Part shown: piece by piece, positions 1 through 64,000 of the stretch
How the letters are laid out: every line of letters starts with the position of its first letter
How positions within the stretch are numbered: the first letter of the stretch is position 1
From: Rhynchobatus australiae
Taxonomy: Eukaryota
Direction: 5' to 3'
DNA: 64,000 nt
NCBI GenBank assembly: GCA_034780895.1
Contig: JAUZTB010000057.1
Location: forward strand, 23,209,451-23,273,450
The notes under the pieces: generated by a model
What the model was told of the DNA's origin: nothing
The model's input: the letters and a program-made list of their open reading frames with translations, nothing else
Databases searched by the model: none
Made by a program: the position numbers and the translations under genes

Positions 1-959
1 TTCACTCCTTTAATAATCAGTTAAAATTGCTGTTTGGATGTCCAAATATTCTTCCAACACTGAAAGCAGGGTCCCAATTAATTAGAAAGGTTTCACTAGA
101 GAAATTAACAGTTTTACAAACACAATTGGTAAACACTTTACAAAGTTTAAATTATCTCCAACTATTCAATGGAAAAGATTGCATTGCTGATGAGACATGG
201 AATGCTTTAGCATAGATAGAAGTTGAGATGGAAGCCACCAAAAGAAAACTGGATGCATTTTAAGTAGAAGAGTCAGAACAATGGGGTCCTTTCAGGCCAG
301 AGTATGGCACATTATGAAGCACTTCTTAGCATACTCATGATTACTCGCAAGAAATTTATACATGCCTCAGAGCAATAAAAACAAGCCAGAACAAGTGTGT
401 TTCATCCCTCTTCACATGATATTGTCCAGAGTGCGCAATCTTAATTACTTGGGCCACTGCTCTTTAGAAGTCTAAGTACTATCGGTTTGAGACCTGTACA
501 AAGCAAATAAAAAGAACTTATATCATTTGAGGTAGGGATGAAACAAAATTTGAGAGAATTGTTTGTGCTTATCCATCTAGAAATTCAGAATATATTTGAA
601 GCAGTGTAATGTTTCTAAGTAACATAGCAAATTGAACACTTGAAAACCAGGGCTTCAGGTGTAATTCAGAGTGAACATAGAAAAGCAAGTCTATAGGAAA
701 ACGATACAGGGCATTTAATATCAACAATATTGAATTAGTGCATAAAAGCACTTTCAGAAGTACTTCAAGTGATTTCACAGGTTTACGATTTCATGTTTGT
801 TAGATGTTTACTGATAACATTTACTTTCTGCTTGCCAATTAGTCCCTCTCCTACTTTCTTAGAAATTGTTGGGAAATTAGTTTGTAGATTCAACTTCCTA
901 CCTTGTTAAAAAAAACGTATCTAAACTCCCAAGTCTTATAGTTATTCATCTTTTTGGAT

Positions 960-1720
960 CTGGATGTCACTGGCAAGACCAGCATTTATTACCCAAGCCA
1001 AAATGCCCATCAGAAGGTGGTGGTGAGCCTCTTCCTGAACCACTGCAGTCCTTCTGGTGAAGAATTTGTACCCGGTAGCAAAGAAAGAACCGAAATTTAT
1101 TTCTAAATCAAAATGATGTGCAATTCAGAGAACAAGAATGTGGTGGTAACACTGATAAGCAGGCTTTCCTTGTCTTTCTTGATGGTAGAGGTCACGTTTT
1201 TGGGAGTACTACTGTTGTAGCCTAAATGATTGCGGCAGTACATTATATAGACAGTACACACTGCAGCCGCAGTGCATTGGAGACAGGGTGAATGCATCTT
1301 TAGGATAGTGGATGGAGTAACAGTCAAGTGGATGGTTTTGTCCTGGATGGTATCCAGCTTCCTGGGTGTTGTTGGAGTTGTACTCATTTATCAAGTGGAA
1401 AGTATCCTGATTAACCAATTACTGAATGGAAACATTAACCTCCTTTCTTCTCCAAAGATGCTGTCTGACCCACTGAGTACTTCAACCACTATTTATTTCA
1501 GTATTCTATCACACTCCTACCTTATGCCACGTAGATGGTGAAAGGGCTTTTGGAGTGTCAGTTGAGTCACTCACCACAGGATACAGTCTCTGACCTGCTC
1601 CTTTAGCAACATGGTTGTTTCAGATGGGTTTCTGATCAATCCTGGGTGACCTCCAGGATGTTGATGGCAGAGGACTCAGTAGAGGTAATGCCATTGAAAG
1701 ATAGTTAGACTCTGCCCTTC
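960..1720 (-). mobile_element. Decayed non-LTR retrotransposon 3' fragment (CR1/L2-type family recurrent in this window)
   Basis: Related sequence recurs at about 6360-7480 (+), 35560-36510 (+), 38640-39160 (-) and 44480-45110 (-), with RT C-terminal remnants such as KLDTIQDK. Boundaries approximate. Confidence 0.65.
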
Positions 1721-3891
1721 CCATTCTGCCCTTGAGGAAAAAGGTTCTCGATGAGCAGATGATTCAGAGACCAAGTGAAAAGGTGTGAGGTTTCATAATT
1801 TAGGTAATAAGCATTGGTGGTTTGATGGGCGGCACAACATGGTGGGCCAAAGGGCCTGTATTGTTCTATGGTTCTAAGCATTATGGAATTATTGTCATGA
1901 TAAACTTTAATGGACCATTTATTTTATAAACTACATCTGAAATTGCTGATGATAACAAAGTACATTTACCTTGTAAGTTTAGTATTGGTGTGAATCAACT
2001 TCTACCAAATTGGCAGTGAAGTCAAACCTGATACAATCTGAAACAATGGAGTGAGGAACTTTCCAAATGCAATAAATCCACACCTCCTTAGTTTAAATCC
2101 CCAGATAGTCAAGAGGACATTCAGTTGACAAGCAGTTTTCAAACCCTTATTTATATGTTAAAATTCAGAAACTCTCTCCTTTCCAATCTCTAGGCATTTA
2201 AATTTATAACATGTATCCAGGCATGTAGTGACCTCTCTCATTCCTGGATAGGACATTTAAGCTTCCAGTCAGGCTGGAGCCAAGCATCCTAAGCCCGAAG
2301 CTAAAATGCCAAAACAGATCAGTGCAAATACAATCAGAAGGCATTAGAATACTTGTGTAAACCCAGCTTGCAATCTGTGTAGAAGTATAGTTCATAGTCA
2401 GGCATTATATTTAAAACATTTAAAATTTAAATATCAGAATAAAATTATTTTTATCAATATTCTGTTGTAATATCTCAAATAGGTTTGGCTTTATGTAAAT
2501 TACTACAGGTTTTAAAGGGAAATAAATAGGGAAAATTAATACAGATTAAAATAAGAAAGTCAAGAGACCATTGAATAGCCATCAAATTGAGCAAGTTTGC
2601 TACTATACAAATGCTTTTAATAATACGACAGAAAACATGGATACTTAATAGACATTTTGCAGAACAGAGGATTTTAAATGGTGGCAAATACCTAGAGGAC
2701 AGTGTAGTAAAGGGTTCTTATACACACATCCCCTCCCACTCCTTCATGAGGTTCCACTACCCAAGCTTTGATTATAATAAGCCAACATTTGCCAGCACAA
2801 GCAATCTGGATGAGAGTTTAATTGCTGTACTTCAGATATTTTATGACTACAATTTATTACCTAATTTCCTTTTCCAACAAGGATAGACATCAGGTAGTTT
2901 AACTAGAACCTGCCGTTAGCAAAAAAGGCAAATAAATCAGCAATATGGAAAAATCAAAGATGTATTATAACAGAATTTACTGATAAATGTCAAAAAATGT
3001 TTCAGAAGAGAAATTAAAGATGTCATAAAACATGTGCTTTGTGTTTTCTTATTATATCTGCTAACTTTTTTTATTCAGCAAGATCACATACAAGGTTCAG
3101 GAACCCCAACCCCTCCCTGCCCTCTCCTCTCACTTTCAAATAATTTTTTTTAAGTACATTACAGACACCAGTATTTGCCTGTAATATGCACAACTTGTTT
3201 AAAAGGCTCCTCCAAAAACAGTCNNNNNNNNNNNNNNNNNNNNNATGCATGCCAATAAAGATGACTCATAACTTAAAATTCATTTACCATTACTCGTCTT
3301 CTTTCTTCTTGCCTCAATAGATGGCAAATTGCAAAATAGATATCACAGTGTGTGGTACTGTAAATTCCTTAAATCTATTTTTCATATCCAAAATACTGCA
3401 CATAATGGAAAAATGAAATTAAACAAGGTGCTGGAATTAATCACCCACCTCCAGTCTCTTGTATAAGCCTCCCATGGCTTTGCAGAGAGCTACCTGAATA
3501 ACAAGTTTCCACACTGCTGCTGTGTAACAAATATGCTTTGGACAGCTCACATTATTGACTTGAAATGTTAATTTTGTTTCTCTCCCCTATAGACCCTACC
3601 TAAACTGCTGAGTAATTCCAGCACTTTGTTTTATTTATCATATGCTGAGCCTGTAAGCACAAACTGGCCCACAGGAGTTAGCTGAAAAAGGGGAGCTTTG
3701 CCTTGTTCCACAAACTATGATGTTTTATAGTCCATTTATCGACATTGTATTAGTCCTGGATTTTCACTTACTATTTATGGTGCCTAACCATGCAGGGCCA
3801 TCTTCCCTTTCAACAATTTTCAGAGGAATTTAAGTAATAATAGAGACAGAGATCTGTGGGACCTGAAGTGCCATTATGGAGTTTACCTTAC

Positions 3892-4090
3892 CTGCAAAAT
3901 CAAGCCCTTTATCAACATGTTTAACTCTGTAATGTGCTCTCAAGATGACAGGATCCTGGTAGGCTTCGGTCACACTACAAAAGGGACAGTGCATGTGGCT
4001 ACCTTTAGGATTAGCAGAACATTTCTCATCCTGGCAGAGAACTGGGTTGTAGTTATGCTCTGTTCCTTTAACCCTCACTGATGGATGAGT
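3892..4090 (-). CDS. Internal coding exon of an uncharacterised zinc-finger protein (THPSVRVKGTEHNYNPVLCQDEKCSANPKGSHMHCPFCSVTEAYQDPVILRAHYRVKHVDKGLDFAG)
   Basis: Acceptor ttttatacacag|ACT at 4091 and donor GCAG|gtaagg at 3891. Open frame of 199 nt with C-x4-C, H-x-H-C-x2-C and H-x4-H spacing. Its phase-0 start matches the phase-0 end of exon 8122-8174. No next exon was found in 1-3891. Confidence 0.85.
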
Positions 4091-6359
4091 CTGTGTATAA
4101 AAATCAAGGTAGAAAACATGATTAGAGAAATGTAATTTAAACCCCCACTTCAAAANNNATTCAGTTGTCAATACAATATTTTTGATGTTACAGTACACTC
4201 TCATTCAGTTCAATTTTTGAAACAAAATATGTAGACTATGGTGAGATGGGGAAAAAAAATGGCACACATACATAAAACGGGGATTGCACATCAGAGATCA
4301 AAAGGGATACCAGGGTAGCAGGCACTTTATTTCAGCTGGAGAGGCGCTGGAAAGGGATAGAACTCAAGGCAAAAAAATTGAATTCTTTTTGAAAGAAAAT
4401 TAATTTGGATGCACTCATGCTTAAGTGGAGAAATCTAAGGCACCATCCAGTACTGAAATCCTTTCACTGCGTCTGTGCTGTCAACCAATTTGTTTAAAGT
4501 TGTGAAATTGTAAAGCTGAGAGTTGTCAAAATACAGAGCCTCCCATCTTCAGCTGAATTTTCAGATGTAGTTGAGAAACGAGTTTTGGACTGATCTTTGG
4601 AAAATTTGAGACATGACGTGAAAAAAAGCGTAACTATCATTAGCAATGCTCAGGCTGTGACCCAGTAAGTGAAAAAGCAGCCAACAAAAGGCTGTTCCAC
4701 TCAGCTAGAAAAGCAAGTGGCTTTGATTAGGATGTTGTAATCCACATTTCATATTGTAGGTTAGAGAGGTCAAGGAGAGCAAAGGACTATGCTTCCCAGT
4801 CCGAGTCACAGTCATGTGGGATTTAACTTTGAATTTTGATTTATGCCGCTTTAGTATTGAATCAGAGAGAAAAATCAGATGGGAAAAGATTCAATAATGA
4901 AGCTGATGGCAAGACAAGATTGAATTTGACACTTTGACATGATCAAGGATCACAAAGGACAGGTGATCAAAGATGAGAAGAGGAGGTAGCCTGCAAGTTC
5001 AATGGGTTTGAGGGCAGTATTTTTGAGTTGGGATGATGACAGCAGTTCCTAAAAGATGGCAGTACGTGAGGAAAAGAAACCATTTCTTGTCAGTGAGTAT
5101 GGGGGCCAGTAAGGGAAGTTGTGTTTCATAATTTGGTAAGAATTGAGTTGAGAAAGCAGGATATAGGTCTAATAGACATGTGCAACATTAACAGGATGAA
5201 GCGAGGAAAATGTTGGTTCAGAGGTAGGACAATAGAGCAGAAACAGCCAGGTTAATGGGGTCTATATCTTAGTGACACTGAAGTCCATGAACTCCATTTG
5301 TTTGCTGCAAGAGAGATTAAAATTCTCAGTAACAGCTGTTGCACATACTGGATTCTGGTTAATTTTGTTGGAGTGAAAATCCACACTGCATAGAGAGATA
5401 CAGGAGATTGTTACTAAAATATTAGATTCATTTGATTTACTAAAATTTTTAACTGCCCAACTGTCAAAAATTATATTTGCAATTTGGAAGAAAAATGTTT
5501 CCATTAAATGAACTCCATTAAGCTGAATTTCTTCTCTGTAAACTAAACAACCTAAATATATCCCTGTTGACAATCTTCACCTTCACAGAAATTCACTGAT
5601 TAATTTCTCGATGCAGACTTCCATGCTGTTATTTATAATCTGGGATTTCTAAACATGTTATCCATTTTTAAATTTTAAGTTTTGCTTTTCCGTAATTGGA
5701 TTAATGGAACATTCATTTCTCACTCATTAACTGAGAAAACAGCATCATTACAATGGATTATCAATTTTATTAAGAGTATTTGAAAAATGAAATATCTAAA
5801 ACTGCCCACTGAAAGTTGTATAAGGTCACCATGATGACTGGCACTTCTAAAGTACAGTGCAACCTCAATATAATGCAGGAGACAGCTTTAACACCTGTAT
5901 TATAAGTTATCCAACTATCATCATTTTTAAAATTTTATAATTAAACCATCACATTTGTCTTTGCTTTTGGAACTGTTATGTTTCATTTGAGAAAGGCAAG
6001 TCCAATTCAGCTCATGACCAACTGATCAATATTTTCTGAATCATTGACAAAATAATGGCAGCGTCGTCAACAGAGGTGTCAAGCTACATTTATTCACTAA
6101 TAACCAGTTATCGATGCCCAATCTCAATTTTGCAGCACTCTTTTACAATCCTAATCAAAGCCTTCTGCAAACGTTGACCAAAGAGCTGAATTCCAGAGCA
6201 GAGGTGAAAGTGACTGCCCAGGACGTCAAGGCAGCATTTAGCCAAGTGCATCAAGAAGCCATGATAAAACTGAAGTTAATGGCCACATGGGAAACAACTC
6301 CAATAGTCAGAGTTATACCTTGCACAAAAGAAAGATGGTTGCATTTCAGAATTCAGATT

Positions 6360-7485
6360 TAGAATTTGCTGGAGGTCAATAATTCCAGCCACAGGAGATC
6401 GTCAGGGCATTGTCCTAGGCTCAATTATCTTTAGTTGCCTCAATGACCTTCTTTCCACCATAACGGCAGAATAGGGATGTTCACTGGTACTTTCACAATA
6501 CTCAACTCTCTTCACAACTCCTCTGCAGATGAAGCAAGTCCCCGACAACATTCAAGTAACTTTCATGCCACACAAGTGCCTGGTACCAACTATCTCCAGT
6601 CAGGAAGTCTACCCAGCTACACTTGACATTCAAGGGCATTACCATCACTGAGTCCCCCACCTACAACGTCTTGGGGTGGGGTGGGGTGGGGGTGGTGGCC
6701 TTAAATACTGGGCCACCTAAATACTAAGAATACTGAGCCAGGTCTGAGAGCAGGTATCCTGCAATAAGTAACCACTCCTGACATTCTCCTTACGTCCACG
6801 TGGGTTTCTTTCAGGTGCTCCAGTTTCATCCCACCTCCCAAAAACGTAAAGATTGGCATATTAATTTTTAATTGGCCACTGTAAATTACTCCTAGTGTAT
6901 CAATTAGTAGTAAAAATCCAGTGAAAGAAGGACAAAGAGAGTAACATTGGCTATGGTAGGATTAGTGTAAAAATGAATGCTTAATGGTCAGCACAAACTT
7001 GATGGGCCAAAGGGCCCATTTCAGTGTTGCCTCCATGGCTCTACCCCAAAGGCTTTCCACAAGGCACAATTTAAGAGCATGATGGAGTATTCTCCCCTTA
7101 CTGGCATGACTGCAGCTCCTATGAGGAATCTCAACACATTCAACATCCAAGACAATTTACAGTGGCCAATTAAAAAATTAATATGCCAATCTTTACGTTT
7201 TTGGGAGGTGGGATGAAACTGGAGCACCTGAAAGAAACCCACGTGGACATAAGGAGAATGTCAGGAGTGGTTACTTTTTGCAGGATACCTACTCTCAGAC
7301 CTGGCTCAGTATACTTACTTGGTACCAAATCCACCGCCCTAAACATACATTCTTTCCACCATCACGCACAGTGATTGCAACTGTGTACGATTTACAAAAT
7401 GCATTGCAGTTACAGGCTCAGACCACTCCAACAGCACCAGCCAAATCCATGAGTTCTATGAATAAGAATGTCACTAGGCGAGGAT
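6360..7485 (+). mobile_element. Decayed LINE fragment interrupted by a 5'-truncated SINE (about 6785-7040) and an inverted duplication
   Basis: Colinear similarity to 35560-36510; the SINE body (cacgtgggtttc...ggtgctccagtttc...cccac) matches the other SINE copies. Confidence 0.7.
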
Positions 7486-8121
7486 GCNNNNNNNNNNNNN
7501 NNNNNNNNNNNNNNNNNNNNNNNNNNNNNNNNNNNNNNNNNNNNNNNNNNNNNNNNNNNNNNNNNNNNNNNNNNNNNNNNNNNNNNNNNNNNNNNNNNNN
7601 NNNNNNNNNNNNNNNNNNNNNNNNNNNNNNNNNNNNNNNNNNNNNNNNNNNNNNNNNNNNNNNNNNNNNNNNNNNNNNNNNNNNNNNNNNNNNNNNNNNN
7701 NNNNNNNNNNNNNNNNNNNNNNNNNNNNNNNNNNNNNNNNNNNNNNNNNNNNNNNNNNNNNNNNNNNNNNNNNNNNNNNNNNNNNNNNNNNNNNNNNNNN
7801 NNNNNNNNNNNNNAATATTAACATCAAATCAAATGGTCATTAATCTTGTTTTCTGTTTATTGATTGCATAGCGTTCAAATTGGCTGCCATGCTTTCCTGT
7901 ACACCAAGAGATTGCATGTTAAAAATAATTCACTGGTTATGAAACAATAGGATAATCCGAGGACTAATGAAAAGCAAAGTAAGCAGAGCATTTTCCCCCT
8001 TATGTTCAATCAAAACTATCACCCTGTATTTTCCATTCAGTGCAAAAGGGATGGTGCTTGCCATCTACTTCAAAGAAATTAGTTCACAAAGCTTATGTGG
8101 GCTACATAGCACGTACTTTAC

Positions 8122-8136
8122 CTTTCCGGGTATCAT
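8122..8136 (-). CDS. Probable first coding segment (MIPGK) of the zinc-finger gene, within a 53-nt exon at 8122-8174
   Basis: Acceptor tcttgactttgccag at 8175 and donor GGAAAG|gtaaag at 8121. ATG in aaaATG context at 8136-8134. Splices in frame to 4090, giving MIPGKTHPSVRVKG. Confidence 0.65.
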
Positions 8137-8409
8137 TTTCTGTATACCACCTTCCAGCACAGTGATATCACCATCTGGCAAAGTCAAGACTTTTCACAGA
8201 AAGTAAACCAGGAAATAAAAGAAATGCACCTTTTTATATATTTACTGAGAAAGAAATAAAGACTGCTACATATAGACAGGGATAAAATGGAAGCTGAAAT
8301 ATAAACATTGTTTTTAAAAAACATGGAATTAGGAAATATTTATGCTAAGCCAATTATATTCCTGGTATAATACCAATTTTGGAGTTTAGCAGTAATTGTG
8401 AAAAAAAAA

Positions 8410-8790
8410 TAAAGAATGACATTTATATAGTGCTTTTCATAACCCTTTCAGGAAATCTCAAATAACTCTAAAATGAACAAAATGCTTCTGAAGTTGTACT
8501 CACTCTTATGTTAAAGGTGATGGAGCGGCCAATTTGCAAACATTAAGTTCCCTCAAATAGCAATGTGATAATGACTAGATAATCAATTTTTTTTCCTTTG
8601 TTGATTCAGGAATAAATACTTGCTACACCATCAGGGAAAACTCCCCCGTACTTTACAGGAACTTTATGCCTACTTGACAGAGTAAATGTCTTAGTTTAAC
8701 AGCTCATCCAAAAGAAACAACTCAGTGTGGATTACACTAGAATATCAACATACCTGTTTTGGTGTCTGAGGTGGGATTTGAACCATCCAG
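8410..8790 (-). mobile_element. Ancient Deu-domain-type SINE remnant with an L2-like tail (opposite-orientation remnant at about 7814-7965)
   Basis: gcggccaatttgc...aaatagcaatgtgataatgactagataatc resembles the reverse complement of the recalled DeuSINE core. Confidence 0.5.
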
Positions 8791-8804
8791 ACTAAATGCT
8801 TAGC

Positions 8805-9188
8805 AGGTGCTCGAGAGAGTGGTGGACTCTGCCTAATACATCACAGACACATCCCTCCCCATCATCGGTAGTATCTACAGGAGGTGCTGCCTCAAGAAGG
8901 TTATATCCATCATCAAAGATCCCCACCATCCAGGTCATGTCATCTTTTCACAGCTACCATTAAGCAGGAGGTACAGAAGCCTTAAGTCCCACACCACCAG
9001 GTTCAAGAACAGCTACTTCCCTTCAACCATTCACTTTTTGAACCAACTAGCAAAACCCTAATTACCTCTACAGTTTAGCAACACTATGACCACTCTGATC
9101 ACTTTGCAATAAATGGACTGCTTTTTTCTTGTAAAACTGGTGTATAATATTTATGTTTTTCTTGTGAATGCTGCTTATATGCCTATGA
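8805..9188 (+). mobile_element. Retroelement 3' fragment (catcaaagatccccaccatccagg...accaccaggttcaagaacagctacttccc); related tail at about 21335-21525
   Basis: Recurrent dispersed repeat; family not firmly assigned. Confidence 0.55.
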
Positions 9189-12100
9189 NNNNNNNNNNNN
9201 NNNNNNNNNNNNNNNNNNNNNNNNNNNNNNNNNNNNNNNNNNNNNNNNNNNNNNNNNNNNNNNNNNNNNNNNNNNNNNNNNNNNNNNNNNNNTAAAAAAT
9301 TCTAGGCTACTGTTGCATTTGTTGCCATTCTTATTTTGCCACTTCAATTCTCAAAGTCTTAAAAAAAACAGTAAAACATTTACTTCACTGAACAGCTACA
9401 AGTTATAGATATATATTCAAATACTTCATAAACATAAATTCAAGCAGACTTCCTTATACAAAGATTATGAAGCATATAAACCTATTGCCATTTTGTGACA
9501 GTTTCTCTAACTCAAAGCAAATTATGGCATTCTTCTGCAAAGTACATTCAACTATTCAAGTTCTACATGCATAATCCTTAAATTTTCATAAGAGCTATTA
9601 ACAAAAGTTTTTTTAAAAAAACGTCTTAATATGTTTACCTACCACTATATTGCATTATAGACTGTGCGCTATACCAGCATGTAGCTTTTAAAACTTTCAT
9701 TTAATAATAAATTTTCTATTTTGCATGAGACACATCCATGGCAAACAAAAGCAAAAATCACCTGTCAAAAGTTATTCTCAAAGCTAATATAGTTTTAATT
9801 TAGACTTTGCAAATGTCAGTTTTCAAACATGAAAATCTCTTGACAGATGTCAGTTCACATTTAAGTTAAAATGACATCCTAGACATATGTAAATTTCTAC
9901 TATGCACAGTGAATTCCTCAACTACAATCACGAACAGATTGTAGCACAGGTAAAGGCTAGTATTCTTTGATTGCATTTATCAAATAAGGTGACAATGCAA
10001 TAAGTTATTGTGAATGTGAACTGGGGTGGGGGTGGGGGTGGGGTGGAGATGAAGAGGAATAGTGGGGAGGAGAATACTATGATTTTGCCTGACAAGTGGT
10101 AGGGAGAATATTTCCACAGAGATTCAAACCTAAAGCCTGCACAAATATAAAGCAGTGATGGTGCTTGCATGGAATACAAATTCAAATAGACATCTGTCGC
10201 AACAAATGTATTTTATCTCTAACCACTGGTCCCTAACAAATATTCAGAACAGATCAGACGTTTTAAGAAGTTTAAATCCATTTTTGGATCCAGTCCAACT
10301 GTTCTTACCAAGGCAATTTCCATGAGTAGCTGCAAAATATCTCGGAAAGAGATAACAACAACTTTCCCCTTTGAAGCTTTACTCCACAGTTACTTGACTT
10401 GTCCTCTAAGCTTACCATATATCTATCTATAACAGTTTATGTCTATCACCTGTTTCCAACAATTAGAAGATCACGTTTCATGAAGATGCAATCTTGAAGG
10501 TAAATGAAGCTTTTTACTTTTTCATGGTCTAAGGGATTTGGTGACAAAACAGGCTTTATTACTTGTCCATAATTATCCTTCAGAACCTGGGGCTGAGCTG
10601 ACTTTAGTGGTTTGATCCAAATGAGCTGCTTATGAGGCCATTTTCAGAAGATATTCAGGAGTCAACCATATAGCTGTGGTCCAGAGCCACAAATAAACCA
10701 GATCAGGCAACGGCAGATTTCCTTCCTTCAAGGCTATATGTAAACTAGATGAAATTTTTACAATATCCCATAATTACACAATTGCTATTGCTAATAGGAC
10801 NNNNNNNNNNNNNNNNNNNNNNNNNNNNNNNNNNNNNNNNNNNNNNNNNNNNNNNNNNNNNNNNNNNNNNNNNNNNNNNNNNNNNNNNNNNNNNNNNNNN
10901 CTGAGTTCCTCCAGCACTTCTTGTGTATTGCTCCAGATTCCAGCATCTGCAGAATATTTTATGTCTGAGAACCTTCCTTTGCGTTTGCTGCTGTGCTGTG
11001 ATCTGAATGGATCTGGTTTCTAATGTTCTCTATGATTCAAGCAGCTGCTTTTATTTCATGAGATGGGCAGTTTGTATTTTTTTTCAATGTGTTATAAATA
11101 TTCTAGAATTGCCTACTTTACTGCAGTAAAATGGGTTAGAGAGAGGCAGAAATGTAGTGCAATCTTCTATCTCCTGGTGAGTGTAGAGAATACACATAAG
11201 ATTAAACAAGTTTCTATTGTCTTCTTTCTATGAAGCACTTATCACCACTTTAAAGATGGTTAGAAAGTAAAAATAGTAGTTTGGGTATCAGATATTGGTT
11301 GCCAGATTCAAGGAAAACAGATGTCACCCAAGAAATAGTGAGGGTCTGGAATTCACAGCCCCGGAGGGAAGTAGGAGGAGGAGCTCTTTTCACATCTGAT
11401 GACCATTTAATGAGCAATAGCCTGGGAGCTGTGGACCAGGGCCTGGGAAGTGGAGAGCTGGTTATTTATTGTCCCATTGGTCACCTATTTCCAGCTTAGA
11501 AGGAGATCAATGAGCTGTTATTACCAGTCTTGAGGCACTAACTTAATACTTTCCGAGATAGGCTCCTGTGACTGGATTGTGTCTGTATCATTCAAGGTAT
11601 TGTTGAAGTTCAATGCAATGGTAAAATGTGGACATGAAATTGAATCTTGCTGCTCATGATTTGTAAAAATACTGCTTAAAATTAGTTAATAACATGATAA
11701 AATCTCCCTCTATTTTTAATTCACACTTGTTAACAAACAATGGAATTACAGTTATAAATATCTGAAAAACACACCAATAGGTGAACAACAGGTAAGCAAT
11801 AGGTAAAAACTACAGAATATTTCCTTGCCATTTACAAAATTGATAAGGATGAAAAAAAAGCATTTGGCCCCATCTTCAATAATCTATCTAGAGAAAACAT
11901 TCAGCTGTTTAAGAGATTCAGAAGTTTATTTTCTTTGTGATCATCCCTGGCTGCTGTGCGAAGCATGTCATGACACCAGTCCTAAACTTGAATCCACCTG
12001 TACTGAAGTATTGCTTTATATTTATCATTTGTAGAATACATTATAAAGTAATCAAGAGGTGGTCTGACAACTGATCAAGATTTTAGCACCTGAATTCTGT

Positions 12101-14632
12101 AGCCAGTCAGTCAGAGTTCAATACTTTGATATAGACAGTTAAAACAATTTTGATCACATTTCCTAGGCAGTATTTTTTTGTGGGACAAAAAAGAAGCATC
12201 TGTAACTGGGTGCACATAAGAAATCATAGGTAAGTAAATAAGACAGAAAATTGGAAAACATATCACCACTGATGAGAAAAAATGGTGAAAGCATCTGTTG
12301 TCTCCTCTCAGTCTTGTCTACGCAATTGCGATTGCTGCAGGGACAGCAGCAAACAATTAAGTGGATGTGGAAAAGATACTCCACAAAGCTTGCCAATGTC
12401 TTGGGAGGACAGTTTATACTGCTGATCTAGGAGTTTCCTGCCAGCTGAAATAGAGCCAGCTCTCTATGAAATAATACATCAAGAAACTAGCTTATGCTGC
12501 AGAATATTAAAACTCCTATACAAGAATAACCAAAGAAATAAAAACTAGACTTGAAAGAAATAGAATTATAAAGCTTTACATCCATTCAAGTATAACCTCA
12601 CTTATGTGGAACAAAATTATGAGACACTTGGAGAAGTCTGAGTTAATAAAGGACAGCCAACACAGTTGTTAAAAGGCAACTCATGCTTGACTGATTATGT
12701 ATCACGAGGTAACATATAAAGATACATCCAGCTGAGGGCAGAAATAGGTCACGCAGCCCCTTAAGTATGCTCTGCCAATCAATGAAATCATGGCTGATCT
12801 GAACATAACTGGCTCCAGTGACCTGAGTTCAAACCTGACCTCCAGGGTTGTGTGGATACACAAGAGACTACAGGTGATGGAATCATCTGACATGAGACTA
12901 CAGGTCAGCAACGAACAATTTGCTTGAGGAACTCAAGGGTGAGCAGCATCTGTGGGGGGAGAGGAAGGAATTGTCGACATTTTGGGTCAAAGTCTTGCAT
13001 CGGGCCTAAGACTGGAGAGGGGAGATAGCTAGTAAAGAGGAAAGGAGGAGGTGAGNNNNNNNNNNNNNNNNNNNNNNNNNNNNNNNNNNNNNNNNNNNNN
13101 NNNNNNNNNNNNNNNNNNNNNNNNNNNNNNNNNNNNNNNNNNNNNNNNNNNNNNNNNNNNNNNNNNNNNNNNNNNNNNNNNNNNNNNNNNNNNNNNNNNN
13201 NNNNNNNNNNNNNNNNNNNNNNNNNNNNNNNNNNNNNNNNNNNNNNNNNNNNNNNNNNNNNNNNNNNNNNNNNNNNNNNNNNNNNNNNNNNNNNNNNNNN
13301 NNNNNNNNNNNNNNNNNNNNNNNNNNNNNNNNNNNNNNNNNNNNNNNNNNNNNNNNNNNNNNNNNNNNNNNNNNNNNNNNNNNNNNNNNNNNNNNNNNNN
13401 NNNNNNNNNNNNNNNNNNNNNNNNNNNNNNNNNNNNNNNNNNNNNNNNCAGAAGTGAGGGTTACCTGGAAGTGTGGAGTTTACACATTCTTACTATAACC
13501 AAGTGGATTTCCTCCAAGTGCTCTGGTTTCCTCCCACATCCCAAAGACGTGGGATGGTAGGTTGGCCACTGTAAATTTCTTCTGTGTAGTTGAGTGTTAG
13601 AATCTGGGGGAAGTTGATGGTAATGTGGGTAAATATAGGATTAATGCAAGTGGGTGCTTGACGGTCAACACAGATATGGTGGGCCAAGGGACCCATTTTC
13701 CATGCTGTATGACTCAACTCCATAATCCCCCTTATACTCAGCAACTTTTCACCTCCTTGCTTATGAAGAATCTGTCTCTGCCTGCAAAATATTCAAAGAT
13801 TGCTTCCAGTACACCTTGAAGAAGAATATTCCAAACACCCATTACCTTCTGACAGAAGGTTGACAAAGAGAATGGGGCAAATGTCAAATGACTTCTTAAA
13901 ATCCATTTGGATGACAAAGACCTACATAAAAAACTGACCAGCATGATTTAAGGAAAAAACTATTTTTTGTGGTAAATAGCAGTTTTTCTGACTGGAGGTA
14001 AATAAGCAGGGATCATCACTAGGACCACTGTTCTTTTCTGAAATATATTCATGACCTTGATATGGATGCGTGGAGTAATATTTCAAAAGTCGCGGACAAC
14101 ATCAGAGATATGGTAAAGCATGACAATGATAGACAGCTGAGGACATGAACAGGCTGACAGCATGGGCAGGCAGGTACCTGGAAAAGTAGACATAGAAGAT
14201 ATTTATTTAAATGGTTCTAGGATGAAAGAGAGAGATTTCAGTTACAATGTTTGACTAAAGAAGCAGAGATTTTTCTCCATGGACCAAAGAAAATTGAGAG
14301 GAGATTTGACAAAGCTATACAAGAACAAGCTTGGTTTGGATAGGGTATTTGTTAGCAGATGATTCAAGGACCAATGGAAACAGTTTTGTTGTGATAGAGA
14401 AAATATAAAAGGATTTTTATTCTTGCATCTTCCTTGTATTTATGCACATCATGGTTATGATTTGGAACTTGCTGCCTGTAAGGGTAGTGGATATAGAATT
14501 GTTACATCACAGAAGAAAGATTACTGTCCAAGTTAGATTATTAACCAGACACTAAGCTGTTTGGCTACTGAATTTTGAAGCTTAGAAGTTACGTTGTCAA
14601 ATAAGCACAGGGCAAAGTTTGCAGTGTAGATA

Positions 14633-14893
14633 GAGTAAAACTCTGAAAATCTGATGCCTGACTTTTTGGATATCCCAGTGGTTCAGCATCTGGCTCGACA
14701 GGCTCTGGTTCCCATGGTCCCTCCAAATTTATCAGGTTCACCAGAAAATGTATTATTCTACCATGTAACATTTTTTTTAAAGTGAATTAAAAGTGTGTTG
14801 GAGAATTAATAGGAATAACATTCAATAGTCTGGAAGTCTGCTAGTCTGGCACCACCAAAGTACTGAGCATAACAGATTAACAGAATTTTACTG
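14633..14893. mobile_element. Non-autonomous Tc1/mariner-Tigger-like DNA transposon (MITE)
   Basis: Terminal inverted repeats gagtaaaactctgaaaatctg and (reverse complement) cagtaaaattctgttaatctg, 17/21 identical. TA on the left flank and CA on the right. Confidence 0.6.
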
Positions 14894-17608
14894 CATTTAC
14901 TAACTTAAAAACAACAAACTGAAATTACAGACATCCTCTCCACTAATCTTACAAGCTCCCTGCTCTAGGCTTTCCCTACCTGGGGTAAAAAAAAGGATAA
15001 GCCATTTCAGCTTCAAAACAATGGAAATACTAATTCTACAGTTTTAACATTATTACTCTGAGAAATTGTTCTCCTTTCAAACTGAATTATAGTTCAAATC
15101 ATCCTGAATAGATATCTTTACAAAAGTCATTTAGCATTTTAAGATCATTGACACATTTTTAAAAAAATTGCTCCATCAAATTGATGTACTCAAGTCTCAT
15201 NNNNNNNNNNNNNNNNNNNNNNNNNNNNNNNNNNNNNNNNNNNNNNNNNNNNNNNNNNNNNNNNNNNNNNNNNNNNNNNNNNNNNNNNNNNNNNNNNNNN
15301 NNNNNNNNNNNNNNNNNNNNNNNNNNNNNNNNNNNNNNNNNNNNNNNNNNNNNNNNNNNNNNNNNNNNNNNNNNNNNNNNNNNNNNNNNNNNNNNNNNNN
15401 NNNNNNNNNNNNNNNNNNNNNNNNNNNNNNNNNNNNNNNNNNNNNNNNNNNNNNNNNNNNNNNNNNNNNNNNNNNNNNNNNNNNNNNNNNNNNNNNNNNN
15501 NNNNNNNNNNNNNNNNNNNNNNNNNNNNNNNNNNNNNNNNNNNNNNNNNNNNNNNNNNNNNNNNNNNNNNNNNNNNNNNNNNNNNNNNNNNNNNNNNNNN
15601 NGGTGATATTGGTCAAAGGATATGCTTTGGCCAAAACATTATGGGAAACTCCCTACAAATTTTAGCAGCGAGTATTTTTTAAACATAAGTGCTTGGGGTC
15701 TTGTTTAATATTTAAAAACACAATCCAATAATAGTACCAGAGTGTCATCCTGGATTATGGGCTCAAATTCTATAATACGTCTTAACCCAAAGCTTTCTCA
15801 CTCAGTTACAAGAATATCAGGCTCGATTAAATTATAGCAAGTATTTAAAAATTCATCCATATTAACTTTCTGAATTTTGCTGCTTTATTAGTTTGCTATC
15901 TATTATGGTATCATAATATCTGACAAGTTGATGAACCTAGTTTTTCCCTATTATTTTTGAGTCCTTTTTGAGATTGTTATTGACAAGATAATACTTAATT
16001 ATACACCTTTATTTACAGACAAACCCAACTAATCATCTATAATATTCCATCAAGGAGAAATCAGTAAAATCAAACTTAGGGTATTTTGAGAGCTATTATC
16101 CCTCATAAACGTAAATTTAAAAGTTATGTTTTATCTGCACTTTGTTTGTCATAGACCAACAGAAGAATTCTGCTTGCCAGTCCTTCAATCTTATCTTTTT
16201 GGGGACAGGGTTGGAAATTGACACAGGTTCATCTATCAAATAAACACTGTGGATTCTTAACATTGCAGAGCTAACTAATAAAAGAAATGATGCAAAACAG
16301 AGACTGGACCATGGCATGCACATAGAAAATCTGTGCCTGATGCACCCTCCAAGGACTGGAATTGAGAATACTGCGTTGTGATCAAGGTTGCAAAATCCAC
16401 TACTGCAGCAAACATTTACTGCATCAGCAAGCGTGCAAATGATCAATAATACACTCCCATGATAGCTACAGCAAGCTGCGCCAGAACTATAAAAGATGCA
16501 GCCAATGCACAAAAAAATTACTGCAGCAATCAAGTGAAATTTGATTCTTCCTTACATCATCATAGCATGGTGAACAGAATCATCGAACAGTATACACTGT
16601 TTGACCTTGAAAGCTCAGAATCATTGTTGATTCAATCCTACATATATTCAGTATAACAATCTTATCTTTGCACCATAATTTTAACAACTTAAATTTATAA
16701 AGCACATATAACCTGGGAAGATTTTACTGTGCTTTATAAATTAAATTGTTAAAATATGGTGCAAAGAGTGCTTATACTGAATATATGCAGGATATTGTGC
16801 CTTATCAAACAAAATTTCTTATCAAGCCACTTAAATATCAGGATAGCTAAAGATTTAGTCAAACAGGTAGGTTTTGGGGATCATCTTAAAAGAAAGCACA
16901 GCGAGGCAGGGACTGAAAAAAATTACTAAACTCAGGACCCAAGCAGTTCATTTGATTAAGATGGAGCAATGAAAGTCAGGATATGCAAGATGCTCAGTTT
17001 GAAGGAGATTATGCTAAGGACAGATGAGGGCATGACAGGCATTGACCATTTTTAAAGAGGTGACTGAGGGAGAAGCAGACCAGTAACCTATTCAGTTCAG
17101 AGAGAACAAGGCGGTTGCTGAATGGGTGTAAATTACGATGAAGGCAACGTTTCAGATGATCCCAAGTTTACAGAGCCTGCAAGATGGAAGATCACAAAGT
17201 GTTGAAATGCTCATATCCATACATAATAGAGCAATGGTTGACCCAGAAGCAGATATGCTAAGACAGCAGTGATTGGTGATGTTACAATGGTGGAGGTAGG
17301 CTATGTGGTGACAGAAAGAGTGTTTTTGGCTTTGAAACTCAGCTCAGGCAAAACAGGACACTAAAATTATGAACACCAGGCAAAAGCCAAGGAGGATGGA
17401 GCACGTAGGGCAGGAAAGGATTCTGTGGTTAAGAAACAGCATTTGTGGCAAATCCAAAGACAATGGATTCTATCTTTACACTATTGGACAAAATCACTGC
17501 TGTTTCACTCATGGACAATGAAATGAGCAGAACTTTCTACCAAATTAAAAGGGGGGGGGGGGTCAGAGATCAAAAGGAATCTTTGAACAAAAGAAGAAAT
17601 GTTTCATG

Positions 17609-17803
17609 CAGCAACAATCTGCTGGAAGAAGTCAGCAGGTCAAGCAGCATTTGTAGGAGGAAAGGAAATGCTAACATTTCGGTCAAAACCCTTCATCAGA
17701 ACTCTACATCCTGATGCAGTGTTTCGACCCGAAACATCAGCAATTCCTTTCCTCCCACAGATGCTGCTTGACCCGTTGAGCTCTTCCAGCAATTATTTGT
17801 TGC
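17609..17803. repeat. Head-to-head (palindromic) pair of a common retroelement terminal repeat (cagatgctgc..gacctgctgag..ctccagc family, Penelope-like)
   Basis: Arms of about 90 bp are imperfect reverse complements. Single copies of the motif occur at about 3560-3630, 10900, 19860, 24680-24800, 38360, 41800 and 49640. Confidence 0.6.
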
Positions 17804-18732
17804 TACATATTCCAGCATCTGCAATCTCTTGCATCTCCAAGGAGAGTTTCGTGTTCAATGGGTTGCATGCAGTTACTTAAAATACAACAAAATTTTGTTT
17901 CCAAAAAGTAGCATGTCTCAATAAAAAGTAGTTGTATCAAAGATTGCACATAGATGGTTCACTAATAAAGCAGAGCCAAAAGCAGCCATTTGAAATAGAA
18001 ATTCACAATGAGGACATTTACAGCCAATGAAGCACTTTTGAAATGTGGGAAAACACTTTGTATGTGCACAGTAAAATCCTATATTAAATAGTCAATGAGC
18101 TTCATGAACAAAGAATCTGTTTTCATGTCATCATGAGTAGGTCACTAGGATGCCAAGGCTGATCATCTATCACAAGTTGGTTAATGCAAACTGATGCCAG
18201 TGTTTGCAACATAAAACAACAGTGCATCTTGTCTGGCACTTGTCTGGTGCCACAACATGAAAGCTAAAAGTTGGCTTACAGCAAAACCCACAGAAAGCAT
18301 TTGACCATTTGTTCTTTTCTCACTCTTTTTGTGTTCCTCAGTTCCTTTCAACTTATTTTGATTTTTTTTTCTTTGCTAAATTTTCCATCCATCACATTCT
18401 TACTTTCACTTTTAACATTCTGATTTCTCAAAAGAAACAGAATCTGATTACATGATACAGAAAATACATTCTATTACAATGGTCATAACTTCATGGAACT
18501 AAGGAAAGTCTGCTAGTTACATTAAAACTCTTGGACAATGCTCAATTTAGTTTACCCACTTTTCAGACAGGTATTTGAAAATATATAAAATGATGAACAT
18601 GACTGATAGGTGAATTGGCTAATTTAATTGTCCCTTGGTGTAGGTTAATAAAAAAAAATCAAAGGGTGTTGATGGGCATGTGTGAGAGAGAAAGTTAGTT
18701 GCAAGGGTACAGGGGAAAGAGGAGTGGTACTA

Positions 18733-19367
18733 TTAGAACATAGAACAGTACAGCACAGGAACAGGCCCTTTGCCCACAACGTTGTGCCGAACCAATTACA
18801 TTAGTAATAAAATGCCCAACTAAACTAATCCCTTCTGCCTACACAATGTCTATATCCTACCATTTCCCTCACATTCATGTTCCTATCTAAGAGCTTCCTG
18901 AATGTCCCTGTTGTATTTACCTCTACCAACACCCCAGGCAGCGCATTCCAGGCACCCACCACTCTGTGTAAAAAAAAAATTGCCCCAGACAGCTCCTTTG
19001 ATCTTACCCCCTACTACCTGAAATGCATGCCCTCTGGTATTAGACATTTCAACCCGGGGGAAAAGATACTGGCTGTCTACTCTATCTATGCCTCTCATAA
19101 TCTTATAAACCTCTGTAAGATCTCCCCACAGCCTCCTTCACTCCAGAGAGAACAAATCAAGTTTGTCCAACCTATCGTCATAGCACATGCCCTCTAATCC
19201 AGGTAGCATCTTGGTAAATCTCTTCTGCACCCTCTCCAAAGCCTCGGCATCCTTCCTATAATGGGGCGACCAGAACTGAATGCAACATTCCAGATGCAGT
19301 CTAACTCAAGTTTTATAAAGCTGCAGCATAACTTCCTGACTCTTGAACTCAATGCCTCAATATGTAG
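18733..19367 (-). mobile_element. CR1/HER1-type LINE 3' end
   Basis: tagaacatagaacagtacagcacaggaacaggccc tail; RT C-terminal remnant MRGIDRVDSQYLFPRVEMSNTRGH on the minus strand. Confidence 0.85.
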
Positions 19368-21559
19368 CAAGTCCAAGCAAAAGCTGAACGTGATCACAGG
19401 AAAGATTCATGCGATTCCACAATCCTTCCCACTGTTCTCACAGCCCACAACAACTGCAGTTCACAATACAACAATGCATTATTTCCCAGAGACATGAGAT
19501 ACTGGGCAGGAATTTCCAATTGAGCATTGATTGAATTATTATTCTTTAATGACTTAGGAGTGACACTCAGAAATTGTGTTTGCAGCCTAAACTGCATCTT
19601 CGTGAGGCAACTGCCTCTTTTTTTTTGTTGCTTACTTTAACCCATATGATTTTTCTGGTACATTTTCCCTCCTCACAGCTGCAATCATTTCCTTAAGCAA
19701 TATTGCTACATCCCCCTTTTCTTTACATTTACTTATCCCCAGAGTAATCCTGGCATCACCCTATCACAGAAATTCCCTTTGTTCCATCCACATCTTCTTC
19801 CATCTTCTCTGCAACTTAAAACTATCTATATTATCGCTTTTTCCCTGTTCTGATAAATGGTCTCCAAGCTGAAATGTTAACTTGTTTTGTGTATCCACAG
19901 GTGCCACATAAACCTGCTGAATGTTTCTAGCATTTTCTGTTTTTTTTCTGAACCACCACTCTCCAAGACCTCTGATCAGGAATGTTGAGCTCTAGCTCCT
20001 GCNNNNNNNNNNNNNNNNNNNNNNNNNNNNNNNNNNATATCATACTCCTGCACGCTTATCTGCCCTCAGCTCACCTTTACTTCTTATACACCTTACATTA
20101 AAGTGTAAACAAGTAGACATTGCCAAACAGTTTTTATCCCCTGCCCCCTGCCAATCTTTGGTTCTTCTGCCATCCAAACAGTCCTTGGTCATCAGCATCT
20201 CAAAGGATCTGTCCTGGGCCCAACACATTAATGCAATCATGAATATGGCTTGTTCCCCACCCCCCAACCCCAGAATCCAACATAGAAATAATAGCCTACT
20301 TATTAGACATCCAAGACCACAACAAAGAGAGGTAAAGGAAATGAAGAATTTAGAATCAGTGGAATTGATGTTGAAAGACAGAAGGCACAGAGGTGAAAAT
20401 TTGCACAAGTTCAACATGAAGTCAGAAATAAAATGGACACAACTTATCTTTCTATTCAAAGTATTAAGTTACAAGCTATAATCAGCCAGTCCTGGAACTG
20501 TTAAAGTGCTTGTCACCCCAAAGGTAAAGAGCTGTGACTGCAGTTAAATAGACATTGTTTCACACTCTCCTGAATGGAGACGGCCATGACTTCGGCACAT
20601 CTGCTGCATTTGAAGTAGGTTTGAAGATTTATAATTTTACAAATTCCTTAATCTGCCATACAAACCCCATGTAACCAACACAGACCATACATATTTCATT
20701 TACCTCGAGGAAATGCACGACTATAATACTTAAATATTTCTGAACACATCCACATGGTTGTGTCCATAGTGATTTTTAAACCCAATTCTATTCAAACACT
20801 AACCCAACTACTAATACTAGAACCAATTACTAACCATTTTGTATAATTCAAGCCCAAATTATGCTGCCAATCAGGTATGTTACCAATGGGGGAAATATTT
20901 GTTAGCTTCTATCCTGCCAAATTCTAATAGCTACCTACTGTAAAGTGTGATACTAAAGAGTCAAAGTTTGCAAAGCAATACAATACTGCACTCAGCCGTA
21001 ACAGCTTGTTGATATCCAAAAGTTTTGAGATATTGGCACAATACATTCATTTTGTGCATATTACTTGGCATATCAGCATAGTTTTAGCTAAAAACGGCTG
21101 AGAAAATATTAATCCCAGTGATTAAAGCAGGGCTTTGAAAAAAAATTGCCCTGAACTTAAACAAAACTGAAATATCCTTCAAATACTCTGAAACGGTTTA
21201 CAACCATGTGCAACACATGTGACTAATCTCACACATCCAAGGGAACCTAACGCTGTGCATCAATTTCATCTTGTGCTTTTATTACGAAAATGCAGAAAAC
21301 TCCGATGATTTCACGTTATGTCCGCACAAAAGGACAAAATAGTTGCTGGTGGTCTATTTCTTCCCCTCCGCCATCAGATTTCTGAACTCGTGAACACTAC
21401 CACGTTATTCCTCTTCTGCATGATTTATTTATTTTTGTAATTTAGAGTAACTTTTATGTTTGGCACTGTGCTGCTGCCGCAAAACAACAAACTTCACGAC
21501 ATGTCAGTGATAATAACCCTGATTCCGGAGTAGATCACAAGGACATATTAAGCTGAATG

Positions 21560-22230
21560 AACTCGGTCCTTCAGATGGCTGGGAGCAGCGCGGGAGGGTC
21601 GACCATAAACAATTGCAGAAGGAGAGAATAAAAATTCCTGCGCTTGCACCAGGGCGCTTTAACCTCAGTAGTGCCGAAGAGGCACTGAGTGGACAACGGG
21701 TCACCAGGGCAGGTTAGCGATCTGAGTAGGTGGCCCTGCACTGGGAACTAAAACCCACGGCGTTACATCTAAAGGGGTCTGGCAGGGATACCCGCCATTT
21801 TAGGAATGCCTCGCAGGCCGCACACACGGCGCCGGCCCGCTGCCCGCTCAGCCTGCACCGGGTACGGTACTCACAATGAAAGCTGTCATATCCCTCCTCC
21901 AATTCCGAGCGGGACCCCCCGCTCCACCATTTGGCGGTTTATTGGTTAAAAAGTCAGCATCACCTCCGCCGACTTCATTTTGTGTGTGCTCGTCATCGGA
22001 TTCAACCCAACGGCGAACTCTGACTACGTCATCTTCGGGCGGACCGCAGAACAACCCGAGCCCGAGCTTCGGCTCCCGCTCCGAAAGGAGCCGAATCAGC
22101 GTCCGGCTCTCCCGAAGATTTACGAAGTTGGCACGAAGGCTCGCCGGGTCTCTCAGTGCTTGGCGCCGCACTCGGAGTCTGCAACTTGCAACAGAATCTA
22201 TTTGTGTCGACTGGCCAAGGTTATATTAAC
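21560..22230 (-). promoter_or_regulatory. CpG-island promoter and probable first (largely non-coding) exon of the minus-strand zinc-finger gene
   Basis: GC/CpG-rich island in AT-rich surroundings. Minus-strand donor CATT|gtgagtac at 21874, CCAAT (attgg at 21941-21945) and a YY1-type motif ccgccatttt at 21792-21801. Linkage to the 8.1 kb exon is inferred. Confidence 0.6.
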
Positions 22231-25200
22231 CATTTGAAGACAGCCGTAGACTGCATTAAAACAGACAGACACACATTAACACATATCTTTAGATTCAATC
22301 AATCCAAAATAACCATGGATTCTCCAAAGGGTATAGCCAGAAAAAAGTGCACGGTTCTATTGCTGCATTGAAAATTAATCGAGATATTGTTATAAGTTGC
22401 AAAGTAAAATAAACAAAAAATTGTAAAAAGCGCGTTTCACAAGTGAGTTGCCTCCAAAAGCACTTTGTAAACAAATCTGCCCTGCTTTGAAATTTTTATT
22501 TTTGTTATTGTTATTAATTGTTACTGTTTAATTGAAGTCATTATTAAGTGTATTATAGTTGCTATGAAATGGATTTTACAATTAAATAATCTTAAAATTA
22601 GGTGATCCAGACGTTCGTGCGTAAATTTAAAAATTCCAAGTACCCTAAAATAAATAAATCTGTTTCTTCAGTAGGAAGGTCGAAAAGATCTCGGGTACTT
22701 GAATCACTGAAAATGTAAAAACATGTTAAATTAAAAGTCTGAGTCTTAAATATGTTTTAGAATTACAACATTCCGTCTATCTACAATCAATCAATATCTT
22801 TCTTCCACAATTTTACTCTTGGATTAAGCAATGTCGGTGTTTAAAACAGGAATAATACTGTTCTAAAGAGCTAAATTACGTAGTAATGTAAGCATAAAAT
22901 CTAAAAGAATGAGGGAGGAGAATTAAGGCAGAGAAAGGATTTTAGCCAATTTGTTGTCGTTAGGTATCCATATTAATTGACGCTTGCAATAATTGACCAG
23001 ACCTACAAGTTTTGCTATTTTTTGTTGTATATTACAAGGAATTCTGCTAACAGCAAGCTTTGAGCGTGTTCCGCTGATGAGCTGAAATCTTGGGTTTCAT
23101 AGTGATAGTGTGCTGATTTGGCATTTACTGAGGTATACTCCAATCTAAACATCAGGATCTATCGCTGACATTAATCAACGGAGACCACGTTATGTTATGA
23201 GGGGCAATTCTTCTATCCGAACATTTTTTCAAGCATCTATTCATCCATTTACTTAAACCAATCAGACGGATATTATTAAACACCAAAGGTCTGGTAAAAA
23301 GATGTACGTTCATTTGCACACACACTAAAGAAACTATGATAAAGTAAAAAAATGTTAGAGTTACCACCAATCCTGGGTCTCCTCAAATCGACAGATTGGC
23401 TCAGGTGCTTTATCCGGATCCCGATATTATTGTAAAACTAACATAAGTTGACTAAAAGATGAAATATGGACTAAATAGATTATTGGATTAATTCAAGGTA
23501 AAAGTGCTTTATATAGGGACTATACATTTACTGTTGTTTGTTACATTTATACGATTCATAGCATGCAGTCGATTAAAGGAAAATTATTTAGGATAGCTAC
23601 GGCACAGAATTTACAATGCCACACCCACTTCATAGAAACAGAAGTAGGCCATTTAACCACAAGAGTTTATTCTGCCAATCCGTAGGATCTTGCATATATG
23701 TGACTTGCCTGCATACCTGCCTCAGCAGTTTTCCTTTAGTTAATGAAAATCTTTGCCAGTGGGAAAATAAAGCTTAATATTTTTCGAGTATTAATTGCTA
23801 TTTATAGGAGAGAGCCAAACTAAGACCACTCTTTACCTTTATAAGTGCTTCTTAACATCATTCTTTTATTTGGGGTTTATATTGCCTGGTCCTGGATTTA
23901 TGAACCAAGGTATATGGTTCCTTACCTTCCACCTAGAGGTTTCTGTTAATATGTTGAAAGCATTGATTAAATTATTTTATAATATTTTATATTCTAAGGA
24001 ATACAACCCTAGTTTATCTAATTAGTCTTGGTGAAAGATCATCAACCAGAAACACTTACCCTGTTTCTCCCTCTATGGGTACTGCCTGTCCTGCTGAGAA
24101 TTTCCAGAATTTTCCATCTTTATCACCCTATTTTATTGACCTATAGTTATGAATCCCTAAGTCCTTTTAAATTCTATTTTTTCCATCTTCCTGTCTAAAT
24201 AGATTTGCTATTGCCATAATATGTCACATTCTAGTGCCAAAACTAGGCCTATATAATAATTACTTCTGTATTCCTGCCTCATAGCCTATTGCCAGTGGTG
24301 GTGTTATAGTGCCTCCACTTTGGAACCTTGGATGTACCAATTAGGTATGTAAGATTCTTCCTTGCCCCTCTCCCACTTGAACTAAACCAACCCCCACTCC
24401 ACTTTGCCTCTTCATTTCTTCCTTTTCCTAGCCTATTTCTCTTTTTCTCCTTGACATTTTTCTCTTTCTCTCTTTCCTTTTACTCCTCTCCCTCCCCCCC
24501 CATGTGGCACCTGTCTCTATACCTTTGACCCATCCCCCAGTGGATCTGCTCTCCCCTCCTCCCCTTCACCTGCTTATCGCCATCTCTTACCTGCATCTAC
24601 CTATCACCACCTTGTGCCCACCCTGCCTCCCCTCTGTTTCTCCCCCCTATATATTGGGCTTCTCCTTTTCCTATCTTCAGTCCTGAAGGAGGGTCCTGAC
24701 CTGAAGCATTGACCTTCTGATTTTCTCCACGGATGCTGCCTGACCTGCTGAGTTCCTCCAGCATCTTGTTGTTTTTTCATCTGGATTCCAGCATCTGCAG
24801 TCACTTATTTCTCTATGATTCATTACTGTAAATAGTTTGCCTGAGACATAAAGCAGAAAGAGGATCAAAGGAGTTGAGTGCAAAGCAGCATAAATTGGAT
24901 GGAAATAAAACAATACAAAGGCAATTAATGTGAAATGATCTACAGATGAAAATTAGAGTACGCTTCAGCAATCTTGACTCTGGAATAAATGAGCAGGGTT
25001 CCAAACCCAAATAGTTTTGCGACAAAGCCAATCATGTGCCAGACAGGAACCTGATGTCTAGAAGTTAATGGTTGATGCTTGGCTTGGGGAAAGGTGGACT
25101 GAGAACACGTTGTGTAAGGAGGTATATAAGTTTTATTGATGAAGACATGGAGTTCAAGGTCAAGGGGTGATGATAAATGCACAATTAGAGTACTGTGCCT

Positions 25201-25426
25201 TGCTTATGCTGCCTTCATTAAAGAAAGGACATTATAAAGAAATACAAAGACAGTGTAGAGCACAGTTACACTAAGATCATGCCAGGAACAATTATCTAAA
25301 ATTAATCTACAGTTATAATGAGAAACAAGCATTGAGGCTATCTTATTATAGTAGTTGAAAGTAAGATATTTTAACATATGGAAATTATAATAAGAATAGT
25401 GCCATTGATGAGAAATCATCAACTTA

Positions 25427-25823
25427 GGGTGGCACAGTGGTGCAGCTAGCAGAGCTGCTACTTCACAGAGCCAGAGACCCAAGTTCAATCCAGACCTTGG
25501 GTGCTGTTCGTGTGGAGTTTGCAGTTCTCCCTTTGACCACGTGGGTTTCTTCTGGGTACTCTGNNNNNNNNNNNNNNNNNNNNNNNNNNNNNNNNNNNNN
25601 NNNNNNNNNNNNNNNNNNNNNNNNNNNNNNNNNNNNNNNNNNNNNNNNNNNNNNNNNNNNNNNAAATTGCCCCTCGTATGTAGGTGACTGGTAGAATCTG
25701 GTGGGAGTGTGCAGAGAGTAAAATTGGGATTAACATGGGATTAGTGTAAACAGGTGGTTGATGGTCAGTGCAGACTTGATAGGCTGAAAGGCCTGTTTCT
25801 GTGCTATATCTCCCATGACTCTA
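25427..25823 (+). mobile_element. tRNA-derived HE1-like SINE (partly gapped); other copies at about 13480-13715 (+), 35170-35380 (-) and 38100-38315 (-)
   Basis: A box tggcacagtgg, B box gttcaatcc, central gtgggtttc core and a CR1-like 3' tail (ggctgaaaggcctgtttctgtgct). Confidence 0.8.
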
Positions 25824-28479
25824 AAATTATCACCTGAAGAGTAGGAAAAGAGATCAGGGGAAATTTATATATATAATAACTTGTTGCAGCATAGTTTTAC
25901 TATGTGGAATTGCTGAGATAGAGATCTTCATTGTACTAACTAAGAGTACATAAATATCTGAAGCAGAGGAGTATACAGGATCATGGGGTGAAAGGGGGAC
26001 TTTGGAGGCCTTTTAGATTGTTCTAGCAAAGGGCTGACACTGACACAAAGGAACAAAATGGCATCTGTCTATAATATAAAATGCCATGGAATTAAATAAG
26101 AAGATAACATATTCTGTTGTTTTGTGTAACATGGCCTCATCAGGGTCAAACAGAAGACAACTTTCTTTTGAAGGCATATTTTTGCTGAAACTCAAGAAGC
26201 AACAATGAATGTTACCTTTTGTTTATTGTATCTCTAACAAAATGTTAGAAATTTGAGCTATGCTGTCCAAAGAGAGATGTGGTAAACTAAAGATTACAGG
26301 CTCCCCCCTCTTATCGAGCTTTATATTTTCACCTTCTTATTCAGCTCACTGGCTTCTCTTTCCTTGACTCTCTTGTTTTTGATTAGCTTTTATGTTTATC
26401 ATCTCTTTTTTCTCTTCTTCTTCCAATTTGGGTTGGAAATAACATGGTATGGAAAGGAGCCAAGTGGGGGATGTAGAGAAACTGCAGAATACAAATATCT
26501 GCTCTTAGCTACAGCAATGGTTTTGGTTCCTGAAACATCCAGCCTGGCCCTGCCTTGCCCCCTTCTCTGTGCTTCTTTTGCCATTTCCACCCATCCTTAG
26601 GAGCGAGACATTGACATAGAAGGGACATGAGGGAGCAGGGAGGGAGAAGGGATTGGAGGGCCAGGCAGATGAAGGGGGATAATTTTTTAATTACTAAGAT
26701 CAGAATGGAAGAAAACAGTAGACATCACAAGGAGAAGCTTTTCCCTGTTCACTCTGCCCACTCTTCCTCCTCCATTTACTTCCCCTCTCCTTTTTTGCTC
26801 ATTCTTTCTATTATGACCTCTCACTGGCTCATTTTTGCTGTATCCTCCTCATTAGAGTAATTTCTAGTTTACACATGAAAAACACAGGAGACTTTGCCAA
26901 AAATGTTCTTCGATTACTACATATTGCACATGCTCAGAATGTACAGATGTAACAGAAGGCTCTCTCGTTACCATTTTGAAGGAAAAACACATCCAGTCAA
27001 AAGTGAATATTTTGGAGAGATTAAGCCTTCCAAAAAATGTTAAATGAAGATGTTAAAAGACATTACGAGGCATTTCTGTGCAAACGTTTATTGTGAAATA
27101 TTATATTTTGCACCTTTCATTTTGTCTAAACCCTAATTCAGACATTTACAACTTCAGTCACTGAGAATATAAAAAAGATCTGAAAGCATTTTGAAACAAG
27201 GGTAACATGTTTACACAAATGAAATTAATTATAAGTANNNNNNNNNNNNNNNNNNNNNNNNNNNNNNNNNNNNNNNNNNNNNNNNNNNNNNNNNNNNNNN
27301 NNNNNNNNNNNNNNNNNNNNNNNNNNNNNNNNNNNNNNNNNNNNNNNNNNNNNNNNTAAATAGAAGCATATTTGGAGAGAGAAATGGCTATACATTACGA
27401 TTTGTAGAATCCTTCTGCTGGAAGGATAACCATATGCTCTATTGGATGCATACATCTTGAGAAATTATTACAAGTTTTACAAGTGCAGAAAGAAAAATAT
27501 GTATTTGAAAAGATAAAATTCACAGGGCTGAAGGAACCTAGCATCAGACTAGGAATAATTGCAAAGCTGTTTCAAAGAGCAGGCGCAGGCTTCTTGTATA
27601 TAATGCTGAGTCATAGAGAGCAGAGAGGATCCCAATCTGATCTTTATTCTGAGCTGATTTTGATAGAAAGGATGCGACAATCGGGTATGTCGCCCTTTAG
27701 TAGCGAGGTGGGGTGAACTGGGGAATAGTTAATGCCGCTGAGTTGATAGCTAATTCAGTTACCTGTTCTGTTAAATGCACACATGCAGGATCACAACATC
27801 ATCGCCACAATGCTGACTTTGAAACTTCACATATCAAAAAAAATGCACGTGAAGGATTTTTCTCCTAATTTTACTTTCCATGGGTCAGTGCCCATTCTGC
27901 CTTTAATGCTTTGGTTGCGCATAAAGATGTTTTCTCCTTTAAATTTGCCACATTAATGGACAGTGGATCGAGCGAAGTGTGTAGTACAATACTTTATATA
28001 ATTAAAAGAAAAGCGTTACCAACAGACAATCGTCAACCAAACCAACTAAATCTTCCTTTGTTTCCCAGTAGTTTGGACTTTTCACCGAGGCAGTGGGGGT
28101 GGGGGGGGCAATTATCGTGCAACGGAATCCAGGGAGTCTACTTTATTCTGCTTATTTTAATTACTCAATGCTTTAAAAACAATTGCACTCCTAAACAAGA
28201 TTAATTTTTACCATAAAGTATTAAAGCTCGCTTCAAGATTAGAATTTACTTTTTAATCTTTGACAGCAAACTCAAAATCAACTGACATGATTCTGTGCAG
28301 TGATGGTTGTTACTCAGTCACTGGACCCTACCAGGTTTTAAATTCTAATCAAAGAAAGGAAAAGACTGCAATATACATTATTCCTCTGTTTTAGAAAGCT
28401 CGGTATACTTATTAATAAATCTTTTTTTATAGCTGTACAGTATTTATGACTCTACACTAAAGGTCACACCTTCCTCAAA

Positions 28480-28521
28480 CACAGCACTGCGGAAGGCGCT
28501 GTCCTGAAACGTAGTGCTGAA
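28480..28521. promoter_or_regulatory. Compound REST/NRSF (RE1) site upstream of NEFH
   Basis: Minus strand 28521-28495 reads TTCAGCACT-acgtttca-GGACAGCGCC (both RE1 half-sites, 8-nt spacer). The overlapping plus-strand 28480-28500 cacagcactgcggaaggcgct is a degenerate canonical-spacing RE1. Confidence 0.7.
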
Positions 28522-29216
28522 AATACGTTCTGNNNNNNNNNNNNNNNNNNNNNNNNNNNNNNNNNNNNNNNNNNNNNNNNNNNNNNNNNNNNNNNNNNNN
28601 NNNNNNNNNNNNNNNNNNNNNNNNNNNNNNNNNNNNNNNNNNNNNNNNNNNNNNNNNNNNNNNNNNNNNNNNNNNNNNNNNNNNNNNNNNNNNNNNNNNN
28701 NNNNNNNNNNNNNNNNNNNNNNNNNNNNNNNNNNNNNNNNNNNNNNNNNNNNNNNNNNNNNNNNNNNNNNNNNNNNNNNNNNNNNNNNNNNNNNNNNNNN
28801 NNNNNNNNNNNNNNNNNNNNNNNNNNNNNNNNNNNNNNNNNNNNNNNNNNNNNNNNNNNNNNNNNNNNNNNNNNNNNNNNNNNNNNNNNNNNNNNNNNNN
28901 NNNNNNNNNNNNNNNNNNNNNNNNNNNATGTTTATTTTAACGTTATTAAATGATCAGAGCTGTAATTTTTCAATGCAACTGTTTCGTCACGATTTAATTA
29001 TATCGAAGAGGGTGAAAGATAGATAGAAATTTTATTCAAAATAAATTGCTGTTATTAGGCACCTTTATCTGTAAGGGGAAGTATCTCGGTAGCCTTAACT
29101 GTTTAATACGGTTGTCTTTCGGGGTGGGGTGTTGGGGGGGGCTAAGCTATCTTTAGCAGATTGGCGAGTGAGACGTGGCTGGAGCAGTTGCTGCCAAATT
29201 AGCACATTCTGCGGTG

Positions 29217-29223
29217 TATAAAA
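29217..29223 (+). promoter_or_regulatory. TATA box of NEFH
   Basis: TATAAAA about 50 nt upstream of the ATG at 29273, in a locally CpG-containing segment. Confidence 0.75.
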
Positions 29224-29272
29224 GGCGCAGCCTCCTCCCTCGCTACTGCAGTGCAACTCTTCCTTCCACACG

Positions 29273-30313
29273 ATGAGTTACAGTCTGGATACAATGTTCG
29301 GCACCAGCTCCTACCGCAGGATACTGGGGGACTCACCCCGGCCCGCGTCCCGCTCCGCAGGCTCTTTAGCAAGTAGCGGCTTCCATTCACAGACCTGGTC
29401 CCGGAGCCCCAGCACAATTACCTCCTACAAACGGGTTACCCCAAGCCTGACTGCCAACTTCAGCTCTCAGATCACAGCCTCAACCGAGAGCCTGGAATCC
29501 GGGGCCATAAATGGAGACATTAGATCGCGCAACGAGAAGGAGATGCTACAGACCCTGAACGATCGCTTCGCTACTTATATCGACAAGGTAAGGAACCTAG
29601 AGCTTCAGAACAAGAGTCTGGAGGCAGAGGCCGCTTCCCTGAGGCAGCAGCAAGCCGGCAGATCGGCCATAGGGGAGCTGTACGAGAGAGAAATCAAAGA
29701 CCTGCGCAATGTAGTGGTGCAGATTAGCAATGACAAGGCGCAACTACAGCTGGAGCAGGAACACCTGGAGGAGGACATCCAGCACATCAAGCAGAGATAC
29801 GAGGATGAGAGCAGGATGAGGGAAGAGATCGACGCCAGTATCAGAGCCCTGAGCAAGTACATTGAGGATGCGGGCTTGACAAAGCTAGACTTGGACAAGA
29901 AGCTCCGTTTCCTCACCGACGAGGCTTCTTTCATGAAGGCGAATCACGATGAGGAAGTTCGAGATTTGCTGAATCAGATCCAGGGCTCACAGGTAACTTT
30001 GGAAGTGAGGGATTCTTTGAAGTCTGATATCACGGCGGCTCTCCGAGAGATCCGAGCGCAGATGGAAGGTCATGCAGTCAAGACCACCAGTCAGACCGAG
30101 GAGGTGTTCAAAGTGAAGCTCGAGAAACTCAACCAAGCCGCCAAGGTCAACACCGACGCCATCCACGCAGCCCAGGATGAAATCTTAGAGTATCGCAGAC
30201 ATCTGCAGTCCAAGAACACCGAACTGGAGACGCTGAAGGGGACAAAAGACTCATTGGAGAGGCAAAGGATTGAGATGGAAGACAGACACAATGCGGATAT
30301 TTCCAGCTACCAG
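29273..30313 (+). CDS. NEFH: Neurofilament heavy chain, exon 1 (head and most of the rod)
   Basis: Intermediate-filament LNDRFATYIDKVR motif. AAKVNTDA...KDSLERQR...EDRH.ADI.SYQ matches the recalled NF-H rod. Donor TACCAG|gtagtc at 30314. Adjacent to THOC5 as in mammals. Confidence 0.93.
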
Positions 30314-30576
30314 GTAGTCTTTGGTTACTTCTCTCAGTTTTCACAATAGACGATGTTTAAAAAATCCTAATTGCATTTATTTAACATGCAAAACCGACTT
30401 TGAGAGTAGCGTATATATGTTCTATTAGCTATAAGTCAGTCAAAGTTTAATACACGCCGGTGTCCTCAAATTCCCAATGCTAAATGTTAATATACTAGAG
30501 TCATCTGATTACGAGTTTTACACCGTTTATAGGCTTAGTGTGGGTTTACATTTCTTTAAAATAATTAATGTTGCAG

Positions 30577-30701
30577 GATGCGACACAACAACTTGAAAAC
30601 GAATTAAGAAATACAAAATGGGAAATGGCTGCGCAACTCAGGGAGTACCAAGACTTACTCAATGTTAAAATGGCCTTGGATATTGAAATTGCGGCTTACA
30701 G
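30577..30701 (+). CDS. NEFH: Neurofilament heavy chain, exon 2 (end of coil 2B)
   Basis: ttgcag|GAT...TACAG|gtatgg, 125 nt. Encodes [42 protein letters not shown]; EMAAQLRE is the NF-H form (NF-M has EMARHLRE). Confidence 0.95.
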
Positions 30702-30984
30702 GTATGGTGTCAAATGCGAGATGTGCTGAATGAATGTGAAGGCACAAGGATTAAATGCAAGAGGAATGGGCAAATAATATAACGGCTCAGAATGACTATG
30801 CAGAGTAACCTTGCCCCGAGATTTTTCAATATTTTTAGCCTTGGCACACAAGTGAGAAACAAAGTGGGAAGACAAAGAGGGAGGATATTTGGACTCTCCA
30901 TTCCATGACCCCTCTCTGCAAAAACAATGCAGCTAATCCTGCTTCCCCACCCTTTCTCTGCAGCCCAGCTGTTTCCCTCCCCCC

Positions 30985-31500
30985 GCACAAAAAAAGTACG
31001 GGAGTTGGGACGTCGTGTTACAGCTGTACAAGGTGTTGGTGAGACCGCACTTGGAATATTATGTGCAGTATTCTGATCACCTGGGTTTGGAGGGATATCA
31101 TTAAAATGGAAAGGCAGAAAAGACACAAGAGGACGTTGTGGGGACTGGAGGGCGTGAGCTATAAAGAGAGATTGGATAGATGTGGACCTTTTTCTCCCCT
31201 GGAGCATAGGAGGCGGAGGTTAAAACATTAGAGAGGTTTATAAAATCACCAGGGGCATAGATATGGAGATGGTCACACTCTTTTCCCCAGGGCAGGGAAG
31301 TCTAAAACTAGAGGGCATAGGTTTAAAGTGAGAGGGGAAAGATTTAAAAGGTATCTGGTGAGCAACATTTTAGCACAGAGAGTGGTGGTCTATGGAATGA
31401 GCTGCCAGAGGAAGTGGAAGAGGTGGGTACAATTCCAATATTTAAAAGACATTTAGATAGGTACATGGACAGGAAAGATTTTGAGGGAAATACACCAAAC
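30985..31500 (+). mobile_element. CR1/HER1-type LINE fragment in NEFH intron 2
   Basis: ctagagggcataggtttaaagtgagagggg...tggaatgagctgccagaggaagtgg; homologous to 18733-19367 and 54073-54661. Confidence 0.85.
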
Positions 31501-31807
31501 ATGTCCTTTAACTCTTGAGCCATCGCAGCAAACCTTGTCTGCAGAACTGAACAAAAGCAACAATGCCAGAAATATACAACAGATGAGTTGTCATCACAAA
31601 GAGGCATGGTATCTTCTTCCATTGCAACCCTATTTCTGTTTCATGAGGCAATGGTCTGCCACGCACTTCTACCATTTTAACTTCTGATGCACTTGTCCTC
31701 AATATTTTTCTTGTTGATCATTGATAACATAAGATTCAGAATTGTAAAGTATAAACAACAATCACGTTGGTAATAATGTATTACTATTGTCATCTTATTT
31801 TGTAAAG

Positions 31808-32863
31808 GAAACTTCTGGAGGGTGAAGAATCAAGATTTATTGGGACAAGTCCCTATTCTTCTATTGAAGGGTATCATAAAGTTCCCTCATTGCCAAACCA
31901 TATTAAACCCAAGCCTGATGAAACAGCCAAACCAACTGAAAAAGAGGCAGATGAAGTGGTTGCAGAAGAGCAAGTGGATGAGAAAGTAACTACAACTGAA
32001 GGAGCTAAAGAATCCGAAGAGGCTGAAGAAGAAAAGGAGGGGGAGGAGGAAGAAGAAAAGGAGGAAGCAGCAGAGGAAGAGGCTGGCAAAGCAGAATCCG
32101 AGGACAAACAAGAAACAAAACCTGATGAAGAAAGTACGAAAGAAGAAGACACTAAAAGTGAAAAAGCAGAGGAGGAAGAGAAAGGAAAAGAAAAATTAGT
32201 CGATGAAGAAGACGTGGAAAAGGGAAGCAAGGAACAAGCAGAGGAAAAGCCTGCCAAAGATCAAAAGGAACTAACGATAAAGGTGGAAGATAAAACACCA
32301 GAAGAACCCAAGGAGAAAGAAAGCCCAGAAAAGGAGCCAGAGACTAAAGAAAAAAAGAAGGAAACAGAGGAACCCTCTGAACTAGAATCTGAAACCAAAG
32401 AGAGAGAAGAGGAAAAGGAATCAAAAGTAGAACACAAGGATGAAGAAAAGGAAGATGCAAAACCAGAGCCCAAACCTGAAGAAAAAGAGGTGAAAAAAGA
32501 TGCAAAACCAGAGGCTAAACCTGAAGAAAAAGAGGCTAAAAAAGATGCAAAAGCAGAGGTCAAACCTGAAGAAAAGGAAGTGAAAATAGATGCAAAAGCA
32601 GAGCCCAAACCTGAAGAAAAAGAGGTAAAGAAAGATGCAAAACCAGAGCCCAAACCTGAAGAAAAAGAGGTGAAAAAAGATGCAAAAGCAGAGCCCAAAC
32701 CTGAAGAAAAAGAGGCGAAAAAAGATGCAAAAGCAGAGCCCAAACCTGAAGAAAAAGAGGTGAAAAAAGATGCAAAACCAGAGGCTAAACCTGAAGAAAA
32801 AGAGGTGAAAAAAGATGCAAAACCAGAGGCTAAACCTGAAGAAAAAGAGGTGAAAAAAGATGC
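31808..32863 (+). CDS. NEFH: Neurofilament heavy chain, exon 3 (KLLEGEE, Glu-rich segment and repeat tail); truncated by a gap, true stop unresolved
   Basis: Acceptor tgtaaag|G AAA CTT CTG GAG GGT GAA GAA. Open frame continues to the N-run at 32864-33474. Confidence 0.92.
32454..32863 (+). repeat. Coding minisatellite with a 45-bp unit (DAK[P/A]E[P/A/V]KPEEKE[V/A]K[K/I]); 9 full units plus the start of a 10th before the gap
   Basis: Unit gatgcaaaaccagagcccaaacctgaagaaaaagaggtgaaaaaa repeats at a 45-nt period. Confidence 0.95.
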
Positions 32864-33785
32864 NNNNNNNNNNNNNNNNNNNNNNNNNNNNNNNNNNNNN
32901 NNNNNNNNNNNNNNNNNNNNNNNNNNNNNNNNNNNNNNNNNNNNNNNNNNNNNNNNNNNNNNNNNNNNNNNNNNNNNNNNNNNNNNNNNNNNNNNNNNNN
33001 NNNNNNNNNNNNNNNNNNNNNNNNNNNNNNNNNNNNNNNNNNNNNNNNNNNNNNNNNNNNNNNNNNNNNNNNNNNNNNNNNNNNNNNNNNNNNNNNNNNN
33101 NNNNNNNNNNNNNNNNNNNNNNNNNNNNNNNNNNNNNNNNNNNNNNNNNNNNNNNNNNNNNNNNNNNNNNNNNNNNNNNNNNNNNNNNNNNNNNNNNNNN
33201 NNNNNNNNNNNNNNNNNNNNNNNNNNNNNNNNNNNNNNNNNNNNNNNNNNNNNNNNNNNNNNNNNNNNNNNNNNNNNNNNNNNNNNNNNNNNNNNNNNNN
33301 NNNNNNNNNNNNNNNNNNNNNNNNNNNNNNNNNNNNNNNNNNNNNNNNNNNNNNNNNNNNNNNNNNNNNNNNNNNNNNNNNNNNNNNNNNNNNNNNNNNN
33401 NNNNNNNNNNNNNNNNNNNNNNNNNNNNNNNNNNNNNNNNNNNNNNNNNNNNNNNNNNNNNNNNNNNNNNNNNNAAGGGGCTGGTAAGCAATAGACATTC
33501 ACTAAAGAGGCAGATGAATGCATCGTGATAACTTATATAGCAGAATGTGATGTATGCAGAATGCTAAGCACTTGAAGAGTATGAATACTTATCCTGCCTC
33601 ATTAATAAGTGCATTTAAGATGACTGATTGTTTGAGGTATATCTATCACCTACAGATAAAGAGTATTTGCTGAGTTATATTAATCAAATAATGAAACAGC
33701 CATGATTTAAACCTAAAAAGTCACATTCACGATTTAAAATATGCACCAACAAATACTGTCAATTACTTACAAAGTGCAATATATA

Positions 33786-33791
33786 AATAAA
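33786..33791 (+). terminator. Probable NEFH polyadenylation signal
   Basis: AATAAA directly after a GTGCAATA element, similar to the recalled end of the mammalian NEFH 3'UTR. A second AATAAA lies near 33906. Confidence 0.55.
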
Positions 33792-36700
33792 GAGCTTAAC
33801 AGATACAATGTGCCTCTGAAGTATATATTAATGCTAATACATGCTTACATAATTAAAATATATGTATTACAACAACATATAATTAAAATGATTGCATTTT
33901 CTTTGAATAAAGCAGCAATTTTTAAATAGGAACNNNNNNNNNNATCAAGGTAGCACACAGGATTCAGATTCAGCATGATGCTGATGCGCACTGTTGGAAG
34001 GAAGAAGAAAACAGATGGAGACTGGTAGCATGTATAAATGATTGCAATTTGTGTGCTGACATGCATAAGAAAACAACAAGATTTTTTAGGCTAAATATTA
34101 AAACTAGAAGTTAGAAAGTTAAAGCACCAAGTGAAAGTAACACTTCCACAGGTATGACAAACTAAAAATATCTGCCTGAAAGTATTCAAGAGAATCATTG
34201 GGTAAATCCACTGTGATGTGGCATTGAGAAATATAAAGCAAAAGATCCCAGTTGAGAAATGTTCTGTGTCGGCTTTATTGTGGGATAGTATAACTGGCTT
34301 TGCTGTCCCAGGCTAATGAAGTAAGTGAATGATGGCTGAGAAGGAGACTGGATTGGTTCTGATGGGCTATAGTTGAATAATCACCAGTGAATAAACCGCA
34401 CTGGTCAGGTTTAAATTCAGGGACTAACATCTGAGTCAAAAGATGAGTTGGTGTCTGTGGAGCTAAATTCCCAGAAAAACCTACTGTTGTCAAGAGAAAA
34501 ATAAATAATGTTTTACTGATCAATAGCTTTGAGAATTTGCAACTAAATTTAGATCAATTGTTTGATTAACTTTACTAAATTTAAATTTAAACATGTTTAT
34601 TGTGCACACGATAGAAATAAATTTAACAGGATGAGGACAATTGCTTATTTTACATATATGAGAGAGGTGAAAAATATTTTGGATGGATTCGTGAGATATA
34701 AAACAATATGCATCATAGATAAAGCCTAAACCAAGCATCACTCTGACTATAAGAACAATAGGCTGAACAAAAGTAAATGACACAAAAAACTGGAATGATG
34801 TCACGATTGTAATCATGTAATAAGGTTCAGTTTCTATTAGACTTTTGAAATAATGATCTGCATTGGGTGACTGAAAGGTAGTGAGGATCCAATGTGTTGG
34901 TATGTTGGCAATGTGAATTTGAAAATTAAAGAGCATTAGGATTTAAATATTATTTTTTCTTTATCTATTTAGAAGATGTTAACTTCTTCCTGGGACATTG
35001 TTGCTTTCTCACAAAATGGACCAGTCATTCATGTGTGGATCTTGATAACGAGTATTGACAGAAATATTTTATTGATGGGTACCACAGCCAAGCACAACCC
35101 TACCTTCACTGCAGCCATGGATGAGGTTTAGGTTTCACCAGTACTACTTGACTCTAGACCTAATCACAGGCTTATACAGCACAGTAACAGGCCCTTCCGG
35201 CCCAACAAGCCCACGCTGCCCAATTACACCCTCATTAACCTACTAACCCATATGTCTTTGGAATGTGGGAGGAAACCGGAACACCCAGAGGAAACCCATG
35301 GGGAGAATGTACAAACTCCTTAGAGACTGCGGCAGGAATTGAACCCCGATTGCTGGTGCTGTAATAGCGTTGCAAACACCAACAGTGATCTTCTTTGTGT
35401 GAGGTATGACTCCAGCCACTGGAGAGTTTTCCCTTTGATGCCAAACTTTGGAATATTGCTGCCTTATGGCCAAGGCCAGTCACACCCACCTTAGCTCTGG
35501 CATTCAGTTCTCTAGTCCATCTTTGGACTATTAAATAAAGTTTTAAAGTAGCGTCTTAGGGCCAATCATCTTCAAGGATCTTCCTTCCATTATAAGTTCA
35601 GAAGCGGGGATGTCCACTGATGATTATATCATGTTTAATTTAACTGCAGCTCCTCCCCAAATGAAGCAGCCTATGCCTCCATGCAGCAAGAACTTGACAG
35701 CATTGNNNNNNNNNNNNNNNNNNNNNNNNNNNNNNNNNNNNNNNNNNNNNNNNNNNNNNNNNNNNNNNNNNNNNNNNNNNNNNNNNNNNNNNNNNNNNNN
35801 NNNNNTTGAGGCATGGGCTGATATTTACAAGTAACATTTGTGCTCTAAAAGTGCCAGGAAATAACCATCAAAAGAGAGTCTAACCATCTACCCTTAACTT
35901 TTGATGGCATTACCATTACTGAGTCCCCTACCATTAATATTCTGGAGTCACTACTGACCAGAAACTCAACCAGAACAGCTTTAGTAATACTTTGGCCACA
36001 AGAGCAGGTTGGAGACTGAGTAACTTGTAGCGAGTGACTCACCTCTTGACATCACAACGCCTTTCCGCCGCATATGTCACAGGTCAGGAGTGTGTTAGAA
36101 CATGCTCTACTTGTGAGAGCAGCTTCAACAACTCTCAAGAAGCTTGGCAGCATTCATGATGCAGAAGCTCACTTGATTGGTGCAAAGTCCACACCATAAC
36201 TTTTCATTCCTTCCAGCATTGTAAACATGTTACAAAATGCACTGGAACTGCTGACTGAGACTACACCTGCCAAGGTCACAACCTCTACCACCAAGAAGGA
36301 TGAGGGCTTCAAATGCATTGGAACACCATCACCTACATGTTCCCCTCCAATATATCACTGTTCCTTTATGCTGCTGGGTCTAAATCTTGGAATTCACTGC
36401 ACCTTAGCAGTATAGAAGTACCTCCATTGTTTCAAGAAGGTGGTTCAACATCATCTTATCAAGGGCAGTTAGGGGTTGGCAATAAGTGCTGGTATACTAA
36501 TAATGCCAAGATCCTGAAAAATAATGAAAAAACCCAGGCACCTTACTATGCACAGACCAGCAATTGAACCTGAAACCTTCTTGATCCCTGTGATTCAATG
36601 TATTATTCCAGAGAACTACATGAGATGAGGATGAATTGACATTAGTGCAGAAAATACTTTCCAGTTTTGGACAACAAATATCAATATCAACTACTTCTCC

Positions 36701-39700
36701 GAACGTGCAGAGTTGAGTTTTGCTCAGTCTGACCCAACATGACTTAAGAGTCTGGGAATACTAAGTACGAGAAGAGGAATCTCCTATATTCAAATCTTGC
36801 TTGCTTTTTTGAGATTGAGACTTGCATTTTTAATTCAATTTCTGCTATTTTTACCTGCCCATTTTGATTCCTAATCAGTAGTTTGAGAAACCTGGAAAAA
36901 CCAATCACATCAACATTGTAGTAATATCATAGTATGTTTGCCAATGGGGGTTGTTTTCTGAAAAATAGGCNNNNNNNNNNNNNNNNACTCAAACATTGAT
37001 TCAAGTGGTTTAAAGAGCAAACTTATTTATTGCACAGGAGTCAAAACTGCACATTAAAACTCTTGGTCACTTCATAGTTTAATGATTGTCTTTAAAATCC
37101 AGTGGAAGGTTACAGATCCATTTTTTTTACCTCACATGAATGCAATTTCACCCCATAAATCAAACATAAATGAAGAAATTAAATACACTTGTAATAATCA
37201 AAAATGTGCAACATGGTAGGAGATTATTTGGCCCATTGTGTCTTTGCCAGTGGAAAAGGAGCCTGTGCCCTACCTAATCTCACCTTCCATATATCTGCAG
37301 GTCATGTTTCTTCAAGTACATATCGAAGTACTTCTTTTAGTACTTTTAATTATTACAGGTAGTCCATACTCAAGGAATAGGATCAGAAATAGAATATTTA
37401 GCAGCGATAGGCTACATTTAATTCAGAAATACCTCCTACGATTCTAAGGAGATGGAAAGTGTTTAAAAAATAATGTATCACCCTTTTCACAGAATTTCAT
37501 GGTTTTACAGTCATGGTTTAAGAAGATTGTGGGAATGCACTTGGAAGTAATTTGATTCATAGGGTGAAATTGCATTTAATCAACACCTCAACCACCAATG
37601 AAAAGACAAACATTCAACCCAAATGAGTAATGATGTCAAATAAAATAATGCCTGAATGGTTTAGAAAGGATAAACAACTCAAACAAAAAACTTTTGCGTT
37701 AAATTCAGCGAAGCTTCATGTACATAATGCATTGAGAAACCTGCCAACAAGAATTCTAAGGAGTTTCTGAATGATCTATTACTATTTTGAGGTTGTTCCA
37801 ACATTTAAATAGTGTATTTTAGAACCCATCTTGTGCAAGGAAGTCAAAACATTGTAATAACCTGAACTTGAACAGCAATAAAAGTAAATTAATATACAGC
37901 TAAAAGCTTTTGGATCTGCTTCATTACACATTAATTTTCATAATACAACAGAAGAGCTCAATGTCATAAGAAGGTGGATACAATATTGTATTGTTTACAA
38001 ACTCCCTGTTAAACATATAGCCAACTACCAAAACAGCAATCTGTTGGAATGTTCCTTCCTCTACGTGAGCACTAATGGCTTTAAAACTTTTAAAACTTTA
38101 TTTACAGCACGGCAGCAGGCCCTTCCGGTCGAATGAGTCCATGCCGCCCATTTCAACCCATGTTAACCTACCCACACATCTTTGGAATGTGGGAGGAAAC
38201 CAGAGCACCCGGAGGAAACCCACACAGACACGGGGAGAACACACAAACTCCTTACAGACAGCGACGGGATTTGCACCCCGATTGCTGGCACTGTAATAGT
38301 GTCACGCTAACCGCTTTCTCAATCTATGTAAAATAAGTTTGTCATCTAAGGATCCTTGGACTGAAATGTTAACTGTTTCTCTTTCCACAGATGCTGCCCG
38401 ACCTGCTGAGTGTTCCCAGTGATTCTGTTTTTATTTCCGTTTTCGAGCATGTTTTTACTGTCATCCTCAGTTTTAAGTTTAGAAGGCTCAGTTTCAGCAG
38501 CCAAGCCACCTCCGAAAAGTTAGATATTCCACATATATTTCCAGGTTAATCATTTTCTTTTTTTCATATATTTAAAATATATGACAGTTATGATTTTGAA
38601 TCTGTTTTTTAATTTTCTTTGAGTGGCAGTAACAGAGCCTTATTTATGGTTCCTCCTAGTTTCACTGAGAATATGGGGGTCGACAATCTGTTTAATTACC
38701 CTTCTTGAGGGAAAGTGCTATTGAAATAGGTTTGCTGAGCTGCTACAGTTTTGTGGATTGAACACACTGTGAGCACATTGTGTGAATGGTGGAGATGGTA
38801 AATACTGAGTTCAGTAGTGAGGTTACTGATCAAATGAATTGTTTTGTTCTGAATGGTGTCAAGTTTCATTGTTGTCGCATGTTGCAATGACATCCTCCAA
38901 GTGATCGGTACTTCAATAGATTTCTAATTTGAACCTTGTAGATGGTGGAGGGGAATTGAGGGAAAGGACGTGAGTCTCTTGTCATGGAGTTCTCAGCTTC
39001 AATGCTTCAGTTACAATAGGTGATCCAGTTCATGATTGATGGTGACTACTGGGATATTGATGGCTGAAGTCTTAATGTTAACGGTGTACGATGTGGAGTG
39101 ATGATTGGTCATGGTGGGTCATTGTAGATGGATGTTGATGGTTGGATCTTTTCTTATTGGAAACACATTTTTAACATGTTCAAATCATATCTATGTGTAT
39201 TAGTGAAGCCAACAAGTTTACAGATGGAGCCTGCTAAAAAACAGCCAACAAACAACCTTCAATAATACTCTATCACAGTAATTATAACCACAAATACAAC
39301 TTTTACTTGCTAGTTCTTCCTGTACTTGCATTGTGTTGCAACCCAGGTACTGTATATATAATCTTCTTTGGCAGTCACTTGGAATCAAAGATGATTTACT
39401 TCTACTGCAGTTTTGTGGATCAACCTTGCAATGATTGCAAAGGAAAATATGCAGTAATATACTAAAGGCAGATATACGCATTATCCTTCAGAAGTCATAG
39501 TTCAAGTGAAGAGAACAAAAGAAACATCTGGCACTTTACTTCCTGCCTTTAATAACACAGTCTTTCCAAATACAGGAGTCAGGATTTCTAAACATTCACA
39601 TTTGTAACATTTGTATAACATACTTCTATCATCCTTTTGCTTTTCTACAAATAAATTTTCCAAAGATAAAATTCCTGAGGCTGAGTGTATGTAGATAAAA

Positions 39701-40419
39701 TTTAAAAAAAACTAAGTTAAACAGTAATGGATATCTGCATGAACACATCCAGAGATTTTAGCTAACAGCAATTACAATCTACGTCCTTAAAGGAACCAAT
39801 TCACCATAGCAATAAAACACATTTTGTGTTACATCATGTTAATGTCTTGTAATCATTAGCAAATAATTTGACTACTAATAGCAACATGAAGACTGAAAAT
39901 ACCATGGAGTTATTTTTACATAGATCTCCAGAATAAGGTAAAGCGTGATTTTTTTTTCCAGAGCTAACTGGGACAAATCAGAAATCATCAACATCATGGA
40001 ACATTTTCTTATGTTGAGGATGCCTTAGGGATATGTATTTTGTTGAGTCCTTTTTGATACATTCACGGCAAATAGGATATAGATTTTCCTCTGGCTGTAA
40101 TGAGTCCATGGCAACCATTTGATGGAATGTGATGGAGTGATATGCTAATACCTTGGGATTCCAAGGAGTTTAGTCAGAAGCCTTCCTAGAAATCTGCTTG
40201 CAGTGTCATGAAAACAATTAATTAAAGATGCTTGGAAATACAAATGAAAGGAATTGTGTTTAGGAAGCATTACTTATAGGCCTAGGTTGACATTTGATGA
40301 CTTTTATTAATTAGCATGTGATATCTTGGTGTTAATTACTCTCAATAACCTCAAAAATTATTTTTACCTCCAAGTTATTTCTATACTCATGCTTAGTTGC
40401 AACCAATGTCAATATAATG

Positions 40420-40826
40420 TTCTTCTTTGGCAGTCCCTTGGATCGAGGATTACCTGCTCTCACTCCAGTTTTGTAGGTTTTGAGGTGACTAAAGAAGCCA
40501 ATGTGAGAATCATAGACTCCTCCACAGATGGGGCAGGTTGGCAGCTGTTAGTGCGGTTAAGTGGATAGTTGGTGAGGTGAAGTGCTCCTTTTACTACTTA
40601 TGCACCTTTGTATGCTCCTGATGCATGGCCTCAAGTTTCTCAATACTATCCTGAATGCACCTTCTCCACTTTGAAGAGTCAGAGGCCAGAAATTCCCAGT
40701 CAGTGGGGAAGTTGCATTTCTTACGGAGACTTTACCTCTGTCTGCCTGGTAATCTCCTCCCATGACAAAACTCAGAATACAGCAGCTGATTTGGGAATCT
40801 GGTGTCGGGCATGTGAGGAATGTGAG
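40420..40826 (-). mobile_element. RTE-like LINE 3' fragment (short related pieces at about 39360-39440 and 44018-44062)
   Basis: cttctttggcagtcccttggatcgagga...gccaatgtgagaatcatagactcctccacagatg recurs in the window. Confidence 0.55.
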
Positions 40827-41189
40827 NNNNNNNNNNNNNNNNNNNNNNNNNNNNNNNNNNNNNNNNNNNNNNNNNNNNNNNNNNNNNNNNNTCTTGATTT
40901 GTATCTTGCAGGCGATTTCTATGTGAAAATGTGGAATTTTAGTAGAATCCACCATATCAATCTTTTCCAACTGCTTAATTTTTCTTAATATAGATGATTT
41001 GTAGATAACCTGTCATTTGGCCTGACAGAATGATTTTCTCTTTTTAACAAGTGATGGGAGACCAGCAGCCAAATTCAGTAATCAGTAGTTTTATTAAAGG
41101 TTAGCTAAAATTCCCCAATGCTAATAGAAGTAAATTCTAATTTAAAAAGTTGACTTTCAAATTTTGTTTATTAACAGTGATTGATTTTA

Positions 41190-41730
41190 TTATTAGCCAC
41201 TTGTATCCTTGTTATTCTTATACTTGAATATTCCAAAGTGCAAAATGCTGGTCTCTTGCTCTCTAATCCCCATGCATTTGAAGTCATCCAAATGTTGGCT
41301 GCCCATGTCCTAAACTGCACCATCCCATTCAATCATCTCCCATGTGCTCTGTTGATGCCTGGTTAAACAGTCCCTCAATTTCAAAATTTTCATCCATGTT
41401 TTCAAATCCCTCCATGGCTTGCCTTTCCTTCTCTCTCTAAATTCTTTCTGATCTACAACCTTTTGAGATATCTGAACTCCAATTCTGCCATCTTGGTCAC
41501 CCACAAATTTAGTTTTTCCATCTCTGGCTGCCATGCCTTGCCTGCTGACTGCAATTTCTTCCCAAAACCTCTAACTCTCACTCCTGGTCTAAGACTTGTC
41601 TTAAAACCTACTTCCGACCAAACTTTTGGTTATATCATGCTATATGGCTCAGTATCACATTCCTTTCTGATAATATTCCCGTGAAGGGCTTTGGGACATT
41701 TTGCCATTAATAGATGTAAATAAAGTTGTT
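41190..41730 (+). mobile_element. L2-type LINE 3' fragment (related remnants at about 16683-17400 on - and 61500-61830 on +)
   Basis: ttcaaaattttcatccatgttttcaaatccctccatggc...cttaaaacctac...gaccaaacttttggt...gtgaagggctttgggacatttt L2-type tail. Confidence 0.65.
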
Positions 41731-44700
41731 GACATTATTTGAGACATGTTGCAGAATTATTTCAATGACAAAATTCTATAACGTCTTCAACATATGTTGT
41801 CTGACCTGCTGTGTCTAGCATTTTCTGTTTTTATTTCAGATTTCCAGAATCTGCAGTTTTTTAAATTTTCATTTACTAACCATTTTTTTCATCACTGAAG
41901 AAATGATGTACAACTATTGATTATACAACCATTGCAACAGAGGATTTCAAGGGGGGGGGTTCAGAATGAACATATATTATCACTATGTAAGAATCATATT
42001 CATGCATCAACATTCCACAATTAAAATTTTGACTCTACTGATACTGATCTTGTACTCGAGAATCCTCATCTCTATAATTACTGGATTTTGTTATTAACTC
42101 AATCTGCAAAACACAGATAAAAAAATTCCCAGAATTTATCTCCTGAGTGCTCCATAGCATTAAACTGTTGCTATTGAATTATTAGTTGCAACTGCAATGG
42201 TAATTAACTGCAATATAATAAAACTTAATACAATAGTGTTTTGCTTGAACCTTTTCATAACAATTCAATACTAAATTAGAATTAAGCTTCCCAAAATGGT
42301 TCAAGGAAGTGAGAGGTGGGCTTAGAGATGCTGGATATCGAGAGGCCTTGGTATGGTGGGTTTTGGGGGGACAGAGGGAAGATGGATATTGGGAGGGTGC
42401 AGAAGGTTCTCAACTTGAAGGTCTGGCCATATTTATTGTTTTGTTCAGCTTGGAAGTTTGTAATTCCATTAGGAATTTCTGGTTGGCAATGGAGATAACC
42501 AACTCAAGCCCTGCAGTTGACTCTGACTTTAGTGTAATTATGCTGGATATTAGGCTCTATTACCATTGTATTTCTTCTCATCCATTTAAATGGTCCCAAG
42601 CAAGAAATACTGATTTCCCAAGGCTGGACAGATTCAATATATTTGGCAATAGCGCTGCAGTTAAGCAAATGTTCAGGGGGTGTAGATGTGATTAATAGAG
42701 ACCAGAGGAGTTTTAATGGCCAGGATATCTGATTCTTATATTTTTCAGTGCATAATTGAAGGTACACTGAACCTCAACCAGGTTGTTAGTCCAAAATAGA
42801 TGATCTTTACAGAAGTTACATGGTAGTTGACAGTGCATGGATGGAACTCTCATTGTGTTGATTCCATTTGGCACTTTCTTGATTTCCAGTAGCAGGGACC
42901 ATCTGAGGATGCAGAGAAAAATTGTGCTGGAATGCTGAATGCAAAGGAATAGCTCAGCATCACAGTGGAACTGCTGTAGAATCAACGGGTAGGGAATCAA
43001 AGAACTGACAAAGGCTAAGGTGAGCACCCTCTGAGAAGAAAAGCCTATAGGTATTGGGAGTTAATCGAATAAAAGCTGGTGAGATTTCCAGAGGATCTGC
43101 CACATCCACCTCAGTCTTCCCTATATTTAATCGTNNNNNNNNNNNNNNNNNNNNNNNNNNNNNNNNNNNNNNNNNNNNNNNNNNNNNNNNNNNNNNNNNN
43201 NNNNNNNNNNNNNNNNNNNNNNNAATCGTATGAAATTTCTATTCATTCAATTTTGGAATACTCTGACAATTTAGAAAACAGGTATCAAGGAAGTCCTAAA
43301 ATTAAAGTTTCTTAAACTAAGAGAGTCATCATGACCTTCAACTTACAGTTCAATTTTTTTCCAGCTAGCAATTTGTATTGAACACTGTGGGTTCATGGTT
43401 ATATCTCTGGAGAAAGTAATCAAAAGGGAATGCAGCAGAAAGCAACTACAATGAAAACACCAGAAGGCACAAAAAATGGAAGGAACCAGTGCTTGTTGAA
43501 TTAGTGTCCTCCCTGGGTAAAGCATGCCATTTTCATTATAAATTCTGCTAATCCAGAATGTCTGAACACAAATTTTGCAATATTCTAACAAAGGTGTGAT
43601 TTGGCATTTCCAAGCACCACTGACTTTTCCCCTCAATGATTACAAAATATGCTAAATATGTTAACTTTAGTAACTTGTATAGTTCATAAATGTTGCCATA
43701 AATTGCTATAATCAGTCTGAAAACTTCCAATGTCATATTTCACTGTTTTCTTTAGGCTTAGAGACCTTGTTAATTGTGGTTCCACATGTCCATATAATAT
43801 TCATTCACTAATGTAACCCAGGTTCTTTTCATATTGCCAGTTTTCACTTAGAGTGAATGGGGTCAGTGCAGGGTTAAGGTGGATTTCTATAATTGCTGGC
43901 ATTATTTAATTGTCTAAAATAGCCCTACCTCTAGAAGAAAATTCAGGAGATTGTAAACAAGCTGGATGATTTCCTGTGAAAATGTAATTGGGAAGTCATA
44001 CTTATTCATATACCAATCACCTGCCGCATCTGTGGAGGAGTCTACAATTCCCACATTGGCCAAAATTAAATGAGGACCAAATTTCATTACACTAAAAAAA
44101 AGCACCAATGCAACACCATATAAACATACTGTCTGCTGCTGTTACCTATAATGAGGTCCTATTATAGTTCTGATTGTCAAATAACATTTCATGACTTCAA
44201 GTCAATCATTCGTCATTCCAAAATCTCATTTTCATTTTTGGGGCTAGAAGAAAGAGATGAGTTTTGTAAGGTTTTCATAATTTATGAAAAAAATATTTTT
44301 CTTGACTTTGAAACTTAACATGAAGGGTGTAGCATCACAACTTTTCCACACAAGTCAACAAGCATTTTTTGATTATTTTAACAATGAAATTTACTTAAAA
44401 TTCATGGGACTTTTCACTTAAAGTTGACAGGGCTTATTAAAGTTGTATTAACATTTCTACTGTGGAGCTGATCACTGAAGTACATTCTGAGTATTGTTGG
44501 AGCTGCAATCGTCCAGCAAGTAGAGTCTTCCAACTTGTGTTGTACCTTGATGATTATGGAACAGCTTTGGAGAGTCAGGCGTTACTCAACACATGATATC
44601 CAGTTGCTGACCTGCTTTTGTACTGCTCTTTCAAATTTCCAGTCAGTGATGACCTTCTGCATGTTGATAATGGGGTATTTTGCAATGGTGAGGCTATCAG

Positions 44701-45900
44701 AGGAGGTGATAATTTGTCCTCTTATTGGGAATGGTTATTGCCTGGCATACTTGCCACTCATCAACCCAAACCTGAATGTGGGCCAGGGCTTTTGTACGTG
44801 GGCATAGCCGCATCATTAACTGTGGAATTGTAAGTAAATTGACCATTGTATAATCATCAGGGAATATTCCCATTTCTTACCTTATAATGGAGGGAATGTC
44901 ATTGAGAAAGCAATTGATGATAGGGTCTTGAATATTGTCATCAGCAACACTTGTATTACAGTACTAGGAGTTGAGATGACTGCCTTCAAGAATCACAACC
45001 AACTTTCTTGTGCTGGGAATGACTCCTACTGGGGGTGGTTTAATTCTCAATTTTCATTGACTTAAATTTTATATGGGCTCTTTAAATGCCATACTCAGTT
45101 AAATGTTGCCTTGATATCAAATTTTGTGGTGGATGCCAAACAGCTTCTATGGGAAAGTGAAATGGATGGGGCAACTAGTCTCACTCATCACTCAAATAAA
45201 AATTAACCAATNNNNNNNNNNNNNNNNNNNNNNNNNNNNNNNNNNNNNNNNNNNNNNNNNNNNNNNNNNNNNNNNNNNNNNNNNNNNNNNNNNNNNNNNN
45301 NNNNNNNNNNNNNNNNNNNNNNNNNNNNNNNNNNNNNNNNNNNNNNNNNNNNNNNNNNNNNNNNNNNNNNNNNNNNNNNNNNNNNNNNNNNNNNNNNNNN
45401 NNNNNNNNNNNNNNNNNNNNNNNNNNNNNNNNNNNNNNNNNNNNNNNNNNNNNNNNNNNNNNNNNNNNNNNNNNNTTTAATAGTTTGCTGCCAGTCATGT
45501 GACAAAAAATGGAAAATTCATTGCTTTACAAATCTTTTCAATAATAAAACTAAATTTTAAGAAAATTAGCAGCTAAAACTGCTATTTGTAAATTAGACTC
45601 AATGTCAACCTAAATTGAATTTCAACGATAACAGAGACAGATACTGTACAACAAATGCCAACATATTCACAAACTAAATTGCAAATACTTGGGAGACAAA
45701 AAGCAAGTCCCACAACAAAATCTGCATCATTATCATCATATTTAATCCAAAGTACAAAGCGCACAGCTGTAACACTGATGCACATCGTTTTCTTTGTTTC
45801 AAATCTAAATTTTAAGCCAAATTGCTCGGAAAGTTCCATCATAAAGTTAATAGCTGCAGTGGGCTGCAGCATGCATCCACTTCATTCAAGTACTGTTGAG

Positions 45901-45964
45901 TCACCGATGCGTGAAGAATCCCTGTGGGTGATTATATCTAAATGGCTTGATTCGATTAGGACCC
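45901..45964 (-). CDS. THOC5: THO complex subunit 5, last coding exon ([20 protein letters not shown])
   Basis: Acceptor ccctttag at 45965 and TGA at 45903-45901. Matches the recalled THOC5 C-terminus [20 protein letters not shown]. Confidence 0.93.
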
Positions 45965-47048
45965 CTAAAGGGAGAAGGAAGAAAGAGTAAAATCACAAAG
46001 ATTTCGGTACATCTGGGACTTCAGCAACTAATAAAACAAAGTAAATTAGCCAAATTAAAATTAATTCAACATACTTCCTCTCCCGAATGATTAAATGCTT
46101 TTGGTATTCTTAAAGGTTCTCTTTCTCAATCATCCTTTTCCTTCAGGTTTGTGGGCTGCAATAACCCTCTCTCATTCAATTGCTACATTCATTCTAATGT
46201 TATCTAAGCCAGCACTTGCTGGTTGTTTCTATTGTGAGAACACCATTGCAAGATCTGCTCTCATGTGTTCTATAGCAGAGTCATGGTGACTGATAAGAAA
46301 TGTGAACACACATCTCCCTACTCTGCCCAGGTTACTACAGCCACCCCAGCCTCCTCCCCTGAATTCTCTCTTGGAGCACATATTAAATATGCATATAGCT
46401 CTGGTACCACATTCAAGTAGCCATCAACAGTTTCCCCAAATAAAATTAGTAAAATGTAATTGGGAATCAAATCTAGGTCCTTGAAATTGCAGAGTTATTA
46501 TTATACACAAATCTAATCTACACATTTTAGTTCCTTTTTGAAGATTTGATATAGTTCAGGTTTGGAACTACACATACAATTGCTGCAAAACACAAAAACA
46601 GCAATAAATAATGGACTTAACAAAATAAACAAAATGAAAATAGTCTGAAAGTGATCATTTAAATGCTGCTTTTGCAAGCTATTCACAACCAATTTGTACT
46701 TACTAAATAATTAATTCATGCTTAACAAGATTGCACAGTGTCATGAGTTATGCCTAGTTAGGATGGTGGTTGGAAGCTAACCTTATTCACAGCAAAAATC
46801 TGCAGAGTTTCTTCCTATTGTTATCTAGTGATCAGGATTGAAATGTACATTCTTCGATAATCATGATTTGGGCTCACAACTATTACCTATTTCAATGCAT
46901 TACCAGAACCATAATGTGCCCCAAGTGGGAATTTAGTGGAGAGGAGTACATCGGGGTAGATTTTTTAAAATTTAATGTCATTTCCTGAATTGAAGTACTA
47001 GATAATTGGAGGAAATTATTTTATCTAGGATAGATTAAAAAAAATTAC

Positions 47049-47239
47049 CTAACAAGACGCAGAAACATCTTCTCTCGTGGGAATTCCTTTGGCCCTTCCA
47101 CACTGTTATCATGAGTTTCTGTTTCCAGATATACATCCAAGCACATGCATAAACGCTGGACCTGATTCGTCAGCAGCTGATGGCCTGGCTTGGGACCCAG
47201 CAACTCCTTGAAATATACATTAACCTCACCTTCTATTGC
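47049..47239 (-). CDS. THOC5: THOC5 exon ([16 protein letters not shown]...EKMFLRLVR)
   Basis: AG/GT boundaries, 191 nt, phase-consistent; contains [19 protein letters not shown]. Confidence 0.95.
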
Positions 47240-49340
47240 CTGATAAAAAAAGATCCAATAGAAATAGTTAAAGCAAATATAATTGGAACCATTTTCACAC
47301 ATTTTGAATGCTATTAATTTGTAGTTATGATAGTGATAGCAAATACACAAGGCAAAGCACAGTGATGCAATTCAGCTTGCATTCTAACCTTGGAAAATTA
47401 TTATCTGGCAAGAGCCAGTTTCTCATTCTGAAGGGTGCACAGCCAATNNNNNNNNNNNNNNNNNNNNNNNNNNNNNNNNNNNNNNNNNNNNNNNNNNNNN
47501 NNNNNNNNNNNNNNNNNNNNNNNNNNNNNNNNNNNNNNNNNNNNNNNGTATCAGCAGCAAATGAGAAAAACAATATTGGCTGCTGATACATCTACAATTT
47601 ATTTTCACAGTCATTCTACTCTCACCGGTCTCCACTGCACTTACTGACTGCATTTGCTGTCTGGTTTGGGTTCCTGATAATGTGGATGCCTCATTTGTGG
47701 TGCAATCTTTCCCTCTTCTCCCATTTGAAATATCTGAAGTGTTTTTATTTGCCCTAACCATTTATCAACAGCATAGCAGAGCTTTCAGAAATGTGCAGTT
47801 GGCATGTTCTTTACTTCTTTAGTATCTCTAAATAGAAAATTCAAATATTTACATTTTTGATCAGTATGGATTTTCTAGGAAAGCAACAAGGATGCATTTT
47901 ATCCCTTCTACTTTGTTCTTTTCCTCATACTTCATCAGCAAATACATTTTATAGGATCCTGATGCAGAAACAAAAACCGGTTGTACTCTGAAAATGTAAG
48001 TATGTGGTTTTTGTAGCGAACAGCATGAATTCAAATGTTTAACTCATGGCGTAGGAGGTTACCAAGACAGTGATAGTGACTAGGGAGGGGTTGGAACTTC
48101 TGGTAGTGATACACAGCTTGTGGTGGGTTTTGAAAATGAGTCTTAGAATGTTGGAATTGGCAAGAGAGTTTGGGAGGCATGAACAGGGAGTGAAGTACCT
48201 TGAAATGTTGGGGCTGCAGGATGTTCTCACTGTGATAGGATAGGTGAAAATGGAAACACGCAATAAGACTTAGCTGTGCAATGGAGGAAATGTTTTGGAG
48301 AATAATGGTTTATTAATTCTGTTAAAGGTCGAAGAGAATTAAGGAAGAAAATAGACAGCTACCTGCCACACAGAATGTCATTTATGACTTTGATTCTGAC
48401 AGTATCAGTGTTGTGGCAGGGATACATACTTGATTGGAGTGGTTTAGACTTGGTGCAGTGAAAAGTACTGGCATGAATTTGTGAAGCTACACGTTCAAGC
48501 ACTTTGAAAAGGGAATTTGGAGATGAACTGGTAGTTTACAAGGACAGAAAGGCTGAAAGATTTTTCTCCCCACCCCCAAGAGGGAGGTGATGAATTAGTT
48601 CTGAAAGCAATATTGACCGTCTATGAGGAGATACTAAATATTACAGGAGTNNNNNNNNNNNNNNNNNNNNNNNNNNNNNNNNNNNNNNNNNNNNNNNNNN
48701 NNNNNNNNNNNNNNNNNNNNNNNNNNNNNNNNNNNNNNNNNNNNNNNNNNGAGATACTAAATATTACAGGAGTGCTGCAATGAAGCTCAGTGATAGGCAC
48801 TTTGGTGGAGAAGAACCACATTATTGTTTCTCTGCACAAATTTGAAAAGTAAAGTTGCATTACTTAAACACTATCAGATGGATGAGTTTTCCAGTTTCCA
48901 AATGTTGCTTGCAGAGGGCTATAAGCTTGGAAACTGTATGTTAAAGCAAGAAAATTACACTCAACACTGTGGGACTGGGAACTTGGTAAGAATTCCAGCC
49001 CAAAGAAAAGCATAAGCCTATGCAAAGCAAAACTGTTGTAAGAATTTCCCAATGTTTCAGCTCAGTGATTTTTTTGAAAAGCTATTTGATTCAAATTTTG
49101 TCATCTAGTGATTTGAAAATGAATTTAAAAAAATAAAGCAGCTTTTATTTAACTGTAAAATAGCAAGTGAATGTGTTAGTTGATTTCAGAAACTTTTGAA
49201 AGGAAAATTAAAAGGTAATTCTATACTCAGATTTTTATTATATTAAAACTTGCACACTAAATCATGTGTGTGATTCAGACTATGATAGGTTGGCTCCTAA
49301 TCTTCTACATCATAAAACAGTTAGCAACGTAACACCTTAC

Positions 49341-49456
49341 CTTTAGATTATCATCATTACGACTTGATTTCTCTCCCTTCCAATTTAAACATATACTGAA
49401 GATGGGGGGAATGGTTGAATAACCTGGATTCAACACTACAGCCACATGAAGCTTTG
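49341..49456 (-). CDS. THOC5: THOC5 exon ([39 protein letters not shown])
   Basis: AG/GT boundaries, 116 nt, phase-consistent. Confidence 0.93.
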
Positions 49457-50679
49457 CTAAATATATTAAAAAAAAGCTTTTCAGTAAACACAGCAATTGT
49501 TTAATCATAGACAAACTCATCCTTTACTGTAAGTTGCAATTGCCAGAGTTATGTTTATTGTTTCTTACAATTTGGAATTTTTAAACAGGACCATTATAAT
49601 CTACATATGCTCTTGTTTTCTCTCTTTCCCAGTTCTAATGAAAGGTCTTGGATCTATAACATTAACTGTTTCTCTTTCCATAGATACTGCCTGACCTGCT
49701 ATGTGTTTCCAACATTTTGTGTTTATATTTCCAGCATTTCCAATTTTTAAAATTTTCAATATGGCTTTTCATATTTTAATACCACTTTTTGTATTTGCCT
49801 TTGTCCCTCACATACCGAAACTATAGCAGCATTTTGATATTATGGTTACAGTACAGTTCAGTAATTTTGTTGAAAATTGAGAGGCAATTAAAAGATGATT
49901 GTAAAGTGAATTGATAAATAAGATTTAGCCAGGAGACAGATTAATTTAGAACTCTAAAGAAGAATTATTTGAAATTAACGACACAGATGAAAATACTTTG
50001 GAATACAAAAGTAAGGAAAATTGCACAAGATTGCCAAGATTGTACAAATCTTTGGCGAGTTCACATTTGGAGTTTTATTCTTTGTACGTCAGGAAGGACA
50101 TCCTTCCCTTGGAGTGAGTGCAGAGCAGATTTATAAAATTGATTCTTGGAGTGGGGGGGTTATCCTATGAAGAGTGATGGAAGTTTGGCCCCTGTTAGAT
50201 TTTACAAGATTAAGAGATGATCTTATTAAGGTATACAGGATTCTGACAAGCATTCTGTCAGTGGATGACCTGGGGGCATTAGCTCGGGATAAGGGGTTGA
50301 CCATTTAGGACTGATATGAGGAGAAATTCCTTTGGAGTTTTGGAGTTCTCCGCCTCATGAGCTGTAAATGCTTAGGCTGAGGTTGAGAAATCTGGGGACA
50401 CTAATGGGATTAGGTACCTAGTAATTGGGCAGGTAAATGGACACAAGCACAGAATCAGTTATGGTATTAATTGGTGGAGCAGGCTTGAAGGGCCATATGG
50501 CAATATTTCTTACATCCTTATTGTCCAAGTTATTCAAATATTAACTTCATTCATATAAAACTGCACTGTGAAAATTCTCAATGTGTAACTGGTCAAAACT
50601 TTTAAGGTTATGCAATCAAACTAATGGCTTNNNNNNNNNNNNNNNNNNNNNNNNNNNNNNNNNNNNNNNNNNNNNNNNN

Positions 50680-50759
50680 CGCTCTATCAAAGCTGAAAAG
50701 AAGAGATCAGTCTCTTGAGCCATGTCTGCCTCTATGACATGCTTGGTAAAAGGCAGCGC
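50680..50759 (-). CDS. THOC5: THOC5 exon (ALPFTKHVIEADMAQETDLFFSALIER...), 3' end lost in a gap
   Basis: Acceptor ttctgtcttag at 50760. Peptide aligns with recalled [29 protein letters not shown]. Missed by the ORF track. Confidence 0.85.
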
Positions 50760-52964
50760 CTAAGACAGAACACAAGAGATTAATTCTTCACCTGCTGTGA
50801 AATGATTCAGTATGGCTACATATAATAATTGAATCCAAGTGGATGTCCTTAATTATCCATTATTAACAATAAAATTTACATAGAAATTTAGCACAGAAAC
50901 TAGATATTCCAATAAAATGATCTATGCCAATATTTAAACTCCACAACAGCCTCCTCCCGGATGAATACCTCTCACCTTACTCCTGATATGATTATCTACC
51001 ATCATCTTAAATATACCAGGGTATTTGATTCAGTACTCCATGTGTTTCTGAATTTCACATTCTAACCTTGATGAGTAAAGAAGCTTCCTCAGAACCCCTC
51101 ACTGGATGTATAAGTGACTTTCTTTATTTGAGAAAGTTTTCACAAGAACACAAGGTGCAAGCATATAGGAGCAGGAGTAAGCAGCCAGGCCTCTTAGTCT
51201 ACTCAGCATCTAGTGTGATCATGGCTGATCCATAGTGGCCTCATCTCCTCTTCTGTGCCAGTTCCCCATAACCCTCAACTTAATCTTTCAAATATATACC
51301 TAACTCCACTTTAAATATCTGGCCTCTACCATTCTGGGGGGGGGGGAGATTGCAGAGAATTTCAGAGATTCACTACCCTCTGAGAGAGAACACAACACAC
51401 CTCAGTTTTAAATGCCCCTTATTTTTTAAACTATGTCCCCTTATTTCAGACTGTCCTGCTTCTCCGCATCCTTCTGTCCTTCCTCTTTACTTTTCTCATA
51501 ATCCTGTTGCTCTCTCTCTTGGTTTTCCTTTTGATTTCTTCTTTGATCCATCCGTTCAACAGATCCTAATTTAGCTCAGAAATGTACCTGAACACGACTA
51601 AGTCAATTCAGACCTTCAACATGCTTTGTCATTCAATTAGATAATGACTGATTTGTATATTAATTGCATCTGTCCATCTTAGTTTTGAAAGCTTTTACAT
51701 CCTTGTTTATACACTGGAATGCTGGTTACTGGTTCATTATAGTCTAAACACTCTGGGTGGCCTGCTAACACATGGAATAGCCAATATCAGTCCCCAGCAT
51801 TCACACTGCTAGCTGGGAAGCACCAGTGAGCCCTGCATCTCAACTCTGAGCAGCTGTCTGCTCACCCCTGCCTGCCCAACACTAACCCTCACACGCTTCC
51901 TCTGCACATTACCTCTGAGCTTCAATCCACACCACACCTTCGGCAATGAGATCACTTTAACTTTTCATTTCTGCCGGAATGCCGGTGGAGAGCTGAGTAC
52001 TCAACCAGGTTACTGGTGCAGCTGCTGGGAGGGCAGAGGTAAACTCCAGGTCCCCGGCCCAGCACTGCTATATATTCTATGCTATAATGACTTCTTCTAA
52101 TGCTGATTCCACTAGCGTTCTCAGTAACACATTCTGAGCACTAAGCAAGTACCGGTGTAATTATTTTAGTCAGGCCAGTTATGGTTCTTAAATAATTTCT
52201 AAGAAGAGGACACCACAAGCAAGACTACCATTTATTGCCCTGGTGGCAGTGGTGAACCACCTTCTTAAGGTTTCACATAACAGTCGTTCATTTTCTTAAA
52301 TGCACATGCAGGTTGAGAATGGCTCTCACTGAACTGCAAAATATACTGTGCTCTACTTCTGCCATACAGAATCTTTCCATAAGTTGCTAGTAATGTCTGG
52401 GGAAAGGATATTAAGTTGGTTGAAGGATTTGTAAACGAAATTGAAAACACAGACTGTTTAGAAATTAATGCCACTAAAGAGAAAAGTACAGAGTAAATCA
52501 CTTGTTCTCGAGTCCGTCACATCATGCTCGTTGCTTCCTTGGTCTTTAAACCATGTTTCTACTGCACAAGATGATGGATAAGAGTTTTGGTCCCAGATAT
52601 TTCCCTTTGCTCGCCTCAGGACAACACTTGGGGACACATAACTTCCAGGCTTTTGTAAAAGTTATAAAGTCAATGCAAAATTTCCAGCCTGAAAATATTG
52701 CACCCCTTTGCTTATATCATGAATTATCTATCTTTGCTTTAATAATTGTCAAAGATTGCTTCTACTACCCTTTGGCCATCTGGGAGAAAACAGATTATAT
52801 AATCTCTGTGTTAAATAGATGACATCTTATTTTAAACATTGAACGTTCCTGCCCATTGATGATAGCAATTGCTAAGAACGCTCATCCTCAGTGAAGCCTT
52901 GAAAGAGTACGACTTTTACAAGGAGGAAATATAGAAAATAATGAGATTAACACAGCACACATAC

Positions 52965-53068
52965 CACATAGTCCTCATATGAAATGGCACACCATTTGAT
53001 TAATCTGGATATGATCTTCACTGGGAAGAGATGCTGACATTCACTGGATATTGGAACAATACTGTGTT
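52965..53068 (-). CDS. THOC5: THOC5 exon ([35 protein letters not shown])
   Basis: ttttacag acceptor, gtatgt donor, 104 nt. Confidence 0.92.
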
Positions 53069-54072
53069 CTGTAAAAGAAGAGCAATTTAAAGAGCATATG
53101 AATATCACTATAAATTTAAGAAATAAATCCAGGGAGTCACTGAAACAAAAACAAGGCTTTAATATTTTCTTAAAATCGTCAATAAACAACATTATTGATA
53201 TTTGGCTATTTAAATTCCAGTATCGAGATCTTTGCATTTTAGATTCAATTTTAACATTCAAAACACCAAATGAAGAACAATTGAAAAGTTTTCAAATGTT
53301 GTCTATCATCTTCAACATCCACAAGCCTCTAGGCTTGGAACTGCAGCAAATGATTTAGCATTCAGCTTCAGCCAATTTTCAATGTTGCACAATTAGTTTT
53401 CCCATTGAAAATCAATCATGACGGAAGTTCATGGTGGACATGGGATGACTAGAAGGATCAGTACCCATCTTGCCTATTGCTCTTTATCCACACTATTCCA
53501 ATCCATATTTGTTGTTCTCAATTTGTCTCTAATTCAAAAACCAGCAACTACCTTGGCTGTGAAGTGACTGTAATCTCCATGACAAATGTAGCAACTCAAA
53601 CACTAAACATTATGGCATTGAGCCCCACAATCATTTGTTCAAATGAATGCCCCACTAATATATTTCCCAGCTAAGAAAACTTCACCAGGCATTTCAAACA
53701 TACAGAAGTTCACTTAACTAAAATTGAAAAGAGTCATTTTTAAGTATAAATATCATGGTCCTCAGACCTATTATGAGACACACAGCAAAAATACCCTGAA
53801 AGTAGACAGTTCCTGAGCTCCCACTGCATATGCACCTTCTTAAAGCAAACTCTGAGGCACGGATGGAAGCCAATGATTGTCTGTTTCACTGTTGTCGATT
53901 CATGGCCTAGGCATTAAATGAAACATGGGAAAGGGAAAAATTGACTTAAACTGGGAAAAGCAGAGCTGGTGGAAAGAAAATCTACTGAGATAATAATAAG
54001 TTGCATCTGTAGAGCATCTTGGTGAGAAAACACAAGATACAGGGAAAGCAAGTGGAGACCTAATTAAAGTAG

Positions 54073-54661
54073 TACTGCATGGAAACAGGCTCTTTGGTCA
54101 AACTCGTCCATGCTAACCAAGATACCCATCTAAGCTAGTCCCATTTGCCCACATTTAGCCCATGTTCCTTGCCTAGCCCATGTTCCTTGCCTATCCCTGT
54201 ACCTGTCCAAATGTCTTCTAAATGTTGTCATTGTACCTGCCTCAACCACTTCCTTTGGCAGCTCGTTCCATATAGGCACCATCCTCTGCATTAAGAAGTT
54301 CCCCNNNNNNNNNNNNNNNNNNNNNNNNNNNNNNNNNNNNNNNNNNNNNNNNNNNNNNNNNNNNNNNNNNNNNNNNNNNNNNNNNNNNNNNNNNNNNNNN
54401 NNNNCCCTTTAAATCTTTCCCCTCTCAACTTAAACCTATGTCCTCTAGTTTTAGATTCCCTTTCCCTGGGAAAAAAGACTGTGTGCATTCACCCTATCTA
54501 TGCCGCTCATGATTTTATACACCTCTACATGGTCACCTCTCAGTCTCCTATGCTCCAAGGAATAAAGTCCTAACCTGCCCAACCTCTCCTTATAACTCAG
54601 CTCCTTGAGTTATAATATTCTGGCAATATTCTTGTAAATCTTCTTTGCACTCTTTCCAGCT
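54073..54661 (-). mobile_element. CR1/HER1-type LINE 3' end in a THOC5 intron
   Basis: Minus-strand remnant FFPRERESKTRGHRFKLRGERFKG; same family as 30985-31500. Confidence 0.85.
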
Positions 54662-55103
54662 TATTTGTGGGAGGGAAATGAAAGAGGAAACCCAAGTAAT
54701 GGAACAAACCTTGTAAATGTTAATTCACACTTTCACTACTCAGGATCTTGTAGTTTTATTTAAATATTTCTTTTTTTATTGAAATATTTTTGTGTTCAGC
54801 ACCACTATTTGTTTTTTTTTTGATGAACGGAGATTATATTGAAGTCAGGAAAGGCAATGTGACTGAAAGAATGCTTTGGTTCTCTCTAGGTTATTATCAC
54901 AAAAATATACTCAAAGCATCTACCTCTGTTGTGAACTTGGAGAGAAAAAAGACTTCTGTCCTGATGAAACAAAAAAGGTAGAAAACTACATAATCTGCTT
55001 GGTTTCTACTGTGGCACCACCCTACTTAATCGGAACAAAGATTTTAGTTTAGTTCATGGCTCCTAGAAACTTGGGGAAAAGGAAGCCATTGTTTATTACT
55101 CAC

Positions 55104-55218
55104 CAAGTGAAGCAAACTGCTTCTGCAGAGCCAGTCGGGACTGCAACCTTACACGCAACAGTTTTATTGTAGTTTCCATGTGACTTGCACTCAAAGAATT
55201 GTCTGCTGTCACAGATTT
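55104..55218 (-). CDS. THOC5: THOC5 exon ([38 protein letters not shown])
   Basis: cgacag acceptor, gtgagt donor, 115 nt. Confidence 0.93.
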
Positions 55219-56543
55219 CTGTCGGAAGAGTAGAAATAAAAATATTTTCAAAAAATAATTTTGGTACAATTTTTGACTATATCCCAAAATCATAATTTTA
55301 CAGAATATTTTCTAACTTTCTCATATTTTATAAATAAAAGGGAAATGCAAATTTTGAGAATGAAAGTGTATGTGTACAGACATATCATACACATGAGAGG
55401 GGAGCACAGCCAGTAGCTGTACATTAACTGTCAATTAAATGTCACAGTGTAATTGTTGCTTGTCACTGAACTAATACATTTTTTCATTATTTCTCAATGT
55501 TTCAGTAAAATGTGTTCTAGCAAAGTTTAAAATCTTACACTGTGGATGCCAAATACCCATGCTTCTTGATTGTTCTGTCTCTCTCTTACAAAAAGATTTC
55601 ACCTTCTTAGATCCAACTGTCAGTCTTCCCCATACTTAACTTTACATGCTGTAGTTTTACAAATTTACTTAATCTATATCCCTTCATAATTTCTTGCTCC
55701 CATCTGCACAAATTACAGTGCCACCTATCTAGCTGTTATCTGTATATTTGAATATACAACACTCTATTCCCTCACAGCCGAAGTGTAAAGCCTCAGTCCT
55801 GATTCCTGTGTAATACCTCATTTCACATCTGACCAGAGTACATTAACATTTCCTTAATCTATCTGCTAAATGACAATTGATAAACATCCCAGGATGGAAT
55901 GAAAAAGAAATGCCCTCTCTGAATACAATTAACAAAAAAAAATGTCACTCTTTCCATGTGAAATGGAAAATTTTCTATAGTGACAATTTCAGTTGATAGA
56001 AGACAATTTCACGGTTGTGTGGTCATGCTTTATTCAATCATAAGTCATCCTAATACGTGCTTGGGTATGATTCAAACCGACAACCATGATCACTATAATT
56101 ATTGAGTTCTTCCTCATTTAACAGTCATGCACTTTTTTCATTTTATTTGTTATTAGTAATGATCCATATCATTGAGTAAAATAAAAAGTTGAGGGCCAAG
56201 GCCCATTCTAAATGATGGAAGAGCTGATAGCCCAGTATTTGTTTATTATTTAATGGAATAGACACATTGCCCTATTGGCCACAACTAAAGTTAAAATAAT
56301 TCTGGTCTTTGGTAGATGAATGAAGGTCGCTGTTAGAATATACTGCTTCCTAATGGTAAGTCCTGTAAGAAAAAAATCCCTGCGCCATAAATTATTAGAT
56401 ATAACATCTTACCCCTTTCACAGCAAAATCAAAACTCCTCACAGATAGTGTACTGCACTATGTTTTAACGTAATGCAAACAAAATCGTGTCACGCTGTAT
56501 GTACTAACATCTTAACAATCACCTCTAAATTCTGACACTTTAC

Positions 56544-56640
56544 CTGTGGCTGATCCTTCGGAAAATGCAGACCTCCAAGTTTCTGAACCCAAACATAGGG
56601 GTGTCCCAGCTCTCCAATGTAGTCACTAAAAGTTAAGATT
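56544..56640 (-). CDS. THOC5: THOC5 exon ([32 protein letters not shown])
   Basis: ttcgcag acceptor, gtaaag donor, 97 nt. Confidence 0.94.
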
Positions 56641-57049
56641 CTGCGAAGAAAAAAAGTTTTTATTTTTCCAACCAATATAGAGACATGATATGAGAATATT
56701 TAGACTCTAAATTCCTTTCTCCCATCAGATTTGCCTCATATTTTAGGAACCATAGGTAGAGAGTAATCATACTGTTTGATGGATGAAAATGACTTTAATG
56801 AAGTGGTGACTGATGGTGCAAATGTTCATCTCTGCTAGCTGAGTTATCCACAAATTATTAGAGGAAGGAGATCATTTAACACATCTTTGCTCATCAGCTT
56901 AGGAAAAGTTAGGAATGAATTGTGGCAGCATCATTAATGGTCATGAAACACCATGCCTCCAATGAACAGTCTCACTAGCATATCTGTGACGTAGTCGTGT
57001 TGTTTCGATTGGCACACTGAAGTGAAAGGTACTGAAAGAAAGCACTTAC

Positions 57050-57151
57050 CCAACTTTATCAAACTGATACTGATTAGCTGGATTTGGAGTCTTCTTGCCA
57101 TGGTCCCCAGGATACAGACAACTCAGTAGTGAGGCTGGAGACAATAGATCT
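57050..57151 (-). CDS. THOC5: THOC5 exon ([34 protein letters not shown])
   Basis: tgtag acceptor, gtaagt donor, 102 nt; contains the conserved LYPGD.G...PNPAN motif. Confidence 0.94.
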
Positions 57152-58219
57152 CTACATTCATAAAATATTTTAAGAAATGTGGANNNNNNNNNNNNNNNNN
57201 NNNNNNNNNNNNNNNNNNNNNNNNNNNNNNNNNNNNNNNNNNNNNNNNNNNNNNNNNNNNNNNNNNNNNNNNNNNNNNNNNNNNNNNNNNNNNNNNNNNN
57301 NNNNNNNNNNNNNNNNNNNNNNNNNNNNNNNNNNNNNNNNNNNNNNNNNNNNNNNNNNNNNNNNNNNNNNNNNNNNNNNNNNNNNNNNNNNNNNNNNNNN
57401 NNNNNNNNNNNNNNNNNNNNNNNNNNNNNNNNNNNNNNNNNNNNNNNNNNNNNNNNNNNNNNNNNNNNNNNNNNNNNNNNNNNNNNNNNNNNNNNNNNNN
57501 NNNNNNNNNNNNNNNNNNNNNNNNNNNNNNNNNNNNNNNNNNNNNNNNNNNNNNNNNNNNNNNNNNNNNNNNNNNNNNNNNNNNNNNNNNNNNNNNNNNN
57601 NNNNNNNNNNNNNNNNNNNNNNNNNNNNNNNNNNNNNNNNNNNNNNNNNNNNNNNNNNNNNNNNNNNNNNNNNNNNNNNNNNNNNNNNNNNNNNNNNNNN
57701 NNNNNNNNNNNNNNNNNNNNNNNNNNNNNNNNNNNNNNNNNNNNNNNNNNNNNNNNNNNNNNNNNNNNNNNNNNNNNNNNNNNNNNNNNNNNNGACACCA
57801 GAAGGCATGCTTATAAAATTCTATCCAACTCCAGTGACTGAAAAACTGACTATAATACACTCATGAAAGTAGTATAGGGTTAACAAGAGTTTTTGCACCA
57901 GAAGTCATGTTTACTGAATGCAACCCAGATTATTCATAGGTGGCAGAATTTCCACTGATTAAAATTGATTACTTTTTGTGATAAACCCATCCCAAGGGAG
58001 ATTGATAAAACTCAGTCAGACTTTCACTTTTAAATATATCAACAATAGTGTCTAAAGGAAAGAAAAATAAAGCCATTACAGTGCCCTACCATAATGGCTC
58101 ACTGTGGACTTTATATCTGTGATTGTATACTTACTGATCCAGTCCAAAGCAGAAACACTACCTTTGCAAGGCTATACTGACAGATATAATGTTTGGGGTT
58201 CATTCCCCCCAGCTCTTAC

Positions 58220-58328
58220 CCTGCACTGATAGCTACGGACATCTCTGTAGCTGTGGTTACTTTGGTCTTGACAGTCATTATATTGAGGTTCATCAAATAA
58301 TAGAAGTAGAGATGAAGAACACTGCCAT
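58220..58328 (-). CDS. THOC5: THOC5 exon ([37 protein letters not shown])
   Basis: ttttgtag acceptor, gtaaga donor, 109 nt. Confidence 0.93.
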
Positions 58329-59168
58329 CTACAAAATGGGGGGGATAAATGAAGATTAGAAACAAAACTATCAATCTGATTAAAGTGTATTCCGATACAC
58401 ACATGAAAGTAGCAACACTTNNNNNNNNNNNNNNNNNNNNNNNNNNNNNNNNNNNNNNNNNNNNNNNNNNNNNNNNNNNNNNNNNNNNNNNNNNNNNNNN
58501 NNNNNNNNNCAATAGTTCCACATATATATGATATGTGACTGTGCAGAACTACAATATGTGCAAATGAAATAAAACCAAACAACCTTTATTGTTATATAGT
58601 TTTCCCTTCATGTCATGTCACAGATTTTTGAGCTGCTATACACTGTGACAATTAAAACACAATACCAGAGGAATCCAAATGTTTGAGAACAAAAAACTGA
58701 TGTTACAGGTGATCTTTTTAAATTCTGAGCACAGCACGTATCTAGTACATAAAACTTCGAAAGAGAGAAAGAAGTGGAAACAGAGCCGCTGACAGCATTT
58801 CAGAAGTGCTGAGCCGAGCACCTGAATCGCCTAGGCTTAGAAGACTATGGGCCAAGTGCTGGAAGGTGGATTTAATATGGATGGTGCCCACTGGTCACCA
58901 TGGTTGTGGTGGATCAAATGGCTTGGTTCCATGCTGTTTGACAGTCCCACCCTTAGCAACAAATGCAGATACAAATCTTCATTTGTAGGAGCACATTAAA
59001 AAGCAATGGAGATGGTACATTAAATACAAAAGAGCAGTGTTGATCATACATAGCCTATTTTGCCGTGGTATTTTTCCACATGGCTTCTGTCATTTTTAGA
59101 TAATTTGAAGGTATATTGGCTTTTTCATTGGTACTACTTAAGATGATGAAGGGATGGTTAGCTCTAAC

Positions 59169-59268
59169 CTTTGTATTTCAGGTCTAAAGTAACAGACAGA
59201 GGGTGCCGTTTCAACATTTCTCTGCGTTTATCATCTAGCTGTAGGCCAAGAGTTGGGCGACGACGTTT
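59169..59268 (-). CDS. THOC5: THOC5 exon ([33 protein letters not shown])
   Basis: ttttcag acceptor, gttaga donor, 100 nt. Confidence 0.93.
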
Positions 59269-62246
59269 CTGAAAAACAGATCAATAGTTTGGGCAATGAT
59301 TTATACTCCCAGTTGACTTAAAAAATGAAGTTGCATTAACAATGTTAATACATTTATCACAACAGCTGCTCAAGAAAAAAAAATCATAACTTTAGAATAA
59401 GACATAACTAGATAAGTATAAGGGCCAACCATTTTGAGTATCTTCTTATGATATTTATTCTTGGCTATATCTTAAGAACTTTTACATTTCCCTTTGTGAA
59501 GATGCTTCTCAGAACACATTCCTAACATTTTTTTAAGCATAGAACTTATTTGCCTTAGAAGAAAACTATCTCAAGTAATCCTTTCATAAATGAATCACAA
59601 ACAAATTAATAAGGATAATTTTTAGAATGCATTTGTTTTGACACTGGGAAGGAGGATAATGACACAAGAGCACATCCTTGATAGACCCATCGGGACTAAT
59701 TGCCTAAAGAAACATAACTGTCAGTGGAGACAATCAACCTAGACTGTTTGATAGTAACTCAGTACCTGCTATATGCTAGATTAGGTAATTCCCCACGACA
59801 GAGAAGACATGAGGTACATTTAAATGTAATGAAATATGTTTCTCTTAAACTTATATGCAGTTCCAGTAGGTCTCCTGAACTGGTTCATCCTGGTGTTGAT
59901 AAGATGGGACTGTGAGAATCTCTTTTAGGATGACAGTAATTTATTTTGGGAAGGAGTCATGGGTAAACTGCCTACACAGATTAACAGTAATATTCAGATG
60001 GAACACTAAGCAGAAGCAGCAGATCCAGAAAAAGAATTTCAGTGGGACCCAGCTGCGTGTGAGCCTCCTAATTTCTTCACATAACGTGCTTGCTTGTACC
60101 AATGCTTTGTTATCAGTCTGGCCGTCCCTCTGGGATCTCCTGCAGAGAACACCCACCATTTAAGTGTGAATATGAACTCCAGTGGGAGGCATTCATTGAA
60201 TGTCTGCATTCTGCAATATCATTTGCATGAGTCAATTTATTGTTTGACTTGAAGGTTATCTGGAGAAAATATGCTGTTGCTTTTAAGATGCTGTATTGGC
60301 AAATCCAGAGGGAAAGAACTGACAGAAAGGGCAAGCAAGAATTGNNNNNNNNNNNNNNNNNNNNNNNNNNNNNNNNNNNNNNNNNNNNNNNNNNNNNNNN
60401 NNTGAAGAATACTGATCAAGCTCTGATAGCTGGTGCAGAAAAATTGAAAACATGTCAGGGATGACTGGTATACTTCAGCTGAATAGCTCTTTCGGATGCC
60501 ATTCATCACAATGCCATCTTCTCCTTAAGATAAAAGTCATCAGCAACACTGACCTATCATTTGAAAAAATCAATGCAAATGCACTTCTAATCACATTGTA
60601 CATTCTGGGAAACAGCAATTAATATTCATGAAGTTGGAAAGACCAAATCATGGAATGCATTTGATGTAAAGGACTAGCATTTCATCACTGACCCAAGGAC
60701 AGAGTTCCAGGGCATTAACCTCATATGAAAAAAGTGAACAGTGATTAGAGAAATCTGCAGTATTCTACTCTCCAATGGAAAGTGGTTGCCACTGTAACCA
60801 TCTGTCATGGATCATTATATTCACTTGCTCACTAAGATATAGTTCAAGGGGCACCTCATTCTCCCATTCAGCACTACAGGAAACCTTCAGACTGATAGCC
60901 ACCAAGGTGAGCTTTTCCAGTCAGGTAGCAGTTGAAGGGTACATACAGGAACTTGCTCACACACTTTTGCAAAAATAATCATTCATTGCTTTACGTGCTT
61001 TGTTCAGTGAAAATGGTGACAATTACAGATTACTTCAAAAATGTTAATAAGCAAGACTCCCCTCCTTTCATCATTTTCTAGTTCCTATGTTAAATGAATA
61101 CACAAAACTAAAATTAAAAAATGTCATGTTAGAATTCCAGTGTGCAAAATCTAATACTTTTCAAAAATCCCCATTTGGCTACATCCTTCTGATGGAACAC
61201 TGTTTATTAAAATAATCTATGGCCTATGACAACTTTAGCAAAGAACCAGCTCAACAAAAGTTTTCCTTAATGAATCTTTCCTCCCATGATGTAGAAGTTT
61301 TTGTTTCTATATTATACAATTACATTACCACATATTTAGGGTTTGAAAATCAACTAGAAACCATGATTAGGTACGGATCAAAAAAAATAACAACTTATTC
61401 GAGCCAGTGATGAACCCCTATCAACCTTCTAATCCACTTCAAAATCTACTTCCATAACATAGTTTACTGGCACCCTTCAGTCTCTGTGTCATTGAAACTT
61501 CATCTGTCTCTCATCACTGTTAGACCTGACACATTACTGTTTGGCCACCCATCCTCCAACCTTCCTGACGTTCAGCTACTCAAAAATTCTGCTCCTTGAC
61601 ATTATCATGCACCAACCCACGCACATATCATCAAGGTCTTTGTTGGCTCCCAGCAACTCAAATTTACCATAGTCATTTATATGGTAATACACATATCTAA
61701 AATCTTTTCCTAACTGAATTGCAGATCACAGTAACTCTGATATTCTTGTGTTGTCCCATCATTAGAGGGCATGCCTTCAGGCACTCAAGCCTCATCCTCT
61801 ACAATTCATCTCTTCCAAAAAAAGTCCCCCTTTAAAAGTGACTTCTAACAGGCTACATCTCATACACATTGGCTCCACTTTGTATATACTAGGTTGACAG
61901 GCATGGCTTTGTTTCATTTGCTTACAGATTAATTAAAGGCCACCAAATGAACCTTCTATGCTGAGAATTCATTATGTCAAGGCACTCATAGGAAAATTTG
62001 ATTAAAAATTTGATACATTTGATAAAAAAAAGTTAAGTTTTAAAAATTTCAGGTCCAAATTAAGAAGAAAGTTTGCCATCTCAAACACCCAACTACCTTC
62101 TGGTGAAGATGCAAAACTTTCCAGCATTGCCTGGTTTAGTAATTGCTGGTCAAAGGAGCATTTTCTCAGACTTTGTTTAGGAATACATCAGTGCCAGTGA
62201 ACATAATCTGAATAGATCAACTTCAGATGAAATTACTTTTACTTAC

Positions 62247-62290
62247 AGTTGTTGTCTGCTCCTCTTCTGCATCTGAGTCACTTTCATCAT
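62247..62290 (-). CDS. THOC5: THOC5 small acidic exon (DDESDSDAEEEQTTT)
   Basis: ttgcag acceptor, gtaagt donor, 44 nt, phase-consistent. Confidence 0.9.
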
Positions 62291-62613
62291 CTGCAATGTA
62301 AAGGCAAAGAAACTAAGAAATATAACAAAAAGAAACTGATAATCACACATTGTTTAGATGAAATAATGGATAGTGATAAGGAGAAAATCACTGGTTGATA
62401 ATCCCCTCCTCCTTTAAACTGAAGCCAGTTCTTCATTTCTAATAAAACAGCCACAATGAGATCTGACTGTGAGTGATACCTGGGGCCTCACTGGTGTGCA
62501 TGGCTTAATAGACATATGCCATGCCACAGAAAAAAATGTTTGCATGCTAATCAGAGCAAAAATTAATTTTGAAGTGAAGTCCTGAAGTCTTAATAAATAA
62601 GATTAGTTATTAC

Positions 62614-62691
62614 CTTGGGAATCCTCTGGTNNNNNNNNNNNNNNNNNNNNNNNNNNNNNNNNNNNNNNNNNNNNNNNNNNAAGATTTTTAT
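62614..62691 (-). CDS. THOC5: THOC5 exon (DKNL...PEDSQ), middle masked by a gap; upstream exons lie beyond the window
   Basis: ttgccag|ATAAAAATCTT and CCAGAGGATTCCCAAG|gtaata flank the N-run; 78-nt span. Confidence 0.85.
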
Positions 62692-64000
62692 CTGGCAAAA
62701 AAAATCCAATCTATTTAGTTGTGGATGTACTCATGGAAAACTCAGATATTTAAAGTTTATTTATAATTAAAAGCCACCATAACAATAGTTCATTGGCAAA
62801 AGATATGACTCGTCTTTTTCCTGTGACAGCATCTTACGCACACAAAAGTCAATCAAACAATTAAATACCAGGAAACTGAACAAAGTGCCTGCCACAAAAA
62901 GCTGCTATCAATATCTTGAAGTATAAAAATGTTTCTACAAATATCCAGCTTGTAGGCTGGAGGTATCAATGATTTGCTAAGTATTATTATACTTGATAGC
63001 AGGTAAATTGATCGTTTTTGCTTTAATTTTTTTGTTGCCCATCCAATAGCTCTGTGGATAGTGACTCAAACTATAAATGCAGTTTATAATCAGGGCAGGA
63101 AAACAACAGAAGTGCAGCAACTAACATTTATTTACACACAGTGATAGAGCAATAGTACAATACTTTTACTTAAGGCAAGGAAATCAAAGTACATAAGAGA
63201 GCAGGAGTATATCACTCATCTACCCTCCCCCCACCCCACACACACCCACCAAGCTGGTCTCACAAGTAAATATGATCATGACTGATCAGAGTCTATATTG
63301 ATGATGGAATAATATGACAGCACACTGCTTTAGCCAGTCATATTTTGTGTTATGGCTAAATTGGCATGCTTGATATTTTAGCTCACTGGCTCCAAAGCCT
63401 TATTACATTTTATTGTTCCTTTGGCTGGAACAAGAGTGCTTGCTGTCTCCATGTTATGTTAAACTCAGTGTATTTGCAGGCAAAAGGTTTCACCTTTCCC
63501 TTTAAAGGGAATCAAGGGAAACAGCTGGGTGCAGGAAAATGGTGTTGAGAGGAAGGATTGGATACGATCTTGTTAAACGGTGGAGCAGGCACAAGCTTTT
63601 TGTTTTATTTTTTTCCTTCACGTCACAGAATTATTATGTAAAACCAATTATTATAGTCACCCCATATTTATGGACTATATTATCTATTTTTTTGAAAATT
63701 CCAAAATGGAGTACAAAACATATTTAAAATACAACATTGTACAGATATAAAAATTAATTAGCTTTCTGAATTATACAGAAGTAAAACTAAGATCAAAACT
63801 GAAACCAATGAATTACTTTATAATAAAAAAATGCTATATTCTGAAGGGCATATATTCTAACTCCAAAAGTACAATATTTTTCCACGGCATTAATTAGTCA
63901 AAAATATGCAGTTTTGTGTGACTGCAATTAAGAGTGATGGAAGCTGTCATCACCAATACCAGCAAATGACAATAAGTAACTTGTTCACTGGTGCTTGGTT

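What the first reader, a model, noticed from the sequence alone, without database searches (positions are those of the whole stretch)
3892..8174. Unnamed gene encoding a Castor-type (C2H2C2H2-like) zinc-finger protein next to NEFH
Seen: two phase-compatible exons give MIPGK|THPSVRVKGTEHNYNPVLCQDEKCSANPKGSHMHCPFCSVTEAYQDPVILRAHYRVKHVDKGLDFAG, with eight candidate metal ligands (C-x4-C-x7-H-x-H-C-x2-C-x14-H-x4-H). Known: this tandem C2H2C2H2 layout is the hallmark of Castor/CASZ1 fingers, which are rare in vertebrates. Inference: the protein is not CASZ1 itself, because the finger sits at the extreme N-terminus. I also do not recognise it as a mammalian neighbour of NEFH. It may be an ancient metazoan nucleic-acid-binding factor retained in cartilaginous fish and lost in mammals.
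Basis: partly seen in the sequence, partly recalled or inferred. Interest (0 to 1): 0.72.

Follow-up and report, generated by a model that had tools for sequence, protein, structure and literature searches.

The report
Ancient transposon-related zinc-finger gene
This is a real, single-copy gene of a ray-like fish (the counterpart of the unstudied zebrafish gene zgc:193801) whose paired zinc fingers match those of a jumping-gene protein far better than those of Castor; it is likely a transposon part tamed early in animal evolution, likely binds DNA, and appears to be lost in mammals and birds.

Summary
The finger exon (4090-3892, minus strand) is real; the proposed first exon is probably not the normal start. 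Orthologues begin MTAFI or similar, encoded at 21889-21875 in a CpG island; no stored relative contains MIPGK. The gene is the zgc:193801 orthologue: eight coding exons, about 514 aa, two double fingers, a coiled coil, an acidic tail and a C-terminal basic motif. It is single-copy, lies between AP1B1 and NEFH, and has orthologues in sharks, basal fishes, salamanders, turtles, crocodilians, amphioxus, echinoderms, molluscs and chelicerates. No mammal, bird, squamate or frog was among 111 named hits. It is not CASZ1, which lies on another contig. The finger pair scores 38-62 bits against N-termini of KDZ-type (CxC4) transposase-like proteins, against 6 or less for CASZ1 pieces, and shares an intron at the same glycine codon and phase with one such element. 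Best reading: an ancient domesticated transposon DNA-binding module that likely acts as a dimeric nuclear regulator; finger 2 carries a near-invariant Egr1-like R-D-E-K helix. Direction of transfer and function are untested.

The parts
21875..21889 (-). True first coding exon (MTAFI), phase-0 donor
   Evidence: matches the start of ray and shark orthologues
21700..22200 (.). CpG island around exon 1 (likely promoter; gene is head-to-head with NEFH, about 7.3 kb away)
   Evidence: GC 0.59, CpG o/e 1.00 against window 0.38 and 0.25
21886..21930 (-). Upstream ORF of 14 codons whose stop overlaps the main ATG
   Evidence: ray isoforms P0324, P0329, P0330 begin with the same first five residues and lack finger 1
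8122..8174 (-).
   Evidence: no RNA data
3892..4090 (-). Coding exon 2: invariant His7 and double finger 1; ends in the phase-1 intron shared with KDZ-type element L060
   Evidence: Exons 3-8 lie left of the window at G000:C57:23200848-23200658 (finger 2), 23194740-23194549, 23194258-23194109, 23187660-23187523, 23185105-23185013, 23181582-23181118 (runs into an N gap)
29222..30349 (+).
   Evidence: Pfam Filament E 4.7e-75
56544..56640 (-). Neighbour: THOC5 exon
   Evidence: E 6e-14 to THO complex subunit 5

Best explanation
This is a single-copy, intron-containing animal gene whose two double zinc fingers are homologous to the N-terminus of KDZ-type transposase-like proteins; it was likely domesticated from such a transposon before protostomes and deuterostomes split, and likely works as a nuclear, dimeric, sequence-specific DNA-binding regulator. 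Shown: gene structure, single copy, orthologues, homology of residues 1-125 including a shared intron, no CxC4 or catalytic part. Predicted: the fingers fold as one compact unit; residues 252-356 form a coiled coil that would dimerise the protein; the C-terminal basic motif would import it. Inferred: finger 2 (helix positions -1, 2, 3, 6 = R, D, E, K, like Egr1's R, D, E, R) would read a (G/T)CG triplet, so a dimer would bind paired CpG-containing sites; finger 1 (D, V, I, A) would pack or bind protein rather than read bases; the acidic tail would recruit cofactors.
For: Eight GT-AG exons give 481 stop-free codons, 97% identical to Pristis zgc:193801. One strong match for each finger exon in the genome; exon depth equals flanking single-copy depth in two contig sets. 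Finger-2 exon 86% and finger-1 exon 67% identical between a ray and 23 invertebrates, against 7-22% elsewhere. Family finger profile: 62.3 bits on P0233, 62.2 on L060, 37.7 and 39.0 on Actinostola P0297 and P0298, shuffle maxima 4.8-11.6; -1.0 and 5.8 on two CASZ1 pieces, inside their shuffle range. P0297 carries CxC4 above Pfam's cut-off and was found with P0233 as query; L060 was found with patterns outside the fingers. Same phase-1 intron in the F-A-G glycine in host and L060; CASZ1's finger exons break elsewhere. All named host-type hits are bilaterian, while a KDZ-type carrier is cnidarian. R-D-E-K in 204 of 214 stored finger-2 sequences; Egr1 helices. Basic motif in the last 30 aa of 37 of 40 orthologues. 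AlphaFold pLDDT 73-97 per block over residues 1-130 of orthologue P0172 with a 66-row alignment; long helix 252-356.
Against: Direction is not shown: the tree gives host (94/88, unstarred) and KDZ (97/81) as sister groups with an 8-changes-per-site CASZ1 branch, so capture by the transposon fits as well. Only three KDZ-type lineages were found; none was shown to be mobile (no terminal repeats seen; the two Actinostola copies could be haplotypes). On finger 1 alone CASZ1 (7.4, 7.9 bits) and Actinostola (8.2, 3.5) score alike. Only one canonical finger has base-reading residues, and there is no TGEKP-type linker. No binding, expression or phenotype data. CASZ1 was tested as two single-ORF pieces, not as the full spliced finger array.
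Confidence: 0.5

Rival explanations
1. An ancient host transcription factor of a Castor-like finger superfamily; KDZ-type transposons captured its two finger exons with their intron.
For: Ligand spacing and a 61-residue period like CASZ1's 58-61 (PMC10377389 passage); host finger 1 scores 14.7 bits on a CASZ1-unit profile, 0 of 300 shuffles as high; precomputed PF26743 on 1 of 120 rows and Atlas rank 2 at 0.92; a shared intron is what exon capture would give; clam paralogues show the family swaps domains.
Against: No non-bilaterian host-type hit among named rows, while a cnidarian holds the KDZ-type form; the KDZ fingers are more diverse among themselves than the host fingers; KDZ finger 1 also scores 11.4 on the CASZ1 profile, so the Castor likeness is not special to the host.
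Confidence: 0.3
2. A genome-defence factor: it kept the transposase's end-binding specificity and would sit on KDZ/Zisupton ends as a catalytically dead competitor; it is lost where those elements die out.
For: P0233 keeps R, D and K of the finger-2 helix; repeated apparent losses; only one weak KDZ-type hit in this genome.
Against: Near-invariance of the helix over all bilaterians (204 of 214) argues for a fixed host target, not an arms race; spiny-rayed fishes seem to lack the gene yet, as recalled from Boehne 2012 (not held), have recently active Zisupton.
Confidence: 0.12
3. The fingers serve as a protein- or RNA-binding unit in a nuclear adaptor rather than reading DNA.
For: Finger 1 has a hydrophobic, invariant helix face; the unit is predicted compact and unlike bead-on-string arrays (best VIA Z 3.0, rmsd 5.5, 58 aligned); CASZ1 fingers are needed for binding DNA-repair proteins (PMC4695013 passages).
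Against: Finger 2 has the classical base-reading R-D-E-K set; the module is basic (21 K+R against 11 D+E); transposase N-termini normally bind DNA (established for hAT, PMC8097297).
Confidence: 0.15

Closest known systems
Zebrafish zgc:193801 and its RefSeq 'uncharacterized' orthologues
   Same: This gene is the orthologue: 97% to Pristis, 91% to Mobula, 58% to Danio over aligned parts.
   Different: Nothing but species; no paper in the library names it (0 hits).
KDZ (Kyakuja-Dileera-Zisupton) transposase-like proteins with CxC4 (P0297, P0298, P0233, L060)
   Same: Colinear N-terminal 125 residues: early His, two finger units, F-A-G linker, same intron.
   Different: The host lacks the third C2H2, the SWIM-like (recognised by eye) and CxC4 regions and any catalytic part; it has a coiled coil and acidic tail, and is single-copy.
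CASZ1/Castor
   Same: Unit of C-x4-C-x7-H-x-H fused to a C2H2 finger, about 60-residue period.
   Different: Two units against 5-11; about 514 against 1166-1759 aa (PMC10696751); no PAR-binding motif; other intron positions; profile scores near shuffle level; separate locus in this genome.
CGGBP1 and ZBED-type domesticated transposon DNA-binding domains (PMC8097297)
   Same: Host gene made of a transposase's N-terminal zinc-finger module that Pfam misses; preference for CG-containing triplets (here only predicted).
   Different: Those come from hAT, many times and recently; this comes from a KDZ-type source, apparently once, at the base of Bilateria.
HMGXB3 (recalled as the vertebrate Zisupton-derived gene; PMC3424704 says only that such genes exist)
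   Same: Same transposon superfamily.
   Different: Recalled to keep CxC4 and the transposase core; this gene keeps only the N-terminal fingers.

Membership tests
CASZ1/Castor orthologue | Double-finger unit C-x4-C-x6-8-H-x-H-C..C..H..H (pattern read from this genome's CASZ1) | tested here: met
   Finger 1 fits; finger 2 has C-x3-C-x15-H-x-H in its first half
CASZ1/Castor orthologue | 5-11 fingers in a 1166-1759 aa protein | tested here: not met
   Two units, about 514 aa (PMC10696751)
CASZ1/Castor orthologue | PAR-binding motif between ZF3 and ZF4 (PMC4695013) | tested here: not met
   Absent here; present in a separate gene on contig C72
Castor finger family PF26743 | Profile match over cut-off | tested here: inconclusive
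   Model not in the library; precomputed hit on 1 of 120 rows; own 4-unit profile 14.7 bits for finger 1, 4.9 for finger 2
KDZ transposase (active element) | N-terminal finger module homologous | tested here: met
   38-62 bits, shared intron
KDZ transposase (active element) | CxC4 and catalytic region | tested here: not met
   No such Pfam match in 13 orthologues; no alignment to P0297 beyond the N-terminus
KDZ transposase (active element) | Multiple genomic copies | tested here: not met
   One strong match for each finger exon; single-copy depth
KDZ transposase (active element) | Terminal inverted repeats and 8-bp target duplication (PMC12730594) | not tested
   Gene spans over 50 kb with many N gaps
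Domesticated transposon gene | Single copy, intact frame, strong conservation across distant taxa | tested here: met
   (amino-acid identity; dN/dS not computed)
Domesticated transposon gene | Nested within the transposon family in a rooted tree | tested here: inconclusive
   Sister groups, unreliable root, three KDZ rows
Domesticated transposon gene | Same locus across species | not testable with these tools
   Only this genome is held; shared exon borders in invertebrate fragments support orthology
Sequence-specific C2H2 transcription factor | C-x2-C-x3-F-x8-H-x3-H finger with base-reading residues at -1, 2, 3, 6 | tested here: met
   Finger 2: R, D, E, K in 40 of 40 and 204 of 214
Sequence-specific C2H2 transcription factor | Tandem array with short TGEKP-type linkers | tested here: not met
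   The two C2H2 halves start 61 residues apart
Sequence-specific C2H2 transcription factor | Measured DNA binding and nuclear action | not testable with these tools
   Needs PBM, SELEX or ChIP

The most novel reading that the evidence does not exclude
One of the oldest transposon domestications in animals: a KDZ transposase's end-binding finger pair was turned, in the bilaterian ancestor, into a CpG-reading dimeric transcription factor that stayed almost unchanged for over 550 million years and was then dropped separately in mammals, birds, squamates, frogs and spiny-rayed fishes; the Castor finger itself would be a still older offshoot of the same transposon module.
Probability: 0.25. Interest if true: 0.75.

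Novelty: new member of a known kind. Interest (0 to 1): 0.52.

Why it matters
It gives an unstudied, extremely conserved gene a testable origin and mechanism. Zebrafish and axolotl keep it, so a knockout and a binding motif are within reach. If the domestication holds, it adds a KDZ-derived DNA-binding factor at the base of Bilateria and links Castor-type fingers to transposases. The apparent repeated loss in the best-studied lineages explains why it was overlooked and poses a clear question about what made it dispensable.

Tried and rejected
Pfam scans of the exon and of 13 orthologues gave no finger family at cut-off; 'TAPT1 homolog', 'MZT2', 'centromere protein F' and 'mucin' names on some hits look like coiled-coil or low-complexity mislabels and were not followed. 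No RNA holder listed; the two runs laid cover introns evenly and gave no splice joints, so neither junction was tested with reads. PDB sequence search with the full profile gave only coiled-coil noise. Fold searches: none at E<=0.001 for either model; VIA gave generic coiled coils for the full model and only 9 weak C2H2 matches, best Z 3.0, for the finger model; this does not show a new fold. No KDZ-type relative in viral contigs. The weak second hits in the own genome (L002, L019, L020) are a chance frame, a stop-ridden frame and an ordinary C2H2 finger. No homodimer prediction was obtained. Earlier-findings look-ups returned nothing. Literature: 'zgc 193801' 0 papers; Castor-motif searches unhelpful; KDZ and domestication listings showed no title or abstract on this gene. 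Virden 2012, Christine 2008, Iyer 2014 and Boehne 2012 were not held, so the published definitions of the Castor para-finger and of Zisupton's fingers could not be checked; no supplements were read.
Full report
Observation. The exon at 4090-3892 (minus strand) is as described, with the eight ligands at the stated spacing and normal splice sites. It has 131 homologues at E<=0.001, many named zgc:193801. Most orthologues from rays to molluscs begin M-x-[AT]-F-[IV]-[TA]-H-P-S, no stored protein contains MIPGK, and MTAFI is encoded at 21889-21875 before a phase-0 donor in a CpG island. The 53-nt stretch at 8174-8122 has good splice signals and is the only such candidate in the intron; if included it would stop translation after 18 codons. 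No RNA run was listed, so this stays open.

The gene. The window is G000:C57:23209451-23273450. With 150 kb of neighbouring DNA, eight GT-AG exons give 481 stop-free codons, 97% identical to the 514-aa Pristis protein; the last 33 codons were not found and probably fall in the N gap that cuts exon 8. The layout is two double fingers (1-125), a low-complexity linker, a predicted helix at 252-356, an acidic tail and a basic C-terminal motif in 37 of 40 orthologues. Each finger exon has one strong match in the genome. Neighbours are a Ras-family exon (RASL10A by recall), AP1B1, then this gene, a neurofilament gene and THOC5. The same neighbours are listed in human 22q12 (tables in PMC10613852 and PMC4256931, passages seen); that RFPL1 fills the AP1B1-NEFH gap in humans is recalled.

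Distribution. An alligator query (residues 1-136) gave 190 hits; of the best 120 shown, 111 carry names, and they run from crocodilians, turtles, caecilians, salamanders, coelacanth, chondrichthyans and non-acanthomorph fishes down to molluscs at about 74% identity, with no mammal, bird, squamate, frog or spiny-rayed fish. The 70 weaker rows were not shown and 9 rows are unnamed. A profile search of 1.84 billion representatives gave 151 hits; I looked up names for 25 of the 150 listed and found amphioxus, echinoderms, molluscs and chelicerates, no mammal, insect or cnidarian, but many are unnamed fragments. Loss in several lineages is therefore likely, not proved. Finger exons are 67% and 86% identical between a ray and 23 invertebrates, the rest 7-22%. 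Invertebrate exon fragments start and end at the same borders.

Castor or not. CASZ1 was located on contig C72 by a motif scan and recognised by the PAR-binding motif quoted in PMC4695013. So this gene is not CASZ1. The resemblance is real but weak: finger 1 scores 14.7 bits on a profile of four CASZ1 units (0 of 300 shuffles), finger 2 scores 4.9 (4 of 300). The family's two-finger profile gives -1.0 and 5.8 bits on two CASZ1 pieces, inside the shuffle range.

The transposase link. One outlier of the profile search, P0233 (E 5e-12), matches finger 2 and continues with an unrelated Cys/His-rich region. Its one longer relative among 1901 candidates, Actinostola P0297, carries Pfam CxC4, 'associated with KDZ transposases', above cut-off, and its first 125 residues align with both fingers, the linker and the invariant His7. 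A third lineage, L060, was found in metagenome contigs by patterns outside the fingers. The family profile scores 62.3 (P0233), 62.2 (L060), 37.7 and 39.0 bits (P0297, P0298), shuffle maxima 4.8-11.6. P0233 was selected by this profile; the others were not. L060 has a phase-1 intron in the glycine of F-A-G, exactly where the host gene has one; with about 375 possible positions and two or three host introns this has a rough chance of about 1% (my estimate, ignoring splice-site bias). Against over-reading: on finger 1 alone CASZ1 and Actinostola score alike; none of these proteins was shown to be mobile; and a tree of 37 rows leaves host and KDZ as sister groups with an unreliable root. I favour domestication because the KDZ form occurs outside Bilateria and is the more diverse, while named host-type hits are all bilaterian.

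Mechanism. AlphaFold with a 66-row alignment models residues 1-130 of an orthologue with high confidence; no solved structure matches well. Finger 2's second half is a classical C2H2 finger whose positions -1, 2, 3, 6 are R, D, E, K in 204 of 214 stored sequences; the exceptions are clam paralogues, Limulus, the P0233 pair and one fragment. Egr1 fingers 1 and 3 have R, D, E, R (sequence) and, by established knowledge, read GCG, so a (G/T)CG triplet is predicted. Finger 1 has D, V, I, A and probably does not read bases. One reading finger is too little alone, so the coiled coil would supply a second copy. All of this is inference; rivals are exon capture from a Castor-like host factor, a transposon-end blocker, and a protein- or RNA-binding adaptor.

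Verdict. A real, annotated but unstudied gene. No paper in the library names it, and listings for KDZ, Zisupton and domestication searches showed nothing on it. It is best filed as a new member of a known kind, host DNA-binding proteins built from a transposase's N-terminal fingers (compare CGGBP1; PMC8097297, abstract and introduction seen), with an unusual source, age and loss pattern. Papers seen as passages only: PMC10696751, PMC4695013, PMC10377389, PMC12730594, PMC3424704, PMC7325037. Interest 0.52.

Noticed in passing
P0107, P0169, P0176, P0177 (Mercenaria), P0193 (Mactra), P0192 (Mya): Clam paralogues, several with neighbouring locus numbers, carry an N-terminal ALS2CR8/CaRF domain above Pfam cut-off; three of them have lost the R-D-E-K helix of finger 2. 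The CaRF domain is recalled as a transposon-related DNA-binding domain.
   Followed up: partly
window 21930-21886 (-): Upstream ATG; here a 14-codon uORF whose stop overlaps the main ATG, while annotated isoforms of three other rays use the same start in another frame and skip the finger-1 exon. A six-G run may be a one-base difference or an assembly error.
   Followed up: partly
window exon 3892-4090; isoforms P0323, P0332, P0164: Ray isoforms splice out the second half of finger 1 by an inner donor, leaving only its first Cys pair before finger 2.
   Followed up: no
G000:C72:24.25-24.31 Mb (L036, L053-L059): CASZ1 of this genome; three late finger units lie in one exon.
   Followed up: yes
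G000:C55870:183-679 (L052): The only CxC4/KDZ-type match found in this genome, on a 757-bp contig, one stop inside: HMGXB3 exons or a relic.
   Followed up: no
P0206, P0207, P0336-P0338 (Patiria miniata): Several short gene models holding finger 1 on two scaffolds: possible local duplications in a sea star.
   Followed up: no
window 31806-32860 (+): Neurofilament tail with a regular KKDAKxExKPEEKEx repeat in place of the KSP repeats recalled from mammals; runs into an N gap.
   Followed up: no
window 8827-9228 and 6800-7400: Very high-copy repeats in intron 1 (summed contig depth up to 4.5e5); 6897-6800 and 7182-7300 look like inverted copies of one repeat.
   Followed up: no
window 21848-22225 (-): 125-codon open frame upstream of and including MTAFI without an in-frame ATG; coelacanth models extend the N-terminus over a similar region.
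   Followed up: no

What the first reader, a model, noticed from the sequence alone, without database searches (positions are those of the whole stretch)
32454..33474. NF-H side-arm built from a Ser/Thr-free, charge-neutral 15-aa repeat instead of KSP repeats
Seen: at least 9 tandem units of DAKPEPKPEEKEVKK (5 acidic and 5 basic residues per consensus unit, no S/T/Y). There is no KSP anywhere in the visible tail, only isolated KTPEE and ESPEK sites just before the array. Known: mammalian NF-H tails carry dozens of KSP sites whose phosphorylation adds negative charge and is linked to side-arm extension and axonal filament spacing. Inference: an independently expanded, phosphorylation-independent polyampholyte spacer, i.e. 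a different solution to neurofilament spacing. The near-identical units suggest recent concerted expansion and possible length polymorphism. The 611-N gap hides the rest of the tail.
Basis: partly seen in the sequence, partly recalled or inferred. Interest (0 to 1): 0.7.

Follow-up and report, generated by a model that had tools for sequence, protein, structure and literature searches.

The report
Ray neurofilament tail missing phosphorylation repeats
The heavy neurofilament gene of a cartilaginous fish, probably a ray, carries a real charge-balanced 15-residue repeat that is likely just an enlarged piece of the end segment these proteins normally have; the odder point is that the phosphorylation repeats of bony vertebrates are missing from their usual place, and likely from the whole tail, though a gap hides about 200 residues.

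Summary
The repeat is real: 9.2 copies of 45 bp, 92% alike, no Ser/Thr/Tyr, balanced charge, in the last exon of a true NEFH orthologue. It is not a stand-in for the KSP array. In 65 bony-vertebrate NF-H tails the order is acidic segment, KSP array, then a neutral KEP segment. The repeat has KEP composition and position, and similar Ser/Thr-free tandems occur in the KEP segment of mormyrid, pipefish, whitefish and glassfish. Three related species share the array, so it is not a one-species expansion. What is unusual is the missing KSP array: only KTP and ESP lie where it should be (2 S/T-P sites against 7 to 32), and relatives have no insertion there. About 500 bases of non-array sequence lie unseen in the gap, so a late KSP block is unlikely but not excluded. 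The filament is not free of such sites: this genome's NF-M has seven EEKLSPK copies. [quoted passage not shown] Verdict: a new variant of a known protein, of moderate evolutionary interest.

The parts
29217..29223 (+). TATA-like box upstream of the start codon
   Evidence: sequence; function not tested
29273..30313 (+). NEFH coding exon 1 (head and most of the rod, 347 aa)
   Evidence: PF00038 E 8.6e-74; NF-H clade 100/100
30577..30701 (+). NEFH coding exon 2 (rod end, NF-H-type EMAAQL signature)
   Evidence: AG/GT ends and frame read from the sequence
31808..33494 (+). NEFH last coding exon (tail); its end is uncertain
   Evidence: AG acceptor at 31806-31807, KLLEGEE in frame; stop inferred
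31947..32291 (+). acidic E segment of the tail
   Evidence: net charge -33 over the first 155 tail residues; composition
32292..32327 (+). the only two distal S/T-P sites (KTP, ESP), about where bony-vertebrate KSP arrays lie
   Evidence: KTP reads KMP in organism C
32452..32863 (+). 45-bp / 15-aa tandem array, at least 9 units, KEP-type
   Evidence: tandem also in organisms B, C, D
32864..33474 (.). assembly gap; probably the end of the array plus about 500 bases of non-array tail
   Evidence: 611 N; X1 record 4 leaves the array and runs 524 letters on; an X3 contig runs 260 letters in from the right; letters not shown
33477..33494 (+). likely C-terminus GAGKQ and stop
   Evidence: in frame with the tail at the nominal gap size; two other frames are possible
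33786..33791 (+). candidate poly(A) signal AATAAA
   Evidence: untested
57031..57162 (-). exon of the downstream neighbour THOC5, tail to tail with NEFH
   Evidence: PF09766 over cut-off

Best explanation
This is the NF-H gene of a cartilaginous fish whose 15-residue array is likely a tandem enlargement of the ordinary neutral KEP end segment, in a tail that likely has no KSP array at all. Shown: NEFH orthology, the array, its KEP-like composition, only two S/T-P sites at the usual KSP place, and the same layout in three relatives. Inferred: the array grew by unequal crossing-over in a segment that tolerates length change; it is predicted to be a disordered, evenly mixed polyampholyte that lengthens the side-arm at all times, without a kinase switch; the gap would hold a few more units, about 165-175 residues of normal KEP sequence and the conserved C-terminus. 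Proline-directed phosphorylation of the filament would fall mainly on the NF-M EEKLSPK array.
For: Tree: window inside the NF-H clade, 100/100, with a whale-shark protein. 66 of 68 NF-H-type tails have at least 4 K[ST]P; arrays start 55-146 residues after LLEGE; in the 65 kept, a neutral segment of 130-273 residues follows. The repeat scores -359 bits under KEP composition against -450 (KSP) and -445 (E); no 30-residue window scores as KSP. Charge pattern: repeat FCR 0.66, NCPR -0.007, kappa 0.015; KEP segments median 0.57, -0.005, 0.025. 16 of 68 tails have a tandem after the KSP array, 8 of them free of S/T/Y. S/T-P in tail residues 20-345: window 2, orthologues 7-32. Organisms B, C, D: indels listed upstream are at most 15 bases, tandem joints present. 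45 residues before the array plus about 170 after give a KEP segment of usual length. Only 1 of 65 tails has 4 or more K[ST]P in its last 170 residues. NF-M: 21-bp unit x 7.5 against one SPK in five skate-type NF-M records, none in two other chondrichthyans.
Against: No full chondrichthyan NF-H tail was found, so segment order is extrapolated from bony vertebrates, mostly teleosts, that are not independent. A profile of the first KSP site did not pick out ESP above shuffles (495 of 500 scored as high), so 'vestige of the array' is by position only. The S/T/Y-free run (145 residues visible) is longer than in any of 65 orthologues (maximum 97). One search hid 10 difference rows and skipped 32024-32074 in C and D. 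Two whitefish records also lack KSP, probably faulty gene models, not checked.
Confidence: 0.72

Rival explanations
1. A KSP array lies inside the gap, after the repeat, so the tail is a rearranged but functionally ordinary NF-H.
For: About 500 non-array bases lie in the gap, room for 10-20 KSP; 66 of 68 orthologues have an array.
Against: Only 1 of 65 orthologues has 4 or more K[ST]P in the last 170 residues; the unseen length is what the KEP segment and C-terminus need.
Confidence: 0.15
2. One reading: the array replaced KSP under selection as a phosphorylation-independent way to space neurofilaments.
For: KSP missing and array present in four species; charged positions constant in 8 of 9 units; evenly mixed charge favours expansion (PMC11151108 passage on a shuffled NF-M fragment).
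Against: Same kind of tandem occurs in teleosts that keep KSP; the mouse NF-H tail is dispensable for calibre and for most spacing (PMC2174004 abstract); NF-M here has its own SP array; unit likeness follows from homogenisation alone.
Confidence: 0.08
3. The unit is a former KSP unit that lost its serine and was then homogenised (AKPE for KSPE), so the array is the KSP array's descendant.
For: The array begins only 45 residues after ESP and within the span where orthologous arrays end (116-265); AKP recurs in many units.
Against: Composition favours KEP by about 90 bits, though part of that comes from the lack of serine itself; xKP motifs are common in true KEP segments.
Confidence: 0.05

Closest known systems
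NF-H (NEFH) of bony vertebrates: gar, paddlefish, teleosts, turtles; mammals (PMC2174004 abstract: 44-51 KSP)
   Same: Rod, rod-end signature, acidic segment, neutral KEP segment, long tail, THOC5 neighbour (the human arrangement is recalled).
   Different: No KSP array at the usual place; 2 S/T-P sites against 7-32.
KEP segment of NF-H (named in PMC10758125 figure legend and PMC11251467 passages) and its tandem expansions in mormyrid (P0003), pipefishes (P0096, P0120), glassfish (P0055), whitefish (P0020)
   Same: S/T/Y-free, net-neutral K/E/P tandems in the same segment; a common human KEP deletion is reported (PMC11251467 passage).
   Different: Longer (at least 135 residues against 42-82 for the S/T/Y-free ones), different unit, and most of those fish keep KSP.
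Lamprey NF-180 (Jacobs 1995; seen only as a title in the reference list of PMC4569278)
   Same: A long neurofilament side-arm without multiphosphorylation repeats.
   Different: NF-180 is NF-M-like; PMC4569278 states that no lamprey NF-H was found.
Non-mammalian NF-M
   Same: KSP-poor long tails: 0 of 48 have 4 or more K[ST]P.
   Different: Separate clade, EMARHL signature, acidic tail with a different C-terminus.

Membership tests
NEFH orthology group | Intermediate-filament rod | tested here: met
   PF00038 249 bits
NEFH orthology group | Rod groups with NF-H, apart from NF-M, NF-L and internexin | tested here: met
   18-row clade 100/100; five own-genome paralogues fall outside
NEFH orthology group | Rod-end signature EMA[A/S]QL rather than EMARHL | tested here: met
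NEFH orthology group | THOC5 downstream on the opposite strand (human arrangement recalled) | tested here: met
Canonical KSP-bearing NF-H side-arm | Acidic E segment after the rod | tested here: met
Canonical KSP-bearing NF-H side-arm | KSP array between E and KEP segments | tested here: not met
   0 KSP, 1 KTP, 1 ESP; no insertion in three relatives
Canonical KSP-bearing NF-H side-arm | KSP array anywhere in the tail | tested here: inconclusive
   gap letters not seen
Canonical KSP-bearing NF-H side-arm | Neutral KEP segment | tested here: met
Canonical KSP-bearing NF-H side-arm | Conserved KSSSTD-type C-terminus | tested here: inconclusive
   expected in the gap; genome search with the paddlefish end found nothing
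Canonical KSP-bearing NF-H side-arm | Heavy tail phosphorylation in axons | not testable with these tools
   needs nerve phosphoproteomics

The most novel reading that the evidence does not exclude
NF-H is older than its KSP array: cartilaginous fishes as a whole have a KSP-free NF-H, the array was added in bony vertebrates, and this ray lineage built its proline-directed phospho-array on NF-M instead while enlarging the unregulated KEP segment of NF-H. Rays would then be a natural KSP knockout in a myelinated vertebrate.
Probability: 0.3. Interest if true: 0.65.

Novelty: new variant of a known kind. Interest (0 to 1): 0.38.

Why it matters
What KSP phosphorylation of NF-H is for is still open, since tail-less mice are nearly normal. 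A vertebrate lineage whose NF-H lacks the array, while every intact bony-vertebrate tail examined here keeps it, would date the array and offer a natural comparison for brush physics, axon maturation and phospho-NF antibodies. The repeat itself matters little: it shows that the KEP segment expands easily.

Tried and rejected
No RNA holder listed; run X2 has no cover over the intron, not used as evidence of expression. Summed contig depth over one unit is far above the flank in X1, X4 and X7 and would suggest 5-13 more units in X1; depth is no copy number, so it is a hint only. No full chondrichthyan NF-H tail from three protein searches or the representative search (one short fragment). The Atlas gave no answer. 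Metagenome scans: no match to the unit, one distant locus. Genome search with the paddlefish C-terminus: nothing. Profile of the first KSP site: no support. Pairwise BLASTP of tails: uninformative. No structure prediction was run, the tail being low-complexity. Earlier scan notes: nothing relevant. Paper searches for chondrichthyan NF-H or KSP evolution listed no paper on this tail by title or abstract start; most subscription papers of the 1980s-90s on fish neurofilaments are outside the library, PMC6569803 was not held, and no supplements were read, so absence from print is not shown.

Full report
Observation. The array is there as described: period 45, 9.2 copies, 92% matches at 32452-32863, ending at a 611-N gap. 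Nine whole units encode variants of DAKPEPKPEEKEVKK; 8 of 9 have five acidic and five basic residues and none has S, T or Y. The unit occurs nowhere else in the assembly. The visible tail (344 residues after LLEGE) has no KSP; its distal S/T-P sites are KTP at residue 155 and ESP at 164, and the array starts at 209.

The gene. Three coding exons lie on the + strand (29273-30313, 30577-30701, 31808 onward). The best named hits to exon 1 are coelacanth (71%), bowfin and gar NF-H and a whale-shark protein (78%). In a tree of 33 rod sequences the window falls in an NF-H clade with 100/100 support, apart from five paralogues of its own genome; its NF-M groups with skate NF-M (95/92), so the animal is probably a ray. 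A sixth paralogue (L015) was left out of the tree because of a gap in its rod. THOC5 lies downstream on the other strand. The NF-H label is sound.

Where the repeat belongs. Of the best 120 long homologues (243 found), 4 were skipped for lack of a parsable rod end, 48 were NF-M-type and 68 NF-H-type. These are ray-finned fishes and turtles, no mammals, and many are close kin. 66 of 68 have at least four K[ST]P; the two without are whitefish gene models that look truncated (not checked). The array starts 55-146 residues after the rod. Dropping those two and one record with an aberrant end leaves 65, all with a net-neutral segment of 130-273 residues after the array. Reviews call it the KEP segment (PMC10758125 legend, PMC11251467 passages). 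The window's repeat fits KEP composition by about 90 bits over KSP or E composition, and has the same charge pattern. Tandems in this segment are common: 16 of 68 tails, 8 without S/T/Y, in mormyrid, whitefish, glassfish, notothen and pipefishes. So a neutral, serine-poor polyampholyte is the normal end of NF-H, and the array is a large example (145 S/T/Y-free residues visible against a maximum of 97).

What is missing. Tail residues 20-345 hold 2 S/T-P sites in the window and 7-32 in the 65 orthologues. Contigs of three related organisms laid on 31700-32498 show the same layout: B differs by 10 letters in 671, C by 42 in about 780, D by 38 in about 740; listed indels are at most 15 bases; all show tandem joints of the unit. 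In C the KTP reads KMP; no change is listed at ESP, with 10 rows hidden. The array therefore predates these splits, and the lack of KSP at this place is not an assembly fault. That KTP and ESP are remnants of an array rests on position only; a profile test failed.

The gap. It is not all repeat. The letters were not shown. About 165-175 unseen residues, added to the 45 between ESP and the array, give a KEP segment of usual length. Only 1 of 65 orthologues has four or more K[ST]P in its last 170 residues. I put a hidden KSP block at about 15%. At the nominal gap size the frame ends GAGKQ-stop, about 950 residues in all (inference).

How it likely works. The tail is predicted to be a disordered side-arm: an acidic base (net -33, orthologue median -41), no switchable block, then a long evenly mixed polyampholyte. 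Even charge mixing expanded an NF-M fragment, and a pure unphosphorylated NF-H brush is collapsed until phosphorylated (PMC11151108 passages), so this tail would add reach at all times, not on a kinase signal; this is inference. A role in setting spacing is doubtful: mice without the NF-H tail keep calibre and the spacing of most filaments, with slower maturation (PMC2174004 abstract and passages), and NF-M KSP mutation leaves calibre unchanged (PMC10758125 passage). The filament is also not free of proline-directed sites: this genome's NF-M has EEKLSPK about seven times, where five skate-type records have one copy and horn shark and elephant shark none. The visible NF-H tail keeps 14 S and 14 T, ten in CK2-like context (motif recalled).

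Comparison and novelty. It is a member of the NEFH group but not a canonical KSP-bearing side-arm at the place tested. A long neurofilament arm without multiphosphorylation repeats is known from lamprey NF-180 (title only), which is NF-M-like; no lamprey NF-H was found (PMC4569278 passage). Whether the KSP array was lost in these rays or never present in cartilaginous fishes could not be decided, as no other chondrichthyan tail was retrieved. Five paper searches listed nothing on this tail, with the limits given above.

Verdict. Observation confirmed; interpretation partly supported. The repeat is an ordinary kind of KEP expansion; the KSP-poor NF-H is the real finding, a new variant of a known protein. 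Interest 0.38, rising to about 0.65 if the absence holds across cartilaginous fishes.

Noticed in passing
L013:3760-3916 (G000:C75, NF-M last exon): 21-bp unit x 7.5 encoding EEKLSPK, a lineage-specific SP array on NF-M; skate-type NF-M records have one copy.
   Followed up: partly
L014 and L015 (G000:C77:24463500-24502200): Two further long-tailed neurofilament-type genes in tandem, tails of about 525 and 430 residues with no KSP; L014 falls outside both the NF-M groups and the NF-H clade on a long branch.
   Followed up: partly
L015:7907-8184: Another 45-bp / 15-residue S/T-free tandem (6 copies, acidic, VEAKDEGKVEEAEEK-like) in a paralogous tail.
   Followed up: partly
L007 (G000:C9951): A second NF-L-like gene on a small unplaced contig, grouping with the C75 NF-L-like gene.
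   Followed up: no
window 21851-22225 (-) and 3833-4204 (-): Open frames that look like exons of an upstream gene on the other strand; no Pfam match.
   Followed up: no
window about 31000-31500: Intron 2 holds what looks like a fragment of a LINE-type interspersed repeat (by eye, recalled likeness).
   Followed up: no
P0012-P0017, P0030, P0033: One salmonid NF-H copy has tandemly repeated its conserved C-terminal KSSSTEVKDE motif 6-9 times.
   Followed up: no
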